Source: Planctomycetota bacterium (GTDB lineage Bacteria > Planctomycetota > SZUA-567 > H5-PLA8). Taken from it: a stretch of 64,000 nt of DNA. Positions 1 through 64,000 of the stretch are shown here, piece after piece. The stretch covers positions 43,316 to 107,315 of the forward strand of contig JBBRPR010000002.1 of assembly GCA_038227875.1 (NCBI GenBank). The letters are read 5' to 3'. The translations under genes and the position numbers were made by a program. The notes beneath the pieces were generated by a model. That model did no database searches. It was not told where the DNA came from and saw nothing but the letters and a program-made list of their open reading frames with translations. Within the stretch, counting starts at the first letter, position 1. The number at the start of each line of letters is the position of its first letter.

Positions 1-1
1 C

Positions 2-1384
2 ACCGCCCGCAAGAACATGGAGCTGAAACTCAATCACGATGTCTTCCACGATTCGCTCACCGATCTCCCCAACCGCGCGCTGTTCATGGAGCGGTTGAAG
101 CATGCCATGACCCGCATCGGCCGCCGCGATGGCGTGCATATCGCGGTGCTCTTCATCGATCTGGACCGCTTCAAAATCGTCAACGACAGCCTCGGGCACA
201 GTGCCGGCGACCAGTTGCTGGTCGAATTTGCGCGCCGCGTCGCGGCCTGTCTGCGCCCCAGCGACACACTCGCGCGGCTGGGCGGCGATGAATTCTGCGT
301 GATCATCGAAGACATCGTCAACATCGACGAAGCCAATCTCGTCGCCAGCCGGATTCAGGAACAGTTCAAGCAGCCGATCACGGTAAAAGACAACGACCTG
401 TTCGTCACCGCCAGCATGGGCATCGCGCTGAGCACGCCCAACTACCACAGTTGGGAGGATCTGCTGCGCGACGCCGATATCGCCATGTATCGCGCCAAGA
501 CCAAGGGGCATTCGTGTTTGGAATCGTTCAACGAGGACATGCACGCGCATGCCAAAACCGTTCTGAATCTCGAAAGCGGCCTTCATCACGCCGTCCGGTC
601 CATCTCGGCCACCGCCAGTGGCCTGCACCGCGCCGTCGAGTCGAAGGAATTCCAGCTCGACTACCAGCCCATCGTTTCGCTGCCGACCGGCCGCATCACC
701 GGTTTTGAAGCGCTGATCCGTTGGCAGCATCCCAAGCGCGGCCGCGTGCTGCCCAACCTCTTCATTCCCATCGCCGAAGAGACGGAATTGATCGTTCCCA
801 TTACGTTCTGGGTCCTGCGCGAAGCCTGCACGCAGATGCTCAACTGGCAGAAGAAGTACCCCAAGCTTGCCACGGTAAGCATGAACGTGAACCTCTCGGC
901 AAAGTCCTTTGGGCAGGCCGATCTCATTCCGCAGATCGCCGCCATCCTTCAGGAGACCGGTCTGAAAGGCTCGAGCTTAAAGATCGAAATCACCGAACGG
1001 GTGATCATGAAAAGCTCCAACGCCACCGCCAACGTGCTCTCGGATCTGAAGAGCCTCGGCGTACAACTGTGCCTCGACGATTTCGGGACGGGCTATTCGT
1101 CGCTGAGCTACCTGCACAGTTTCCCGCTGGACGCCGTGAAGATCGACCGCTCGTTTGTCAGTAAATTGAGCAACGAAGAGAGCAAGACCAAAGGCATCAT
1201 GCGTGCCATCATGATCCTCGCGCGCAATTTGAAGATGTCAGTCGTCGCCGAAGGCGTTGAAACGATTGAACAGCTCCGCGAACTGCGTAAACTCAACTGC
1301 GATTACGCCCAGGGCTATTTGTTCTCCCGGCCCGTCGAAGCCCCTGTGATTGAGAAGCTGATCGCGACGAACGCGGTCTGGTAG
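2..1384 (+). CDS. GGDEF-EAL diguanylate cyclase/phosphodiesterase (N-terminally truncated by window edge)
   Basis: Frame is open to the window start (TARKNME, typical PAS-GGDEF junction). [10 protein letters not shown], intact GGDEF, EAL (GFEALIRW), [10 protein letters not shown] and VVAEGVE motifs. Confidence 0.95.
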
Positions 1385-1391
1385 GTTCTCG

Positions 1392-2972
1392 TCATTTCGG
1401 CCAGGCATTCAAGCGGATCACGCGAATGTGCTTGGTCGTCCACGAGACCCCGCTCGCGTCGCCGATGCTCTTTGCAAAAATGTGGAGCACCAGACCGTTG
1501 ATCGTGTCGGCACCGGATCCGGGTTGGCTGTACGAAATTTTTTCGTCCATCGTGTACTGCGCCAGTTTGCCCGTGCGGTCGACGATGAAGCGGTTCACGG
1601 CGTTGTTGGATGTCGTGGTCTCCGTTTTTTCCGTCCCCGGACCTCCCGAAGCCAAATGCTCCATCGGACCGTTCGGCACCCGCCGGGCCTGGGTGAACAG
1701 GGCCAGCTGATGGCCGTGGCCATCCAATAGTTCGATGCCAACTTCGTACGCGCCGGTGAAACTCATTTCGTTATCCAGATCGATTTCGACCGGTCGCTCA
1801 TCCAGTGCGATCACTTTTGAAAACAGTCCGACTTCCGGAAACAGCCGCTCGTGCGTGAGCAGCCGGGTGGCCTGGTTGCCACCGGACATCATGTTGAGCT
1901 TCGACTGATCGATCTGCCAGATCGTGTAGCCCAGCTTCGGCGGCGGATAAACGCGCGCCCAGAATTTATCCAGCTCCGGCTTTTCGAACCGGTCTTCGTA
2001 AATCAACGCTAACTCGCGCACCGGCGGCGTCGCTTCAGCCGGAGTTTGCGGCGAAGCGATCGGCATCGCGACGGATTGCGTTTGCAGCGGCGAGGCAGCC
2101 GGCGCATTTGCGGACGTATTCACGGCCGTGTACGCCAGCAGTCCCAGGATCACCACCAGCGCGGCCGCGCCCGATGCGATCAGCGCCTTCGAAAGCGGCG
2201 CGGGGCCCTTCGGCACCAGCCGCATGCTCTGAGCGGCGTGGTTTGGCAACTTCAATAATTTTTCGTGGCAGCGCGCCAGCAGCGGGCCGTCTTCCGTGGC
2301 CAGTTTCATCGCCAGTAGCACCGCCCACGACGCGGGCAGCGCGGAGTATCCGGCCTTGCGCAGACCATTGCGCAAATAGTCTAGCGCTTCGTTGATGCGC
2401 GTCGAGACGGTCACCTGGCTGCAATGAAGTTCCGCGGCGATCTCCGTCTGCGGCAGGTTGGCGGAAAAATAGAGCGCGATGGGGACGCGCAGTTTTTCGG
2501 GCAGTTCGCGCACCAGCTCGGCGACCTTCTGACGCGCTTCTTCCATCTGCGCGGAATCCTCGGCGGCGGTCCCGCCCGCTCCGCCGGTTCGTTCGCTCTC
2601 TGTCTGCATGCGTTGAATCTCGCGCCTTTCACTCCTGCGTTTGGTATTGATGTGAATGGCCTTGCGTGCGACGACCGTGGCAAGCCAGCCGGCGATGCTG
2701 CTTTTGCGCAGGCTTTTCTTGCGCACGGCGCGGAAGAAACTCAAAAAAGCTTCCTGCACGATCTCTTCCGCGTCGTTGGGTCCGGCCATGTGCCGCGCCA
2801 GCCCGAACACCCGGCGCTCATGCCGTTCGACCAGCGTGCGCCACGCCTCCAGAAACGCCGGGTCGTCACACGACTCCGCCGCGGAGAGAATGTGGATCAA
2901 CTCCGCATCGCCGCGTCCGGTTTCGGCCGCGACCGAAGCTTCGGTCAGGTGTGTGTCGCCCATTTCAGTCAT
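1392..2972 (-). CDS. ECF sigma-70 factor with C-terminal TM segment and extracytoplasmic domain
   Basis: Region 2 (LVERHERRVF..AEEIVQEAFL..WLATV) and region 4 (LPEKLRVPIALYF..QTEIAAEL..TVSTRI), then hydrophobic ALIASGAAALVVILGLLAY and a beta-rich tail. Start uncertain (2972 or 2963). Confidence 0.85.
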   Translation of the reverse strand: MTEMGDTHLTEASVAAETGRGDAELIHILSAAESCDDPAFLEAWRTLVERHERRVFGLARHMAGPNDAEEIVQEAFLSFFRAVRKKSLRKSSIAGWLATVVARKAIHINTKRRSERREIQRMQTESERTGGAGGTAAEDSAQMEEARQKVAELVRELPEKLRVPIALYFSANLPQTEIAAELHCSQVTVSTRINEALDYLRNGLRKAGYSALPASWAVLLAMKLATEDGPLLARCHEKLLKLPNHAAQSMRLVPKGPAPLSKALIASGAAALVVILGLLAYTAVNTSANAPAASPLQTQSVAMPIASPQTPAEATPPVRELALIYEDRFEKPELDKFWARVYPPPKLGYTIWQIDQSKLNMMSGGNQATRLLTHERLFPEVGLFSKVIALDERPVEIDLDNEMSFTGAYEVGIELLDGHGHQLALFTQARRVPNGPMEHLASGGPGTEKTETTTSNNAVNRFIVDRTGKLAQYTMDEKISYSQPGSGADTINGLVLHIFAKSIGDASGVSWTTKHIRVIRLNAWPK

Positions 2973-3116
2973 CCGTTTACTGGAGCACGTTCGCGCCAAC
3001 AAAAGGGTAGTGTGGACTTCTCTTCTCGTTAACGGAGGAATTTGGAAGAATTCGAAGATTTAGTTATCTGAGCCTTAAACCGGCAGAAACTTCCCGCGCA
3101 TGTTGGGTTTTAACCA

Positions 3117-3134
3117 GGGCACCAATTGGTGCCC
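3117..3134. promoter_or_regulatory. Perfect 18-bp palindrome GGGCACCAATTGGTGCCC between divergent ECF genes
   Basis: Read directly. Operator role is inferred. Confidence 0.5.
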
Positions 3135-3342
3135 AGGTAGCCTTGCCTACCCCCAAGCCCCGGGGCCTGAGGGTACCTCCCAAATTGTTTTCAGATTCCG
3201 TTGGTAAAGAAAATTCTCATCCGGATAGGTAGGTGAGAAACGGCGGACGCGCCAAGTCAGGCGGATCAAAGTGGGGCAAGTCATGCTAAGATTCCCAGCT
3301 GAGACGCAAACCCGGCGCGCGCCGCCTATACAGGCACAGGGC

Positions 3343-4791
3343 ATGGCCATCGAACTCAGCGACGACGAACTGCTCGTGAGTATCGCGCAGGAACGCAGCC
3401 AGGAAGCGTTTGCGGAGCTGCACCGCCGTTACGCGCACCTCTGTTTCAACGTGGCGCTCAACACCACCGGAAACCGTTCGCTGGCCGAAGAGGCGCTCCA
3501 GGAAGCGCTCCTGCAAATCTGGCTTTCGGCCGGGTCGTATCAACCCGGCAACGCCCGCGGCTGGATTCTCCGGATCGTCGCGCACGAAAGTCTGGATCTG
3601 GTTCAGACGCAGCAAAAAGGAAAAAAACGGATGGAGGCGGAGATCTCCCGAAACGAATCGAGCGGCTCTGCGGGCATCGCGGAACACGCCGAACACGGCG
3701 AGTTGCTGAATGCGCTGCGCCGGGTCCTGCACGACCTTCCCGCGCGCGACCGCCAACTGGTCGCGCTTCATTTTGGAGCGGGGCTGACGCAGCAGGAAAT
3801 CAGCGCCGCGCTGGTGATGCCGCAGCAGACGATCTCGTTCAAAATCAAGAAGGTCCTCGACGATCTGCGCGGCCGGCTGGCGGTTGCCGGCTTTGCCGCC
3901 ACAGCCCCGCTGCTCTCCGCCGAATGGATGAGCGAAGCGATCTGCAGCGGCGTGCCCGAACCGCAGGGTGTGGGCGTCCAGGTGCTCTCGAAACTCGCCT
4001 CAAAGAGTCGCGCCATGCGCAGCGCGCCGAAGCTGGCCAAAGCGGCGAAGGTAGCCGGCATCAGCAAAGGTCTGCTGGTGGGCGGAGCGGTCCTGATGGC
4101 CGGCGCGCTGGCGACAGCCGCATGGTTTGCGACCGCGAAGTCCGCTCCGCAGACGCCGGCTGTCCTCGTGCCGATAGTCCCAGCGAAGGATGAAATTTCG
4201 CAACGCTGGTCGTTCGACGACGGCATCCCGACGGACCTTTCGCCGGCCGACGCAGCGACCCGGAGCAAATGGCAGTGGAAAAAGACGGAGGTCGGCGGCG
4301 AGTTGGTTTCGCCGGTGCCGGTGGTGCTGAATCTGCCGATCACCGCGCCCAAGCAACCGTTCGCCATCACCGCGCACTTTGATATCCAGGAAAGTCCGCA
4401 CAACGTCTTCAGTGGTGCGTGCTGGAGGGCTGACCACAAGGCTGTGCCCATGCACGAATGGTCGATGACCAAAGACTACACCAAAAAGGAGCGACCCAAG
4501 ACGGTCGTGCACACCGTTTACTTTTTTGACCGGACGATCGTCGACATCGTCGATGGTTCTCTGTCAAAAGTGTCGCAAGCCGAGCAGCCGTATCCGACCG
4601 ACAAAGTCAGCCTGATCTTCATGAAGTGCGGTCTGTTGGACCTGGAGTACCACACGCTGTCGGAAGCGGAACGCGCGACGCTGGACGCCAAGAAACTGAT
4701 CGACCAGGCCGTTGCCGGTGGCTACGACCAGGCGGATATCCCGGCGCTCGAACTGCGTTCGGACTGGCTGGACGAGAAGAAGAGCAAGTAA
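3343..4791 (+). CDS. ECF sigma-70 factor with C-terminal TM segment and extracytoplasmic domain
   Basis: SDDELL..QEAFAELHRRY, AEEALQEALLQIW, GWILRI; region 4 LPARDRQLVALHF..QQEISAAL; TM GLLVGGAVLMAGALATAAWFA. Start set at ATG 3343. Confidence 0.87.
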   Translation: MAIELSDDELLVSIAQERSQEAFAELHRRYAHLCFNVALNTTGNRSLAEEALQEALLQIWLSAGSYQPGNARGWILRIVAHESLDLVQTQQKGKKRMEAEISRNESSGSAGIAEHAEHGELLNALRRVLHDLPARDRQLVALHFGAGLTQQEISAALVMPQQTISFKIKKVLDDLRGRLAVAGFAATAPLLSAEWMSEAICSGVPEPQGVGVQVLSKLASKSRAMRSAPKLAKAAKVAGISKGLLVGGAVLMAGALATAAWFATAKSAPQTPAVLVPIVPAKDEISQRWSFDDGIPTDLSPADAATRSKWQWKKTEVGGELVSPVPVVLNLPITAPKQPFAITAHFDIQESPHNVFSGACWRADHKAVPMHEWSMTKDYTKKERPKTVVHTVYFFDRTIVDIVDGSLSKVSQAEQPYPTDKVSLIFMKCGLLDLEYHTLSEAERATLDAKKLIDQAVAGGYDQADIPALELRSDWLDEKKSK

Positions 4792-4887
4792 ACGCAACTT
4801 CAGTGGCTGAATTTTCCGAGCCGTTTTCGGCGCGGTAGGTGGCGCATTGTCGCTGCACAAAGGAAGGTCTGCTTGCTTTTAACCATC

Positions 4888-4933
4888 AGGAAAATTTTCC
4901 TTAAGGTTCCGACCGTGTTGACCATGGTCAACA
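4888..4933. promoter_or_regulatory. Two perfect palindromes upstream of the N-acyl synthase operon: AGGAAAATTTTCCT (4888-4901) and TGTTGACCATGGTCAACA (4916-4933)
   Basis: Read directly, about 107-150 bp upstream of ATG 5040. Confidence 0.6.
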
Positions 4934-5039
4934 GGGTTCCCGCTCGCTCAACTTTTTCTAAAGATTCTGCCTTTAGCCGTTCGCGAACCCAGCACTTCCA
5001 TCTAGAAGCGCACCGAGAGTCGAACCACGGAGGCCAGCC

Positions 5040-5894
5040 ATGCTTTACGCGGAAGACGAGAAGATTTTGGGGTTGAACCGAGTCCGTCGCCCATCGGCGG
5101 TGTCGCAGGCCCTGCGGGCTATTCGGGACGACGTCAGCATTGGCCGCCAATCCTGGCTGGCCGACGGTTACCGCATTCTCGTCGCCGCCGACCGCGAAAC
5201 GCGCGAACGCGCGTACACGCTGGCGCACCGCGTCTACCAGCGTGCCGGTTACGTTTCCGAAAGTAGCGAGGAACTCTGTGTCTCGCCGCACGATGCCTCC
5301 GAACACACGCTGACCTTGCTGGCGCTGGATCCCGACGGCAACGATTGCGCGACGATCTCGCTGGTCTTTGATTCGGCCATCCACGGACTGCCCTGCGATG
5401 AAATCTACCGCGCCGAAGCCGACGTTCTGCGCGCCGGCGGCTGCCGCCTGGCCGAAGTCACGCGCCTGGCCATCGACGAATCCTGCGTAGGCGCCAAGCA
5501 CCTGCTGCTCCACCTCTTCAACCAATGTTACATCTTCGCGCGCATCGTCCGCGGGCACACCGATCTGCTGGTCGAAGTCAATCCGCGGCACGTCGCCTAC
5601 TACAAGCGCCTGCTGCGCTTCTCGGTCGCCGGTCCGGAACGTCCGTGCTCACGCGTTCAAAATGCGCCGGCGCTGCTGCTGCGCTTAAACTTCGACGAGA
5701 TCGAAGCAGCCGTAAAAGGCACCGGCTGCACCGGCGGCCGTGGCGCTGACGGCAAACGGTTGCATGCCTATCCGTACTCCAAACCGGAAGAAGACGCCGT
5801 CGCGCGCTTCCTGGCCCGACAGCACCGCCCCATGTCCGCCGAAGACGCGCGCTACTTCCGCCTGCAGAGTCTGTCCAAGGAGTCTCGCCAGTGA
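5040..5894 (+). CDS. FeeM-like long-chain N-acyl amino acid synthase (GNAT/LuxI-related fold)
   Basis: AYTLAHRVYQRAGY, ATISLVFDS..GLPCDEIY, LAEVTRLAID, LLVEVNPRHVAYYKRLLRF, RVQNAPALLLRL. GGAGG RBS at 5029-5033. Confidence 0.85.
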   Translation: MLYAEDEKILGLNRVRRPSAVSQALRAIRDDVSIGRQSWLADGYRILVAADRETRERAYTLAHRVYQRAGYVSESSEELCVSPHDASEHTLTLLALDPDGNDCATISLVFDSAIHGLPCDEIYRAEADVLRAGGCRLAEVTRLAIDESCVGAKHLLLHLFNQCYIFARIVRGHTDLLVEVNPRHVAYYKRLLRFSVAGPERPCSRVQNAPALLLRLNFDEIEAAVKGTGCTGGRGADGKRLHAYPYSKPEEDAVARFLARQHRPMSAEDARYFRLQSLSKESRQ

Positions 5895-7543
5895 GCATCG
5901 AACTCTGCGTCGCTCCGGCCTGCGAACTGGACACCGCGATTGCCGCCTGGCGTGAACTGCTGGGAGATTCCGGCGTCACGGCTGGAAGCACGTACCGCGC
6001 CAACACTGCGGGGATAGAGCGGGAGATTCCCGCCGTGGTGATTCCGCGCAGCGCCGCGGATGTGGCCGACATCGTCCGCATTGCCGCGGGGCACCGCGTG
6101 CCGCTCTATCCGATCAGCACGGGAAAAAATTGGGGCTATGGCTGCGCCAATCCGGTCACCGACGGCTGCGCGCTCGTGGACCTTTCGCGTCTGAATAAAA
6201 TTCTCAACTTCGATGCCGAACTGGGCCTGCTCACCGTCCAGCCCGGCGTCACGCAGCGCGTGCTCAAAGAATTCCTCGACGCCAACAAGCTCCCGTTCCT
6301 GGTGCCGACCACCGGAGCCGGACCCGATGCCAGTCTGCTCGGCAACGCGATGGAACGCGGCTACGGTTTGACGCCGCACGCCGATCACTTCGGCGCCGTG
6401 ATGTCGCTAGAAGCGGTGCTGCCCAACGGCGAACTCTACCGCTCCGCGCTGACGGAAGCCGGCGGCGCGTCCGTCGACAATGCGTTCAAGTGGGGTTTGG
6501 GACCATACCTCGATGGCCTCTTCACGCAGGGCAATTTCGGCATCGTCACGCAGATTACGATTGCGTTGGCGCCCGTGCCCGAGCGCATCGAAGCGTTTTT
6601 CTTCTCCGTCGAAAAGTCTGAGCAGCTCGAAGAAGCCGTCACCGCCGTGCGCCGGATTTTGAATACCGTCGGCGGCGTCACCGGCTCGCTGAACCTGATG
6701 AACGCGCGTCGGGTGCTCTCGATGGTTGAAGCCTATCCCGCCTCGCGCGTGCCCTGCGGCGGTGTGATGCCCGATCCACTCGTGCGCGAACTTGCCGCGC
6801 GGAATCAGGTCATGGCGTGGACCGGCGTCGGGGCGCTGTACGGCACGAAGCAAGTTGTGCGCGCCGCGCGGTCGGAAATCCGCCGCGCGCTCCGGCCGTT
6901 CGCTCGCAACGTGATCTTTCTGACGCAGAGCGAAGTCCGCACGGCGCAGAAAGTCGTGAGCTGGATTCCGCTGCTGCGCGATTCGCGCGTGGCGAAAATG
7001 CTGCAGCGCATCGACGGATTTCTCGACAACGCGTCCGGCCAGCCCAGCGAGATCGCACTGCCGCTGGCGTATTGGAAATCGGGAACGCTGCCCCAAAAAG
7101 GCACGCCGCTCAATCCTGCTCGCGACGGTTGCGGACTGCTCTGGTACGCGCCGCTGATTCCGATGAAAGCCGAGCGCGTCCGCGCGTACGTGGAACTGGT
7201 CACACGCATCTGCGTTGAACACGGGATGGAACCGCTGATCACGCTGACCAGTCTTTCCAACCGCTGCTTCGACAGCACCGTGCCGCTGCTTTACAACAAA
7301 GACAACCCCGACGAATCCGCGCGCGCCCACGCCTGCTTTGACGCGCTCTTCCGCGCCGGCCAGGCCGAAGGCTTCCTGCCCTACCGGATGGGCGTGCAGT
7401 CGATGCATCACGTCGTCGACGCGGATAAGCCGTGCTGGAAACTGAGCGCAGCGATCAAGCATGCGATCGATCCCGATAACGTCATCGCACCGGGGAGATA
7501 CGCCGAAGTGAGAGCGGGTAGAAGGCAGGGGCAGGGGCAGTAG
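5891..7543 (+). CDS. FAD-linked oxidoreductase, p-cresol methylhydroxylase/vanillyl-alcohol oxidase family (FeeG-like)
   Basis: PISTGKNWGYG, VDLSRLNKI, VQPGVTQ, GNAMERGYG, FKWGLGPYLDGLFTQGNFGIVT, C-terminal IKHAIDPDNVIAPGRY. GTGA overlap with the upstream gene. Confidence 0.9.
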   Translation: MSIELCVAPACELDTAIAAWRELLGDSGVTAGSTYRANTAGIEREIPAVVIPRSAADVADIVRIAAGHRVPLYPISTGKNWGYGCANPVTDGCALVDLSRLNKILNFDAELGLLTVQPGVTQRVLKEFLDANKLPFLVPTTGAGPDASLLGNAMERGYGLTPHADHFGAVMSLEAVLPNGELYRSALTEAGGASVDNAFKWGLGPYLDGLFTQGNFGIVTQITIALAPVPERIEAFFFSVEKSEQLEEAVTAVRRILNTVGGVTGSLNLMNARRVLSMVEAYPASRVPCGGVMPDPLVRELAARNQVMAWTGVGALYGTKQVVRAARSEIRRALRPFARNVIFLTQSEVRTAQKVVSWIPLLRDSRVAKMLQRIDGFLDNASGQPSEIALPLAYWKSGTLPQKGTPLNPARDGCGLLWYAPLIPMKAERVRAYVELVTRICVEHGMEPLITLTSLSNRCFDSTVPLLYNKDNPDESARAHACFDALFRAGQAEGFLPYRMGVQSMHHVVDADKPCWKLSAAIKHAIDPDNVIAPGRYAEVRAGRRQGQGQ

Positions 7544-7705
7544 GCGGCAGGAGTTGTGTCGCGAAATTCCTACCTTATATTGATGCTGTTCCACCTTATT
7601 AAGAAAGAAATTGACCGCGCGGAGGAACAAGGTGATAGTCACTTGTTCAGGACCGCACATGCGCGGGCAGTTGGCCTCATCTGATCCAAACCTGGATCTG
7701 CTCCG

Positions 7706-8890
7706 ATGGCACAAAATCCACAACACATTACCGCTAAAATTCCGGCCGAAGGCAGTCAGGCGGAATTGGCTGCGGCACATGCGCACGATCTGGCCAGCGT
7801 CACGGCGACGGTTGTCGCGATCAAGCGGATGCTCGCGCCGAACGCCACTGTCGATCTCGATGCGCTCACCGAACTCTCCACGACTTTCGATACGATCGGC
7901 AAAGACACCAGCCGGCGCCTGAATAAATGCGTGTCGTATTTGAGCGTCAACAATCTCGCGTCGGCCGTGGAGCTTTCTGAGGCGGCGCCGGCGCTCCTGG
8001 ATGTACTGCGCCAAGTCGCCTCAGTGGATGCGAAAGCCTGGAACGCGCTGCTCGCCAAACACAAACGCGTGCCGCCGCCGCCGCTCAATTCGCGGCAAAT
8101 GAAACAACTGGAGGACGCGTACGCGCAGCCGGAAGCGCTGGCGCTGCTGCGCAAAGCGTGTGATGCGCCGCAGCAGGCCAAGGCCAGCACGCTGGAGCGC
8201 ATCGCCTCGGCGCGGCGGATGCGCCTGCTGGACCGCGGCAATCCCGATTGGATCACGCGGCTGTCAGCGCTGGAAGTGCGGCGGCAGAATGAAATTCTCG
8301 CCATCGTTTCCGCGAAGACCGCGCCGACGCACTCACTGCAGGATGCCGGCGAATTGGTTGCGGAACTCGCGCAGCCGCAATGGCTGGTTCTGCCGCCGCA
8401 GAAACTGATCGAGGCGGCGAAACAGTTTCAGAATCAAATCCGCCAGCAGGAACTGGAGGAGATGCTCGATGGTGTGCTCGATAAAATTCTCGAAGCGCGC
8501 GAGCAGCATGATTATGTCGGGATGGAGAACATCCTCCGCGACGTCAAGTCGCTGAGCGACGACGCTGGGATTCCGCCCGGGCAGCTTGAGGCGATTCAGG
8601 AAGCGCGGGACTGGCTGGCGACGCAGAACGAGAAATTTCATCAGCAGATCAACGAGCTCGAACTGCTGCTCGACGATCTCGCGCCGTCGCGGCAAGTTCG
8701 ATATGTCCTGCGTGAAATTGAAGAGACCGGACGGGCGCTGCCGCCGATCATGTTTCAGCGCACGACGTCGTACCTCGCGCAGCACGACATCGGCGAGCGG
8801 CGGCGCTCACGCCAGCTGCGTGTCGTTTTGATTCTGGTGGCGCTGGCGGCCGCTGCTGCGGCAGTTTGGTATGTGATCAACAAGGCTTAA
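7706..8890 (+). CDS. Hypothetical alpha-helical protein with a single C-terminal membrane anchor
   Basis: 394-aa ORF, helical/coiled-coil composition, RRRSRQLR followed by VVLILVALAAAAAAVWYVI. First gene of the ExbB-like operon. Confidence 0.8.
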   Translation: MAQNPQHITAKIPAEGSQAELAAAHAHDLASVTATVVAIKRMLAPNATVDLDALTELSTTFDTIGKDTSRRLNKCVSYLSVNNLASAVELSEAAPALLDVLRQVASVDAKAWNALLAKHKRVPPPPLNSRQMKQLEDAYAQPEALALLRKACDAPQQAKASTLERIASARRMRLLDRGNPDWITRLSALEVRRQNEILAIVSAKTAPTHSLQDAGELVAELAQPQWLVLPPQKLIEAAKQFQNQIRQQELEEMLDGVLDKILEAREQHDYVGMENILRDVKSLSDDAGIPPGQLEAIQEARDWLATQNEKFHQQINELELLLDDLAPSRQVRYVLREIEETGRALPPIMFQRTTSYLAQHDIGERRRSRQLRVVLILVALAAAAAAVWYVINKA

Positions 8891-8915
8891 AGGTTCCGCT
8901 CTACGGAGGTTCGCG

Positions 8916-9758
8916 ATGCTGTCATGGGAACTGGAAGACATTGAGCGGCGCTTGTGGTTTAAAGGCGGCAAGCAGACCAACGTCAGCCCGGTGTTGTCGC
9001 TGATCTTGGGGCTGCTGATGACGGCCGCGTTTTACGGCACGCTGCGCGTGTTTCCCGGAGCGTACTTCGCGCGCATCTGGACGGAACTGGGCTGGGTGCC
9101 GTACGCGATCGCAATCATGTTCTTCTGGGGGCTAGCGGTATTGATTTTCAAGTGGCGCAAGCTGGCGCTGCAGAAACGCGCGCTGAACATTAGGGTTGTG
9201 CCGCTCGATTATGGCTTCGTCCTCTCCCCACAGTCGGCCGATCAGATCCTGGAGACGCTGTACAAGAGCGTGCAGGATCCGGAGCGCTTCATGCTCTTCA
9301 ACCGCATCCTGCGCGCCTTGTCGAATCTGAAAAATCTCGGCCGCGTCGCCGACGTCGAAATCATCATCCGCGCGCAGTCGGACATGGATCACAACGTCCT
9401 GGAAAGTTCGTACACGATTCTCAAGGGCATCATCTGGGCCATGCCGGTGCTCGGCTTTATCGGCACGGTGCTGGGCTTGTCGGAAGCGATCGGCGGCTTC
9501 GGTTCGGTGCTCGCGGCGGGGGGCGAATTGTCGGCGCTGCGCGATTCGCTGCGCGGCGTCGTTGCGGGATTGTCAGTGGCGTTCGGGACCACGTTCGAAG
9601 GGCTGATCACCACGCTGGTGCTGCAGATTGTCTTGAGCTTCTTTCGCAAGGCCGAGGAGGAATTTCACGAGGCGTGCGACGATTACTGCCATCGTTATCT
9701 CGTCAGCCGCTTGCGAATGGTGAAGCAGGAAGAGTCTGAAGTGGAGGCGGTCCACTGA
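8916..9758 (+). CDS. MotA/TolQ/ExbB proton-channel family protein
   Basis: WAMPVLGFIGTVLGL and GLSVAFGTTFEGL TM motifs. GGAGG RBS. Confidence 0.9.
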   Translation: MLSWELEDIERRLWFKGGKQTNVSPVLSLILGLLMTAAFYGTLRVFPGAYFARIWTELGWVPYAIAIMFFWGLAVLIFKWRKLALQKRALNIRVVPLDYGFVLSPQSADQILETLYKSVQDPERFMLFNRILRALSNLKNLGRVADVEIIIRAQSDMDHNVLESSYTILKGIIWAMPVLGFIGTVLGLSEAIGGFGSVLAAGGELSALRDSLRGVVAGLSVAFGTTFEGLITTLVLQIVLSFFRKAEEEFHEACDDYCHRYLVSRLRMVKQEESEVEAVH

Positions 9759-10462
9759 TGCGAACCGACGGCGGCGCCAAAGTTTCGTTTCTCTTCTTCA
9801 TCGACATCATGATGTGTATCAGCGGTGTGATGCTGTTCGTGATCATGCTGCTGATCCTCGACTTGTCGAATGGCGTGGGCTTGACGGCCGGCGCGGAGAA
9901 CGAAGCGAAGGCGGCCGTGCCGGAGTTGCACAAACAGATCGAAGCGCTTCAGCCGAAACTGGATGAACTGAAGCGCGCGGCGGATGCGCCACCGGTGCCG
10001 GCGTTGCCTGTCGTAACCTTCAGCCCGGAGCAGACGGCCGAGCAGGAGAAAAAACTCGCGCAGCTTGAGAAGCAGCGCGCGGAAATGGACGCGAAGATCG
10101 CGGACCTGAAGAAAAAGAAGGAAACGCAGAAGCCCGGCGGCGATTTTTCGATCGTTACATTTGAAATGCCCAACGACGACAGCAAACGGCCGATGGTGGT
10201 CGTGGAATGCGCGCCGGATCGCTACACGGTTCAAGCTCCGGGTGGTCAGCCGCACGACATTACCTCCGAAGATCTGGAATCGCGGCTGGCGGAGGTGCTG
10301 CAATTGCTCTCGGCGTACGATGCGGAAAAGATTTCGGTGCTGGTGGTGGTGAAGCCCTCGGAATTCAAGAACGGGCGCATCGTGGTGAGTTCGTTGCGGA
10401 AACTGAAGTACCAGACCGGCATCGAGCCGATCACGGAAAATCAGTCAGCAATCAAGCGGTAA
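9758..10462 (+). CDS. ExbD/TolR-like single-TM partner with coiled coil
   Basis: N-terminal TM with Asp (FFIDIMMCISG), coiled coil, C-terminal alpha/beta domain. TGATG coupling to the upstream gene. Confidence 0.7.
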   Translation: MRTDGGAKVSFLFFIDIMMCISGVMLFVIMLLILDLSNGVGLTAGAENEAKAAVPELHKQIEALQPKLDELKRAADAPPVPALPVVTFSPEQTAEQEKKLAQLEKQRAEMDAKIADLKKKKETQKPGGDFSIVTFEMPNDDSKRPMVVVECAPDRYTVQAPGGQPHDITSEDLESRLAEVLQLLSAYDAEKISVLVVVKPSEFKNGRIVVSSLRKLKYQTGIEPITENQSAIKR

Positions 10463-10565
10463 GGCAGCCCGTGGATTGACTCTTGTCCGACGCCGCGAAA
10501 CGCCTTTAATGCCAGGCGTTTCACGGAGAACCCAGACGAAATTCACTCTTTTGGCGGGCTGCTAT

Positions 10566-11360
10566 ATGGCGCGTAGAAAAGTAGCGGAAGACGACGACAG
10601 CCTCGAGCTGTTCCTGAGCACCTCCTGCGACTCGTTCGGTGGGATCGTGTTCATCATGCTGCTGATCTGCCTGCTGCCGACGAAGAAGCTCGACAACCTG
10701 ATCGCCGAACGCGATCGCGCGCGGGCGCAGTTGGCGCAGATTCAGTCGGAGATCGACAAGCTGCAGGACCGTGCGAAGCTCGCGTCGGCCCATGCTCCAA
10801 AACCGAAGGCCGATCCGCCGCCTCTTCAGGCCCAGCTGGCATCCGCGGAGAACGAGTTGAAGGTCCGCGAGCTGGAACGCACGGAGTTGGAAGCCTCGCT
10901 GGCGGAAGCGCCGCCCAAGCCCAAACCCGGAGGAGAACTGCGCTACACGCGGCGGCCGTATTTGCACGAGGTCGACAAGCAGACGTTTCCGATCGTGATT
11001 TTCGAAAACAAGGTGATGCTGCCGCAGGCGGGCAAGGATTTTCATCTGAACGAAGAGGATTTCGAACTCGTCCGCCTGCCCAAGATCATGCAGTTCAAAC
11101 CGCTCTCGGGAAAAGGCGTCGACACGAAGACGTGGCTCAAGTCTGCGGACGGGTTGAGAGATGTCACCGACCGGTTGCCGCGGGATAAAATCGTCGTGAA
11201 CATTCTGCTCTATCCCGACAGCGTCGCCAGCTTTGAAGCGGTGCGTTCGGCTTTCACGGCGCAGGGGTACGACTACAATTGGATGCCGTTGGCCCCCACC
11301 GAGCCGGTCAATCTGGCGACCGGTGGCGGATCGGGGACGACCAAGAACGACGCGCAGTGA
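10566..11360 (+). CDS. Second ExbD/TolR-like single-TM partner with coiled coil
   Basis: MARRK..DDDSLELFLSTSCDSFGGIVFIMLLICLL, coiled coil, Pro-rich linker, C-terminal LLYPDSVASF..GYDYNWMPL. Start set at ATG 10566. Confidence 0.7.
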   Translation: MARRKVAEDDDSLELFLSTSCDSFGGIVFIMLLICLLPTKKLDNLIAERDRARAQLAQIQSEIDKLQDRAKLASAHAPKPKADPPPLQAQLASAENELKVRELERTELEASLAEAPPKPKPGGELRYTRRPYLHEVDKQTFPIVIFENKVMLPQAGKDFHLNEEDFELVRLPKIMQFKPLSGKGVDTKTWLKSADGLRDVTDRLPRDKIVVNILLYPDSVASFEAVRSAFTAQGYDYNWMPLAPTEPVNLATGGGSGTTKNDAQ

Positions 11361-11366
11361 ACAGCT

Positions 11367-11390
11367 GCAGGCGGAACGCCTGCGCCACAA
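11367..11390 (+). repeat. REP-like hairpin GCAGGCG-GAA-CGCCTGC-GCCACAA after the operon
   Basis: 7-bp perfect stem directly after the stop codon. Single copy in the window. Confidence 0.4.
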
Positions 11391-11519
11391 TTTTACTCGC
11401 GTTGGAATATAAAATGCTTCCGGTATGATGCGCAGATCGCTTAAGACGCCCCACCGACTGAAATTCGACTGATTATCGGCGCGGCGGCTCGAAATGACTC
11501 GTGTGGGAGTATTTTTGGT

Positions 11520-12068
11520 ATGACAGACGCGGCGTCCAGTCCGATCAGTCCAGCCTCACCCGAGGCGGTGCATCCGCCCGAAGCGCCGATTTTTTCGGGG
11601 TCGGTTTCGCTGTGGATGGGATTCAAGACGTTTGTGATGGTTGGGCTGCTGGAAATTCTCGCGGTTGCCGCGCTGATTTACAGTCTGACGCAGACGGGGA
11701 ATTTCAAGCAGGTGCTGCTGATCGGCGGCGTGGCGCTGCTGCTGGCGACCAATATGATGCTGATGTACATCATCGGGCGGATCCGCAGCCAGCGCTACAC
11801 GATCACCCGCAAACTGGTGGAACGCGAGCAGGGCCTGGTGGTGAAGCGCGTCGATTCGCTCGACCTGGCGCGCGTGAAAGACGTGGAGCTGACACAGTCT
11901 TTTCTCGACCGCACGCTGAATATCGGCACGATCGAATTGATTTCCGCCGACCGGCTCAATCCTGACATGCGCATCGAAGCGATTCCCAATCCGCGGCCCA
12001 TTTATGAAGGGCTGCGCGACGCGGTGATCGCGATCAATCAACGGCGCGGGATCGTGACTTCGGAATGA
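11520..12068 (+). CDS. Membrane protein with bacterial PH domain (bPH_2-like)
   Basis: Two TM helices, then YTITRKLVEREQGLV..LDLARVKDVELTQSFLDRTLNIGTIELIS. Confidence 0.85.
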   Translation: MTDAASSPISPASPEAVHPPEAPIFSGSVSLWMGFKTFVMVGLLEILAVAALIYSLTQTGNFKQVLLIGGVALLLATNMMLMYIIGRIRSQRYTITRKLVEREQGLVVKRVDSLDLARVKDVELTQSFLDRTLNIGTIELISADRLNPDMRIEAIPNPRPIYEGLRDAVIAINQRRGIVTSE

Positions 12069-12442
12069 AAGTTTTCTTCCGCGTGATGCTCTCGGCGCTG
12101 GTGGTCTTCGCCGGCGTGTTGCATTTCGTTCATCCCGAGCCGTTCGTGGCGATCGTGCCGGCGTTTTTGCCGGCGCCGCTGGCGTTGGTTTACATCAGCG
12201 GCTTTTTCGAAATCCTGGGCGGCATCGGCTTGCAGATTCCGCGCGTGCAGCGCGCAGCGGCGTGGGGATTGGTCGCGTTGTTCATCGCGGTATTTCCGGC
12301 CAACGTTTACATGGCCATCTACCACGTGCCGTTTAATGGCGCTGTGTATCCGATCATGGGCTGGGTGCGCTTGCCGCTGCAGGCGGTGCTGGTGTATTGG
12401 GCCTATGTCTTCACCAAACCGACCCCCTCGACTCAAAACTAG
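12065..12442 (+). CDS. DoxX-like membrane protein
   Basis: AGVLHF..F..IVPAFLP..LVYISGFFEILGG..AVFPANVYMA..RLPLQ. Confidence 0.85.
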   Translation: MKVFFRVMLSALVVFAGVLHFVHPEPFVAIVPAFLPAPLALVYISGFFEILGGIGLQIPRVQRAAAWGLVALFIAVFPANVYMAIYHVPFNGAVYPIMGWVRLPLQAVLVYWAYVFTKPTPSTQN

Positions 12443-12692
12443 ACCATACTTCCTGCCATAAATCCGCTACCGGACCCGCCTTGCCTGATTTTCAGAAAAG
12501 TCGCGCCATAGTGTAGTACCGCGGTGTACTTGGTTCTATGGCTAGGCCAAGATTTAAAATCACATGTGAATCTTGTAATCTGTTTAATAAAAATGGGTTA
12601 ACGTACTTCTTTCGAATGCATTGGCTGGGAAAATGACTGACATAAAGCCATCTGGTTCCGGCTTCGAATGGGCATTGCGAGGACGATTGATC

Positions 12693-15600
12693 ATGTCGAA
12701 TGTGTGGATGGGTGTAGCGCTTTCACTGCTGGCAGTGTGCGGCGTTGCGTGTGCCGAAGAGGGCGGGGGAGCCGCGCACTTTTCGTGGCAGGAACCTCAC
12801 GCCAAAGTGCTGCCCAGCGGCGGATTGGAATGGGCGCCAAAGCCATTCGTCTTCGAGAAGGGCGACTCGCTGCGCTACATCGACTTTGAAGCCGGCGACG
12901 ACACGAAAGACGGCGCGTCGCAACAGACCGCGTGGAAGCATCATCCGTGGGACGCCAACGCCACGGGCGTGGCCAAGGCCTGCAAGGGCATTCAGACGTA
13001 CGTGTTCAAAGGCGGCGTGATTTATCGCGGCGCGCTGGTCGTCGCCGAATCGGGGGCGCCGGGCAATCCCATTCGATTGACGTCCGATCCGGCGTGGGGC
13101 AAGGGAGAGGCGCTGTTCTATGGTTCGACACAGATTAAAGGCGGCTGGAAGAAGGGCAGCTCCGAAGAAGCGCCGGAGATCCCGAAGCCGGAGATCGTCT
13201 GGTATAACGACGTCGGCAAGGACTACGATCCGGATCCCGACCACGTCAAGTTCTCGTCGCTCTGGCAGGTCAGCGGCGACAAAGTCGAACGCATGCACAT
13301 TGCCCGTGAACCCAACTACGATCTCGTCGATCCGAACAATCCCGTGAAGAGTTGGCCGACCTGGAGCGGCTTTGATCCGAAGACGTCGACGCTGACCTCA
13401 CCGGCGCTGAAAAATCTGGGCGAGAAGAATCTGTTCAACGGCGCGGTGCTGTGGAGCGAGAGCGATTTCCTGATGGGCGCGGCGGTCTCGCGGCCGATGT
13501 CGGGCTATGTGTACAATCCCGAAGCTGGTTCGATAACGAGCAAGGAAATCTCGCCGCACTGGTTCAGCCGCATCCCGCACAACAAAGTTCATTTCATGAT
13601 CGAGAACGTTGCCAAGTTTCTCGACGTACCCGGCGAATACTTTTTCGCGGTCAACGGTCCGAAAGCCGGACGCCTGTACGTCATTCCACCCGGCGGAGTC
13701 GACCCGAACACCGTCGTGTACGAAGTGGCGCAGACACGCTTTCCGATCTATATCGCCGACCAGCATGACATCACCATCAGCGGACTGGAATTCCGCTACA
13801 ACGATCCCGACGACGGCTCGGCACACGATTATTACGTGGGCTGCGGCGGTCCGTCGCCGTGCGTCCGCGTGCTGGGCAACTGCACCAATCTGACGGTCAA
13901 GAATTGCAAATTTTATCACGTCGCCAACGCCATCGTGACCACGCTGCGGGCCGATGGCGATAATGCGCCGACCAACGACAAGGTGATGGACAATATCATT
14001 ATCACCGACAACGACATTCTGCACTCCGAACGCGGCGGCACGATTTCGATCAACGGCGACAGCCAGCGCGCGAAGGGCGCCGCCTACGGGCAGCTCAAGC
14101 ATGTCGAGATTCTGCGCAATCGCGTGGTTGATACGGGCTTCCGCTGCGGCTACAGCCCGTGGACCTCAATTCCGGCGATTTCCTTGAGCGACTGCGTCAC
14201 CTGCGAGATCGCAGGCAACATCGTCGACACGAGTTTCGGCAACGGCATCATCACCTATGGCGGGAAGAGCTCCGGCGGAACCAATTTTGTGCCGCTGACG
14301 CGCATGTACGTTCATCACAACCAGATCGACAACAGCATGCTGGGCTGCAACGACTACGGCGGCCTGGAACACTTTCAGGGCGGCCCGGTTTACCTCTACA
14401 ACAACGTCGTTCACAACTGCATCGGCAACCGGACGCTGGGTGTGGAACTCGGCTACAGCCTCTACCTCGACGGCGGCTTCAAATGCTATTCCTTCAACAA
14501 CATCCTGGCAGGGCTGGTGAAAGCAGGCGAGCCCGACTACTACAACAACTGTGGTTACTTCATGGTCTTCGGATTCATGGATCAGCTCTTTAACAACACG
14601 ATCTTTCACTTCAACAACGCGTTGGATGGCAGTTCCGGAAATCGCTCGAACATCCTGGGCAACCTGATGGTGGATTGCAAAAACTCGTTCATCAGCCAGA
14701 ACCGGCAAGGCGACGTGTCGATGGTGGCCGGCGGCGATACCGGCGCGATGGGACGCATGGGCATTCCGACCATGTCCTACGCGAGCAACGTTTATTTCGG
14801 AAAGCCGAAAGATTTCGGCTGCGTCGCCGGCACGGGAAACCTGGGCGGCGCCAAAGCTCCTGTTGTCCCCGGCAAAACGCTGGAAGAACTGCGCGACAAG
14901 TTGCAGGGCGAGAAATGCCGGCTCGGCACGCTCGGCTGGCACGTGACCGACGCGCCGCTGGCGGACCCGGTCAAGAAGGACTATCGGCTCACCGCCAATT
15001 CCGGCGCAAAGGAACGCGGCGTGAAGTACTTCGTTCCGTTCGCGCTGGCGCGCAACGTCGGTGAGTGGAATTTCTTCAAGAGCGCCTCGAGCCCGCAGGT
15101 CGTCCTGGGTGAAGGGTTCTACATGACCGACGAATACATCGGTCGCGACATGTACTACTTCATTCCGCGCAACGATCTGACTGTCTCCGAATGCAAGGCG
15201 GAAGATTATGTGGCCGGCACGCTCGAGGACTGGATCGAAGGCGCGCTGGTCTTCGACGGCAAGGACCGCGTGGCAACGCTGTCGCATGCCGAGATGACCA
15301 AGAACATGGAATACCCTGGCAAGAACAATACGAAGATTCAGTACGATGGTTCCAAGCGCGAAACGCTGGACATGGCCGCCAATAATTTCCTGATCGAAAC
15401 CGTGTTCAAAACGGAAGCCGGTCAAACGAAGGGCGTGCTCGCGTCGAAAATGGCGCAGTCGGGCTACGAACTGGCGGTGGGTGCCGAAGGCGCTGTGACG
15501 CTGACGATCCAGGCCGGCGAGGCGAAAGCGACGGCGGCTTCGACGGCGAAAATCAACGACGGCAAGTGGCATCACGTCATTGCGGAAGTCGACCGCGCGG

Positions 15601-15881
15601 CCGGCAAGGCGACGTTCTATGTTGACGGCAAAGCGGCTGGCGAGGGGAAGCTCGACGGCGTTGCCAAGGATGCGGCGCTGTCGAACGTGGCAGATTTTGT
15701 GGTGGGCAAGGGTTTCGCCGGAGCGATGGATTTCCTGCGCGTCTGCCGCGGCACGCTGGCCGAATCGCAGACGACGATCGGCGAAGTGTACGCCTGGGAA
15801 TTTGACGGGCCGTTCTTGAAGGACTTCACCGGAAAGGCTCCGGCCGATGGCAAGCGCGACGCGGGAGCCATTGGGAGATAG
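12693..15881 (+). CDS. Large secreted right-handed beta-helix (pectin-lyase-like) protein with C-terminal LamG/ConA-like domain
   Basis: Signal peptide, YVFKGGVIYRG, LDVPGEYFF, Asn-ladder repeats (IAGNIVD, VHHNQID, LYNNVVH, FNNTIF), INDGKWHHVIAEVDR..FYVDG. GAGGA RBS before ATG 12693. Confidence 0.85.
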   Translation: MSNVWMGVALSLLAVCGVACAEEGGGAAHFSWQEPHAKVLPSGGLEWAPKPFVFEKGDSLRYIDFEAGDDTKDGASQQTAWKHHPWDANATGVAKACKGIQTYVFKGGVIYRGALVVAESGAPGNPIRLTSDPAWGKGEALFYGSTQIKGGWKKGSSEEAPEIPKPEIVWYNDVGKDYDPDPDHVKFSSLWQVSGDKVERMHIAREPNYDLVDPNNPVKSWPTWSGFDPKTSTLTSPALKNLGEKNLFNGAVLWSESDFLMGAAVSRPMSGYVYNPEAGSITSKEISPHWFSRIPHNKVHFMIENVAKFLDVPGEYFFAVNGPKAGRLYVIPPGGVDPNTVVYEVAQTRFPIYIADQHDITISGLEFRYNDPDDGSAHDYYVGCGGPSPCVRVLGNCTNLTVKNCKFYHVANAIVTTLRADGDNAPTNDKVMDNIIITDNDILHSERGGTISINGDSQRAKGAAYGQLKHVEILRNRVVDTGFRCGYSPWTSIPAISLSDCVTCEIAGNIVDTSFGNGIITYGGKSSGGTNFVPLTRMYVHHNQIDNSMLGCNDYGGLEHFQGGPVYLYNNVVHNCIGNRTLGVELGYSLYLDGGFKCYSFNNILAGLVKAGEPDYYNNCGYFMVFGFMDQLFNNTIFHFNNALDGSSGNRSNILGNLMVDCKNSFISQNRQGDVSMVAGGDTGAMGRMGIPTMSYASNVYFGKPKDFGCVAGTGNLGGAKAPVVPGKTLEELRDKLQGEKCRLGTLGWHVTDAPLADPVKKDYRLTANSGAKERGVKYFVPFALARNVGEWNFFKSASSPQVVLGEGFYMTDEYIGRDMYYFIPRNDLTVSECKAEDYVAGTLEDWIEGALVFDGKDRVATLSHAEMTKNMEYPGKNNTKIQYDGSKRETLDMAANNFLIETVFKTEAGQTKGVLASKMAQSGYELAVGAEGAVTLTIQAGEAKATAASTAKINDGKWHHVIAEVDRAAGKATFYVDGKAAGEGKLDGVAKDAALSNVADFVVGKGFAGAMDFLRVCRGTLAESQTTIGEVYAWEFDGPFLKDFTGKAPADGKRDAGAIGR

Positions 15882-15933
15882 GACGATAGAAAGATTGGGC
15901 GACAGTCTTTAAAACAGTGGCCAGAGGGCGACG

Positions 15934-17334
15934 ATTCTGGAACGCACCGAGCTCACGCAGTACGGCATCACCTGGACGTTCGACCGCCCGGTGCAGTGCG
16001 GGACGTTTGTCACCGGGGATTGGTGGGTGGTGGGACCGGTGACGGTGACCGGCGTTTCGCCCATGCCGGGACCGGCCAACGCGAATCAGGACACCGGCAC
16101 GGTGAAAAGCATCTACGGCACAACGGCGATGATCGACGATCGCCGGATGCGCAACGGTTCGATGATCGTGCTGCGCGCGAGCGCCGACCAGGGTTACGAC
16201 TCTCGGGTCGTGAATTACGATCCGTTGCAGACCGTTTCGTTTCCGTGCGCACTGCAGCCGGACCGCGCGCTGATTTCCACGAGCAGCAATCACACCAGTC
16301 CCGTCGAGGTGCTGCATCAGGCGCTGATGTGGCCGACGGAATCGCGCGGAGCTCTCGCGTTGAAAAGCGCCGCGGTGCTCACCTGCGTTGCGCAGGTCCC
16401 GCCGGCCGACGCGTTCCGACCGGCGTACGCGGGAACGATCAAGCCGCTCTATCGCGCCAGCGCGATTCAGTGGGAGCGACTTTCCCAGCTCGCGCCGCCG
16501 ACAGCATGTCCGGTTCCAGACTGGGCGCAATTAGAGCGCTACTTCCAGCGCCCATGGCTGGACCACATCGATAGCTGGCTGCTGCAGCACATGGGGCCCA
16601 GCGAGAATCAGGTCAACTACGGCCGCGAATTCAGCCGCATCAATTCGATAGCCAGCCTGATGCTGCTGCTCGATGTTCCTCGCGAGAAGAATGAGAAACT
16701 GCTGCTCGGGTTTTTGCAGTGGGGCATTGATTTGGCTGGATTAGTCCACAGCGGACGGCGCTGGTTTGCGGATGGTGGACATTGGAATGGCCGCAAGTGG
16801 CCGATTCTTTTTGCGGGGATGTTGCTGGGCGATGCGAATTTGCAGGCGCTGCCGGCGTCGCCCGACGCGCTGTTCTCGGAAGATCAGCAGACATACTACG
16901 GACGCGGCTGGAAGGGACAGACGGCGCTGTACCAAATGGTCTGGCACACCTTTCCGCGCACGCCGTACGAGGAGAAAGCGCCGGAAGCATGGGACGCCAG
17001 CGATCGGCTCTCCGAGGGATACCGCGCCACGTGCTCGGTCGGCTGGCCGGGCACGGCGCTCGCTGCGCTTTTGATGAACGCCAAGGCGCTCTGGAATCAC
17101 GACGCGTTTTTCGACTATTGCGATCGCTGGATGGAGCACGACACATTCCCCGAAAGGAAGTGTCTGCCCGTCGCGGGCAGCGCCGGTCACGCGGATCCGT
17201 TTGTCGAAGCGATGTGGCACATGTATCGCGCAAAGATTCCCAACCAGCCGCGCGGTTCCGTTCACCGCAAGTGGGTGTGGATCGATCTTGAAAAGCGGTT
17301 GAGTAAATTTATATCAAACCAGTCTGGTGAATAA
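15934..17334 (+). CDS. Hypothetical Trp/Tyr/His-rich protein, possible carbohydrate-active enzyme; start codon unresolved
   Basis: ORF 15991-17334. The frame stays open upstream through ELTQYGITWTFDRP to a TAA at 15910, with no ATG/GTG/TTG in that extension. Confidence 0.75.
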   Translation: MLERTELTQYGITWTFDRPVQCGTFVTGDWWVVGPVTVTGVSPMPGPANANQDTGTVKSIYGTTAMIDDRRMRNGSMIVLRASADQGYDSRVVNYDPLQTVSFPCALQPDRALISTSSNHTSPVEVLHQALMWPTESRGALALKSAAVLTCVAQVPPADAFRPAYAGTIKPLYRASAIQWERLSQLAPPTACPVPDWAQLERYFQRPWLDHIDSWLLQHMGPSENQVNYGREFSRINSIASLMLLLDVPREKNEKLLLGFLQWGIDLAGLVHSGRRWFADGGHWNGRKWPILFAGMLLGDANLQALPASPDALFSEDQQTYYGRGWKGQTALYQMVWHTFPRTPYEEKAPEAWDASDRLSEGYRATCSVGWPGTALAALLMNAKALWNHDAFFDYCDRWMEHDTFPERKCLPVAGSAGHADPFVEAMWHMYRAKIPNQPRGSVHRKWVWIDLEKRLSKFISNQSGE

Positions 17335-17436
17335 GCAACACGTGGCTGTTTTGCGGGGAGGACATTTTCTACGGGCAACTAGCATCTTGGCCGATACACG
17401 GTACAGTACCCGATACCAGGGGATTGAGCCGACGCT

Positions 17437-17967
17437 ATGAAATTACCGCGTGCCAAGAAGACGCCCGTACCGCCACCGCCTGAGATCCCCGTCGATGAGA
17501 AACTCTGCACGAACTGCGGCAAGTGCTGCTACAAGAAGTTGCTCGTCGGCCGCATCGTGTATATCACGCCGTTTCCGTGCGAATTTCTCGACACCAAAAC
17601 GAATCTCTGCACGATCTACGACCGCCGCAAGGAACTCAATCCGCTCTGCCTGTCCGTGCCTGAAGGGATGACGGTCAGCGCGTTTCCAACCGACTGCCCG
17701 TACGTTCCGATCCATGCGCCGAAAAATTACAAGCCGGCGTACGAGAAGGATTGGAGCGAGGAGTGGGACGACTTCGACGCGTTTGCCGACGACATGGAAG
17801 CGTCTCCGGAAATGCGCGCCATAGTTCATAAGCGCGGGCCGCACGCCAAGCCGATGTACACCGAAGCTGTTGTGCCGTCGCTGGTGGAACTGGCGCGGCC
17901 GCCGGTGGAAGTGGTGAACGCGAAAGCCGATGATAATGGAGCTCGCAGCGGGGCGCAAAGCCCATGA
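17437..17967 (+). CDS. YcgN/CxxCxxCC-type cysteine-cluster protein
   Basis: LCTNCGKCCYKK..PCEFLD..CTIYDRR..CL..FPTDCPY. Confidence 0.85.
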   Translation: MKLPRAKKTPVPPPPEIPVDEKLCTNCGKCCYKKLLVGRIVYITPFPCEFLDTKTNLCTIYDRRKELNPLCLSVPEGMTVSAFPTDCPYVPIHAPKNYKPAYEKDWSEEWDDFDAFADDMEASPEMRAIVHKRGPHAKPMYTEAVVPSLVELARPPVEVVNAKADDNGARSGAQSP

Positions 17968-19541
17968 GCGAAACTGAGGAAACTCGGCGGGTTTCGCGGC
18001 GCTACATTCCCGGCAAGACCGGGCGCCTGGTCGATATTCGCACCGATGCTTCCATTCAGGAACGACTCAAAGCCTACGAAGAAGAAGCCGGAAAGCTCGC
18101 CCTGCTGCTGCAGATGTCGACGATCCTGGCCTCCGAAAAAGAATTGGATGTGCTGCTGACGGAGATCGTCGGCCACACCACCAGCATGATGGGCTGCGAA
18201 CGGTCCAGCGTGCTGCTGGCCGACCACGGCACCAACGAACTCTACGCGCTCGTCGCCGAAGGTCTCGACTGCAAGGAACTCCGTTTCAGCATGGACAAGG
18301 GCATCGCCGGCTACGTGGCGCGGACCGGCGAGTCGCTGAATATTCCCGATGCGTACGCCGATGCGCGTTTCAATCAGGCCGTCGACAAGGCCACGGGCTT
18401 CCGCACGGTTTCGATTCTCTGCATGCCGCTGCTCGACCGAGCCGGCCGGACGCTGGGCGTGATCCAGTGTCTCAACAACAAAAACCCGTCCGGCAAGATC
18501 GTGCCCTTCGATCAATCGGAAGAGGTGTTTCTTTCCGCGGTCGCGGGCCAGGCCTCGATTCTGCTCGAGAATAGTTCGCTCAACCGGCGCATGGACAAGC
18601 TCTTTGAAGCGTTCGTGATCGCGACCAGCCGATCGATCGACGATCGCGATCCGTGCACCAGCGGCCATTCGCGGCGCGTCACGGCGTATTCGCTGAACCT
18701 CGCGCGCGCGGTCCACGAATGCAACGTGCCGCCGTTCGATCAGCATGTGTACACGCGCGAACGCATGCGCCAGTTGCGCTACGCCTGCCTGCTCCACGAC
18801 GCTGGGAAGATCGGCGTACGCGAGAACGTGCTCTGCAAGGCGACGAAGATCAGCGTCGCAGCGCTGGAAGCGGTGCGCGAGCGCTTCAAATACATGCGCG
18901 AAAAATCGCGCGCCGACGGGCTGGCCAAGTGCCTGGCGGAGAAGCTCGATCCGGAGAAGTACCTCGCCGAGCACCACGAACCGCACCTGTTAAAGCTCAG
19001 CGACGCGCTGGCGTTGATTGAAGCGGTCAACGTGGCCACGTTCACATCGCCCGAGCAGGCGGACAAGTTGCGCGTGCTGGAAGCGCTGACGTGGATCACG
19101 CCGGCGGAGTGCGAGAATCTTTCGGTCATCCGCGGCAACCTGACGGCGACCGAATGGGAGGACATGCGCAGCCACGTGACGAAAAGTTACCGCATGCTGC
19201 TGCCGATTCCCTGGCCGGAGGAAATGCGCGATCTGCCGGAAGTCGCCTACGCGCATCACGAAAAGTACGACGGCAGCGGCTACCCCCGGCGCTTGAAAGC
19301 CGGCGAGATTCCGTTCGACGGACACATCATGTGTGTGGCGGACATCTACGACGCGCTGACGGCGTCCGACCGCCCGTACAAAAAAGCGATCCCGCACGAA
19401 CGCGCGAAAAAAATCCTGATGGAAGAGGAAGCGGCGAAAGGCAAGATTCTGCCCGAGCTGGTCGAACTGTTCTTCGCGCAGAAGTGCTATGAGATTTCGC
19501 CGGATAAATTCGGGAGCGGGTTGTTTGAGGCTGTGCAATAA
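17964..19541 (+). CDS. GAF + HD-GYP cyclic-dinucleotide phosphodiesterase
   Basis: GAF (GIAGYVARTGESLNIPDAY..RFN..DKATGFRT), TSGHSRRV, LLHDAGKIG, HHEKYDGSGYP, ADIYDALT..RPYK. Confidence 0.93.
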   Translation: MSETEETRRVSRRYIPGKTGRLVDIRTDASIQERLKAYEEEAGKLALLLQMSTILASEKELDVLLTEIVGHTTSMMGCERSSVLLADHGTNELYALVAEGLDCKELRFSMDKGIAGYVARTGESLNIPDAYADARFNQAVDKATGFRTVSILCMPLLDRAGRTLGVIQCLNNKNPSGKIVPFDQSEEVFLSAVAGQASILLENSSLNRRMDKLFEAFVIATSRSIDDRDPCTSGHSRRVTAYSLNLARAVHECNVPPFDQHVYTRERMRQLRYACLLHDAGKIGVRENVLCKATKISVAALEAVRERFKYMREKSRADGLAKCLAEKLDPEKYLAEHHEPHLLKLSDALALIEAVNVATFTSPEQADKLRVLEALTWITPAECENLSVIRGNLTATEWEDMRSHVTKSYRMLLPIPWPEEMRDLPEVAYAHHEKYDGSGYPRRLKAGEIPFDGHIMCVADIYDALTASDRPYKKAIPHERAKKILMEEEAAKGKILPELVELFFAQKCYEISPDKFGSGLFEAVQ

Positions 19542-19556
19542 GGACAGCAGCTCCAT

Positions 19557-19642
19557 GAAATTTTGAATTCTCAATTCTAAATTTTTAATGACTGCCAGGC
19601 ATGAAGTGCATTCAAAATTAAGAATTCAAAATTCAAAATTTC
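19557..19642. repeat. AT-rich inverted repeat built from AATTTTG/CAAAATT heptamers between convergent genes
   Basis: 34-nt arms (19557-19590 and 19609-19642) complementary with 4 mismatches. Confidence 0.8.
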
Positions 19643-19664
19643 CCGGACCGCTTCAAAGTCGCAA

Positions 19665-19949
19665 TTATTTTCGAGTGTTGCGCTTCTTTGCCTTCGCGCG
19701 CTTTGCCTTAGCGCCTCCCGGCGGGCCGCCGGGGCCGCCGAGCATTTTGCGCAACATGCCCAGACCTTCGGCGTTCAGTTCAGGCGGTGCTTCGGGCGGG
19801 GGCGGGGGCGGGGTGCTCGGGCGCTTCAGGCGTTCCTCGATCAGCATCGCGATGAAGCGATCGGGCGAGACGCCGGCCTTGACGGACTCTTCGATCAGAC
19901 GCATCGCGCCCGCTTGCGGAATGCGGATGGTAATTTCAGTCATTTCCAT
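19665..19949 (-). CDS. Small putative ribbon-helix-helix DNA-binding protein with Pro-rich and basic tail
   Basis: GGAG RBS 8 nt before ATG 19949. TEITIRIP (strand), GAMRLIEESVKAG (helix), SPDRFIAMLIEERL (helix). Confidence 0.6.
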   Translation of the reverse strand: MEMTEITIRIPQAGAMRLIEESVKAGVSPDRFIAMLIEERLKRPSTPPPPPPEAPPELNAEGLGMLRKMLGGPGGPPGGAKAKRAKAKKRNTRK

Positions 19950-20017
19950 TTCAGGGTCTCCAGTACAGAAGTATAGATGTGTCCTGAAATTCTCAAGGAC
20001 ATGAACGCCGTCCAACC

Positions 20018-20095
20018 TCTGGCCAATTGGCCAGAACCACAACTAATGGTAGTGTTGTACCTGTAGAACACCTTAGGGACTATAGTCCCTAAGGT
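20018..20095. promoter_or_regulatory. Perfect palindromes TCTGGCCAATTGGCCAGA (20018-20035) and ACCTTAGGGACTATAGTCCCTAAGGT (20070-20095) in a divergent promoter region
   Basis: Read directly. Confidence 0.6.
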
Positions 20096-20177
20096 CATTT
20101 TGACCTGAGTCCTCCCGAACGCCCTATGGCGTGATTTTCGAGTTTCGATTTAGCCGATTCGGACTACCTTATTTTCC

Positions 20178-21458
20178 ATGAGCGAAACCACCTCCCCCCA
20201 TGCCGCACCAACCCGAGTGACGCTGATGTCCATCGGCGACGAACTGCTACTCGGCGAAATCACCGACACCAACATGCCCTGGATCTCGCGCACGCTGATG
20301 CCGCTGGGCATGCTCGTCTGCGGATCGGAGACTGTCGGCGATGAGATGCACGACATCGTCGGCGCGTTTCAACGCGCGCTGGGGCGCTCGACGGTGGTGA
20401 TCGCCACGGGCGGACTGGGCCCGACGGCTGACGACATCACCACGGAGGCTCTGGCCAAAGCTGTTGGCGTGGAGATGGAATTTTATCAGGAAGTCATGGT
20501 TCAGATGGCCGAACGCCTGAAGCGGCCGATCGAGACGCTTTCGGGGAGCAACCGCAAGCAGGCGATCCTGCCCAAGGGTTCGCGCGTGCTGCGCAACGAT
20601 TGGGGCACGGCGCCGGGCGTTCACTTCGCAACGACGGATGGCAAACACGTTTTCCTGATGCCCGGCGTCCCGCGCGAGATGAAAGGGTTGCTCGCCGAGC
20701 GCATCGTCCCGTGGTTGAAGGAAACGTTTCCCAGCCCGCACGCCATCGTGGTCCACAGTCTGCACGCGTTTGGCATTGGCGAGTCGGTGATCGGCGAACG
20801 CATCAAGCCGCTGATGCAGGCGGGTTTGAATCCGAACGTCGGCACGCGCGTCGGCGGCGGCACGGTCACCGTGCGCCTGGTTGCGACGGGCAAGACTGAA
20901 AACGAAGCCCGGGCGGCGCTGGCTCCCGCGGTCGAGAAAGTCCGCGAGGCGCTGAAGGACGGCTACTTTGGTGAAGGTGATACGACCATCGCCAGCTCGG
21001 CGTTGATATCGCTGCTGAACAAGAAAGCCACCGTCGCGCTGGCGGAAAGTTGCACGGCTGGATTGGTCGCGTCGATGCTCGCCGAAATCCCCGGCGCCAG
21101 CAACGCGCTGCTGGAAGGCGGCGTGGTCTATTCCAACGATGCGAAGATGCGAACCTGCGGCGTGAAAGCAGAAACGCTGCAAGCGCACGGCGCGGTCTCC
21201 GCGGAGACGGCTGCCGAGTTGGCGGAAGGCATCCGCCAGCGCGCGGGCGCGACGATTGGCCTGAGCGTCACGGGCATTGCCGGTCCGGGCGGCGGCTCGG
21301 AGAAGAAGCCGGTGGGCCTGGTCTACTACGGCATCGCGACACTCAAAGGCGTGAAGACGTTCGAACGCATGTTCGCGGGGCTGGACCGCAACGTTCTGCG
21401 CGAACGCGCGAGCACGTTTGCGCTCGATTACATCCGGCGCGCGGCGGACGAGCTTTAG
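20178..21458 (+). CDS. cinA: Competence/damage-inducible protein A (molybdopterin-binding-like domain + PncC NMN deamidase)
   Basis: IGDELLLGEITDTN, TGGLGPTADDIT, GTAPG, PGVPREM, AESCTAG, GAVSAE, TGIAGPGGGSEKKPVG. Confidence 0.95.
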   Translation: MSETTSPHAAPTRVTLMSIGDELLLGEITDTNMPWISRTLMPLGMLVCGSETVGDEMHDIVGAFQRALGRSTVVIATGGLGPTADDITTEALAKAVGVEMEFYQEVMVQMAERLKRPIETLSGSNRKQAILPKGSRVLRNDWGTAPGVHFATTDGKHVFLMPGVPREMKGLLAERIVPWLKETFPSPHAIVVHSLHAFGIGESVIGERIKPLMQAGLNPNVGTRVGGGTVTVRLVATGKTENEARAALAPAVEKVREALKDGYFGEGDTTIASSALISLLNKKATVALAESCTAGLVASMLAEIPGASNALLEGGVVYSNDAKMRTCGVKAETLQAHGAVSAETAAELAEGIRQRAGATIGLSVTGIAGPGGGSEKKPVGLVYYGIATLKGVKTFERMFAGLDRNVLRERASTFALDYIRRAADEL

Positions 21459-21470
21459 ACGACTCTTTTA

Positions 21471-21959
21471 ATCTCGCGCAAAGACGCAAAGAACAACGGA
21501 AAAAGGGGAACGATCATTAACATTGAAACCGTTAACCATGTCACTGTGAACATCACCGATGTCGATCGGGCGCGGACGTTTTATCACGGGTTGCTTGGGC
21601 TGGAAGAAATGGAGCGGCCGAAGAGCTTCGATTTTCCCGGCGCATGGTTTCGCGCGGGGACGGTGCTGATTCATCTCGTCGGCCGCAAAGAACGCGACGC
21701 GGAAACGACGGCGCATTTCTGCCTCTGGGTCGAAAACGTGCGAGGTGCGGCGAAGGAATTAGAAACCGCCGGCTACGAAGTGAAATGGGACAAGCGCAAG
21801 ATTGAAGGCATCGACCGCTTCTTCACCCGCGATCCCGATGGCAATCGCGTCGAATTTCAAGGCCCGGATGGCACGACTTGGGCGGCGTGACCTACCGCCG
21901 CTGATCCGAGTTCGTAGCCGTTCTTTGAGTCTTTGAGTCTTTGCGTCTTGGCGCGAGAT
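21471..21959. repeat. Inverted-repeat pair of CAAAGACG-type octamers bracketing the VOC gene
   Basis: 21471-21492 ATCTCGCGCAAAGACGCAAAGA matches the reverse complement of the end of 21922-21959 at 21/22 positions. Confidence 0.75.
21516..21890 (+). CDS. Glyoxalase/VOC family protein (probable non-canonical start)
   Basis: VNHVTVNITDVDRARTFY..LGL, GAWF, IHLV, HFCLWV, FFTRDPDGNRVEF. The first His lies upstream of GTG 21546. Confidence 0.9.
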   Translation: MNIETVNHVTVNITDVDRARTFYHGLLGLEEMERPKSFDFPGAWFRAGTVLIHLVGRKERDAETTAHFCLWVENVRGAAKELETAGYEVKWDKRKIEGIDRFFTRDPDGNRVEFQGPDGTTWAA

Positions 21960-21964
21960 CAAAA

Positions 21965-24640
21965 CTACTGCCCGCTGCGTCCCGCCATGACACCGGAATC
22001 GCCCTTGGTGCTCAGCGTGTACGTGACCGGCGCGGTGGCCTGCCAGACGACGCCGGCGAAGACCATCGCGACTTGGAGCGAGCGCTTGACGGACTTCAGC
22101 GATTTCTCGTTGGTCGCGTAGGTGTTGGTGATGCCTTCGGTGTCAAAGCCGGCAGCCGAGAGGCCCACCTGGTTGATCGTCACTGAGAACTTCGCCGTCT
22201 GGCCGGCGGTGGTCAGCGTCTGTCCCTTGGGTAGCCGGGGGAACGTGATCGTGAGCTTCTTGATGCGGCTCATTTTCGATTTGCCGACCGTCTTGCCTTT
22301 CGAATTGATCGTGATGGAATCGAGAATGTTGCCGATGCTGAACTGGAAATCCTGCGTCGCGTTGGGGGAGAGATCGAGGCCTTCGGGCAATTCGAAGCTG
22401 CCGGTGAAAATCACGCTGTCCGGCGTGCCCTTCGTCGCTCCGGTGGGCTTGCCGAACGTGAACTTGCCCTTCGTCTGCGAGTTGGTGATCAGATGGTTCT
22501 TCGGCGGCGTTTTGACTTTCGGAGGCGCGCCGACTTCCGCGCCGCTCATGCCGATTGTCTTGCGTCCTTTTCCGGCGATGGTGTTGGTGGTGGTGTCGGT
22601 GGCGGACGTGGTCGCGATGTAGATGTTCGAATTGTCGGCCTTGAACACCGGCGTGAGTCCCGTCACCGTTGAGTTGCGGCCTTCGATGGTGTCAAAATCC
22701 GTCGAGGCCGTGAACTGCGCACGGATCAGCGCGTTGATGTCGATGCTGAATTGGCACAGGCCACCGTCGCTTTTCACCAGCGTAATCGTCAACCCGTTGA
22801 GCGGATTGGCGGCGGACTGCCCGTCGGAAAGATTGGGAATGCCCGCGCCGCCGGAATTCGGACTCAGGGCCATGATCGAAAGTGTAGTGTTGACGTTGGT
22901 CACTCCGTTGCTCACCGTCAACGTCACGGTCCAGGTCGCTTCAGACGTGAAAATGTGCGAGACGGAGCTGCCGGGCGACTTGGCCGTGCCGTCGCCGAAG
23001 TCCCACGAGTAGGTCAGCGGCAACCCGCTGGGATCCACGGCGCCCGCGGTGAAATTGACCGTGGTACCCACCACCACGGCGGAACTGTCCGCCGCGGCGA
23101 AAACGATCGTCGGCGGAGTTGTCGGGGCCGTGCCGCCAACCGCCAGCTTGATCGCTGTTCCGGTGACTTGCTGCGTCAGCAACAGGCCGTTTGGCGTTAC
23201 GGTGGGACTGATGGTATCGAATTGCCCGACGGCCGAAGCGAACGTAACCACGGGCAGTACGTCGCCCGTTGCCGGCGTGTAGGAAATGGCAGGTTCGACA
23301 ATGCCGGCGATATTTGCGGTGCCACTGATGGCCAGCGAGCCAATCGACGTCGGCCCTGCAATCGACGCGAGGAACATTCCCGCCGCCGTTTGCGTGTAAT
23401 TTCCGGTAACCGACAATGGCTGGGCGGAGGACGAGGTGCCGATCAGACCATTATTGTTGACGTTGGCGTTCAGGGTGCCGTTGCCGACGATACTTCCGCC
23501 CTGCAGATCGATCCCGCCGGTGGCGTGAATGGTGCCGCCATTTGGATCCATAATGCCGGTGCTCGAAACATTCAGCTTGCCCGAGCCGGAATTGAAGATG
23601 CAGCCGGAGTTGACGAAAATCGCACCGTCGTTGTTGAACTGGCTGCTGGCCGAGGAAAGCAGGTTCGCGCCGCCGGAAAGCGTAATGGAAGATCCCATGG
23701 TGTTGGCGGTGAGGCCGCCGAACATGGGTGATCCGCCGGAATTCTTAATGTCGGCCGAGGCCGTGTTCAGCAACACCGACGCTGAATTGGTGGCAATCAA
23801 TCCGGAGACGTTGATCTGCAATACGCCGTCCAACAGGTACGAACCACCGCTGAGCGTGCTGGTACCCGTGTTGTAGTTGGTCAGCACGGTTATGGTCAAC
23901 GTACTGCCGGCGGCGACAATTACGCTGCCAGACGGGCCGTTGGTGAACGCGCAGTTGGACGCGAGGACCGCTGTGCCAGTCGAATTGGATGATTTGTTGA
24001 AAACGCCCGTGTTGTTGAAGGCCGTCGAACCGGTGGCCGTGATCACCTGGGAATTGTCAGCAGTGAAGACGCCACTGTTGGTAAAGGTGGTGTTGTTCAA
24101 CGCGAGGGTGTTGCTGGCGTTCCACGTCACTCCGCCGCTGCTGGTGAACGTCGTACTGGAGAATGTGCTGGTCGACGAGCCCGTAATTGTACAGACCGCG
24201 TTGTTGGTGACCGGCAGCGAGCACGTGCCACCGTTCATCTTGAATGTACCGCTGGCATTGGTGAGCGATCCTGTGCCGGCGAGTGTACCTAGAAGATCGA
24301 CTTCGACCGTGCCCTGTGCGTTGATGGTACTCGCACCACCTACGGTCAGTAATGCCCCGGAGCCGCCGATCTGGATGAGTTGGGCAAATGAACCACCGCC
24401 AACGGTCAGCGACGCACAGACCTGCGATCCCACTACTGTGACCGTGGAATTGCTGCCCGCGTTAATCGTAACCGTGTCTGACGCGGTGGGAATCGTGGGG
24501 GGCGACCATTGGGACGTATTTGAGTTATCCCAATTACCACTACCACCGGTCCATGTAATCGCCTGCGCGTGAGCCAGCGAAGTGTGGAGCAATGCAACCG
24601 CGATCAACGCGAATGCGATGTGGAATGAATGTTTGGGCAT
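21965..24640 (-). CDS. Large secreted/surface protein: passenger-like G/T/N/S-rich beta repeats + PKD domain + Lys-rich C-terminal domain
   Basis: Signal peptide ending AHA-Q, ITWTGGSGNWD..W, PKD motif LTYSWDFGDGT..VSHIF..VTLTVSNG. GGAG RBS before ATG 24640. Confidence 0.88.
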   Translation of the reverse strand: MPKHSFHIAFALIAVALLHTSLAHAQAITWTGGSGNWDNSNTSQWSPPTIPTASDTVTINAGSNSTVTVVGSQVCASLTVGGGSFAQLIQIGGSGALLTVGGASTINAQGTVEVDLLGTLAGTGSLTNASGTFKMNGGTCSLPVTNNAVCTITGSSTSTFSSTTFTSSGGVTWNASNTLALNNTTFTNSGVFTADNSQVITATGSTAFNNTGVFNKSSNSTGTAVLASNCAFTNGPSGSVIVAAGSTLTITVLTNYNTGTSTLSGGSYLLDGVLQINVSGLIATNSASVLLNTASADIKNSGGSPMFGGLTANTMGSSITLSGGANLLSSASSQFNNDGAIFVNSGCIFNSGSGKLNVSSTGIMDPNGGTIHATGGIDLQGGSIVGNGTLNANVNNNGLIGTSSSAQPLSVTGNYTQTAAGMFLASIAGPTSIGSLAISGTANIAGIVEPAISYTPATGDVLPVVTFASAVGQFDTISPTVTPNGLLLTQQVTGTAIKLAVGGTAPTTPPTIVFAAADSSAVVVGTTVNFTAGAVDPSGLPLTYSWDFGDGTAKSPGSSVSHIFTSEATWTVTLTVSNGVTNVNTTLSIMALSPNSGGAGIPNLSDGQSAANPLNGLTITLVKSDGGLCQFSIDINALIRAQFTASTDFDTIEGRNSTVTGLTPVFKADNSNIYIATTSATDTTTNTIAGKGRKTIGMSGAEVGAPPKVKTPPKNHLITNSQTKGKFTFGKPTGATKGTPDSVIFTGSFELPEGLDLSPNATQDFQFSIGNILDSITINSKGKTVGKSKMSRIKKLTITFPRLPKGQTLTTAGQTAKFSVTINQVGLSAAGFDTEGITNTYATNEKSLKSVKRSLQVAMVFAGVVWQATAPVTYTLSTKGDSGVMAGRSGQ

Positions 24641-25031
24641 TTCAGTGCTTCTCCAGGCGAACGGGCGTCTTGGCTTCATGTCTCTCTTTAAGGTAAGAAC
24701 TTCCATCCTATATTTATGAAATCTGATGGCAAATCGGGTTTACAAATTCCCCCTGCATGGTAAATTCATGTTCTTGTAACACATAGGAATGCAAAGAGAT
24801 GCTCTGCACTACGCCACGCCTGCCGAAAGGTCCTACCGCCCTGCCGATTTCCATCGGCAGGGGGGTGATTTAACCCCCATTTTCAGCGTTTACACGACCT
24901 AAAATGGGGGCACGGAATTACCTTTTTCTTGTGCCCATTTCCCAAGTAGATTAAACGCCCAAATCCCCGCGCCCATCGACAGTTCGGCTGCGGCTGGATT
25001 TTTAAGCCACACGAGAAAGGCACTTACACAG

Positions 25032-26705
25032 ATGACTTCCGGCGCACATTCTTCAAACGAAAAGCCCGCTCCAAACGAAAAGCCCGCGTCTCCAAACTCC
25101 GGCGGACGCCGCATCGAAATCTTCGATACCACCTTGCGCGACGGCACGCAGAGCGAGCACATCGCCTATTCGCTCACCGATAAAATCGATATCGCGCATG
25201 AGCTGGATAACCTCGGCGTCGACTACATCGAGGGCGGATGGCCGGGCAGCAATCCCAAGGACATGGCTTTTTTCGATCAAGCCAAAACGGAAAAGTGGAA
25301 CCATGCGCGCATCACCGCCTTTGGTTCGACGCGCCACGTCAAGAACAAGCCCGAGGACGATCCGAATCTTAACGCGCTGATCGACAGCGGTGCGCCCGTG
25401 CTGATCATCTTCGGCAAGAGCTGGGATTTTCAGGTCACCGACGCGCTGCGCGTGAAGCTGGAAGATAATCTCGCCATGATCTCCAGCAGCTTGAAGCACC
25501 TCAGCAAGCACTGCAAAGAGACGCTCTACGACGCCGAGCATTTTTTCGACGGCTATAAGAACAACCCGTCGTACGCGCTCGATTCGCTCAGCGCGGCCGT
25601 TGACGGCGGCGCGCAGTGCTTGATCCTCTGCGACACCAACGGCGGCACGATGCCCAATGAAATCCGCGAGATGGTCAGCGTCGTGGTGAAGAAGTTCCCG
25701 AAGATGCGCGTCGGCATCCACCCGCACAACGACAGCGGCGTCGCCGTCGCCAACGCGCTGGCCGCGATCGAAGCCGGAGCGTCGCATGTGCAAGGCACGA
25801 TCAACGGCTTCGGTGAACGCTGCGGCAACGTCGATCTCGTGCCGGTCATCGCCAACTTGCAGCTCAAGCTGGGACTGACGTGTCTGAACGGTTCGGAGAG
25901 CTTGACCAAGCTCACCGAGATCAGCCGGCACGTCTACGAAGTTGGCAATCTGCCGCCGCGCGACAATCAGCCGTACGTCGGCCGCAGCGCGTTTGCGCAT
26001 AAGGGCGGTATTCATGTCAGCGCGGTGAACCGTTCGACGGCGACGTACGAACACATCACGCCGGAAGTCGTCGGCAACTCGCGGCGTGTGCTGATCAGCG
26101 AACTTTCCGGGCGCAGCAATCTCGTCGCGATGGCCGGGAGTAAGTTCGGCCTCAAGGAGCGCCCTGAAGATCTGAAGAAGGTGCTCGACCGCCTGATGGA
26201 ACTGGAAAACCAGGGCTACGTTTTTGAGGCCGCCGATGCGAGCTTCGATCTGCTCGTCCGAAAAACGTTGAACACGCACCAGCCGTTCTTCAATCTTCAC
26301 GGCTTCCGCGTGATGACGGAAGTCGACGACAAAGGCGTGAGCGTCACGGAAGCGACGGTGAAGCTGGATGTGGGCGGGCAGGTCGAGCACACCGCCGCCG
26401 AAGGCAACGGCCCGGTCAACGCGCTCGACGGCGCGTTGCGCAAGGCTCTCGAGAAGTTCTATCCGGAGGTCGGTGACATCGCGCTGGTCGACTACAAGGT
26501 CCGCGTCTGCAACCCGAAACAGGCGACGCGCGCGACGGTGCTGGTGCTGATCGTTTCGTCCGATCACAAAAACCGTTGGACGACCGTGGGCGTGAGTGAA
26601 AACGTGATCGACGCGAGCTGGCACGCCCTGGTCGATAGCATTGAGTTCAAGCTGTATCAGACGCGCGGGGAAAAGCGCGCGGCAAGTGTAGCCATGGCAA
26701 AATAG
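25032..26705 (+). CDS. cimA: Citramalate synthase (LeuA/CimA family)
   Basis: FDTTLRDGTQ, IEGGWPGSNPKD, YDAEHFFDG, LCDTNGG, HPHNDSG, GERCGN, AFAHKGGIH, AEGNGPVNALD. Confidence 0.92.
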   Translation: MTSGAHSSNEKPAPNEKPASPNSGGRRIEIFDTTLRDGTQSEHIAYSLTDKIDIAHELDNLGVDYIEGGWPGSNPKDMAFFDQAKTEKWNHARITAFGSTRHVKNKPEDDPNLNALIDSGAPVLIIFGKSWDFQVTDALRVKLEDNLAMISSSLKHLSKHCKETLYDAEHFFDGYKNNPSYALDSLSAAVDGGAQCLILCDTNGGTMPNEIREMVSVVVKKFPKMRVGIHPHNDSGVAVANALAAIEAGASHVQGTINGFGERCGNVDLVPVIANLQLKLGLTCLNGSESLTKLTEISRHVYEVGNLPPRDNQPYVGRSAFAHKGGIHVSAVNRSTATYEHITPEVVGNSRRVLISELSGRSNLVAMAGSKFGLKERPEDLKKVLDRLMELENQGYVFEAADASFDLLVRKTLNTHQPFFNLHGFRVMTEVDDKGVSVTEATVKLDVGGQVEHTAAEGNGPVNALDGALRKALEKFYPEVGDIALVDYKVRVCNPKQATRATVLVLIVSSDHKNRWTTVGVSENVIDASWHALVDSIEFKLYQTRGEKRAASVAMAK

Positions 26706-26707
26706 TT

Positions 26708-26778
26708 ATGAACGATGATTGATGATTGATGAATGAGGGCGACCCGGATTCATCAATCATCAATCATAATTCATCGTT
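26708..26778. repeat. Inverted repeat built from GATGATT/AATCATC heptamers
   Basis: ATGATTGATGATTGATGAAT..ATTCATCAATCATCAATCAT between cimA and dinB. Confidence 0.8.
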
Positions 26779-26800
26779 CTCCCGTCTTGGAATTCGAACG

Positions 26801-28033
26801 ATGACTCCACCCCTCACCCGCTCCATTGCCCACGTCGACCTCGACCAATTCTACGCCGCCGTTGAAATCCTCGACTTTCCCGAACTGAAAGGCCTTCCGC
26901 TGATTGTCGGCGGCCGGCCTGACAGCCGCGGCGTCGTCTGCACGGCCAGTTACGAAGCGCGCAAGTTCGGCGTGCATTCGGCGATGTCCAGCGCGCAGGC
27001 GGCGAGGCTCTGTCCGCAGGCCACGTGGCGGCCGCCGCGTATGTCGCGCTACGCCGAGAAATCGCGCGAGGTGCTTGCCGTCTTCGAGCGCTTCACCGAC
27101 GACATCGAACCGCTCTCGCTTGACGAAGCGTTTTTGGATCTGACCGGCTCGATCCAGCTCTTTGGGCCGGCCGAACAGATTGCGCGACGCATCAAGGACG
27201 AAATCTACCGCGACACGCAACTGGTTGCGTCGGTGGGGCTGGCGATGAATAAGTACCTTGCCAAGGTCGCGAGCGATTTGAAAAAGCCCAACGGTTTCGT
27301 CATCGTGCCGCCGGGGTTGCAGGCCGCGCGGGAATTTCTCGCGCCGCTGCCGGCCTCGCGGCTGTGGGGCGCCGGGCCGAAGACCACGGCGCGACTGGAG
27401 GAATTTGGCCTTCGCACCATCGGCCAGATTGCGTCTGCCGATGCCGACTGGCTGGCGCGGCGCATCGGGCAGCAGGCGGCAGAGCATCTCATCGCGCTGG
27501 CCAACGGCGAAGACGATCGCGACGTGGACAGCAGCGGCGGCCAGAAATCGATCGGACGTGAGAACACTTTCGCGCAGGATTTGCATGAGCTCGACACGAT
27601 GGAAAAAGAGCTGCTCGGTTTCGCCGATGAAGTCGCGGCGCGTCTGCGCCACAAGAAAATCCGGGCCGCGGGCATGGCGCTGAAAGTCCGCTTCAGCGAT
27701 TTTTCGCGCATCAGCCGCGCGTACACGTTCGACGAGCCCGTCGATCTGGCCGAGCCGCTCTACAAAGCCGCGTGCGAGCTGCTCCGCACGCGCGTGAATT
27801 TTGGCGGGCGCGGCGTGCGGTTGCTGGGCATCGCGGCAACGCGATTGATGAACATCGAAGACGTTACCGGCACGCTCTTCACCGATGAGGACGCGACTCG
27901 CAAGCGCAGCGTGGCGAAAGCCATCGACCATTTGCGCGCGCGCTTCGGCGACGATTCGATCACCCGCGGCCGCCTCCTCGAAGGCCGCGAGCGCAACACC
28001 GGCACGCCCACCGACCGCAAGCCCAACGAGTAA
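26801..28033 (+). CDS. dinB: DNA polymerase IV (Y family)
   Basis: HVDLDQFYAAVE, SYEARKFGVHSAM, SLDEAFLD, AKVASDLKKPNG. Confidence 0.96.
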   Translation: MTPPLTRSIAHVDLDQFYAAVEILDFPELKGLPLIVGGRPDSRGVVCTASYEARKFGVHSAMSSAQAARLCPQATWRPPRMSRYAEKSREVLAVFERFTDDIEPLSLDEAFLDLTGSIQLFGPAEQIARRIKDEIYRDTQLVASVGLAMNKYLAKVASDLKKPNGFVIVPPGLQAAREFLAPLPASRLWGAGPKTTARLEEFGLRTIGQIASADADWLARRIGQQAAEHLIALANGEDDRDVDSSGGQKSIGRENTFAQDLHELDTMEKELLGFADEVAARLRHKKIRAAGMALKVRFSDFSRISRAYTFDEPVDLAEPLYKAACELLRTRVNFGGRGVRLLGIAATRLMNIEDVTGTLFTDEDATRKRSVAKAIDHLRARFGDDSITRGRLLEGRERNTGTPTDRKPNE

Positions 28034-28082
28034 CTCCTGTCGTGGAACCCCATTTCAATTGAGTTACAGTCACGACCACATC

Positions 28083-28415
28083 ATGCCGCCCCTCCAACGC
28101 CGCACGCTCGCCACCTGCATTTTCGCGCTCGCGTTCATCCTCTTTTACGAGGCGCGCGGGGAGCGGCTTGTCTCGGGCGAGCGTCAGGCGGCGGACTCGT
28201 ATGAGCTCGCGACGCAACATTATTGGGAGCAGACCGGCGCGGGAATTTTTGTGGTCTGCATCGGCACGCTTCTGGTTGCAACGCTCCGGCGTCCCGGCCA
28301 CAATCCCATCTATACGGCGCCCGAACTGGCCGTCTACGCGCTCGCGTTCGGCGCCTTGCTGGGCACCGCCGTGGTGAGTTGGTTGATCGTCGAGAAACTG
28401 CGCAATGGCGTCTGA
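28083..28415 (+). CDS. Small hypothetical membrane protein (about 3 TM)
   Basis: ATG 28083 fills the dinB-recQ gap, has three hydrophobic stretches and overlaps the recQ start by 11 nt. Confidence 0.55.
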   Translation: MPPLQRRTLATCIFALAFILFYEARGERLVSGERQAADSYELATQHYWEQTGAGIFVVCIGTLLVATLRRPGHNPIYTAPELAVYALAFGALLGTAVVSWLIVEKLRNGV

Positions 28416-30672
28416 CAAAGTGAACGAATCCCAGGACGCGGCGACGGAGACGGATGCCAGCGACGAATCGCCGTTGCGTATTCTGCTCAAAGAATTCTTC
28501 GGCTTCAAAAGTTTCCGCCCGCTGCAGGAAGAGATTGTCACCGACGCGCTCTCCGGCCGCGACGTGCTGGCCGTGCTGCCGACCGGCGGCGGCAAGTCGC
28601 TCTGCTTCCAGCTTCCGGCGCTCGCCCGGGACGGACTGACCGTCGTCATTTCGCCGCTGATTGCGCTGATGAAAGACCAGGTCGACGCGCTGCTCTCGAT
28701 GGGCATCAACGCAACGTTCTTGAATTCGACGCTCGATGGCTACGATGCCCGCGCGCGCATTCAGGATATCGAGCAGGGGCTCTGCCGGTTGCTGTACGTC
28801 GCGCCCGAACGACTGATGCAGCCGGGAATGCTCGCGGCGCTGCAACGTTGGAACGTCAAGATGTTCGCCGTCGACGAGGCGCACTGTGTCAGCGAGTGGG
28901 GCCACGATTTCCGGCCGGAGTACCGGCAGATTTCGACGCTGCGCGCGCAGTTTCCGAGCGTGCCGATGATGGCGCTGACGGCCACGGCCACACCGCGCGT
29001 CCAGGACGACATCGTCAAGGCGCTGAAACTCAACAAGCCCAGTCGCTACGTCGCGAGCTTCAACCGGCCGAATCTGGCGTACCGCGTGATTGGAAAAAAA
29101 GACGCGTTCGATCAGGTGCTGGAGTTCATTAAATCCAAACCGCACGAATGTGGCATCATCTACTGCCACAGCCGCAAGAGCTCCGAGCAAGTTGCCGATG
29201 ATCTGCGCGCCAATGGCGTCAAGGCTGCGCCATATCACGCCGGCATGGAGAATGACGCGCGTTCGCGAAATCAGGAATTATTTCTGCGCGACGAAGTGAA
29301 TGTGATCTGCGCGACCATTGCATTCGGCATGGGTATCAACAAACCCAATGTCCGCTACGTGATTCACTACGACCTGCCGAAGAACATCGAAGGCTACTAT
29401 CAGGAAACCGGTCGCGCGGGACGCGACGGTCTGCCGTCGGACTGCCTGCTGTTGCTCAGTCGCGGCGACGTCGCCAAGCAGATGCGCTTCATCGACGAGA
29501 AGCCCAGCCAGCAGGAGCAGGATCTGGCCCGCAAGCAGCTCTGGAAAATGGTGGAGTACGCGGAAGGGACCACCTGCCGTCGCGCATTTCTGCTCGGCTA
29601 CTTCGGCGAGAATTTCACGGAGATTCCCTGTGGCGGCTGCGACAACTGCAACGCGCCGCGCGAAACGTACGACGGCACCATCGACGCACAGAAATTTCTG
29701 TCGTGCATCTACCGCATCAAGGAACGCAATCCGTCGTTCGGCGCGGGCATGAAGTACTGCATCGATATCCTGACCGGCGCCGAGAACGACCTGATCCGCG
29801 GCTGGGAGCACCAGACGCTGTCGACGTACGGCATTGGCAAGGATAAGAGCAAAGACGAGTGGCAGTCGGTCGCGCGGCAATTGATCCATGGCGGTTACCT
29901 GCGCGAAAAACAGGACGGCAAGTACACGCGCCTGGAGATCACGACCACGGGCCGCGATGTATTGATGAAGAAGGCGACGGTGATGATCGCCAAGCCGGCG
30001 CAGGCGAAAGCGGTCGAGAAGTCCAAGCCGTCCAAAGCCGACCGTGCCAGCCGTGGCGAAATCGAATGCGACGAAACCCTGTTCGAGCGGCTGCGCGAAT
30101 TGCGCAAGCGCCTCGCCGACGAACGCGACGTGCCGGCGTACATTGTCTTTTCCGACGTCTCGCTGCGGCAGATGTCGCGCGATTATCCGACACACGACAG
30201 CGAATTTGCGCGCATCAGCGGCGTTGGCGAAAAGAAGCGCCAGGAATTTGGCGCGGCGTTCATGGGCGAGATCGCGGAATACCTGAAGACGAACACCGCC
30301 AAATCCTTTGATGCGTTGCCCGCCGCGGCGCCTGCCACCACGGTGAAGCGCGGTTTGAATTCCACGGCGCGCCAGACGCTGAAGATGTTCCAGGACGGCC
30401 AGCGCGTCGATGACATCATCAGTGAACGCGAACTGGCGGCGTCGACCATCTACGGACATCTCACCGATGCGATCGAAGCCGGCGAGAAAATCGACATCGA
30501 TAATCTCCTCACTGCCGAACAGAGAATGGAGATTGCTGCCGTTTTCGAGAAAGTCGGGACGTTTAATCTTACCGGCGCGCTCGAATTGCTCGGCGGCAAG
30601 GACGGGCCGTATCACTTCGGTCATCTGAAAGTATTCCGGGCGTGGCTCGACAAAAATAAACCTCTTGCATAG
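28405..30672 (+). CDS. recQ: ATP-dependent DNA helicase RecQ (RQC, HRDC, C-terminal HTH)
   Basis: PTGGGKSLCFQ, DEAHCVSEWGHDFRPEY, QETGRAGRDG, CRR..CGGCDNC, VPAYIVFSD. Confidence 0.97.
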   Translation: MASDKVNESQDAATETDASDESPLRILLKEFFGFKSFRPLQEEIVTDALSGRDVLAVLPTGGGKSLCFQLPALARDGLTVVISPLIALMKDQVDALLSMGINATFLNSTLDGYDARARIQDIEQGLCRLLYVAPERLMQPGMLAALQRWNVKMFAVDEAHCVSEWGHDFRPEYRQISTLRAQFPSVPMMALTATATPRVQDDIVKALKLNKPSRYVASFNRPNLAYRVIGKKDAFDQVLEFIKSKPHECGIIYCHSRKSSEQVADDLRANGVKAAPYHAGMENDARSRNQELFLRDEVNVICATIAFGMGINKPNVRYVIHYDLPKNIEGYYQETGRAGRDGLPSDCLLLLSRGDVAKQMRFIDEKPSQQEQDLARKQLWKMVEYAEGTTCRRAFLLGYFGENFTEIPCGGCDNCNAPRETYDGTIDAQKFLSCIYRIKERNPSFGAGMKYCIDILTGAENDLIRGWEHQTLSTYGIGKDKSKDEWQSVARQLIHGGYLREKQDGKYTRLEITTTGRDVLMKKATVMIAKPAQAKAVEKSKPSKADRASRGEIECDETLFERLRELRKRLADERDVPAYIVFSDVSLRQMSRDYPTHDSEFARISGVGEKKRQEFGAAFMGEIAEYLKTNTAKSFDALPAAAPATTVKRGLNSTARQTLKMFQDGQRVDDIISERELAASTIYGHLTDAIEAGEKIDIDNLLTAEQRMEIAAVFEKVGTFNLTGALELLGGKDGPYHFGHLKVFRAWLDKNKPLA

Positions 30673-30792
30673 CGCGTTGACCTGCGAGATGCGCCCGCTA
30701 GTCTGCTGATTCCACACTTCTTGATCACTCAGACCAAAATCCAACCGGGGCTGGCGTCCCCCGTGGATTCAGCATGGAAAGTTGAGCTTCTC

Positions 30793-31476
30793 ATGAGCAA
30801 GATTCACTTCATCGGCGGCGAAAAGGGCGGCGTGGGCAAGTCGGTGGTCTCGCGGCTGCTGGCGCAGTATTGCATCGACAAGACCTTGCCGTTCACCGTC
30901 GTCGATGCCGACCGCTCGCACGGCGCGATGGCGCGTTTTTATTCGGACTTCACCAAGACCGGTGATCTCGATCGCTTCGAAACGACCGACCACATCATGC
31001 AGCTGGCGTTGGATCTCGATCAGCGCGTGATCGTCGATCTGCCCGCCCAGAGCGATCGATTTGTGCGCAAATGGATGGAGCAGAACGGCATCGTCGAACT
31101 GGCCGCGGAGAGCTCGGTGCCGCTGGTGTTCTGGCACGTGATGGATTCTGGCCGTGATTCCATCGTGCTGCTGCAGGGATTGTTCAACACGTACGGTTCG
31201 ACGGTGAACTACTGCATCGTCAAGAATCTCGGCCGCGGCGGCGACTTCAGCGCGTTCGAAAACTCAGATGCCCGTAAACAGGCGGAACAGTTCAATGCCA
31301 CGATCTTGACGCTCGATGAGCTCCATGAGCCGACAATGCAGAAGATCGACACGCTTAACGCGAGTTTTTGGTCGGCCGCAAACAACGCGAAAGTGGGGCT
31401 GGGACTGATTGAACGCCACCGCGTGAAGGTGTGGCTGCGCAACGCGTACAAGGAGTTCGAACGCGCAGGAGCCTAG
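30793..31476 (+). CDS. ParA/MinD-like P-loop NTPase (MobD-like family)
   Basis: Deviant Walker A GGEKGGVGKS, VVDADRSH, VIVDLPAQ. Confidence 0.8.
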   Translation: MSKIHFIGGEKGGVGKSVVSRLLAQYCIDKTLPFTVVDADRSHGAMARFYSDFTKTGDLDRFETTDHIMQLALDLDQRVIVDLPAQSDRFVRKWMEQNGIVELAAESSVPLVFWHVMDSGRDSIVLLQGLFNTYGSTVNYCIVKNLGRGGDFSAFENSDARKQAEQFNATILTLDELHEPTMQKIDTLNASFWSAANNAKVGLGLIERHRVKVWLRNAYKEFERAGA

Positions 31477-31514
31477 CCCGTTAAAAAAGTCTATTTGTCG
31501 TCGCGAAAAATCTG

Positions 31515-31667
31515 CTATCGCCGGCCGTCGCCGCCGCTGCGCATAATCGCGCCGCCGGCCAGCATGGTCAGATAACCCGCCAGCGGAAACGTGCGGAAAA
31601 AGCCGATCACGTTTCCAGCAAATAGGAAAATACCGAGCACGAAGACCAATCCGCCGACGAGTTTCAT
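31515..31667 (-). CDS. 50-aa two-helix membrane microprotein (absent from ORF track)
   Basis: AGGAG RBS, then MKLVGGLVFVLGIFLFAGNVIGFFRTFPLAGYLTMLAGGAIMRSGGDGRR-stop. GC-rich third positions. Confidence 0.75.
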   Translation of the reverse strand: MKLVGGLVFVLGIFLFAGNVIGFFRTFPLAGYLTMLAGGAIMRSGGDGRR

Positions 31668-31791
31668 GGGCGTGTTCTCCTATAATATAGCAATGCGCGT
31701 CAGGAACATGTGCGCAGTGTCGCAGCTTGTAACAACATGTTAAGATAGGGATTAACTATGCAACTTAAGTGCCGGTGGAAGCAGGGATGAA

Positions 31792-33609
31792 CTATGCGAG
31801 CATCTCGAATGTGAATTTGCCAATCACCTGCGTGGAAGGCTGCGACGTGGTCAGGCGCACGCGTTGAACCACGATTGGCTCATGCCCGTGCGTGTGCGAG
31901 GGAATGGCTTCGCACGCGGCGGTGAACTGCGCCGGATCGAATGTCATCGCGACAGCGCCGCGCGCGCCACGCCATGTGATCTTGCCTCGCTCCAGAGTCG
32001 GCTGCACCAGGCTGATGAACACTTCTTGCAATTCGCGTGGAGCGGAATTGAAGTCGAAGCTGTCGGTGAGTTCCAGACTGGCCTTCGCCGCGGAGTGCGT
32101 CCAGCGGAACGTACGCTCCAATCGTTTCAGGTTGGGTACCGCGTACGCTTTCGTCAGATCCAATTTGAAATCAATCCCGTCGGCTCGGGTTTCACGCGCG
32201 AGAATTTTGGCCTCGAACTGGCGCCCGGCTTTCTGCGGCTGACCATCGATCAATGGGACGGAATGGCCCTCGGAGCCGTTGTGAATCAAGTTGTAGCGAT
32301 TGGGGCCGAAGTAGTCGCGCGTGTACACGCCGGCGCCCAGGTCCACGAGCAGGCTGTCGCCGCCTGCGTGGAGAATGAAATGGCCCAGGTCGTTCTGGTT
32401 ATGCGGTTCGGCGTTGTGGCCGCCACGGGCTGAGAAGCCGATCGGTACGCCATTGAGTGTGCGGCGGTCGAGCACCCAGCCCAAGTCATCGAACACGAAC
32501 GTTCCCGGCGGCGTGAGTTTGCCCAGCAGCGCGGGATTGGTCCAGAATAGGTTGCGCGTGACGTGCGGCCAGCGGTAGCAGTGATCGAAATGAAACGACG
32601 GCACCCGCGGTGATTCGGGCACCGCGACGCCCAGGCGCGCGGATAGCCGCGAAATCAGTCCGGTGGCGATCTCCATGCGCATGACGCCGTCGGAGAAATT
32701 CACAAAGTTTCCACCGGAGAGGCTCATGCCCGCCGGGAAATTGGCGATGTTCCTGATTTTCTCACCGCTGAGCAGATCGATTTTGCCGCGGGTGAATTCA
32801 TGGAGCATTTCCGCGAAGTAGACGTAGTAGCCAAAACCGTATTGCCAGTAGCCGACGCCTTCCGCGCAGCCTCCGTCGGCCCCGAAACCTTCGAGAAAGC
32901 ATTCCATCGCGCTGCAGCAGCGATCCATCATGCCCGCCAGCCGTTCGCGGTTGGTTTCAAGCAGCAATGCGGCCATACCCACGGCACCGGCGCAGACGGC
33001 CGACCAGTTCGTCGGAGTCGATTCCCAATGAAAGTGGACGGCATCGTTGAAGAGCGGCTTGAAAATCCGGCGCTCGATTTCGCGGCGCGTACGTTCGTTC
33101 ACCGCCTTCTCAAGGCGTCCGCCGAGCAGTGTCAGCGTTTCGGCCAGAGCGTGTGCGGTTTCCGCGGCGAAGAGGTCGACGCGTTCCTCGATCGGGAGGC
33201 GATTGTCCTGCGCGTGGGCGGGCACACACCACGTTACTTCGTCGCAGATCGCCCAGATCGAATCTTGTATCAAGGCGAGGTGTTCATCGGTGGCATCAAT
33301 GACAGAGACGAGCACCAACCCCGGCAATCGTCCGCGGCGTGCGAAATACGGGCGCTCGTATTCGATGCGTGAACCGGCCGTCTCGTACAATCGCCAGAGC
33401 GAATAGGGCAGGGCGGGAATGGGCTCGGTGTGCGCGCGCTGAGCTTCCGCGCGGACTTCTCGCAAGTATTCCTGGAAATGAGGTGCCTCACGCAGCGCTT
33501 TCAGGCGCTCCGCGGTCAACCCTTCTCCAAAGGGAAAACCAGAGGAAGGCTTGGCGTCGCGGAGGGCTTCGCGAAGACTGCGGAAACTGGGAATCGCGGC
33601 GTGAATCAT
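31792..33609 (-). CDS. Heparinase II/III-family polysaccharide lyase-like protein
   Basis: WAICDE..W, VDLFAAET, TNWSAVC, DGGCAEGVGYWQYG, GGHNAEPHNQNDLGHF, GHSVPLIDG. Confidence 0.88.
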   Translation of the reverse strand: MIHAAIPSFRSLREALRDAKPSSGFPFGEGLTAERLKALREAPHFQEYLREVRAEAQRAHTEPIPALPYSLWRLYETAGSRIEYERPYFARRGRLPGLVLVSVIDATDEHLALIQDSIWAICDEVTWCVPAHAQDNRLPIEERVDLFAAETAHALAETLTLLGGRLEKAVNERTRREIERRIFKPLFNDAVHFHWESTPTNWSAVCAGAVGMAALLLETNRERLAGMMDRCCSAMECFLEGFGADGGCAEGVGYWQYGFGYYVYFAEMLHEFTRGKIDLLSGEKIRNIANFPAGMSLSGGNFVNFSDGVMRMEIATGLISRLSARLGVAVPESPRVPSFHFDHCYRWPHVTRNLFWTNPALLGKLTPPGTFVFDDLGWVLDRRTLNGVPIGFSARGGHNAEPHNQNDLGHFILHAGGDSLLVDLGAGVYTRDYFGPNRYNLIHNGSEGHSVPLIDGQPQKAGRQFEAKILARETRADGIDFKLDLTKAYAVPNLKRLERTFRWTHSAAKASLELTDSFDFNSAPRELQEVFISLVQPTLERGKITWRGARGAVAMTFDPAQFTAACEAIPSHTHGHEPIVVQRVRLTTSQPSTQVIGKFTFEMLA

Positions 33610-33654
33610 GGGTGAACTCGCAGGCAATGTGAGAAGCAGGACGTAGACGTCGAA

Positions 33655-33697
33655 GAAAAGAAAAAGGCGGGTATTGAGGTTAGTCAATACCCGCCTT
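33655..33697 (-). terminator. Rho-independent terminator of the 33726-34391 gene
   Basis: 14-bp stem AAGGCGGGTATTGA/TCAATACCCGCCTT followed by a U-rich tract on the minus strand. Confidence 0.85.
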
Positions 33698-33725
33698 CTT
33701 TATACGTCTGATTGTCGACTACAGT

Positions 33726-34391
33726 TTAGAAGACAATCTTGCCCTTGCTGAACGTTCCGACGAAGGTCGCGCTGCCGAGCTTGAGCGTGAAGCCCGTGAT
33801 GCCCGTGCCAGCCTTCGTATCGCCGAACGCAGGGACCTGGTTTCTGCCCTTGGTCACGAGCGGGAGCTTGGCGACGCCGGCATCAACCTGCGAACCGGTG
33901 AAGATGAACTTGAACTTGTTCTTGGAGGCAACACCCTGGACAGCGGTGAAGGTGTTCTTGGTCTTGAACGACTTGGCCGTCACGACTCCCTTGTTGCTCA
34001 CCTTGACTGTATAGGTGATCGGGAAGGTGTTTGTGTTGCCGTTCGTCGTGATGACGTTGGTGTTCGACGTCGAGAAGAAGACGATCGACGCATTGGCGTT
34101 CGTGGTCAGCGTGCCGGAATTGGCATTGCTGGTGTACACGGCGATCTGTTCATTCATCGTAACCGGAACGGCGGACTTGCCCTTACCCGTGTCTTTAGCG
34201 GATAGGCTCAGCAACGAATAGAAATCGAAGCCGCCGCCCTGAATGGTGATCGAGCTGCCGGCAGCAACATTACCCTTACCCAGCTTCAGGGTCGCCTTAT
34301 AGTTCGGCGAAGTATTCGCCGCCTGGACTCCGCTGCAGCACAGAACCAACAGAGCAACACCAACGACACTGGCCAAATGTTTTCGAATCAC
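33726..34391 (-). CDS. Secreted Lys/Thr/Gly-rich beta protein of unknown function
   Basis: AGGAG RBS with GTG start, signal peptide ending VQA, C-terminal GKIVF, own terminator. Confidence 0.85.
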   Translation of the reverse strand: MIRKHLASVVGVALLVLCCSGVQAANTSPNYKATLKLGKGNVAAGSSITIQGGGFDFYSLLSLSAKDTGKGKSAVPVTMNEQIAVYTSNANSGTLTTNANASIVFFSTSNTNVITTNGNTNTFPITYTVKVSNKGVVTAKSFKTKNTFTAVQGVASKNKFKFIFTGSQVDAGVAKLPLVTKGRNQVPAFGDTKAGTGITGFTLKLGSATFVGTFSKGKIVF

Positions 34392-35094
34392 AGCAGACTC
34401 CTCTGGTCTAGGGTTTCAATTCCACATTTACTAACAGGATTGTGATAAATTATGCCGTCAGGGTTCACACGAAACAAGCAAATTTTAAAAGATTTCGCGT
34501 CTTCTTCGCAAAGCTAGTGGTTAATTCTATATTCCAGTGATTGATTCTGAGTCACTTCTTAAAAGACTGCTACGGGCAAGTGTTTCCATGAAAACTGCGG
34601 CTCTTCTAAAATGCGCTTTGCGGCAATTCTGAGTCAGTTCGGCGAACCTCACGAAAAATAATTTCTTAACTTTGTGTGACTACCCCGCCCCTCACGTTGC
34701 GATGTCAGCGCCGCGTCTCAGGCTCGATTTACCTATGAAAATTTGAGCGAATGCGGGCGCCGACACGGAGACTCGAAAGCAAACGCCTGGAATTGTTAAA
34801 ACTTTTTGAAGCTGCGCCGAATGTTAGCAGGCGCGTCTGGGTTATAGAGAAGCATGAGTGGCAATATCAGGCAGGTTGGTCAATTTAGATTGCGCTAAGA
34901 GCCGAAATTAAGCAAATATTTGGCCGTCTTATAGACAATAAAGTTCGCCCGAGTTCCCGGTTCATCATGAAGAATCACTTTATTGGGTCAAAAAGTTGGA
35001 ACGATATAATCGAAGACCTCGTAAGGGAAGACGTTCGATCCCGCCGTGAATCATCCGCTCTCAGGATATCCACGGCGGGTCGTGAACGTGCGAT

Positions 35095-35361
35095 TTACTT
35101 GCTGGCGCGGGCCAGCTTTTTCTCGATTTCAGAATGAACGTCCGGCGACGCACTGATCGCGTGATGTTCTTCGTCGTGCGTTTCACCGTGGAAAATCGTC
35201 ACGTAGACCATCGTCATGACAATGGCTTCAGCCGAGAGGATCACGGGAATCGACGCGTAGGTCGTAACGCCCGGCACCCATCCGGTACAGATCCACATCG
35301 CGCCAACAAACAGAGCGACGAACAATCCTAGGAATACTTTCAGACGCGGTTCGCACGACAT
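35095..35361 (-). CDS. Small two-TM protein with His/Glu-rich tail
   Basis: AAGGAG RBS, two hydrophobic helices, HGETHDEEHH. Confidence 0.8.
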   Translation of the reverse strand: MSCEPRLKVFLGLFVALFVGAMWICTGWVPGVTTYASIPVILSAEAIVMTMVYVTIFHGETHDEEHHAISASPDVHSEIEKKLARASK

Positions 35362-35398
35362 TCTCAATCTCCTTAAAAGGGTCTCCGCCTTTTAAGAA

Positions 35399-35414
35399 AG
35401 CAGTCGATGCGCCA
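35399..35414 (-). promoter_or_regulatory. Sigma-54 (-24/-12) promoter TGGCGCATCGACTGCT
   Basis: Exact GG-N10-GC spacing with TGGC..TGCT, 37 nt upstream of ATG 35361. Confidence 0.75.
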
Positions 35415-35447
35415 TTCGAGAAAAATCATGAAGTCCTTGCAGTCGGT

Positions 35448-35488
35448 AGTTTTGCGAGAATTCACGTCGGCGAAGTTTTGCGAGAATT
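35448..35488. promoter_or_regulatory. Perfect 15-bp direct repeat AGTTTTGCGAGAATT x2 (period 26), candidate activator sites
   Basis: 35448-35462 and 35474-35488, directly upstream of the sigma-54 site. Confidence 0.6.
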
Positions 35489-35603
35489 GAAAACGTAAAT
35501 GCAGATTTGAAAAAAACGGGGTCCGCGCCTCGGGGGTCTTTTGTGGAACTGTTCGAATGCGCAGAACCCACGTGTTTATCGCGAAAGGAACAGAAGCTCA
35601 GAC

Positions 35604-36098
35604 CTATTTCGCTTGCGCGGCCTTGTGCGCTTCGGCCACGTGATCGGGTTTGATGGTCAGCACCGGACACGGACTGGTGCGAACGATCTTTTCCGCGACG
35701 GAACCAAACAACAGATGTGAAAAACCCGTCCGGCCGTGCGTTGCCATCACGATGCAATCGGCGTGTTGGGCGGCCGCATATTTCAATACTTCAGCGTTCG
35801 CGTTACCTTTTATGTATACGGGCAACACGCGAACTCCCGCCGGTGCAGACGCTGAAAGCTTGGCGGCCAGCGCGGTCAGTTGTGCCTGCTTCTCTTTTTC
35901 GGCCTGCTCAAGGAAGGGCGTGGGATCGTAGCCCATGCTGCCATCGACCATGACTCCCGTGTACATCAGGTCTTCAAACACATGGACGAGATGTACGGTG
36001 CCACCGTATTTTGATGCCAGTTCCAGCGCAAACGGCACCGCGGCCCTGGAATTTTCGGACAGGTCGGTCGTGAGTATTATTGTTTTAAACTGTGACAT
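35604..36098 (-). CDS. Universal stress protein
   Basis: IILTTDLSENS, LVHV, IVMATHGRTG..LFGSVAEKIVRTSPCPVLTI. Confidence 0.95.
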   Translation of the reverse strand: MSQFKTIILTTDLSENSRAAVPFALELASKYGGTVHLVHVFEDLMYTGVMVDGSMGYDPTPFLEQAEKEKQAQLTALAAKLSASAPAGVRVLPVYIKGNANAEVLKYAAAQHADCIVMATHGRTGFSHLLFGSVAEKIVRTSPCPVLTIKPDHVAEAHKAAQAK

Positions 36099-36301
36099 GA
36101 GGGATCCTCCTTAAGATTTGCTCCATGAGATAGAATAGCAAATGGACGCGCAATCCCTTCAATCTTATAATTCATGAATCGTAAGGAGGATGGAGAGTGA
36201 CGTAAGCCCCGGTGTTCCTGAAGATGAGAAAAGAGATTGTCATTTGCGGCAATCGTGCCGGGTGACGATGATCTCGAGAATACCTCTGGAGTAATATATT
36301 C

Positions 36302-37447
36302 ATGTCGTCTACGGACGGTACACCGCTCCCTTCCGATCACTCGCAGGTACAATGGGAAGCCCTCTCGGGCATTATCAACTCTGCGATGGATGCGATTATC
36401 AGCATCGACGAGCAGCAACGCATCACCATTTTCAATGCTGCGGCGGAGCGGATGTTTTTGTGCACGGCCAAAGACGCCATCGGCTCGCAACTGGATCGTT
36501 TTATTCCGCAGCGCTACCGCGCAGCGCATGGCGGCCATGTCCATGAATTTGCCCACACCGGCGCGACCAGCCGCGAAATGGGCCGGCTGGGAATCATCGT
36601 GGGGCTGCGTTCCGATGGCGTCGAGTTTCCGATCGAAGCGACGATCTCCAAGGTGGAAGTGGGCGGCCGGCACTACCTGAGCGCGATCGTGCGCGACATC
36701 AGCGAGCGGAAAAGAGCGGAGAAAGAACGGGAGCAGCTGCAGGCGAAGGTGCTGCATCAGGAGAAACTGGCCGCGATCGGCTTGCTGGCCAGCGGGCTGG
36801 CTCACGAGGTCGGCAACCCACTGGCCTCCATTCAGGCCATCTGTGAAAATCTGGCGCGCAAAAGTTCCGAGCCCCAGACGACAGAAAAATGCCAGCGCAT
36901 CCGCGAACAGGTCCGGAGGATTACCAGCATCGTCGGGCAACTGGTGAACTTCGCGCGGCCGGGGCCGGCCACCTGGCAGTTGGTGGATGTCAATGAAACC
37001 ATCGAATCTTCACTGGGTATTGCCAAACTTTCCCGCACCGCAAAATCGTTGGAAATTACGGCCGATCTCGCTTCGGACTTGCCGCCCATCATGGCAATCA
37101 GCGATCAACTGGCGCAGGTGTTTCTGAATCTCTTTTTGAACGCGATCGACGCCAGCACCGAGGCGGGATGCAAGATCGTGATTGCGTCGCGAACGCTTTC
37201 GGAAGAGAGGATTGGAATTTCGATCTGCGATTCCGGTCATGGCATCGCACCCGATGACATGCCCAAGCTTTTTACTCCCTTCTTCACCACCAAGGACGTC
37301 GGCAAAGGAACGGGATTGGGGTTGCACGTCTGTGAGGGTATAGTCAAGCGCCACGGCGGCGAGATTCGTGTAACATCGACTCCGGGTGACGGGACGACAT
37401 TCCAGATTGAACTGCCGATCCGCAAGCAACCGCCCGTAAACTCCTGA
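36302..37447 (+). CDS. Cytoplasmic PAS sensor histidine kinase
   Basis: PAS (FNAAAERMF..H..GLRSDGVEFPIE), H-box LAHEVGNPL, N-box QVFLNLFLNA, FFTTK..GTGLGL. Confidence 0.95.
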   Translation: MSSTDGTPLPSDHSQVQWEALSGIINSAMDAIISIDEQQRITIFNAAAERMFLCTAKDAIGSQLDRFIPQRYRAAHGGHVHEFAHTGATSREMGRLGIIVGLRSDGVEFPIEATISKVEVGGRHYLSAIVRDISERKRAEKEREQLQAKVLHQEKLAAIGLLASGLAHEVGNPLASIQAICENLARKSSEPQTTEKCQRIREQVRRITSIVGQLVNFARPGPATWQLVDVNETIESSLGIAKLSRTAKSLEITADLASDLPPIMAISDQLAQVFLNLFLNAIDASTEAGCKIVIASRTLSEERIGISICDSGHGIAPDDMPKLFTPFFTTKDVGKGTGLGLHVCEGIVKRHGGEIRVTSTPGDGTTFQIELPIRKQPPVNS

Positions 37448-37460
37448 AGGGAGCATCGAA

Positions 37461-38834
37461 TTGAGTGCTGTGCTGTTGGTCGAAGACGAAGAAGATCTGC
37501 GCAAGGAATTGGCCGAAGCGCTGACGGATCTCGGCTATAAAGTCATTACTGCCGGCGATGGCATCTCGGCGCTGGATGAACTGCGCAAGCAGGACGTCCA
37601 GATTGTGCTCACCGACATCCGCATGCCCAAGATGGATGGGCTGGAATTGCTCCGCCGGGGCCGCGAAATCGCGCCGGACGCGTTCTTCATCGTGATGACT
37701 GCGTTTGGCTCGATGGACACCGCCATCGACGCGCTGCGCTCCGGGGCGACCGATTACCTGCTCAAACCCGTCACCATCGAAGACCTCGCATCGAAGGTCA
37801 ACCGACTCGTCGAGACCGCCGCGCTACAGATCACCAATAAGATGCTCAGGCGCGATCTGGACCGGAAGCTCGGGTCGCTGGAAATGATCGGCCAGAGCCC
37901 GGCGCTGGAAAAAGTCCGCCAGTTGATCCGCAAAGTCGCGCCGACGCGTTCGCCGGTGCTGATCACCGGCGAGTCGGGCACCGGCAAGGAACTGATTGCG
38001 CGCGCCATTCACGCACTGGCCGCGCCCAAGGGCGAACCGTTTGTCCCGGTGAATTGCGCCGCGATTCCGGAGCAGTTGCTGGAATCGGAATTGTTCGGGC
38101 ATCAGAAGGGCTCCTTCACCGGCGCCGTCGGCGATACGGACGGCATGTTCCGCTCTGCGCGCAAGGGCACGCTGTTTCTCGACGAAATCGGCGAAATGCC
38201 ACTCTCGCTCCAGACCAAGCTGCTCCGCGTGCTCGAAGACAAGATGATCCATCCGGTGGGGTCGACGAAATTCATTCCGTTTGAGGCCCGCGTGGTGGCC
38301 GCGACGAATAAGAATCTCAAAGCCGAGATCGAGAAGAAGACCTTCCGTGAGGATCTCTATTACCGGCTGGCGGTGATGGAATTGTACTCCCCGGCGTTGC
38401 GCGACCGGCAGGAGGATATTCCGCTGCTGGTCAATCATCTCCTGCGAAAATTCAACCGGGAGCTCCATCGCAACTACACCGGCGTCAACGACGCGGGCAT
38501 GGATCTGCTGCAGCGGTCGGTCTGGAAGGGCAACATCCGCGAACTGCAGAACACGATCGAACGGGCCATGATTGTGGGCGACGAGCCGTTGCTGCGCGAG
38601 ACGGATTTCACCGCGACCGGAGGTGAAGGCACTGCGGCGATGTTGACTCAGGCCACCGACTTGAAAGAAGCGATCACGCATTTTGAGCGCGCCCATGTCC
38701 AGCGCGTGTTGAACAATTGTGCGGGAGACAAGCGGAAGGCCGCGGAACTCCTGGGCATTTCGCTTTCGTCGCTGTACCGCCATCTCGGTGAAAAGGGCGA
38801 TGCTCCCGCTGAAAAACCGGCGGCGGGAGTCTGA
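37461..38834 (+). CDS. NtrC/AtoC-family sigma-54-dependent response regulator
   Basis: REC (LTDIRMP), GESGTGKE, ESELFGH, GSFTGA, LFLDEIGE, FREDLYYRL, Fis-type HTH. TTG start with GGAG RBS. Confidence 0.96.
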   Translation: MSAVLLVEDEEDLRKELAEALTDLGYKVITAGDGISALDELRKQDVQIVLTDIRMPKMDGLELLRRGREIAPDAFFIVMTAFGSMDTAIDALRSGATDYLLKPVTIEDLASKVNRLVETAALQITNKMLRRDLDRKLGSLEMIGQSPALEKVRQLIRKVAPTRSPVLITGESGTGKELIARAIHALAAPKGEPFVPVNCAAIPEQLLESELFGHQKGSFTGAVGDTDGMFRSARKGTLFLDEIGEMPLSLQTKLLRVLEDKMIHPVGSTKFIPFEARVVAATNKNLKAEIEKKTFREDLYYRLAVMELYSPALRDRQEDIPLLVNHLLRKFNRELHRNYTGVNDAGMDLLQRSVWKGNIRELQNTIERAMIVGDEPLLRETDFTATGGEGTAAMLTQATDLKEAITHFERAHVQRVLNNCAGDKRKAAELLGISLSSLYRHLGEKGDAPAEKPAAGV

Positions 38835-38880
38835 CACTAGACCTCCGGGCCAGCTGGCCCGAAGGGACACACCAGTACTA

Positions 38881-39038
38881 CAGGCAAATTTGCCTGAGGG
38901 TCCGCTTCTATTCCGATGGGAAATTTTCCATTGGTTAAGGCACCCATTCCCCATGGTCACGTGGCGCCTTATTTTTTTAACCTGGGGACGGATTCGTCCC
39001 CAGGTGTCTAATTCTGACCATCCGGTAAATTTACCGGA
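38881..39038. promoter_or_regulatory. Three GG-N-AAATTT-N-CC palindromic sites
   Basis: CAGGCAAATTTGCCTG (38881-38896), TGGGAAATTTTCCA (38917-38930), TCCGGTAAATTTACCGGA (39021-39038). Confidence 0.65.
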
Positions 39039-39258
39039 AGGTATGTCCGTTCTCGATTCTGCGAATTGCGAATTCGACGCGACCAGCGAAAGTCTTCTCA
39101 AAACTGAAGCGTACTTTCTCAAACGTGCGTGAATGCTCGTCCGAATAAACATTTTTTTTCCTCATAACTTAAATAATCAAAATGGTTTGCGAATTTCGAC
39201 CGCGGCGCGCTGGCATGGCATGGCTCGTGTTTACCGTTGTATATAAAGGAGTCGACTC

Positions 39259-39735
39259 ATGCTGCGCGATCCGTTGGCCCATACACCTCACCCGCATGTA
39301 CTTTTGGCGGAAGACGATCCCGATCAGTCTGAAATGCTGAAAGATGTGCTGGAAAGCGAAGGTTATGAAGTCGACACCGCTTTCAGCGGCGATGCGGCGT
39401 GGCATAAGCTCAATTCTCGCGTCTACAACCTGGTCCTTCTCGACGTGCGCATGCCCGGGCTCAACGGTTCGGAAGTTCTCCGTCTCTACCGCAAGGCCGA
39501 AAAAGGAACTCATACGCCGGTCGTGATTGTTTCCGCCTTCGCCACGGAAGCGCAGGCGCGAGAGTACAGTCGGGATGGTGCAGACCGCATTTATTCGAAA
39601 CCGTATGAAATCGAGGAACTGCTCAAAGGCATTCGCGAATTGATCGCCAGAAGCTATACCGCGCCGGCCAAGGGCAATGGCGACGGCAATGTAGCTCCGC
39701 CGGCCTCGAATGGAGCAACGCCATGGAAACAGTGA
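39259..39735 (+). CDS. Single-domain response regulator
   Basis: LLAEDD, LLDVRMPG, IVSA, SKP. AAGGAG RBS. Confidence 0.92.
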   Translation: MLRDPLAHTPHPHVLLAEDDPDQSEMLKDVLESEGYEVDTAFSGDAAWHKLNSRVYNLVLLDVRMPGLNGSEVLRLYRKAEKGTHTPVVIVSAFATEAQAREYSRDGADRIYSKPYEIEELLKGIRELIARSYTAPAKGNGDGNVAPPASNGATPWKQ

Positions 39736-40898
39736 CGACGCCCTGTCCCTCGCGCGAACCTGAATTTCATCGCAACGCGGTGATGGAATTCCTGGCCGCA
39801 TTGCGCAATCCATTGACGTACTCCCCGTTGCTGAACACGGAAGTGATTTTTGGCTTCCTCTGGGGCTTGCCGATCCCGTTTTTCGTATTGCTGATTCACG
39901 CCTATGCGGCGGGCCTGCCGTGGACCTTCGCGGCGTTGTGGGACGTGGATGTGACCAACCCGCTCTACATTTTCTTCTTCCTTCACCCGCTCCTCTTCGC
40001 CGCGGTCTTTGGCGCACTGGGTACGATGCGCGCGCACCGCGAACTGCGGATCCAGGGCCTGTTACAGCAAGTCAAGTTGCACTGCGAGGAACTGGAACGG
40101 GCCAACCACCGGCTGGAAGAACTGGATCGCCTGAAATCTGAATTTCTCGCCAATGTCACGCATGAATTGAAATCCCCGCTGGTTACTTCACTGGGCTACA
40201 CCGACCGCATGCTGATGGGGCATCTGGGCGACGTGAACGAGAAGCAGAAGAGGGGCTTGGAGGTCAGCAAGCGCAACCTCACCCGGCTGCGCACACTGAT
40301 CGACGAGATCCTCGATTTCTCCAAGCTCGAATCCGGCATGGCGAATTTCCACATGGAGCCAACCACGCTCAACGCGGCGATTCAAGCGGCCGTGGAAAGC
40401 GCCTCGCTGAAGGCGCGCGATCGGCGGATCAACATCGACGTCGAAAGCCCTGCCGCGCCTGCCGCGGTACGGGGCGACGCGTCCAAACTGCTGCAACTGG
40501 TCGTCAATCTGCTCGACAACGCGATTAAATTTTCGCCCGAAGACAGCCGCATCCTGATCAAAGTTGAACCTATCGACGGCATGTGGCGTTTGAGTGTCAT
40601 CGACAACGGCTGTGGAATTCCCGCTGAGAAAATGCCGCAACTCTTCCAGCGCTTCTTCCAGGTCGATGGTTCGCTGGGCCGCGTGCACGAAGGCTTCGGA
40701 CTTGGACTCGTGATCGTGCGGAAAATCGTCGAAGGCCATGGCGGTAAAGTCTGGGTGGAAAGCCGCACCGGGTCGAACTCCGGAACCAGCATCATCCTAG
40801 AATTACCAAAAGTGGATGCCTCTCTGCCGGGCTGTGCCAGCCCGGTCCTGCAGGATACGGAAAAGGAGGTGGCAAATGCCGCGAATACTAATCACTGA
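39723..40898 (+). CDS. Membrane sensor histidine kinase
   Basis: Two TM helices, FLANVTHELKSPL, NLLDNAIKF, DNGCGI, GFGLGL. Confidence 0.93.
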   Translation: METVTTPCPSREPEFHRNAVMEFLAALRNPLTYSPLLNTEVIFGFLWGLPIPFFVLLIHAYAAGLPWTFAALWDVDVTNPLYIFFFLHPLLFAAVFGALGTMRAHRELRIQGLLQQVKLHCEELERANHRLEELDRLKSEFLANVTHELKSPLVTSLGYTDRMLMGHLGDVNEKQKRGLEVSKRNLTRLRTLIDEILDFSKLESGMANFHMEPTTLNAAIQAAVESASLKARDRRINIDVESPAAPAAVRGDASKLLQLVVNLLDNAIKFSPEDSRILIKVEPIDGMWRLSVIDNGCGIPAEKMPQLFQRFFQVDGSLGRVHEGFGLGLVIVRKIVEGHGGKVWVESRTGSNSGTSIILELPKVDASLPGCASPVLQDTEKEVANAANTNH

Positions 40899-41346
40899 GG
40901 ACCAGGAAGATCAGCGCGATCTCTACCACGACGTCTTATCGGATGCGGGTTACGAAGTGTGGGACGCGTGGAATGCCACGGAAGCGATGGAGCTGTTCCA
41001 ACGCTATCATCCCGACATCGTGGTGCTTGATATCCAGATGCCCGGGATGGACGGGATCGAAGCGCTCGGGAAAATTGTGGCAAAGGACCGCCGCATTCCG
41101 GTGATTTTCTACAGCGCCTATCCCAACTACAAATCGAACTTCCTGACCTGGGCCGCGGATACCTTTGTGGTCAAGACCGGCAATCCGCTGGAACTGGTCT
41201 TCGCCGTGCGCGCTGTCTCTGAGGAGCACGGCATTGAAGTTCCGGCGCAGTGCAAGGAGTTGCTCAAGAACTACGAACCGCCGCTGGAAAAGCCCGTTGC
41301 GCCCAAGACCGATACCAGTGGCATGCCGTGGGGCAATCCGGAATAG
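40876..41346 (+). CDS. Single-domain response regulator
   Basis: AGGAGG RBS with ATG 40876; ILITEDQ, VLDIQMPGMDG, FYSA, VVK. Confidence 0.92.
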   Translation: MPRILITEDQEDQRDLYHDVLSDAGYEVWDAWNATEAMELFQRYHPDIVVLDIQMPGMDGIEALGKIVAKDRRIPVIFYSAYPNYKSNFLTWAADTFVVKTGNPLELVFAVRAVSEEHGIEVPAQCKELLKNYEPPLEKPVAPKTDTSGMPWGNPE

Positions 41347-41410
41347 GATACCACTCCGGAGCAGGACATCAGCGTCGTGGAAGCGGCACGGTGGCCAACT
41401 GGCCACCGTG

Positions 41411-42805
41411 TTATTCTATTCCCGCCAGGCGCCGCGCGGCCGCCAGCAGCATCCGGCTTTCCTGCCGGTTGCCGGGTCCATGCGGCAGCAGCGAAACCAG
41501 ATCAAGCAGCAACCCGATATCATCAAGCGTTCCCAGCCGCCCGACCATGGCGATGGCGGTGTAACGGACGGCCGTGCTGCCGTCGGCCAATTCCAGCCTG
41601 AAATGGTGGAGCGCTTTTTCGCGCAGCGCCGGATCGTTGAGTATCTCGGCAATCTGTTCGTGCAATTGCTCGCGGCAATCGGCCTCCGCGCCGGAAATCC
41701 AATCGCGCTCCGAACCACCGGCCCCGCGGGAGCCCACGCCATGTTGTCGCAGCAGGCGCAGTGCCTTCGAGATGTAGACGATGTTCACGTAGAATGTTTT
41801 CACGACATCGTCTGAAACAAACAGCCGGTGGTCGAGGCGCGCGGCGTAGTCGTCCAGCGCCTGGCCGTTGTGTTCGATTATGTTCTGCCCGTACATATCG
41901 ATCGTCCTGCCTGCATCGCCGCTGCACAAGTCGCTCCAAAGAGTGTCCAGCAGTGGCAGCGGTTCTCCCGGCGTTTTCCGGACGGTAGGCACCGGATGCA
42001 GCACGCGGTGCGCGCTGGCGGCGACGTCCCGTTCGTGGCCATCCGCGTGGGCCCCGACGCTGTGATGAATCAGGATCGCGCGGCGGTCCACGAACAGGCG
42101 TGCGTTTCCGCCGGCATCCACGCTCAGCCGTTCTCCGGATGAAGAGGCGGACGCAGCGCGCGCTTCAGTGTTGTGTTCTTCGAGTTCCTCGACCATGTAG
42201 TCGACCGTGTCGCGCGGGTCGGAATGGGAGAGCACCTGCCACATGCTGCGGACGTAACCGCCGGCCAGCCGTGGAATTTCGCCGGGAACTTTTCCGATTT
42301 CGGTGAAGAGCAATTCCGGCGCGCGATCGACGGCCTGCTTCACGGCTTGTCGCAGCACCAGTCCGAGGTCGGCGCGGAGCACCGTCATCAGCGCGCCGCG
42401 CGGGCGCGGAGCAGGTCGTGTCAGCGGCGCGACCGGTTCTGGCAACGCTGCCAGATTCTGTTGCGTGCGCTGTGCGTTGATGTCGAACTGCGGATTAATT
42501 CGAGCGATGTCCTGGATCACCGGTTCGAGCCGCTGCTGTGCCTGCCAATCCAGTTTTTCGCGCAGGAAGGTCAGCGGGCGGGTGAGATTCATCAGGAAGC
42601 GCTTCTTCGGAACGGCCGAGGGTTCTGTCGCCGGAAAGCGCGCCTGCTTTGCCGCCACCGCACTGCTCTTATGCTTCTTCAATAGCGCCTGGAGCAATTC
42701 GCACTGCTCCTTGCGAACGATTGGATCGAGTGCCGGCGCTGACGCGTCCAGCAACATCCGCCGGATCTCCCAGCTTTTATAAAGGGACTGTGCCTTCATA
42801 ACCAT
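41411..42805 (-). CDS. Hypothetical protein with C-terminal HEAT-like repeat (paralog of 42901-43935)
   Basis: SWEIRRMLL N-terminus; LADGSTAVRYTAIAMVGRLGTLDDIGLLLDL. Confidence 0.8.
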   Translation of the reverse strand: MVMKAQSLYKSWEIRRMLLDASAPALDPIVRKEQCELLQALLKKHKSSAVAAKQARFPATEPSAVPKKRFLMNLTRPLTFLREKLDWQAQQRLEPVIQDIARINPQFDINAQRTQQNLAALPEPVAPLTRPAPRPRGALMTVLRADLGLVLRQAVKQAVDRAPELLFTEIGKVPGEIPRLAGGYVRSMWQVLSHSDPRDTVDYMVEELEEHNTEARAASASSSGERLSVDAGGNARLFVDRRAILIHHSVGAHADGHERDVAASAHRVLHPVPTVRKTPGEPLPLLDTLWSDLCSGDAGRTIDMYGQNIIEHNGQALDDYAARLDHRLFVSDDVVKTFYVNIVYISKALRLLRQHGVGSRGAGGSERDWISGAEADCREQLHEQIAEILNDPALREKALHHFRLELADGSTAVRYTAIAMVGRLGTLDDIGLLLDLVSLLPHGPGNRQESRMLLAAARRLAGIE

Positions 42806-42900
42806 TCATACACCTCTGAGTGCTAACACAACCACTCAACAGACGGGTACGCCACACTCTCTTTCAAAATAAAATGCACGAGTGTTGGTGAAGAACGGAG

Positions 42901-43935
42901 TCAAGCCGCGGCGAGTTTCTGTGCAGCATTGAGTAGCACGTTGCGCTCGGAAGGATCTTCGTCGGCCTGGCGGGGGAGAGCGGCGAGGTCCAGCAGCAGA
43001 CCCACATCGTGAAGCGTGCCGATTTCGCTGAGCAGCTTTGTCGCTTCGAGCCGCACGGAGGCGTGGCTGTCGGCGAGGTATGGACGCAGATGCGACAACG
43101 CGCTTTTGCGCATCAATTCGCTCAGGCTGATCAGGCGCAGCACATCTGAAACGGGATCCGGTCCCGCCAGCGCGGCGAGCCGATCGCGCCACGCCATCAA
43201 CGCGTAAACGGGAACACTGGCGTTGATGCATTGATTGAGCAATTCAGCCGGCAGCGTCTCGCGCATTAGCGGATTGCTGCACTGTTCAAAGAGGTACGTC
43301 ACCGCGCGTTCCGGCAGCGCTTTGCCCAACTGCAACGCGGTGCGAATGCGGCTGAAGGTAACCGAGGGCGGATCGCCGGCCTTGATCGCCGAGTGAATGC
43401 GTCCCCACGCCAGCCGCTGCCGGTAGGTGATGCCCACAAACTGCTGCTGTGGTGTCTGGTTCTGCAGCAGCGCGCGCGGGGTGCTCTTGTCCGGAGTCCA
43501 ACCGATGCCACCCCGCTCGGAGGCTTCCGCGTCATGAATCGTGCGGGGCAGGGCTTCGCCGGTGTCGGGCATCGCGGAGAAGAGCGGATCATTGAAGATG
43601 CCATCGCCCGGTGCCGCTGCGCTGGCCTGCGGATCGAGATTGGAGATGCGCTTGAGGATCCGGTTGGCTCGGCTGCTGGCTTCCGCTTCGTTTTTCACGC
43701 CCGAGACAATGCCGCGGCCGAGGTGCTCGTGGACGACAATCGCGCGCCGGTCGACGCGCATTTCCATGCGTGCGGGAAAGGTGGCCGGCGCATTTGCAGC
43801 CGGATCGCCGCGGTAACGCTTCAGGAGAAAATCGAGAATCTGCTTCTGGCTCTGCGCCACCGCCGCGTCAATTGGCCGGGAGTTGCTCTCCAGCAGTTGC
43901 CGCCGTAGTTCCCAGCTCTCGAGGAGGGTTTGCAT
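42901..43935 (-). CDS. Hypothetical protein with C-terminal HEAT-like repeat (paralog of 41411-42805)
   Basis: SWELRRQLL N-terminus; LADSHASVRLEATKLLSEIGTLHDVGLLLDL. Confidence 0.8.
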   Translation of the reverse strand: MQTLLESWELRRQLLESNSRPIDAAVAQSQKQILDFLLKRYRGDPAANAPATFPARMEMRVDRRAIVVHEHLGRGIVSGVKNEAEASSRANRILKRISNLDPQASAAAPGDGIFNDPLFSAMPDTGEALPRTIHDAEASERGGIGWTPDKSTPRALLQNQTPQQQFVGITYRQRLAWGRIHSAIKAGDPPSVTFSRIRTALQLGKALPERAVTYLFEQCSNPLMRETLPAELLNQCINASVPVYALMAWRDRLAALAGPDPVSDVLRLISLSELMRKSALSHLRPYLADSHASVRLEATKLLSEIGTLHDVGLLLDLAALPRQADEDPSERNVLLNAAQKLAAA

Positions 43936-43987
43936 GGGTTGACTCGGTTACGCCTTTACTAAACCGCATTCACTTCGTTGGGGATGT

Positions 43988-44127
43988 AACAGATGGGATC
44001 GGGGATCGGGCATCGGTCGTTCGGAATATCACTCGTACGAATTATCGCCAATGCAGCGGGTGACACTCAATTTTCCGCGCTCACCCACTGACCGATGCCT
44101 GATGCCTAATCCCCGATCCCATCTGTT
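43988..44127. repeat. Long inverted-repeat element, copy A (GGATCGG/GCATCGG units)
   Basis: AACAGATGGGATCGGGGATCGGGCATCGGTC..GACCGATGCCTGATGCCTAATCCCCGATCCCATCTGTT. Confidence 0.85.
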
Positions 44128-44182
44128 CGAACACTTTTTACCACCGCGCCGGAGCACACATCCAATCCCGCGCTTCTCGCGC

Positions 44183-45808
44183 TTAGTGGCGAAAATGCCG
44201 GACGCCTGTCATCACCATCGCCACGTTGAAGCGGTCACAGGTTTCGATCACTTCTTTGTCCTTTACACTGCCGCCAGGTTGAATGATCGCGGTGACACCG
44301 GCGCGCGCGGCGGCTTCGGGGCCGTCGGGGAAGGGGAAGAAGGCATCGCTGGCCAGAACCGTGTCCTTGGCCCTGTCGCCGGCCTTCTTGATGGCAATTT
44401 CGACCGAGTCGACGCGCGACATCTGGCCGGCACCCACACCGACGACGGAACAGCCCTTCGCCAGGACGATCGCGTTGGATTTGACATGCTTGCAGACGAT
44501 CCACGAGAATTTCAGCGCGTCGAGCTCCGCCGCCGTGGGCGCGCGCTTGGTCACGGTCTTCAGATTGGCGAACTCTTCCTCCCACAGCGAGACATCGGGA
44601 CTCTGGACGAGGATGCCGCCAGGAATCGTGCGGATGTCGCGGTACTGGGCCGAGTGCGCACCGCCATTGTTGGAGCGTTTGAATTTTTCAAGCGAGCCTG
44701 CCTCGATCACGATCACATTCGCGCCCCACTTTTTCTTGGTGGTGAGCGCCTGCAGCGCATCCGGCGTGATGCTCGGCGCAACGATGGCGTCGACTTTGAA
44801 GCCCGACGCGCCGAGAATCGCTTCGGCGATGTCGAGCGTCAGCGGGCGGTTCATCCCCAGCACACCGCCGAACGCCGACAGCGGGTCGCCGGCGTACGCT
44901 TCCAGATAGGCGTTGATCAGCGTGTCGCTGGTCGCGACGCCGCAGGGGTTGTTGTGTTTGACGACGGAAACCGCCGGCGTGGAGAACTCCTTCACGATTT
45001 CGAAGGCGGTGTTCAGGTCGAGAACATTGTTGAAGCCGACTTCCTTGCCCCACACCTGCTTGCCGCCGGCGACGCTGGGTTCGTTGAAGCCGGGGAGCGC
45101 GTAAATCGCCGCGCCTTTCTGATGCGGATTTTCGCCATAACGCAGCGCCTGCTTCAGCGCGCCGCTGACGCTCACGGTCTGCGGGGCGTCGCCTTCGCCG
45201 AGGCTCTCGAGGTACGCGCAGATGGCGCCGTCGTAGCGGCTGGTCAGTGCGAAGACTTTCGAGGCCAGGCGCAACCGCGTGGGGCGCGTGGTGTTACCCA
45301 TCGCGCGGAGCTCGCGCAGCACCGCGGTGTAGTCACTGGGGTCGGTGATGACGGTGACCGATTCCCAGTTTTTCGCCGCCGAGCGGATCATTGACGGGCC
45401 GCCGATGTCGATCTGCTCGATCGCTTCTTCGGGCGTCACGCCGCCTTTGGCGATGGTCTGTTCGAACGGGTAGAGATTCACCACGACCAGGTCGATGGGC
45501 AGGATGCCGTGTTCTTTCGCCTGTGCCAAATGCGCGGGAAGATCGCGCCGGTAGAGCAGGCCGCCGTGGACTTTCGGGTGGAGCGTTTTAACGCGGCCGT
45601 CCATGATTTCGGGGAAGCCGGTGAGTTCGCTGATGTCCTTGACCTTCAGCCCCGCGTCGCGCAGCGCCTTGGAGGTGCCGCCGGTGGAAATCAGTTCAAC
45701 ATTCATGCCGGCCAGCGATTTGGCAAACTCGGCAATCCCGGTCTTATCGGAGACGGAAATCAGCGCACGTTGAATGGCGGCCGGGGCAGAAGAGGCAGAG
45801 GCGGACAT
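44183..45808 (-). CDS. purH: Bifunctional AICAR transformylase/IMP cyclohydrolase
   Basis: RALISVSDKTG, GRVKTLHP, IDIGGPSM, LRYGENPHQ, KHNNPCG, GAGQMSRVDS, ASDAFFPF, RHFRH. Confidence 0.97.
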   Translation of the reverse strand: MSASASSAPAAIQRALISVSDKTGIAEFAKSLAGMNVELISTGGTSKALRDAGLKVKDISELTGFPEIMDGRVKTLHPKVHGGLLYRRDLPAHLAQAKEHGILPIDLVVVNLYPFEQTIAKGGVTPEEAIEQIDIGGPSMIRSAAKNWESVTVITDPSDYTAVLRELRAMGNTTRPTRLRLASKVFALTSRYDGAICAYLESLGEGDAPQTVSVSGALKQALRYGENPHQKGAAIYALPGFNEPSVAGGKQVWGKEVGFNNVLDLNTAFEIVKEFSTPAVSVVKHNNPCGVATSDTLINAYLEAYAGDPLSAFGGVLGMNRPLTLDIAEAILGASGFKVDAIVAPSITPDALQALTTKKKWGANVIVIEAGSLEKFKRSNNGGAHSAQYRDIRTIPGGILVQSPDVSLWEEEFANLKTVTKRAPTAAELDALKFSWIVCKHVKSNAIVLAKGCSVVGVGAGQMSRVDSVEIAIKKAGDRAKDTVLASDAFFPFPDGPEAAARAGVTAIIQPGGSVKDKEVIETCDRFNVAMVMTGVRHFRH

Positions 45809-45958
45809 GGCGGATCCTTTTTGCGAAGCGGAAAACAAGGGTGAATTGACGATGCCGTCTAAGTTAACGGTCGAGGGAGAATGTTGCGAGCGATTTTAGC
45901 GGCGGGATTTCTGATCTCACGGCACACCGCGCAATGCAACGAATGGTATACGGAACAC

Positions 45959-46771
45959 TCACTTCGTTGAGGAGGCGCGGAGGGGTGTGCGCTCTTCTGA
46001 TTCAGTAGTGGAAGGAATGCTATCATGGGATGTGATGACGTGGGGGATTTCCAGTTTCTCCGTGTCCTGTGCGCGAAAGCAGGCGTCAAAGAGCAGCTTA
46101 AAACAAAGATAGTTTGCGGCCATGACGCTGAGCACCACACCACTGGCGTACACGGGAAAATGGATGGAGTTCAAGAGTGGGAACACCAGTGGCAGCACGA
46201 TCAGTCCGGCCAATGTTCCCAGCAAGGAGGCGCGTGCGCCGACCACGAGAGCGCTGAAAATTCCTTCGAACCCGCCACGCAACGGCATCGATGCGGCGAT
46301 CATCGAGCAGGCGATGGGATAGGCGACAATCAATTTCAATTCGGAGTTGGATCTGCTTTCGCTGACCACGTAAAGGATCACCATGGTGGAGAGGAGCATG
46401 GCGCCGGCGTCTTCAATCAAGGCGCGACCCATCTGCAGCACGGCCACCAGCGTGATGATTGCGAAATAGATGATGACGAACTTTAAGGCCGCGGAGGAGT
46501 CCGCCGCGTAGATCGACGCGAGCCCCGCCAGCGCGCCGACTGGCACGGCAAGGACGCTGCGGCCAAGGTCGCCGATGGCGACGGTCATCAAATAGCCATT
46601 CCCCGCGCATAAAACAATGAAGAACAGTTTGGCGGCGCGAAATAATTCACCGGGCTGATCCATCTCCGCGCCGTTGTTAAACGCGGCCATCGTGGCCACA
46701 CCCGCGATCAACGGGATGGCCATGGCCAGTGCGCCCCACGGCCAGCGTCTGAACTTCGGTTGCGAGGTCAT
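45959..46771 (-). CDS. Polytopic hypothetical membrane protein
   Basis: 270-aa ORF with about 8 hydrophobic segments. GGAG RBS. Confidence 0.75.
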   Translation of the reverse strand: MTSQPKFRRWPWGALAMAIPLIAGVATMAAFNNGAEMDQPGELFRAAKLFFIVLCAGNGYLMTVAIGDLGRSVLAVPVGALAGLASIYAADSSAALKFVIIYFAIITLVAVLQMGRALIEDAGAMLLSTMVILYVVSESRSNSELKLIVAYPIACSMIAASMPLRGGFEGIFSALVVGARASLLGTLAGLIVLPLVFPLLNSIHFPVYASGVVLSVMAANYLCFKLLFDACFRAQDTEKLEIPHVITSHDSIPSTTESEERTPLRASSTK

Positions 46772-46948
46772 GCGTCAATCTCCGCCCGGAAACAGCCACA
46801 TCTGAAACCGCCCTTTTTCCTCGAGGTCACTGAATGAAAGTACAATTTTCTTGCCTCATTATGTCGGACTTATAACTGGACAGGCGGGGCGTTTCGGGTA
46901 CACCCCAACTATCACCGTATTGCCACGTCTCCTTTTGGAGGTGTCTTG

Positions 46949-48988
46949 ATGCCCACGCGCCGCGCCACGCCCGCAACTCCCGTGTTTCCCCGCAACGCCA
47001 CACCACCGGACAAACATGGCTATCCGCATTACCAGCGCATGGCCGCAGCCACGGTGAATTTCAAGCGCGCGTATCTGAAAGAGATCGCGGCGCGGCGGGA
47101 CGTTCGCGCGAAGCTCTACCGCGGCCGGGCGAATGTGGCGAAATTCGCGCGGCGTGTGCCGGTGCTGCGAGCACAACTGGCGGAGTGCCTCGGGTTGGCG
47201 CTCGCGGCACGTAACCCGGTCGAACGGCCCCCGCGATTCGTGCGGGGAAATCCCTTGTTCTCGAAAACGCCGGAGCCGGGTACGCCGGCGTGGGCGGCCG
47301 ATCTGCGCACAATTTATTACGACCTGCCCAACGCGGCATGGGACGGCGGGTCGGTGGAATTGATGGTGCTGAAGAGTGTGCAGCACCGCGATCCGAAGTT
47401 GGCGCCGGTGTTGTTGATTCCCGATTCCGGCGCGGTGCTCTTCGGCGCGCAGAGCCCCGAGACGGCGGCGCGCGCGTGGGGCCTGGAACTGGCGGCCGCG
47501 GGATTTGTCGTCGGGATTCCCAAACTGCCCGGGCTGGAGCGTTTCTCCGCGACGCAGAACAAGCGGCGGTTGCTGGAAGGCGCGTGCACGCTGGGCGAAG
47601 TCGTCGGCGAAGCGGCGCGAGCGCTCGACGGATTGCTTCACCTATCGCCGGACAAAGCCAGGCGCGCGTGGATCGCCGGTTCCGGCGTCGGTGCCACAGC
47701 GGCGCTGCTGCTCGGCGCAACTGATGGGCGCACGGCCGGTGTGCTCTGCGATGAACTGCTGGCGATCGGTACGGGCTCGGACGTGGATGCGCTGATGGTG
47801 CCGCGCTTCAATCGGACCACGGACCTGCATGAGATCGTCGCGTCGCTCTCGCCACGGCCGGTGGTCTTCGTGAAGCCCGCGCCAGGAACGAATGGGCTGG
47901 CGGCGAATCCGGATGCGCTGCGCACAGCCTCGAAGAGCGCGACGGTTTTTCGCGCCGGGCAGAAGTCCGCTGTCATCGCGTGGATGAAGTCGCGCAAACT
48001 CGACGCGGTGAAGTCCGCTCCGCAGAATGTGATCGTGCGCGGGAAGATTCCGAATCGGAAGTACGCCATCTGTAACGTGCCGGACGCGAAAACGTGGCAG
48101 CAGTGGGCCAAAAAGCTCCGCGCCACGTACCGCGTCCAAGCGGGCATGCCGGCCGTTAGCAAACCGCTGGACGTTAAATTAATGGGGCGCGTCGAACTTC
48201 CCGACTGCACGCGCGAAGAGTACCACGTCCGCACGGGCGAATTCACGTGGTCGAACCTCACCTTCCTGCGTCCCCACGGACCGAAGCGAAAACGGACGAC
48301 GATCCTGCATCTTCCCGGATCGGGCAGCGACGTGGCGCAAGTGGAGCATCCTTACGGCCACGAAATTGTCGCGGAAGGCTGGAATGCGTGCATTATCGAT
48401 GCGCGCGTGGCGCTCTATCCGTGGCTGCCGAACATTCCGGAAGGCACGGCCATGATCAACCAGTCGCTGCACGATTTGTGCTGCTGCCTGGATTACGTAG
48501 CCTCACGCGACGATGTGGACGCGGCGCGCATCGGCTGCATGGGCGTGTCGCAGGGCGGCACCCATACGTGGATGCTCGCCGCGATGGACGACCGCATCGC
48601 GGCCGCCGCACCGATCTGCGGCGCCTGCACCTACCGATCATTGTGGGATGAATGGCGAACGGAGTGGTACGACGGCGAGTTCTTGAGCTTTCTCGACAGC
48701 GGCACGATCTATTACACCACGCCGGGCGTGCTGCATCTCGGTGACCAGCAGGATCTCTGCGGGCTGATCGCGCCGCGCCCGTTCGCGCTGATCGGCGCCA
48801 ATCACGACAATTGTTTTCCGCTCAGTGGCATGCGCGAATGCGACCGCGATTTGACGCGGCTCTACCGACTGCACGGCAAGGCGGAGAATTTTCTCTACTA
48901 CGAATTCGACGGCGAGCACAGCATGCCCGAGCATTCACGGCGCGCGGCGTATGCGTTTTTTAAGAAGGCGGGAATCGGCGGTCACTGA
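46949..48988 (+). CDS. Tandem alpha/beta-hydrolase protein (dienelactone hydrolase/carbohydrate-esterase-like)
   Basis: C-terminal domain RIGCMGVSQGG, AAMDDRI, LIAPRP, HDNCFP, GEH; degenerate N-terminal copy. GGAGG RBS. Confidence 0.85.
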   Translation: MPTRRATPATPVFPRNATPPDKHGYPHYQRMAAATVNFKRAYLKEIAARRDVRAKLYRGRANVAKFARRVPVLRAQLAECLGLALAARNPVERPPRFVRGNPLFSKTPEPGTPAWAADLRTIYYDLPNAAWDGGSVELMVLKSVQHRDPKLAPVLLIPDSGAVLFGAQSPETAARAWGLELAAAGFVVGIPKLPGLERFSATQNKRRLLEGACTLGEVVGEAARALDGLLHLSPDKARRAWIAGSGVGATAALLLGATDGRTAGVLCDELLAIGTGSDVDALMVPRFNRTTDLHEIVASLSPRPVVFVKPAPGTNGLAANPDALRTASKSATVFRAGQKSAVIAWMKSRKLDAVKSAPQNVIVRGKIPNRKYAICNVPDAKTWQQWAKKLRATYRVQAGMPAVSKPLDVKLMGRVELPDCTREEYHVRTGEFTWSNLTFLRPHGPKRKRTTILHLPGSGSDVAQVEHPYGHEIVAEGWNACIIDARVALYPWLPNIPEGTAMINQSLHDLCCCLDYVASRDDVDAARIGCMGVSQGGTHTWMLAAMDDRIAAAAPICGACTYRSLWDEWRTEWYDGEFLSFLDSGTIYYTTPGVLHLGDQQDLCGLIAPRPFALIGANHDNCFPLSGMRECDRDLTRLYRLHGKAENFLYYEFDGEHSMPEHSRRAAYAFFKKAGIGGH

Positions 48989-49455
48989 TGAATCGATTGA
49001 TCCCAACCAGGGCCAGAATGCATTCCAGATTCAGGCTCAACCGAAACCCAGTCAGACATACTCAACGGCGGTTCGCCTTTCTCGGCGCGATCGATCATCT
49101 CGACTAGAATGCTCAGACAAAGGATCCAATCTTTGTGAAGTTTGCTGGTGTCGGTGAATTGCAACCGATGAAGTGCTCGCCGCGCGGCGGCGTAGAAGCG
49201 TTGATGATTGTCGACGGTCAGTTCTCGAAGATCCAAATGGCGAAGCACATTCTCATTGTCCGATTTTCTTATCCAACAGTAATCAATATCGATATCGTCG
49301 GGACCGGGCAGTAACCCGCGCAGCCAAGTCGCCAGATCTTTTTCTGCCGGGGAGTTTATGAGTTCGTCGATAACTCCATTGATAGCGGCGTCATAGAATG
49401 TCCAGCGCCGGGCAAAGCATCTACCGTCGTGAAGAATGATGAAGCCACTGGCCAT
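48982..49455 (-). CDS. Hypothetical protein (visibly more AT-rich)
   Basis: 157-aa ORF filling the gap; Trp/Asp-rich; 7-nt convergent overlap with the hydrolase gene. Confidence 0.7.
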   Translation of the reverse strand: MASGFIILHDGRCFARRWTFYDAAINGVIDELINSPAEKDLATWLRGLLPGPDDIDIDYCWIRKSDNENVLRHLDLRELTVDNHQRFYAAARRALHRLQFTDTSKLHKDWILCLSILVEMIDRAEKGEPPLSMSDWVSVEPESGMHSGPGWDQSIHQ

Positions 49456-49500
49456 GCTAAATTATCACGTAGAATTCGAATATAGATACGGTGTGTGGCG

Positions 49501-50001
49501 CTACTCGAGCGGCTCTTTCGCTTCGCCGTCCTTCGTAACGGGCGTGGGTGCGGCGAGATCCATGATCTTCTTCTTTTCCTGCTCGGTGAGCTTGGGCCAG
49601 GCGGCCTTGATGCGGTTGAGCTCACGTTCGGCGGCCAGTGAGCGAACGGCATCGTCGGGCTTGCGCAGCGCCGCGGCGGGCACGCGTTCGTGGATTTCGG
49701 ATGTGTCGAACTTGGGCATGTGGGCTGTGTGCAACGAGAACGCAAAAGCGGCGTTGGTTAGCATCCAGAGCGTGAACGACGCGGTTTCGAAAGCGACGGG
49801 GCGGAATTCGGTGACGATCATCACGTAAAGTGAAGCCAGCGCGGCGGCTCCGTAAGCGCTGACGGAGATCGCGACCAGCGGCAGGGCGTAATCGCCGTGA
49901 AGCAATTCAGAAACGATGAAGAGACCGACGACTTGAAACGTCAACCCAACGAACAAGTCTGTTCGTCGCTGGCGGACTGTCATCAGTTCGGCCGTTCGCA
50001 C
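49501..50001 (-). CDS. Hypothetical membrane protein (3 TM + soluble tail)
   Basis: GAGGGG RBS with GTG start; hydrophobic N-terminal half. Confidence 0.7.
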   Translation of the reverse strand: MRTAELMTVRQRRTDLFVGLTFQVVGLFIVSELLHGDYALPLVAISVSAYGAAALASLYVMIVTEFRPVAFETASFTLWMLTNAAFAFSLHTAHMPKFDTSEIHERVPAAALRKPDDAVRSLAAERELNRIKAAWPKLTEQEKKKIMDLAAPTPVTKDGEAKEPLE

Positions 50002-50158
50002 GGATATGCCCCTCAGCCATGGATCGGGATCGACTCTTTATACGCATTACGCTAACGATCAGTGCGGTGAGTGTCCACAATAAAGACGTTTCTGGCGATT
50101 ATAAATTTCCAAGAAAATTGAATTAGGGATCTGGTGGGGTAGTAGGTACGACGCACCG

Positions 50159-50953
50159 CTACGCAATTTTTACGGCGATCATCGTGATGTCGTCTTCCTG
50201 TTCCAAAGCGCCAATGTGGCTCTGGACGGATTCTTCCATCAGGTCGATCATTTCGGCGGCGGACAAGGAGTAGTTTTTGACCAGCAGATCTTTGATCCGC
50301 TCTTCGCCAAACTCTTCCTTGTTCTTATTCGGAGCTTCTGAGAGACCGTCCGTGTACTGGAAAAGCAGGTCGCCCTGGCAGAGCTGGATGGTTTCTTCCT
50401 TGGTGACGACGCCAAATGTTTTGCCGGTTTTATCGACGCCGATGACCATGCCGTTGGGTTTGATCTCAGTGATGACCGGGTTGCGGCGCGGGTTGACGAG
50501 GTACGGCGGGCTGTTGCCGGCGCGCGCGAATTTGAAAATGTGCTGCTGCGTATCGAGAATGCCATAAGCGGCGGAGACGAACGTCTGGCCGTCGAGGTCC
50601 TTGCCCAGATCGGCGTTGGTCAGGGCCAGCGCCTGGAGCGGGCTGGAGAGTCCGCGCGCGTAAATCTGAAGCGCTTTCTTGGCCATCCCCATGATGATCC
50701 CGGCTTCGACGCCGTGACCGGAAACGTCGCCCATGGCGATACCGATCTCGTGATCGGAGACCATGATGAAATCGTAGAAGTCGCCGGAGACGTTCGCGCA
50801 CGGTAAGTAGAGACTCTTAAAATCGTAGCCGGGCAGTTTGGGCATGGTCGGGAGCATGTGAAGCTGGCGCTGACGCGCCGTCTTCATGCTCTTTTCCATC
50901 TCCGTTTTTTGACGGAGCTCCGTGGCGAGTTGTTTTAGTCTTGAGGCATCCAT
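50159..50953 (-). CDS. PP2C/SpoIIE (RsbU-like) Ser/Thr phosphatase
   Basis: ARQRQLHMLP, VSGDFYDF, MGDVSGHG, YTDGLSEA, FGEER, QEDDIT. Confidence 0.93.
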   Translation of the reverse strand: MDASRLKQLATELRQKTEMEKSMKTARQRQLHMLPTMPKLPGYDFKSLYLPCANVSGDFYDFIMVSDHEIGIAMGDVSGHGVEAGIIMGMAKKALQIYARGLSSPLQALALTNADLGKDLDGQTFVSAAYGILDTQQHIFKFARAGNSPPYLVNPRRNPVITEIKPNGMVIGVDKTGKTFGVVTKEETIQLCQGDLLFQYTDGLSEAPNKNKEEFGEERIKDLLVKNYSLSAAEMIDLMEESVQSHIGALEQEDDITMIAVKIA

Positions 50954-51168
50954 ACGTTGAATACGAGCCCTGGGTGTAACGGGCCTGATGAAATACACAC
51001 GTCTACTTCAGCGCGTTCGCGCACAGGCGAATTTCATCAGGTCCGCCACTACACACACGTTCACTCTACCTGACCCGTGCACATAGAGTCAAACGCGTAT
51101 TCGCTAGATAAAAATCTAAGTGAACCTTCGGCAGAAACTGCGCGCGGAAACTACCGGATGCAACACAC

Positions 51169-52122
51169 TCAAGCGTTGATTCCCGGCACCATCGGCAGGT
51201 CTTCTCCGTCTTCAGCTTCCTTTGGCACTTCCTTGGGCTTTTCGACGAAGCGTTTGTCGTGGCGCTGGCGGGCGTCGGCCAGGAAGCGGAAGAGGCGTTC
51301 GCGCGCGGCTTCGGCGCCTGGCGTACCGTGCATCGCCAGCATTTCCACTTCGTTGGCGAGGCTCAGCAATTCCTGGCCGAGTTCCTTCAAGGCCTTGCCG
51401 ACTTCATGGGCGTTCTGATCGGCGATGTCAGTCCACATCGCCGGATCGCTGCCCGCCAGCCGTGTGGTGTCGCGCAGGCCGGGGCCGGAGATTTCCAGCG
51501 ACTTGTCCGTTTGAATGTCGATTAGCGCCGCGGCGAGAATGTGCGGCAGATGGCTGGAGCGCGCGAGCACCGCGTCGTGTTCGTCCGGTGGCATGCGGAA
51601 CGTGCGAAGATTGAGCGCCTTCCAGAATTCTTCGACCTTGCGGTACGCTTCGATGTCCGTCTGCTGTGTCGGCGTGATCACGCAGGGCGCGTGGTCGAGC
51701 ACAACCAGGTCGGAGGCTTCGATGCCCTTCTTTTCACTGCCGGCGATGGGATGGCTGCCGACGAAACTGACTTTGGATTTGGAGCGGTGGATCAGATTTT
51801 CGATCTCGCGGACGATCACGCCCTTTGAAGAGCCGATGTCGGTGATGATCGCGCCTTCGCGGCAGGCGGGAAGCACGGCGGCAGCGGCGTCGAGAATGGT
51901 GCGGACGGGAACGCAGAGGATAATCAGGTCGGCATTCTGAACCGCGGAGCGCAGGTCGACGCTGGCATCGTCCACGGCGCCTTTCAAGCGCGCGCGTTCG
52001 ATGGTCTCGGCGTTATCCGCGGCTCCGACGACGCGGTTGGCTGCGCCTGTTCGGCGGGCCGCCATACCAATGGCGCCGCCCATCATACCCAACCCTACAA
52101 TGCACAACCGATGTACGACCAC
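51169..52122 (-). CDS. tyrA: Prephenate/arogenate dehydrogenase
   Basis: IVGLGMMGG, TDIGSSK, FVGSHPIAGSE, HDAVLARSSHLPH, GLRDTTRLAGSDPAMW. GAGGG RBS with GTG 52122. Confidence 0.92.
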   Translation of the reverse strand: MVVHRLCIVGLGMMGGAIGMAARRTGAANRVVGAADNAETIERARLKGAVDDASVDLRSAVQNADLIILCVPVRTILDAAAAVLPACREGAIITDIGSSKGVIVREIENLIHRSKSKVSFVGSHPIAGSEKKGIEASDLVVLDHAPCVITPTQQTDIEAYRKVEEFWKALNLRTFRMPPDEHDAVLARSSHLPHILAAALIDIQTDKSLEISGPGLRDTTRLAGSDPAMWTDIADQNAHEVGKALKELGQELLSLANEVEMLAMHGTPGAEAARERLFRFLADARQRHDKRFVEKPKEVPKEAEDGEDLPMVPGINA

Positions 52123-52327
52123 GCGTGATTCCCTCGTCTCAAAAATGACACGGGTGATAGGGTAGCAGATGCGGCGAGAGGGTTCAAGTCGGGTGCGGTG
52201 GGGGGGCGAATTCGCGCCTTCGGCTTTCCTGAGGAGAATTGCGCCGGCATCCTCCCCAGACACAGTCAGGACATTGGGTGCCTCGCAACAAAGCTTGATG
52301 TGTGAACGGAACCGATATGGAAATTGT

Positions 52328-52669
52328 CTACGCGTCCAAACCCAGCTTCGTTTTCATTTCTTGCGCCTGCGACTCAGACAGGGCGCAGAAATGGCGTTTG
52401 TCTTCGGAGATGACAATAGTCACGGGTTTGGTGAAATGCTTGACGTGGGGATTGGGCGCTCGATTCAGGTGTGCGGGATCGATGGTGATCACGTTCGTGT
52501 CGTAAATCTGGGTCGGATCCTTTTCGTCGGTCACCGGAGCAACCCACCACTCTTCGATGACGGCGGGTTCCAGATCGATGATCGTCGCTTCAAATGTCGG
52601 GACGCAGAACGCTTTTCCGTCAAAGGCGCAATAGCGTATGTCCTTGTATTTTTCAGCCAGCGTAGCCAT
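52328..52669 (-). CDS. Hypothetical protein
   Basis: GAGG RBS, 113 aa, coding-like codon usage. Confidence 0.75.
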   Translation of the reverse strand: MATLAEKYKDIRYCAFDGKAFCVPTFEATIIDLEPAVIEEWWVAPVTDEKDPTQIYDTNVITIDPAHLNRAPNPHVKHFTKPVTIVISEDKRHFCALSESQAQEMKTKLGLDA

Positions 52670-52727
52670 GTCGATTTCCTCAAAAAAATTTCATGAATAG
52701 TAAAAAGCGTTCTGCGCCCACATCGGG

Positions 52728-52955
52728 TTACTTGGTCTCGATCTTGGTTTCCTGCTTGGTTTTGGTTACCGAACCGTCGGGATTTTCCGTCTTCGTTTCG
52801 ATCTTTTCCTTCTTCGTGCCGTCGTCGTCGACCTTCACTTCCTTCTTGACGGTAGTCGGAGAAGTGGGCGTCACCGTGACCGACTCGCCACACCCTGCAA
52901 TCAACAGTGTGACCAACGCGCCCAATCCGGCCGTAAACATGCGATTCAATGACAT
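52728..52955 (-). CDS. Small Lys/Thr/Glu-rich lipoprotein
   Basis: AAGGAG RBS, lipobox LIAG-C, repeated DGT/DGS hairpin motifs. Confidence 0.85.
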   Translation of the reverse strand: MSLNRMFTAGLGALVTLLIAGCGESVTVTPTSPTTVKKEVKVDDDGTKKEKIETKTENPDGSVTKTKQETKIETK

Positions 52956-53001
52956 GATTATCTCCTTGAGAAAGGTTTCCGTGCACTGCGGCAATCATAA
53001 A

Positions 53002-53017
53002 TGCAAAGCAGAGGCCA
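53002..53017 (-). promoter_or_regulatory. Sigma-54 promoter TGGCCTCTGCTTTGCA
   Basis: GG-N10-GC with TTGCA, 46 nt upstream of the lipoprotein start. Confidence 0.7.
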
Positions 53018-53219
53018 AGCCGTTTCACCTGCGTCGGCGTATAGCGTTTCAATTCGATTGAGTGGATACCGACCACAAACGTCCGGAATTCGGGGGGCGG
53101 GACTGGCTTTTAGCTCGTGGCTCTTGGAATCCTGTCGGGTTGATTTGGTGCCACTGGCACGGAGGAGTTAGTGCGGAGCAAGAACTCAGTCTTGCCAGTG
53201 TGACCGTAGTGGCTACGAG

Positions 53220-54056
53220 CTAAGAGCCGCTCTTCCGCTGGCATTTCGGACAGAACCACGTGCCGCGCTGACCCATCACGATGCGTTTGATCGACGTCTT
53301 ACAGCGCGAGCACGGTTGGCCTTCGCGGCCGTACGCGAGAAGTTCGCGCTGGAACCAGCCGGATTCGCCTTCGGCGTTGCGAAAGTTTTCGATGCTCGAT
53401 CCGCCGGCTTCGATCGCGGAGCGGAGCACGGTCTGGATCGCCGCGTGGAGTTCCCGCGCGCGCTCAGGTTTCACGCGCGAGGCTATGGCGAGCGGATGGA
53501 GTTTCGCCGCGTAGAGTGCTTCGTCGGCATAGATGTTGCCGACGCCGGCGAGGAACTCCTGGTTGAGCAGCAACGCTTTCAAGCGGCCGCCGCGGGCGCG
53601 CAGACGCGCGGCGAAATCGTCGGCGGAGATCTCGAGCGGCTCGGGGCCGAGCTTGGCGATCGATTTCATCGCGTCGAGCACGGCGCTTTTTCCGGTCCAC
53701 ACACGGCCGAACGTGCGGATGTCGCGGAAGAGCAGTAATTCGTTGCCGCCGTCGAGTCCAAAGCGTACGCGCGCGTACGCGTCGTTGAGTTCGTGCGGCG
53801 CCTTTGCGGGAATGACGCCCAGCCATCCGGTCATCCGAAGATGGACGGTCATGCCGAAATCCGATTCCAGCAGGACGCGAATGTATTTGCCGCGGCGCTG
53901 GACGTCGATCACGCGCTGGTTGATCAGGCACTGCGGCTTGGCCGGCGATTCGGAGACCGTGGGCTTGTGGAGGACTTCGACGCCCACGATCTTTCGGCCG
54001 ACGAGGGACGTTTTCAAACCGCGCACGACGGTTTCGACTTCGGGGAGTTCTGGCAT
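53220..54056 (-). CDS. mutM: Formamidopyrimidine-DNA glycosylase
   Basis: MPELPEVETV, RRGKY, HLRMTG, DIRTFG, GVGNIYADE, zinc finger CSRC..CPKCQ. Confidence 0.97.
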   Translation of the reverse strand: MPELPEVETVVRGLKTSLVGRKIVGVEVLHKPTVSESPAKPQCLINQRVIDVQRRGKYIRVLLESDFGMTVHLRMTGWLGVIPAKAPHELNDAYARVRFGLDGGNELLLFRDIRTFGRVWTGKSAVLDAMKSIAKLGPEPLEISADDFAARLRARGGRLKALLLNQEFLAGVGNIYADEALYAAKLHPLAIASRVKPERARELHAAIQTVLRSAIEAGGSSIENFRNAEGESGWFQRELLAYGREGQPCSRCKTSIKRIVMGQRGTWFCPKCQRKSGS

Positions 54057-54067
54057 TGGCGATGATT

Positions 54068-55009
54068 CTATTTCACGAGTAGGACGCGCTCGACGAACAC
54101 GGCCGCAAAGAGCAGCAGACTGACACAGCCGTTGATGGTGAAGAAAGCCACGTTGACGCGGCTGAGGTCGTTGGGCCGGACGATCCAATGTTCGTACAGG
54201 AGTAAACCGGCGACAAGGACCACGCTGCCAAAATACCACGCGCCCATCGCCGCGTAAATTCCGCATGCAGCCAGGAGCGCGACGGCCAGCACATGCAGCA
54301 CGGCCGACAGGATCAGCGAGTTGCGGATACCGATTTCCTTGGGCATGGAGTGCAAACGCGGATCGGCCAGATCGACGGCGTAATCCTGGCAGGCGTAGAT
54401 CAAGTCGAAGCCGCTCACCCAGAGCAGCACGGTGGCGCTGAGGAGAATCGGAAACAGTTCCAGCGACAATCCCCAGCGCTGACCCAAACCGGCCAGCGGC
54501 GCGAGATCGCCGCGGACGGCCAGATGCGCGCCCAGCGGCGCCAGACCCAGCGCGAGCCCCAGCCAGAAATGACACAGGCAGGTGAAGCGCTTGGCCAGCG
54601 AATAGCCGAGCAGAATCGCGAGCACCGGCAGCGCCAGCACGAAGCAAATGTGATTGAATTGCGCCGCAAACAAACAGAAGAGCGCGCCGCTGATCAAGGT
54701 GAATGCCGCCATGAACGGCATCGAGACGGCGCCGGTGACCGTCGGCCGCGTGCGCGTGCGCGGGTTTTCGGCGTCGATGTCGCGGTCCATGAAGCGGTTG
54801 AAGGCCATCGCGGCACTGCGCGCGGAGATCATGCAGAGGACGATCAGCACCAGCGTGCGCGTGCCGGGCAGGCCCTGCGCGGCAACGATCATCGCCAGCA
54901 GCGCGAACGGCAGGGCGAAGATGGAATGTGCGAATTTAATCGAGTCGAGCAACAACGACAGCGACTTGAAGCTGAACGCGGCCGGATGAGCTGGGACTGT
55001 GGCGGGCAT
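54068..55009 (-). CDS. UbiA-family prenyltransferase (MqnP-like)
   Basis: IKFAHSIFALPFA, ARSAAMAFNRFMDRDIDAENPRT, GFDLIYACQD, NVAFFTING. Confidence 0.9.
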   Translation of the reverse strand: MPATVPAHPAAFSFKSLSLLLDSIKFAHSIFALPFALLAMIVAAQGLPGTRTLVLIVLCMISARSAAMAFNRFMDRDIDAENPRTRTRPTVTGAVSMPFMAAFTLISGALFCLFAAQFNHICFVLALPVLAILLGYSLAKRFTCLCHFWLGLALGLAPLGAHLAVRGDLAPLAGLGQRWGLSLELFPILLSATVLLWVSGFDLIYACQDYAVDLADPRLHSMPKEIGIRNSLILSAVLHVLAVALLAACGIYAAMGAWYFGSVVLVAGLLLYEHWIVRPNDLSRVNVAFFTINGCVSLLLFAAVFVERVLLVK

Positions 55010-55019
55010 GGGTTACGCC

Positions 55020-55460
55020 TCAGCTGATAATGGCCGTGCGCAGCTCGTCTTCCTTCAAATCCACGGCGGCCAGCACCGCGCCGGCGACGGTGTTGCGCGT
55101 GCGCGCCAGGCCCAGCAGAAGATGCTCCGGGCCAATCTGCGGCTTCTGTGCGCGGACAGATTCGTCTTTCGCCGCTTCGATCACGCGCTTGGCGCGTTCG
55201 CTGAACGTCAGTTGCTCGTCGGTGAGCTGCAGGTCGCCGACACGCAGGTGGTGTTCAACCAGAATCTTAATTTGCGCGGGTGTGGCATTGGCAATCTGGA
55301 AACCCTTGGCCAGGACCGTGTCGTTCATCTGGACCAGCGCCAGGAGCATGTGTTCGGGCGTGATGTGTGTGTGCTTGTACTTCAGCACCGAGGCCTTCGC
55401 CTGTTCGATCACCTGCCGCGTCGCGGGGGTGAAGCGGTCAGAGGTGGCGTTCCCGGACAT
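55020..55460 (-). CDS. Stand-alone Clp N-terminal (double Clp-N repeat) protein
   Basis: RFTPATRQVI..ITPEHMLLAL and FSERAKRVI..IGPEHLLLGL; no ATPase domain. Confidence 0.9.
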   Translation of the reverse strand: MSGNATSDRFTPATRQVIEQAKASVLKYKHTHITPEHMLLALVQMNDTVLAKGFQIANATPAQIKILVEHHLRVGDLQLTDEQLTFSERAKRVIEAAKDESVRAQKPQIGPEHLLLGLARTRNTVAGAVLAAVDLKEDELRTAIIS

Positions 55461-55525
55461 GGACTGTTGCTCCCGACGGTCGGTTCATGTGGAAAATTTC
55501 TAACCAGAGGATACCGTAAACCTTC

Positions 55526-56689
55526 ATGAGCAAAAATCAAAAATCCAAACCCGGAAATTCTTCGGAAGCCGTCGTCATTGGCGGCGGCGCCATGGGCTCA
55601 GCCACCGCGTTTGAGCTGGTCAAGCGCGGCGTCAAGACGCGGCTGTTCGAACAATATCTGATGGGCCACGATCTCGGATCCAGCCACGGGTATTCGCGAA
55701 TCATCCGCCGCGATTATTACGAGCACCCCGATTACGTGCCGCTCGTCGACCGCGCCTATGAACTCTGGCGCGAGCTGGAAGCGGCGTGCGGCGATCAGGT
55801 GTTGTACATCACCGGCATTCTCGGCATCGGCGTGCCGGGCGGAGAATACCTGACCGGTTCAGCGTTGAGCTGCAAGCGCTACAAAATTCCGCACGAACGC
55901 CTGACCGCCAAACAGATCCGCAAGCGCTTTCCGCAGTTCAATCCGCCGGAAAATTTCGAAGGCGTATATCAGAAGGACGGCGGAATTCTGGCGATCGAGC
56001 GCTGCATCCTCGCCTACCGCAATGAGACGCGCAAACTGGGCGGATTGATTCACGAGGACGAGGAAGTTCTCGCGATCGAACCGCAGCGCGGCGGCAAGTC
56101 GTTTCGCATCCGCACGCGCAAGGGCGAGTACACGACCGAGCGCGTGGTCATCTGCGCCGGGCCGTGGGCCGAGCGGATTTTGAAGACGCTGAAGCTGAAG
56201 GTGCCGCTGGAAGTCGAGCGCCAAACGCTGGGCTTTTACACGCCGCTGGAGCGCGCGCCGTTCGAGCTGGGGAAGATGCCGGTCTTCTTCTTCGACTTCG
56301 GCGATTCCAATTACTACGGGTTTCCGTTCTTCGGCATCGACTGCGTGAAGGTCGCGCGCCATCACGGGGGGTCGGTGGTGAATCCAGAGACCGTCGAGCG
56401 AAATTTTACCGACAGCGACAACGAGCAGCTGCTGCGCTTCCTGAAAAGTTACATGCCCAAAGCTGCCGGCACGATGCGCCTGGGCAAGGTGTGCCTCTAC
56501 ACCAACACGCCCGACCACGATTTCATTCTCGACAAGCACCCGGAATACGAAGGCCTCTCGATCGCGTCGGGCTTCAGCGGACACGGATTCAAGTTCGCCA
56601 GCAGCGTCGGGGAAGTGATGGCGGAGCTGGCGACGAAAGGAAAATCGCGGCACGGCATCGGGCGATTCCGCATCGATCGCTTTAAATAA
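55526..56689 (+). CDS. solA: Monomeric sarcosine oxidase/N-methyl-L-tryptophan oxidase family
   Basis: VIGGGAMGS, GSSHGYSRIIR, CLYTNTPDHDFILD, GFSGHGFKF. Confidence 0.88.
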   Translation: MSKNQKSKPGNSSEAVVIGGGAMGSATAFELVKRGVKTRLFEQYLMGHDLGSSHGYSRIIRRDYYEHPDYVPLVDRAYELWRELEAACGDQVLYITGILGIGVPGGEYLTGSALSCKRYKIPHERLTAKQIRKRFPQFNPPENFEGVYQKDGGILAIERCILAYRNETRKLGGLIHEDEEVLAIEPQRGGKSFRIRTRKGEYTTERVVICAGPWAERILKTLKLKVPLEVERQTLGFYTPLERAPFELGKMPVFFFDFGDSNYYGFPFFGIDCVKVARHHGGSVVNPETVERNFTDSDNEQLLRFLKSYMPKAAGTMRLGKVCLYTNTPDHDFILDKHPEYEGLSIASGFSGHGFKFASSVGEVMAELATKGKSRHGIGRFRIDRFK

Positions 56690-56744
56690 TCGCTGGAATG
56701 TGTGAGCGCTCCCCGTACCTTTTTTCCGCGGAGGGATATGCGTA

Positions 56745-56936
56745 ATGACGATTCGGTATTGTGAAAAGTGCGGCGTGCTGATGCGGGTGAAGGTGGTCAC
56801 GCCACATTCGATCTGCCCCGATTGCAAAGCTGGCAAGAAGCCCAAGTACCGCGGCCCGCGCGACAGCGCAATGATCCCGCGCAAGAAGATCGACGCGCTC
56901 CGCTCCAACGATGCGTCCAAGCGCTCGGAGAAGTAG
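56745..56936 (+). CDS. Small basic zinc-ribbon protein
   Basis: GGAGG RBS; YCEKCG..ICPDC. Confidence 0.7.
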   Translation: MTIRYCEKCGVLMRVKVVTPHSICPDCKAGKKPKYRGPRDSAMIPRKKIDALRSNDASKRSEK

Positions 56937-56944
56937 CACGGAAT

Positions 56945-57128
56945 ATTTTCGATTTCCGATTTCTAATTTTCCATCGGCGCAGCGTCGCCTGTGTACCAAG
57001 GAGCAGCGGCCGTATGCTGCTCCTTGCTCAACGTATAGAATGCCAGAATAAATATTCTTCTCGGCAGGCCCCCCGCGACACCGCTTGCGCGATCGAAAAT
57101 CGAAAATGTTTAATCGAAAATCGAAAAT
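56945..57128. repeat. Inverted repeat built from TTTCGAT/ATCGAAA heptamers with an internal hairpin
   Basis: ATTTTCGATTTCCGATTTC.. versus ..AATCGAAAATCGAAAAT; inner GGAGCAGC..GCTGCTCC near 57000-57023. Confidence 0.75.
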
Positions 57129-57182
57129 GACCGTTCAACACTCCCCGTGAAACGTGGTATCTAATAGTGGGGAGGAGCGGCG

Positions 57183-57851
57183 ATGCGAATTCAAATCCTG
57201 ACAACTCTGCTCGGTCTTCTCGCGTTGAACGGCTGCGGTACGCCGGAAGCGCCGAAGTCGACGCAGCTCGTCGCGCCTGTTCCTGACGAACCCAAGCCCT
57301 CTCTCGTCGCCGCGCCCAAACCCACGCCGCAGCGGCCGTGGACATACAACGTGGCGCTCGCGATTCACGGCGCCACCGCCACAGGAGGCGACCGGCCACA
57401 GCTGCTCATCGACGGCAATTCCACCACTTACGATGGCGGCGAAGGTTACTCACAGACCGATTGGACCGTCAAACCCACGCCGTCGATGGTCGTGACGCTG
57501 AAGGAAGCGGAGACGATCAACACGGTCCGCTTCCTGCTCTGGGACCAGGACAATCGCTTCTACCGTTACAAACTGGAAATTAGCCCCGATGCCGACGGCG
57601 AAAAATGGAACATGATCGCCGACCACTCGGTCACGGGAGAATTTCGAACCTGGCAGTTGATTTCATTTCCCGCCGCGTCCGTCCGTCGAATTCGCGTGAC
57701 AGGGACGTTCGATTCATCAAACAATATGTTTCACGTCGTAGAACTTCAGGCCTACAACATCCCCGCCGACGTCAAACCGACCTGGGATGAAAAGAAGAAC
57801 GACATGCCCAGCGCCGCGTCCAAAACCGGCGGGACCACGAGTGAATGGTAG
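57183..57851 (+). CDS. Lipoprotein with discoidin/F5-8 type C (CBM32-like) domain
   Basis: Lipobox LNG-C, Pro-rich linker, YNVALA..LIDGN..YRYKLEIS.D..W..VRRIRVTG..HVVELQAY. Confidence 0.85.
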   Translation: MRIQILTTLLGLLALNGCGTPEAPKSTQLVAPVPDEPKPSLVAAPKPTPQRPWTYNVALAIHGATATGGDRPQLLIDGNSTTYDGGEGYSQTDWTVKPTPSMVVTLKEAETINTVRFLLWDQDNRFYRYKLEISPDADGEKWNMIADHSVTGEFRTWQLISFPAASVRRIRVTGTFDSSNNMFHVVELQAYNIPADVKPTWDEKKNDMPSAASKTGGTTSEW

Positions 57852-57859
57852 CAGCCAGT

Positions 57860-58747
57860 TTACTTCTTCTTCGCGTCAAGCCGTTCGAATTTGATTTCCG
57901 TCACCGACTTCGCCGCCGTCGCTCCATGATCGCCGTCTTGCAGCGTGAAGACCACCGTGGCGGTGTGCACGCCGGCGATCCATTCTTTCGCCGCCAGATC
58001 GTAGGTCTGCTGGCCCTGCAGTTCGACTTCAACGTTGCGCGCCATGATGCGACCGTAGGAATCGCGGATGAACGGCGCCTTCAGCGTGCCACTGACTTTG
58101 ACGCTCGGCTGGCGTTCGCTGCCTGCGTCGCCGGGTGAAGTGCTGCTCGCGGCTGCGTCGGGCTGCTTTTCGTACGTGAGCACGCCGGTCGCGGTGCCGC
58201 CGCCGAGCATGCTGTATTCAATGTTGCGCGTCCACTTCTCCTTGCCGGCCGGAAATGGCGCGTGGAAGAGCAGGCAATTGGTGACCATGCCGCTGGCGAC
58301 AAAATCCTTCGCGGCCGGATCGGAGTTGACCTTTTGTTTGGCAATCGCGCCGTCGTCGTCGAGTTCCAGCTTGGCGAGCACGGTGCCGAAACTGGCCTCC
58401 AGCGTTTTCTTGAGCGCCGGATCCTGGTCGGCGGTGAGCTCCTGCTTCTTGCTGTTCTGTCCGGTGAAAATGGTTTTCACGCGGTCCATGTAGCCTTCGT
58501 AGGAGACGGAGCCGTCGGAGGAATTCTTCACCGCAACGGAATCGCAGACGACGTTGACGTCGTGGCCCTGGCGCAGATGGCGGTAGTTGACGATCGTTTC
58601 GGTGCCGATCTTGTGGCGCTTGCCGTCGAGCTCCATTTCGGCGCGGCCGGTCATGGTCAGGCGGAATCGCAGCGCCTCCGCGCCGTCTTCAGCCCGCGCC
58701 CAGGCGCAGAAGAGCACCACTAATAGGTAGGAAACGCGATGCTTCAC
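57860..58747 (-). CDS. Secreted hypothetical beta-rich protein
   Basis: GAGG RBS with GTG 58747, signal peptide ending ARA. Confidence 0.75.
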   Translation of the reverse strand: MKHRVSYLLVVLFCAWARAEDGAEALRFRLTMTGRAEMELDGKRHKIGTETIVNYRHLRQGHDVNVVCDSVAVKNSSDGSVSYEGYMDRVKTIFTGQNSKKQELTADQDPALKKTLEASFGTVLAKLELDDDGAIAKQKVNSDPAAKDFVASGMVTNCLLFHAPFPAGKEKWTRNIEYSMLGGGTATGVLTYEKQPDAAASSTSPGDAGSERQPSVKVSGTLKAPFIRDSYGRIMARNVEVELQGQQTYDLAAKEWIAGVHTATVVFTLQDGDHGATAAKSVTEIKFERLDAKKK

Positions 58748-58930
58748 GAGAACCTCAGATGTCCGCCGTGGAAACACGACGGGGAAGCAGAAAGTTTACT
58801 GCCGATATAGTCACTCGTGCAGCAAAAAGTGGAAAGACCCGGAACGAAAACATTTCGAGCGCGTCGAAAATGAGGTAGAGTTTTCGGTCTGGTCTGACTC
58901 GCCCAACCACTTTCTCCAGGAGATGCGCGC

Positions 58931-59584
58931 ATGCTTTCACGTCGGATGCAGTGTGCCGGATTGTTCGCGATGGCGATGATCTCGTTTGGCGGCGCAATGG
59001 CCAGCGAGACGGACGCTCCGTTCGTCGTCGAGCAGCGCGACCGTCGCGATCCGTTCACGTTCCGGTCGAAGTTTGGAGTGCAGGCGGTCAAAGAAGACGT
59101 TACCGGTTGCTACCCCGTCCCGCCCGTCCCGCCGACTTTCGATCTGATCGCTGCGCGTGCGAAATTGCAAGAAACCTACGCGCGCGCCGAAAACGCGTTC
59201 CTGGACGCACAGTTTCCGCAATCGCTTCAGGGCTGCGATGAGGGACTGACGGTGCTGCAGAGCATTCCTGAAAATCAACGTGCCAGCTTCGGCACATTCC
59301 AGAACGACCTGGCGCGCCTGCGCACCGCGACAGAACGCCAGATTCAGCGCGCGGAAGCGCAGCGGCAGTTCGATTCGCTGAACGTATCGCTGACCGGCGT
59401 GGTGGTCCACGATCGCCAGTCGCAGGCGATCGTGAACGCGAAAATCGTCTCGCGCGGCGAGCTCGTCCCGCTGACCAATTCACCGCAGGACGTGATCGTG
59501 CTGGAAATCCGACCGCAGGAAGTCGTCTTCCTCTTCCACGGTTACCGGATGCCGGTGGCGATTAAAGACAACGCTGACCACTAA
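58931..59584 (+). CDS. Secreted protein with PilP/GspC-HR-like features
   Basis: Signal peptide, RRDPF motif, C-terminal LTGVVV..QAIVNAKIVSRGE..VLEIRPQEVVF. Confidence 0.6.
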   Translation: MLSRRMQCAGLFAMAMISFGGAMASETDAPFVVEQRDRRDPFTFRSKFGVQAVKEDVTGCYPVPPVPPTFDLIAARAKLQETYARAENAFLDAQFPQSLQGCDEGLTVLQSIPENQRASFGTFQNDLARLRTATERQIQRAEAQRQFDSLNVSLTGVVVHDRQSQAIVNAKIVSRGELVPLTNSPQDVIVLEIRPQEVVFLFHGYRMPVAIKDNADH

Positions 59585-59587
59585 TTA

Positions 59588-60478
59588 CTACAGCAGCTCT
59601 TGCCCGGTGATCTGTTTGTACGCGTCGACGTACTTCTCGCGCGTCTTTTCGACCACGGACTCCGGCAGCGGCGGCGCGGGCGGCTGTTTGTTCCAACCGA
59701 TGCCTTCCAGGTAGTCGCGCACGAACTGCTTGTCGTAGCTCAATTGCGTCTGCCCCGGCGTCCACTTTTCGCGCGGCCAGAAGCGCGAACTGTCCGGCGT
59801 CAGCACTTCGTCGACGAGAATAATTTCGCCGCCAGCCAGTCCGAATTCGAGCTTGGTGTCGGCGATGATGATCTCGCGGGTCAGCGCGTGCGCCGACGCG
59901 CGTTCGTAGACGCTGATGGTCAGTTCGCGGAGCTTCTCGGCGTTCGTCGCGCCGATGATCTTGCTCGCTTCTTCAAAGCTGATGTTCTGATCGTGGCCGC
60001 TGGTGGCCTTGGTCGCCGGCGTAAAAATCGGCGCATCCAAACGCGAACCGTTGGTCAGACCACGGGGGAGGGGAATGCCGCAGACGGAACCTTTCTCCTG
60101 GTATTCCTTCCAGCCGGAGCCCATCAGGTAGCCGCGCACCACGCATTCGATCGGAAAAACTTCGGCCTTCTTCACCAGCATCGAACGTCCCGCGAGAATC
60201 TCCGCGTGAGCTTCCAGGCCGTGGCCCATTTTCGTGACGTCGGTGGTGATCAGGTGATTTTTCGGAAGATCGCCGAGGAACTGAAACCAGAACCGCGACA
60301 GGCTGTTGAGCACCTTTCCTTTATCGGGAATCGGCGTCGGCAGCACGCAGTCGAACGCGCTCAGCCGGTCGGTGCTGACGATCAATAATTTTTCGCCCAG
60401 GTCATAAACATCGCGAACCTTGCCGCGCGCGACCAGTTTCAGGCCGGGCAGTTTCGTTTCAAAAACGGGAGCAGACAT
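59588..60478 (-). CDS. purC: SAICAR synthase
   Basis: RGKVRDVY, TDRLSAFD, ECVVRGYL, FTPATKA, ADTKLEFG, DEVLTPDSSRFW, DKQFVRD. Confidence 0.97.
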   Translation of the reverse strand: MSAPVFETKLPGLKLVARGKVRDVYDLGEKLLIVSTDRLSAFDCVLPTPIPDKGKVLNSLSRFWFQFLGDLPKNHLITTDVTKMGHGLEAHAEILAGRSMLVKKAEVFPIECVVRGYLMGSGWKEYQEKGSVCGIPLPRGLTNGSRLDAPIFTPATKATSGHDQNISFEEASKIIGATNAEKLRELTISVYERASAHALTREIIIADTKLEFGLAGGEIILVDEVLTPDSSRFWPREKWTPGQTQLSYDKQFVRDYLEGIGWNKQPPAPPLPESVVEKTREKYVDAYKQITGQELL

Positions 60479-60568
60479 TCCAGAATTTCCTCAGCCGCGT
60501 TGTGTGACGTGAACGCGCTGATTATGGTTGGGATGGCCTGCGATACAACGGGAAAACGGGTGGGGACG

Positions 60569-60745
60569 AACGGATGGCATCGGGGATCGGGCATCAGGCA
60601 TCGGTCGTTGGGCAAATCAAACGAACGGATACTGCGCCATCCGAAAGTTGATCTTCACTCTGAAAAATGAACACTGGCATCTTCCGTGCACCTGCCCAAT
60701 GACCGATGCCAGATGCCAGATGCCCGATCCCCGATGCCATCCGTT
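60569..60745. repeat. Long inverted-repeat element, copy B
   Basis: AACGGATGGCATCGGGGATCGGGCATC..GATGCCCGATCCCCGATGCCATCCGTT. Confidence 0.88.
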
Positions 60746-60816
60746 TTCACCCTATCCCCATTTCAAGAACGCACTAAATTAACACAGAGGCAATCCAATC
60801 CAGGGAGGAACATCGC

Positions 60817-61668
60817 GTGGGATCATTGAAGCTGGGCGTGGCATTGTGGTCGCTGGGCAATCCGGGGACGTTTCCGGAATGGGAGAAGCTGCTGGATGCG
60901 GCAGCATCGACGGGCGTGAAAGCCGTACAGCCGTGGTCGGTCGATGAGAAGAAATGGAACGTCGTCTGCGCGCTGGATCCCGATCGCTGCGCGACGCCGC
61001 GGCAGCGCACGGAAGTGCGCAAAGCCTGCGAAAAACGCGGACTGGCCATCAGTGCCTTCTGCGCGCAGCTTGCCGGCCCCCACGAACTCGGCGGCTTCGG
61101 CGACAGCGATGCGGAATTGGGATTCCGCGTGGAGAAGACAATCAAGGCGTTGCGCATGGCCGCGGAAATCGGCTCGCCCATCGTCACCACGCACATCGGA
61201 CCGATTCCGGAAAGCAGCGAGGATCCGGTCTATGGCCGCTTCGTGAAGTCGATCGCGACGGTGATGAAGGACGCCGAACGTTCCGGCGGCATCTTCGCGC
61301 TGGAAACCGGCCAGGAATCCGCGCAGTGCCTCAAGCGTTTCATCGAAGACGTCGGCAGCAAGAATCTGAAAGTGAACTACGACCCCGCCAACATGCTCGG
61401 CAAGGGAGTCGTGGAAGGCGTGGAGATTCTCGCGCCGTACATCGTCCACACGCACGCGAAGGACAAGCACCCGAAGACCGGCAAGCCCACCGTCGGCCAG
61501 GGCGACGTGCCGTGGACAGAGTACCTCGCCGCGCTGAAGAAAATCGGCTACGACGGCTGGTACGCGATCGAAGACGAAAGCGGTGGCCACGGTCTGGAAC
61601 ACAAGACCGGCGAGTACAGCGTGCTCGAATCGGTGACGATCGGCCGGAAGTTCCTGGAGCAGTTCTAA
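60817..61668 (+). CDS. Sugar phosphate isomerase/epimerase (xylose-isomerase-like TIM barrel)
   Basis: VTTHIG, FALETGQE, VNYDPAN, HTHAKD, GQGDVPW, GYDGWYAIE. GGAGG RBS. Confidence 0.92.
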   Translation: MGSLKLGVALWSLGNPGTFPEWEKLLDAAASTGVKAVQPWSVDEKKWNVVCALDPDRCATPRQRTEVRKACEKRGLAISAFCAQLAGPHELGGFGDSDAELGFRVEKTIKALRMAAEIGSPIVTTHIGPIPESSEDPVYGRFVKSIATVMKDAERSGGIFALETGQESAQCLKRFIEDVGSKNLKVNYDPANMLGKGVVEGVEILAPYIVHTHAKDKHPKTGKPTVGQGDVPWTEYLAALKKIGYDGWYAIEDESGGHGLEHKTGEYSVLESVTIGRKFLEQF

Positions 61669-61675
61669 CTGCACG

Positions 61676-61847
61676 AACGGATGGGATCGGGGATCGGGCA
61701 TCGGGCATCGGTCGTCTGGTAAATCAAACGGACAGATGTCGCACCATCCGTAAGGCAGATCCTCGAACTGAAAAGACAACGCACGCTTTCGTTCGTGCGT
61801 TTACTCACTGACCGATGCCAGATGCCCGATCCCCGCTCCCATCCGTT
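61676..61847. repeat. Long inverted-repeat element, copy C
   Basis: AACGGATGGGATCGGGGATCGGGCATC..GATGCCCGATCCCCGCTCCCATCCGTT; interior is homologous to copy B. Confidence 0.88.
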
Positions 61848-61854
61848 CGCTCGT

Positions 61855-63423
61855 CTACGGATTCGGTGCTGTCGCAGGCGGTGCAGCCGCATCCCCGGGC
61901 AGCTTCCGCTTGAGGAACTCCGGGAGCACCGGGACGTCGGGGACTTTGCCGGTTTTCGCGGCGCCTTCGATCACGGCGGCAGCGCGGCGGGCGCTCCACG
62001 TGTCCAGCATCGTCAGCCGGCAGCCGCGCACGAAATCGCCGGGAGGTACGGCGGTCTCGTCGCCAGCCAGCGCTTTGGCATCGGTGCAGATCTTGTCGAT
62101 GCGCTTGACCAGCTCCTCTTCCGATGCTCCGGCTTTCAACGCGGTGCGAAGGTCGAGCACGCAGGGAATCACTTCCGACGCGCCGGTGTCGGCGGTCATG
62201 AGCTGAATGTGGTTCTTGTCGATGTAGATGCTGTGCGACGCGCTGATCTTGCCGAGTTCGCAGAGCTTCGCGACGTAATCGAAGCCCGTCGCGTCCTTGG
62301 CCGACCACGCTTCGTCGAGCGTGCCGCCGCCGACTTCTTCCGCACTGATTTCAAAGCCCGTGAGATTGGCGAGGTCCTCGGAGGCCTGGCGGATGGTCTC
62401 CTTCTTATCCAGGCTGAAGCGCAGCGGCTGATTCATCTTCGTGAAGTAGTCCTGTACCAGCGGCTGGAAATGGACTGACTGCGAGCCGGGGGTGCCCAAC
62501 GCCGCCAGCAGCGGTTCGATTTGCGTGAAAATTTCGCGGTCGGCGACGAGGTCGAACTTTCCCGGCGCGGTCACGGTCACCTTGGTTGGCTCCTGAGTGC
62601 CAGTATCGTGGAGCGTCCATTTGGTGATCGTTTGCGTGAACTGCGTGGTCTGTTCGGCCGTCCACGGTTCACCGCCCGGGGGGACCGGGAGCGTAAACGA
62701 CTTTCCGCGCAGGCGCAGGCGCGCGCCGTGTTCCTTGGTGGTGATAACCACGACGCGGCCTCGGACGATGTATTCGCAGTCCAGCAGCCGGACCATCCAT
62801 TGCAGCGCCAGCGACGATTTCATGGCCGAGACGCGCAAGTTGATGTTCGGTGGATTCGAGGCCGTCACGGCCGGGTCGACGAAAAAGACCGCGTTCGTCT
62901 GCTGCTTGAATAATTCGAGCGCCGCGTCCAGTGGGACGTCGGCGAAGTCGAAGCTGATGACCGGCTGCAGGCGCGGTTCGACGCTGGGATCCGGGGGCAG
63001 GTACTGCAGCGGCGCGTCGGCAAGGACCTGGTCGAAATTCTTCGTGGCCTCTTCCAGCGAGCGGTTGTCTTCGATGCGCTGAATATAGAGCTCGACGCGT
63101 TTGAGTCCCGCAATCAGCTCCGGACTTTCGTGGGCCCCCGGCCGCGCTTTGATCCGCTTTTCGAGCAGAGGGCGGATGCGTTCGCCCAAGGCGGAGAGTT
63201 TCACGGTTGCGGCCTGGCGGACGTCGAAGCTGTCATCATCGAGCTGCGTGAAGAGCGCCTCAGCGCCGCGGATTTCCTCGGGACTCAGCGGCGCAGTGGA
63301 CGGTAATTGGACCGGCGGCGGGGATTCCGAGACATCGAGCGCGGTCGCGCTTTGCGCGCCGGTCCAGACGGCAAGGACGATCAGCGCATAGCGGACGATC
63401 AATGTTCTCTTGCCTTCACCCAT
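61855..63423 (-). CDS. Secreted protein: HEAT-like helix pair + STN/secretin N-domain-like modules, no secretin barrel
   Basis: Signal peptide; LDDDSFDVRQAATVKL; ISFDFADVPLDAALELF..INLRVSAMK..ALQWMVRLLDCEYIVRGRVVVITT. Confidence 0.75.
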   Translation of the reverse strand: MGEGKRTLIVRYALIVLAVWTGAQSATALDVSESPPPVQLPSTAPLSPEEIRGAEALFTQLDDDSFDVRQAATVKLSALGERIRPLLEKRIKARPGAHESPELIAGLKRVELYIQRIEDNRSLEEATKNFDQVLADAPLQYLPPDPSVEPRLQPVISFDFADVPLDAALELFKQQTNAVFFVDPAVTASNPPNINLRVSAMKSSLALQWMVRLLDCEYIVRGRVVVITTKEHGARLRLRGKSFTLPVPPGGEPWTAEQTTQFTQTITKWTLHDTGTQEPTKVTVTAPGKFDLVADREIFTQIEPLLAALGTPGSQSVHFQPLVQDYFTKMNQPLRFSLDKKETIRQASEDLANLTGFEISAEEVGGGTLDEAWSAKDATGFDYVAKLCELGKISASHSIYIDKNHIQLMTADTGASEVIPCVLDLRTALKAGASEEELVKRIDKICTDAKALAGDETAVPPGDFVRGCRLTMLDTWSARRAAAVIEGAAKTGKVPDVPVLPEFLKRKLPGDAAAPPATAPNP

Positions 63424-63502
63424 ACGCGACGCGAGCCCCGGTCCCCATACTTAAAGGGGTAACCGAGGCATCGCGCATTTTTACTCAAATAGCAAGGGGA
63501 AT

Positions 63503-64000
63503 CTAAAATTCATCCTTCTTTTTCGGCTCCTGAACCGGCGTAGTCGGGACGCATTTAAAATTCGGATCACCATGCTTCCATAACGGTTGATTGCAAATCT
63601 TGCAGAAAAGCGTCTTTTTCAGCGTCTTGAAGAACCACGGGGCTGGCGGCGCTTTGGGAATCTTCCCGGTCTTCGCGGCCTCTTCCAGAACGGTATTGAT
63701 GCGCTGGGCCGTCCATAGGTCGACGTTCCCACAATAGAATGAGCGGATGACGTGTCCCGTCGGCAACCCTTCTGCATTGGCGTCGTCGACGATGCCTTTC
63801 AACGCGGGCTCCAGTTTTGTAAGGTCGACACCAGCTTTCAACGCGGGGCGCAAATCGAACACGCAGAGCGTGGCGATTGGATTCTTCGGAGCCGCCATCA
63901 GGAACAGGGCATCGTTCCGGCAGGTAATCGTCACGCCGGCGATTTGGCAAATCTGGACCAGCGCGTCGCTCAAAGGAGCCTCTTTCACGCGCAGTGTGAG
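63503..64000 (-). CDS. Paralog of 61855-63423 (C-terminal part, truncated by window edge)
   Basis: Frame open to the window end (LTLRVKEAPLSDALVQI); CVFDLRPALKAG and EEAAKTGKIP match the neighbour. Confidence 0.8.
   Translation of the reverse strand, partial: LTLRVKEAPLSDALVQICQIAGVTITCRNDALFLMAAPKNPIATLCVFDLRPALKAGVDLTKLEPALKGIVDDANAEGLPTGHVIRSFYCGNVDLWTAQRINTVLEEAAKTGKIPKAPPAPWFFKTLKKTLFCKICNQPLWKHGDPNFKCVPTTPVQEPKKKDEF

Follow-up and report, generated by a model that had tools for sequence, protein, structure and literature searches.

[quoted passage not shown] The window, i.e., the whole stretch of DNA analyzed here (64,000 nucleotides), comes from a planctomycete-like genome in which the pair probably serves to load a fatty acid onto tyrosine and then to oxidize the tyrosine part.

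Organization of the gene pair and its surroundings

Both genes are on the plus strand and together span the interval first noted (5040..7543). Gene 1 (5040..5894) starts with ATG and encodes the FeeM-type synthase (284 aa), while gene 2 (5891..7543) starts with GTG and encodes a flavoprotein assigned to the 4-phenol oxidoreductase group of the VAO/PCMH family (550 aa). The genes overlap by 4 bases, the plus-strand GTGA at 5891..5894, which contains the start codon of gene 2 (5891-5893) and the TGA stop codon of gene 1 (5892-5894), and the ribosome-binding site of gene 2, AAGGAG (5877..5882, plus strand), lies inside gene 1, 8 bases upstream of the GTG, which bears out the translational coupling proposed in the preliminary description of this DNA. 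A GGAGG ribosome-binding site read from the sequence (5029..5033, plus strand) precedes the start codon of gene 1, an ATG, by 6 bases. The intergenic gaps around the gene pair are shorter than 270 bp. Scanning 4700-7800 for promoters and terminators yielded nothing above shuffled expectation; since this applies to the one weak promoter-like site (7611-7639) and the one terminator-like site (within gene 2) that were picked up, no inference was drawn from either. A 394-aa ORF is present downstream of the pair, and a conserved membrane protein of 229 aa was also observed.

When 54 ORFs of at least 90 aa in the window were scanned against protein families, no matches were obtained with the ACP, fatty-acid synthesis, ThiF, nitroreductase, PEP-CTERM, or cytochrome c families; exosortase and polysaccharide-export genes were likewise absent from the ORFs scanned, and no small ORF with a CxxCH motif occurs within 1.5 kb of the pair. 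The statement made earlier that only two pathway genes are present therefore stands as far as the ACP, fatty-acid, and cytochrome c families are concerned.

The neighbors of the pair are also as previously described: a GGDEF-EAL protein is encoded at 17-1384, and two sigma factors of the ECF type, each with a long C-terminal extension, at 1392-3002 (minus strand) and 3271-4791. Two palindromes stand back-to-back upstream of gene 1, again in agreement with the initial account. I1 (4881..4908), a candidate operator located 132-159 bases 5' of the ATG, consists of 14+14 nt that are 86% complementary and have no spacer; I2 (4912..4937), a candidate site for a dimeric regulator, consists of 13+13 nt that are 92% complementary, and no second copy of its 18-base core, TGTTGACCATGGTCAACA, occurs in the window (expected matches with up to 3 mismatches: 0.01). 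The argument for a signaling function that had been built on this neighborhood is weak, however, because none of the genes flanking the pair recurs at the 79 related loci described below, which share only the pair itself with the window, and because ECF sigma factors are very numerous in planctomycete genomes.

Family membership and conserved residues of the two proteins

The product of gene 1 matches the Pfam family FeeM (PF21926) with an E-value of 5.2e-44 and 150.3 bits (cut-off 27). The match extends over residues 58-217, which form a GNAT-like core, and covers the profile over its full length (positions 2-158 of 158). FeeM was the sole family listed at E ≤1, and the LuxI-type family Autoind_synth was not matched. 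The synthase is a distant relative of the solved FeeM (2G0B, E 3.9e-9), from which it differs by an additional segment at either end, about 45 aa at the N terminus and about 65 aa at the C terminus, both conserved among its relatives. Its score with TIGR03694, the profile of the PEP-CTERM/exosortase NAS, was below the cut-off (13 bits, cut-off 111.95). Glu139, which is invariant in 23 relatives, aligns with the glutamate of the LAEV motif of 2G0B; counting residues in the 2G0B chain (offset of 2) led us to equate the latter with the proposed catalytic Glu95. Glu95 has been reported to be the active-site glutamate of FeeM (PMC4897644), and N-acyl-tyrosines have been obtained repeatedly upon expressing enzymes of this family (PMC4897644; PMC8762209). 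We infer the amino-acid specificity of gene 1 only from its partner flavoprotein. The closest relatives of both proteins are 70-95% identical to them and come from metagenome contigs; in the case of two of the three closest flavoproteins, the longest contig has the same size as that of a synthase homolog (50173 and 3896 bases), which is a hint of linkage.

The product of gene 2 gave 85.2 bits with the Pfam family FAD_binding_4, its FAD-binding domain spanning residues 48-184. Its best matches in the PDB were nsVAO (9FGE, 2.8e-74) and PCMH (1DII/1WVE, 4e-68), followed by VAD (8S7x, about 1e-60), eugenol oxidase (about 1e-46), and VAO (about 5e-45). The top 33 PDB sequences are all 4-phenol oxidoreductases or generic "FAD-binding oxidoreductase" entries (E 3e-74 to 7e-36), and the next matches, glycolate and lactate oxidases, are at 1e-14 and weaker. 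We take 7PBG to be 4-ethylphenol oxidase. The matches were assigned to the 4-phenol group on the basis of their PDB names or of PMC7617285, which names 9FGE, 9FFK, and 8S7x. Judging from these similarities, gene 2 encodes a member of the 4-phenol oxidoreductase group of the VAO/PCMH family, and the families to which the preliminary description had attributed the two proteins can thus be retained.

In the alignment, the GYG and YR motifs of nsVAO, PCMH, and VAD correspond to NWGYG, which contains Tyr83, and to PYR, which contains Tyr498-Arg499; these three residues are invariant in 18 relatives and present in all three outgroup enzymes of our tree. The phenolate-binding arginine in VAO is Arg504. 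The corresponding tyrosines of VAO are Tyr108 and Tyr503, according to the title of a cited paper. The alignment indicates that the phenolate-binding Tyr/Tyr/Arg set is kept in gene 2. The position of the FAD-linking histidine of the oxidases is occupied by Leu416, which is also invariant in 18 relatives; the position of the FAD-linking Tyr384 of PCMH falls just beyond the aligned stretch, and no tyrosine is evident there. Gene 2 resembles nsVAO in lacking the histidine: nsVAO has been reported to bind FAD non-covalently without it, so that the covalent link is not strictly a defining feature of the group (PMC7617285). The FAD is probably bound non-covalently in the gene 2 product.

The loop facing the flavin N5 reads P139-T-T-G-A-G-P145. 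Two alignments disagree as to the residue pair at the N5 site, which is either T140/T141 or G142/A143, and no distinction between oxidase and dehydrogenase is therefore made here. This loop matches neither the pair reported in the oxidases (Asp/Glu + Leu) nor that usually present in the dehydrogenases (Ala/Thr + Pro/Ile), and a VAD enzyme with Thr at this site remained a dehydrogenase (PMC7617285). The atypical loop and this precedent suggest that the gene 2 enzyme may react poorly with O2 and need another electron acceptor. Fifteen positions mark the clade to which gene 2 belongs, i.e., are at least 95% conserved within it and different in all three outgroups: W81, Q122, A153, E155, A175, Y183, N271, R274, P360, Y394, P409, P465, P497, R536, and Y537. 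Of these, N271, R274, Y394, R536, and Y537 are candidates for contacting the carboxylate or the amide of the substrate. In comparison with PCMH, gene 2 has about 30 additional residues between positions 343 and 410.

Recurrence of the pair in other genomes

In one-genome-per-species contigs, 608 relatives of the flavoprotein were found, and the loci of the best 79 of these 608 were examined. A NAS was called when an ORF within the fetched 8-kb flanks scored at or above the gathering cut-off of the Pfam families FeeM or Acetyltransf_5, as was the case for 60 of the 64 candidate ORFs. A NAS gene lies at most 8 kb from the flavoprotein gene in 48 of the best 79 loci and is its immediate neighbor in 29, either on the same strand at a distance of up to 350 bp or overlapping (25 loci, 14 of which are supplied by a single Marinobacter/Halospina lineage) or divergently oriented at a distance of up to 263 bp (4 loci). 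The other 31 loci, including all three from Methylomonas and all five from Omnitrophota, carry no NAS within the fetched flanks, so that an adjacent NAS is not indispensable to the flavoprotein in every case. The pair is present in Pseudomonadota, Planctomycetota, Myxococcota, and Thermodesulfobacteriota, and in a genome of Candidatus Eisenbacteria the two genes are at most 1.5 kb apart. Bare overlapping two-gene cassettes akin to that of the window occur at three loci (L026, L062, and L065). Elsewhere the pair is accompanied by other genes: patatin, methyltransferase, and glycosyltransferase genes at L017, and methyltransferase, halogenase, and amidase genes at L078 and on a Methylorubrum plasmid (L080). 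Tailoring genes of this kind would be expected for tyrosine-derived lipids.

In one Planctomycetota MAG (L041), the two proteins are fused into a single 835-aa polypeptide, with the flavoprotein at 1-541 and the FeeM domain at 568-827, and the DNA of the fusion region contains no N. It is the sole flavoprotein-FeeM fusion seen: when relatives longer than the synthase were sought by word index, two proteins were returned, neither of which has a flavoprotein domain, and a Pfam scan of 10 of the longest relatives (at least 391 aa, among the best 150 representatives from an exhaustive search) yielded no flavoprotein fusions but five glycosyltransferase-FeeM proteins, two radical-SAM-FeeM proteins, one tandem FeeM, one protein with a YgaP-like membrane segment, and one plain FeeM. 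The pairing of the synthase and the flavoprotein is not due to chance. The idea put forward in the preliminary description that the two enzymes work together is supported by the 48 loci and the fusion, and the survey answers in the affirmative the question as to whether the pair is syntenic elsewhere.

In Proteobacteria, flavoproteins of the same clade are located in PEP-CTERM/exosortase loci. The partner is a synthase of the exosortase-associated type (cluster 4) in 30 of the best 79 loci, and all three representatives of this cluster that were scanned exceeded the TIGR03694 cut-off, whereas the synthase of the window falls far below it. Proteins of PEP-CTERM clusters are encoded at 44 of the 79 loci, the motif being confirmed on the four cluster representatives scanned, and the loci carrying a cluster 4 synthase include polysaccharide export genes as well as PEP-CTERM proteins. 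Synthases associated with these systems were reportedly dealt with by Craig, Cherry and Brady in 2011. In the literature covered, from which the latter article is excepted, no published description of the flavoprotein clade in PEP-CTERM/exosortase loci was found, and the words FAD, oxidoreductase, flavoprotein, and oxidase are all absent from Haft (2006).

Proposed pathway and alternative explanations

A close parallel is the FeeM/FeeG core of the fee gene cluster from soil eDNA (Brady, Chao and Clardy, 2002; via PMC8762209, PMC11350588, and PMC11959600), which likewise combines a FeeM-family NAS with a 4-phenol-group VAO/PCMH flavoprotein and for which the same chemistry has been proposed, namely the conversion of N-acyl-tyrosine into an enamide by oxidative decarboxylation. 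FeeG and CndG are reported to be 4-phenol-group enzymes performing oxidative decarboxylation of N-substituted tyrosines via a quinone methide (PMC11350588; PMC8762209), and the window has the corresponding trait, a member of this group encoded with an enzyme predicted to make N-acyl-tyrosine. The likeness to FeeG is one of family and gene pairing. Two further FeeG-like enzymes, likened here by their published descriptions, are CndG (chondrochloren, Chondromyces crocatus), in which the conversion of an N-acylated tyrosine into a styryl-enamide is reported as shown, and HyeB (hyellamide, Hyella patelloides), for which the same conversion is proposed (PMC11350588; PMC11959600). They differ from the present case in that the substrate of CndG is a PKS/NRPS product and the partner of HyeB is an SGNH-type acyltransferase instead of a FeeM-type synthase. 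HyeB, although reported as a homolog of FeeG, is only 32% identical to it (PMC11959600), which makes this functional group a loose one.

We are fairly confident that both enzymes belong to one pathway acting on an acylated tyrosine-type phenol, and we lean, with less assurance, toward a coupled two-gene operon leading through acylation, a quinone methide, and an enamide to an oxidized N-acyl-tyrosine lipid. Based on its family membership, the synthase would acylate tyrosine on its amino group with a long chain, the donor probably being housekeeping acyl-ACP and Glu139 acting as the base. The flavoprotein, in view of its family, its conserved residues, and its linkage to the synthase, would then hold the phenolate of the N-acyl-tyrosine by means of Tyr83, Tyr498, and Arg499, and FAD would accept a hydride from the benzylic carbon, so that a p-quinone methide is formed. 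In the last and least certain step, the quinone methide would lose CO2 by analogy with FeeG and CndG, giving N-acyl-4-hydroxystyrylamine; that this decarboxylated enamide is the end product is put forward only tentatively. The lipid may serve as a signal, an antibiotic, a surfactant, or a modulator of biofilms. Since the pair recurs in many bacterial groups, it seems to represent a known lipid pathway in compact form rather than a new kind of system.

That gene 2 might instead encode an ordinary catabolic p-cresol/4-alkylphenol methylhydroxylase of the PchF type, placed beside the synthase gene by coincidence, is highly improbable and already largely refuted. PCMH is among its best solved matches (E 4e-68), and many of its homologs are labeled "4-cresol dehydrogenase (hydroxylating)" in the automatic annotation of one source. 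PchF, eugenol hydroxylase, nsVAO, and VAD, which belong to the dehydrogenase branch and are its best solved relatives, share its fold family and the Tyr/Tyr/Arg set, but gene 2 belongs to a separate clade and has no cytochrome c partner gene or catabolic neighbors. In a tree obtained by a quick search (LG+G4), the 88 ingroup flavoproteins are separated by an SH-aLRT of 100 and a long branch (0.67+0.67) from only three outgroups, two cytochrome c-flanked Novosphingobium enzymes and one oxidase-type Rhodococcus enzyme; the preliminary description had left it to such an analysis to decide whether the flavoprotein groups with catabolic PchF, and it proves to stand apart from the cytochrome c-linked catabolic enzymes of the tree. 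Gene 2 is about 30% identical to the enzymes of the catabolic loci, as against 38-57% to the NAS-linked flavoproteins. A CxxCH ORF lies within 22 bp of the flavoprotein gene at both catabolic loci (L081 and L082), whereas one occurs within 1.5 kb at only two of the 79 ingroup loci, where the distances are 683 and 1194 bp; aldehyde dehydrogenase and cytochrome c genes are both present at the two catabolic loci, and neither is found beside the pair in the window. The traits of catabolic PCMH (PchF + PchC) are thus absent, and the 4-base overlap with the synthase gene, the recurrence of the pair, and the fusion also argue against a coincidence.

The same enzymes and first steps might also lead to a quinone methide that is resolved otherwise, either by loss of the alpha-proton to give an N-acyl-2,3-dehydrotyrosine of the stieleriacine, thalassotalic acid, or kyonggic acid type, or by addition of water to give a beta-hydroxy or beta-keto N-acyl-tyrosine; we regard this outcome as rather unlikely. 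VAO is a flavoenzyme in which Asp170 is the base. VAO-type enzymes are known to take quinone methides to rearranged or hydrated products (PMC7617285), and Stieleria planctomycetes make N-acyl dehydrotyrosines (PMC12479983; PMC7293339). The stieleriacines, which are the known planctomycete N-acyl-tyrosines, are reported to be dehydro-tyrosines, not enamides (PMC12479983), and their chemistry counts against an enamide product. The stieleriacine, thalassotalic acid, kyonggic acid, and tyrazolone loci, known in Planctomycetota, likewise combine an N-acyl-tyrosine synthase with a subsequent side-chain oxidation, but the oxidizer leading to dehydrotyrosines there is a TyzC-like nitroreductase with a ThiF-family partner (PMC12479983), and neither family was detected among the 54 window ORFs scanned. 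The locus was ruled out as a stieleriacine cluster because these two genes are missing. In addition, the acidic residue that the oxidases carry beside the flavin N5 (PMC7617285) is Thr or Gly here in either alignment, which leaves no obvious base for deprotonation or for water activation, and the free alpha-carboxylate beside the quinone methide would be chemically poised to leave. It is quite improbable that the pair cooperates on a substrate other than N-acyl-L-tyrosine, the synthase acylating tyramine or a modified or D-tyrosine, or the flavoprotein oxidizing some other phenol with a para substituent, e.g., a tyrosine residue in a peptide or protein, perhaps tied to PEP-CTERM proteins at the proteobacterial loci. 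The specificity of the synthase is not readable from its sequence, the proteobacterial partner is the exosortase-associated acyltransferase (TIGR03694) at loci where PEP-CTERM clusters are frequent (44/79), and 31 of the 79 loci have no NAS nearby. Tyrosine, however, is the only standard amino acid offering a para-substituted phenol of the sort bound by these flavoproteins, expressed FeeM-family enzymes have repeatedly given N-acyl-tyrosines (PMC4897644; PMC8762209), PEP-CTERM and exosortase genes are absent from the window, and the natural fusion favors consecutive steps on one small molecule.

If decarboxylation of an N-acyl-tyrosine is indeed what the pair brings about, two genes would suffice to convert tyrosine and housekeeping acyl-ACP into a styryl-enamide lipid, which would make the pair a minimal biosynthetic module. 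The survey delimits a distinct, widespread clade of phenol-oxidizing flavoproteins that travel with NAS and not with cytochrome c subunits. More speculatively, and in our opinion improbably, the pair could be the core of a phylum-spanning pathway in which an oxidized N-acyl-tyrosine would be the missing functional link between the NAS and the exopolysaccharide systems of the PEP-CTERM/exosortase type; it might, for instance, diffuse or stay in the membrane and cue the assembly of the biofilm matrix. In the planctomycete studied here, the module would have become detached from such a system and acquired an operator of its own, to make a non-AHL lipid signal. The presence of the clade in PEP-CTERM/exosortase loci provides a testable handle on why such synthases accompany those systems.

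Layout and neighbourhood of the gene pair

The two ORFs were recovered at coordinates identical to those in the preliminary description: gene 1 (5040-5894, +) starts with ATG and encodes 284 aa, and gene 2 (5891-7543, +) starts with GTG and encodes 550 aa. The GTG of gene 2 lies over the TGA of gene 1 in a GTGA overlap (5891-5894, +), an AAGGAG is present inside gene 1, 8 bases 5' of this GTG, and a GGAGG occurs 6 bases ahead of the gene 1 ATG. Judging from these features, the two genes are arranged as expected for translational coupling, and the coupling proposed previously is borne out by the overlap and the internal AAGGAG. The 248-base gap 5' of gene 1 contains the palindromes noticed earlier, two of them side by side, each with zero spacer (4881-4908 and 4912-4937). 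The second palindrome has an 18-base core that occurs once in the 64-kb window, where 0.01 matches are expected at ≤3 mismatches. A simple promoter and terminator scan around the pair gave no signal above the shuffled expectation.

Pfam analysis of 54 ORFs of at least 90 aa showed that the pair is flanked by genes encoding a GGDEF-EAL protein, a family-less 394-aa ORF, MotA/ExbB-like, bPH_2, DoxX and large LamG-domain proteins, and two ECF-type sigma factors that extend far beyond their sigma regions at the C-terminus. The sigma factor genes are divergent (1392-3002, -, 536 aa; 3271-4791, +, 506 aa), and the sigma regions cover only the first ~210 residues of each protein, the long C-terminal remainder having no Pfam match. 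Two likely c-di-GMP turnover proteins are encoded within 20 kb: the GGDEF-EAL ORF (17-1384, +), which is truncated where the window begins, and an HD-GYP-like protein with GAF and HD/HD_5 (17964-19541, +). ACP, fatty-acid synthesis, ThiF, nitroreductase, PEP-CTERM, exosortase and cytochrome c genes were all absent among the 54 ORFs, and no small CxxCH ORF was found within 1.5 kb of gene 2, in agreement with the earlier statement that no ACP, fatty-acid or cytochrome c gene is adjacent. At 53220-54647 (-), the longest ORF of an Fpg/Nei-type DNA glycosylase begins ~197 residues ahead of the glycosylase domain, more likely because the start codon was called too early than because of an N-terminal extension.

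Classification of the synthase and the flavoprotein

The assignment of gene 1 to the FeeM-type synthases was confirmed by a match to the full Pfam FeeM model (150.3 bits, cut-off 27) and to the solved FeeM structure 2G0B (E 3.9e-9). Its Glu139, invariant across 23 relatives, aligns with Glu95, the proposed catalytic base of FeeM (PMC4897644). No LuxI-type Pfam match was listed, and membership of the exosortase-associated acyltransferase family TIGR03694 was rejected, since the score was just 13 bits as against a cut-off of 111.95. An exhaustive search with gene 1 yielded 2924 representatives at E ≤1e-3, 125 of them at E ≤1e-30, and its named relatives are from Planctomycetota.

Gene 2 likewise proved to encode a VAO/PCMH-family flavoprotein, as previously suggested: FAD_binding_4 is present, and the top solved relatives, whose PDB codes were assigned via PMC7617285, are all 4-phenol oxidoreductases, namely nsVAO of Novosphingobium (9FGE/9FFK; E 3e-74), p-cresol methylhydroxylase (PCMH; E 4e-68), VAD of Marinicaulis (E about 1e-60), eugenol oxidase (E about 1e-46) and VAO (E about 5e-45). 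The phenolate-binding residues Tyr83 (NWGYG) and Tyr498-Arg499 (PYR) are aligned in all the pairwise alignments printed and invariant across 18 relatives. Leu416 replaces the FAD-linking histidine of the oxidases, as in nsVAO, which lacks this residue and binds FAD non-covalently; the position of the FAD-linking tyrosine of PCMH falls just beyond the stretch aligned to gene 2. The flavin N5 loop reads P139-T-T-G-A-G-P145 in the entire clade of related flavoproteins, which places T140/T141 or G142/A143 at N5, depending on the alignment. Under either alignment, this pair differs both from that of oxidases (Asp/Glu + Leu) and from that of the usual dehydrogenases (Ala/Thr + Pro/Ile) as described in PMC7617285.

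A catabolic role in cresol oxidation appears very unlikely. Among the 39 records obtained by plasmid tblastn with the flavoprotein, the catabolic enzymes of Novosphingobium, Sphingobium and Rhodococcus are ≤32% identical to gene 2 over their length. In two Novosphingobium loci the surroundings are the textbook ones: cytochrome c genes lie ≤22 bp away, and a gene for an aldehyde or alcohol dehydrogenase follows downstream; gene 2 has no cytochrome c neighbour. The Rhodococcus enzyme carries the oxidase Asp-Leu pair and the FAD-linking His. The preliminary description had asked whether the flavoprotein clusters with catabolic PCMH-type enzymes. In a tree of 91 sequences (quick IQ-TREE search, LG+G4), the 88 clade members are separated from these three outgroups at SH-aLRT 100 (branch 0.67+0.67), a split that is firm, unlike the inner order of the clade, in a tree with long branches and just three outgroups. 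Gene 2 groups with three metagenome proteins of ~70% identity (SH-aLRT 100), and 15 positions, including N271, R274, Y394 and R536-Y537, show ≥95% conservation within the clade and carry other residues in all three outgroups.

Recurrence and genomic contexts of the pair

A profile scan of a one-genome-per-species collection, based on an alignment of the gene 2 flavoprotein with 17 relatives, confirmed 608 relatives, the best 80 of which (38-57% identity) were kept, giving 79 loci with flanks of ≤8 kb per side. ORFs were called and clustered all against all, and profiles made from two synthase-like clusters identified 64 candidate synthase ORFs, all of which were run against Pfam: 60 attained the FeeM or Acetyltransf_5 gathering score, the other four being two fragments and weak matches in L068 and L071. 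In answer to the earlier question of how often the pair recurs, a synthase gene was found in the fetched flanks of 48 of these best 79 loci and was an immediate neighbour in 29, on the same strand and overlapping or ≤350 bp away in 25 and divergent at ≤263 bp in four. The same-strand cases include 14 from a single Marinobacter/Halospina lineage. Immediate adjacency spans about seven independent lineages: Marinobacter, a Stellaceae/alphaproteobacterial group, two Planctomycetota groups, a Burkholderiales MAG, Acidovorax/Paracidovorax and Myxococcota. The 31 loci with no synthase within the fetched flanks (≤8 kb) include all three from Methylomonas and all five from Omnitrophota. Two Omnitrophota loci carry two clade flavoprotein paralogues close by on the same strand with no synthase in the flanks, directly adjacent in L064 (4765-7961) and with one gene between in L055 (541-4611). 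In a betaproteobacterial MAG (L046, 13562-14714, -), the FeeM-type gene near the flavoprotein is broken into three overlapping ORFs, owing either to misassembly or to frameshifting in a pseudogene.

In one Planctomycetota MAG, both Pfam domains occur in a single 835-aa protein (L041, 7962-10469, +; DNA free of N), with an N-terminal flavoprotein (1-541) 48% identical to gene 2 and a C-terminal FeeM part (568-827) 31% identical to gene 1; two fatty-acid desaturase genes follow. A paralogous locus of this MAG (L014, 7929-10572) shows the same order with two unfused genes separated by 23 bp. A divergent gene for a 747-aa sigma-54 activator lies upstream of both. A word-index search for longer gene 1 relatives returned two matches, neither with a flavoprotein domain, and no flavoprotein fusion was present among the ten long proteins (≥391 aa) Pfam-scanned from the best 150 gene 1 representatives; these comprised five glycosyltransferase fusions (P0243, P0281, P0310, P0317, P0362), two radical SAM fusions, one with a second FeeM, one with a membrane segment and one plain protein.

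The loci can be classified into bare two-gene cassettes, small clusters with tailoring genes, and PEP-CTERM/exosortase loci. L026, L062 and L065 carry bare overlapping cassettes like that in the window, which shares no flanking gene with other loci in the all-against-all clusters, the pair alone being in common. The L041 fusion, with its two desaturase genes, was placed among the clusters with tailoring genes. In a Planctomycetaceae locus (L017, 6055-11842), FeeM, patatin-like phospholipase, flavoprotein and methyltransferase genes lie in a row, with an EryCIII-type glycosyltransferase gene on the opposite strand; together with the five glycosyltransferase fusions, this hints that glycosylation of the products, as in hyellamide, may be widespread. 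The Pseudomonas monteilii locus L078 (5496-14244) contains MarR, FeeM, methyltransferase, flavoprotein, HEAT-repeat, halogenase and amidase genes. Its FeeM, methyltransferase, flavoprotein, halogenase and amidase core is also found on Methylorubrum populi plasmid pMPPM04 (L080, 3011-10277), which differs in that FeeM is preceded by a DNA alkylation repair gene, an NAD(P)H oxidoreductase gene is added, and MarR and the HEAT-repeat gene are missing. The shared halogenase is tryptophan-halogenase-like and the synthase is a FeeM-type GNAT; this operon-like cluster resembles a route to a product derived from tyrosine by halogenation and methylation, the acyl group of which may later be removed.

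In the proteobacterial PEP-CTERM/exosortase loci, the partner of the flavoprotein is a TIGR03694 acyltransferase (all three representatives above the cut-off). Members of four clusters with a PEP-CTERM motif in the scanned representatives occur in 44 of the 79 loci, and Poly_export, Wzz/GNVR, Bac_transf sugar transferase, large TPR, MacB/FtsX and MMPL genes are recurrent there; the clade therefore belongs, in Proteobacteria, to exopolysaccharide/exosortase loci. A hydrophobic ~229-aa protein with no Pfam or NCBIfam match and no counterpart in the window is encoded beside the flavoprotein in 21 loci (23 profile matches), for example L028 (5701-6390, -), L044 (7298-7960, +) and L030 (7160-7894, +), its gene often overlapping the flavoprotein gene or sitting ≤60 bp upstream. 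In exosortase-type loci, this protein may serve as a membrane partner.

Predicted pathway

The recurrence of the pair and the L041 fusion support the view that the synthase and the flavoprotein would act together. The window pair and FeeM/FeeG involve the same two enzyme types, the likeness to FeeG and CndG being drawn from their published descriptions. According to PMC11350588, PMC8762209 and PMC11959600, FeeG (fee cluster) and CndG (chondrochloren pathway) are VAO/PCMH enzymes of the 4-phenol group that abstract a benzylic hydride from an N-substituted tyrosine, after which CO2 loss, driven by the quinone methide, yields a styryl-enamide. The shared enzyme types, the conserved phenolate-binding residues and the joint action of the pair suggest an N-acyl-tyrosine pathway, in which the synthase would make N-acyl-tyrosine, probably from housekeeping acyl-ACP, and the flavoprotein would oxidise it. 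Since the quinone methide would have a free carboxylate beside it and an acidic residue is lacking at flavin N5, decarboxylation to the enamide is favoured as the most likely outcome, tentatively and at somewhat under even chances. The main rival, a dehydrotyrosine or hydroxylated end product of the same pathway, seems rather unlikely: Planctomycetes do produce dehydrotyrosines (stieleriacines), but the desaturation is assigned by comparative genomics (PMC12479983) to a nitroreductase and a ThiF-family protein, both of which the window lacks. We infer every step of the enamide pathway from sequence and context.

FeeM-type synthases paired with FeeG-type flavoproteins have reportedly been known from the literature since the fee cluster. 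Among the papers listed in our literature search, none joined a synthase term with a PCMH/VAO term, and we found no publication on these flavoproteins as a separate widespread clade associated with N-acyl amino acid synthases; none was found on the clade in PEP-CTERM/exosortase loci either, in a search that did not include the key Craig et al. 2011, so that a gap in print is not established. Since the pairing is already published, the window operon, itself new and minimal, is a minimal example of a known pairing.
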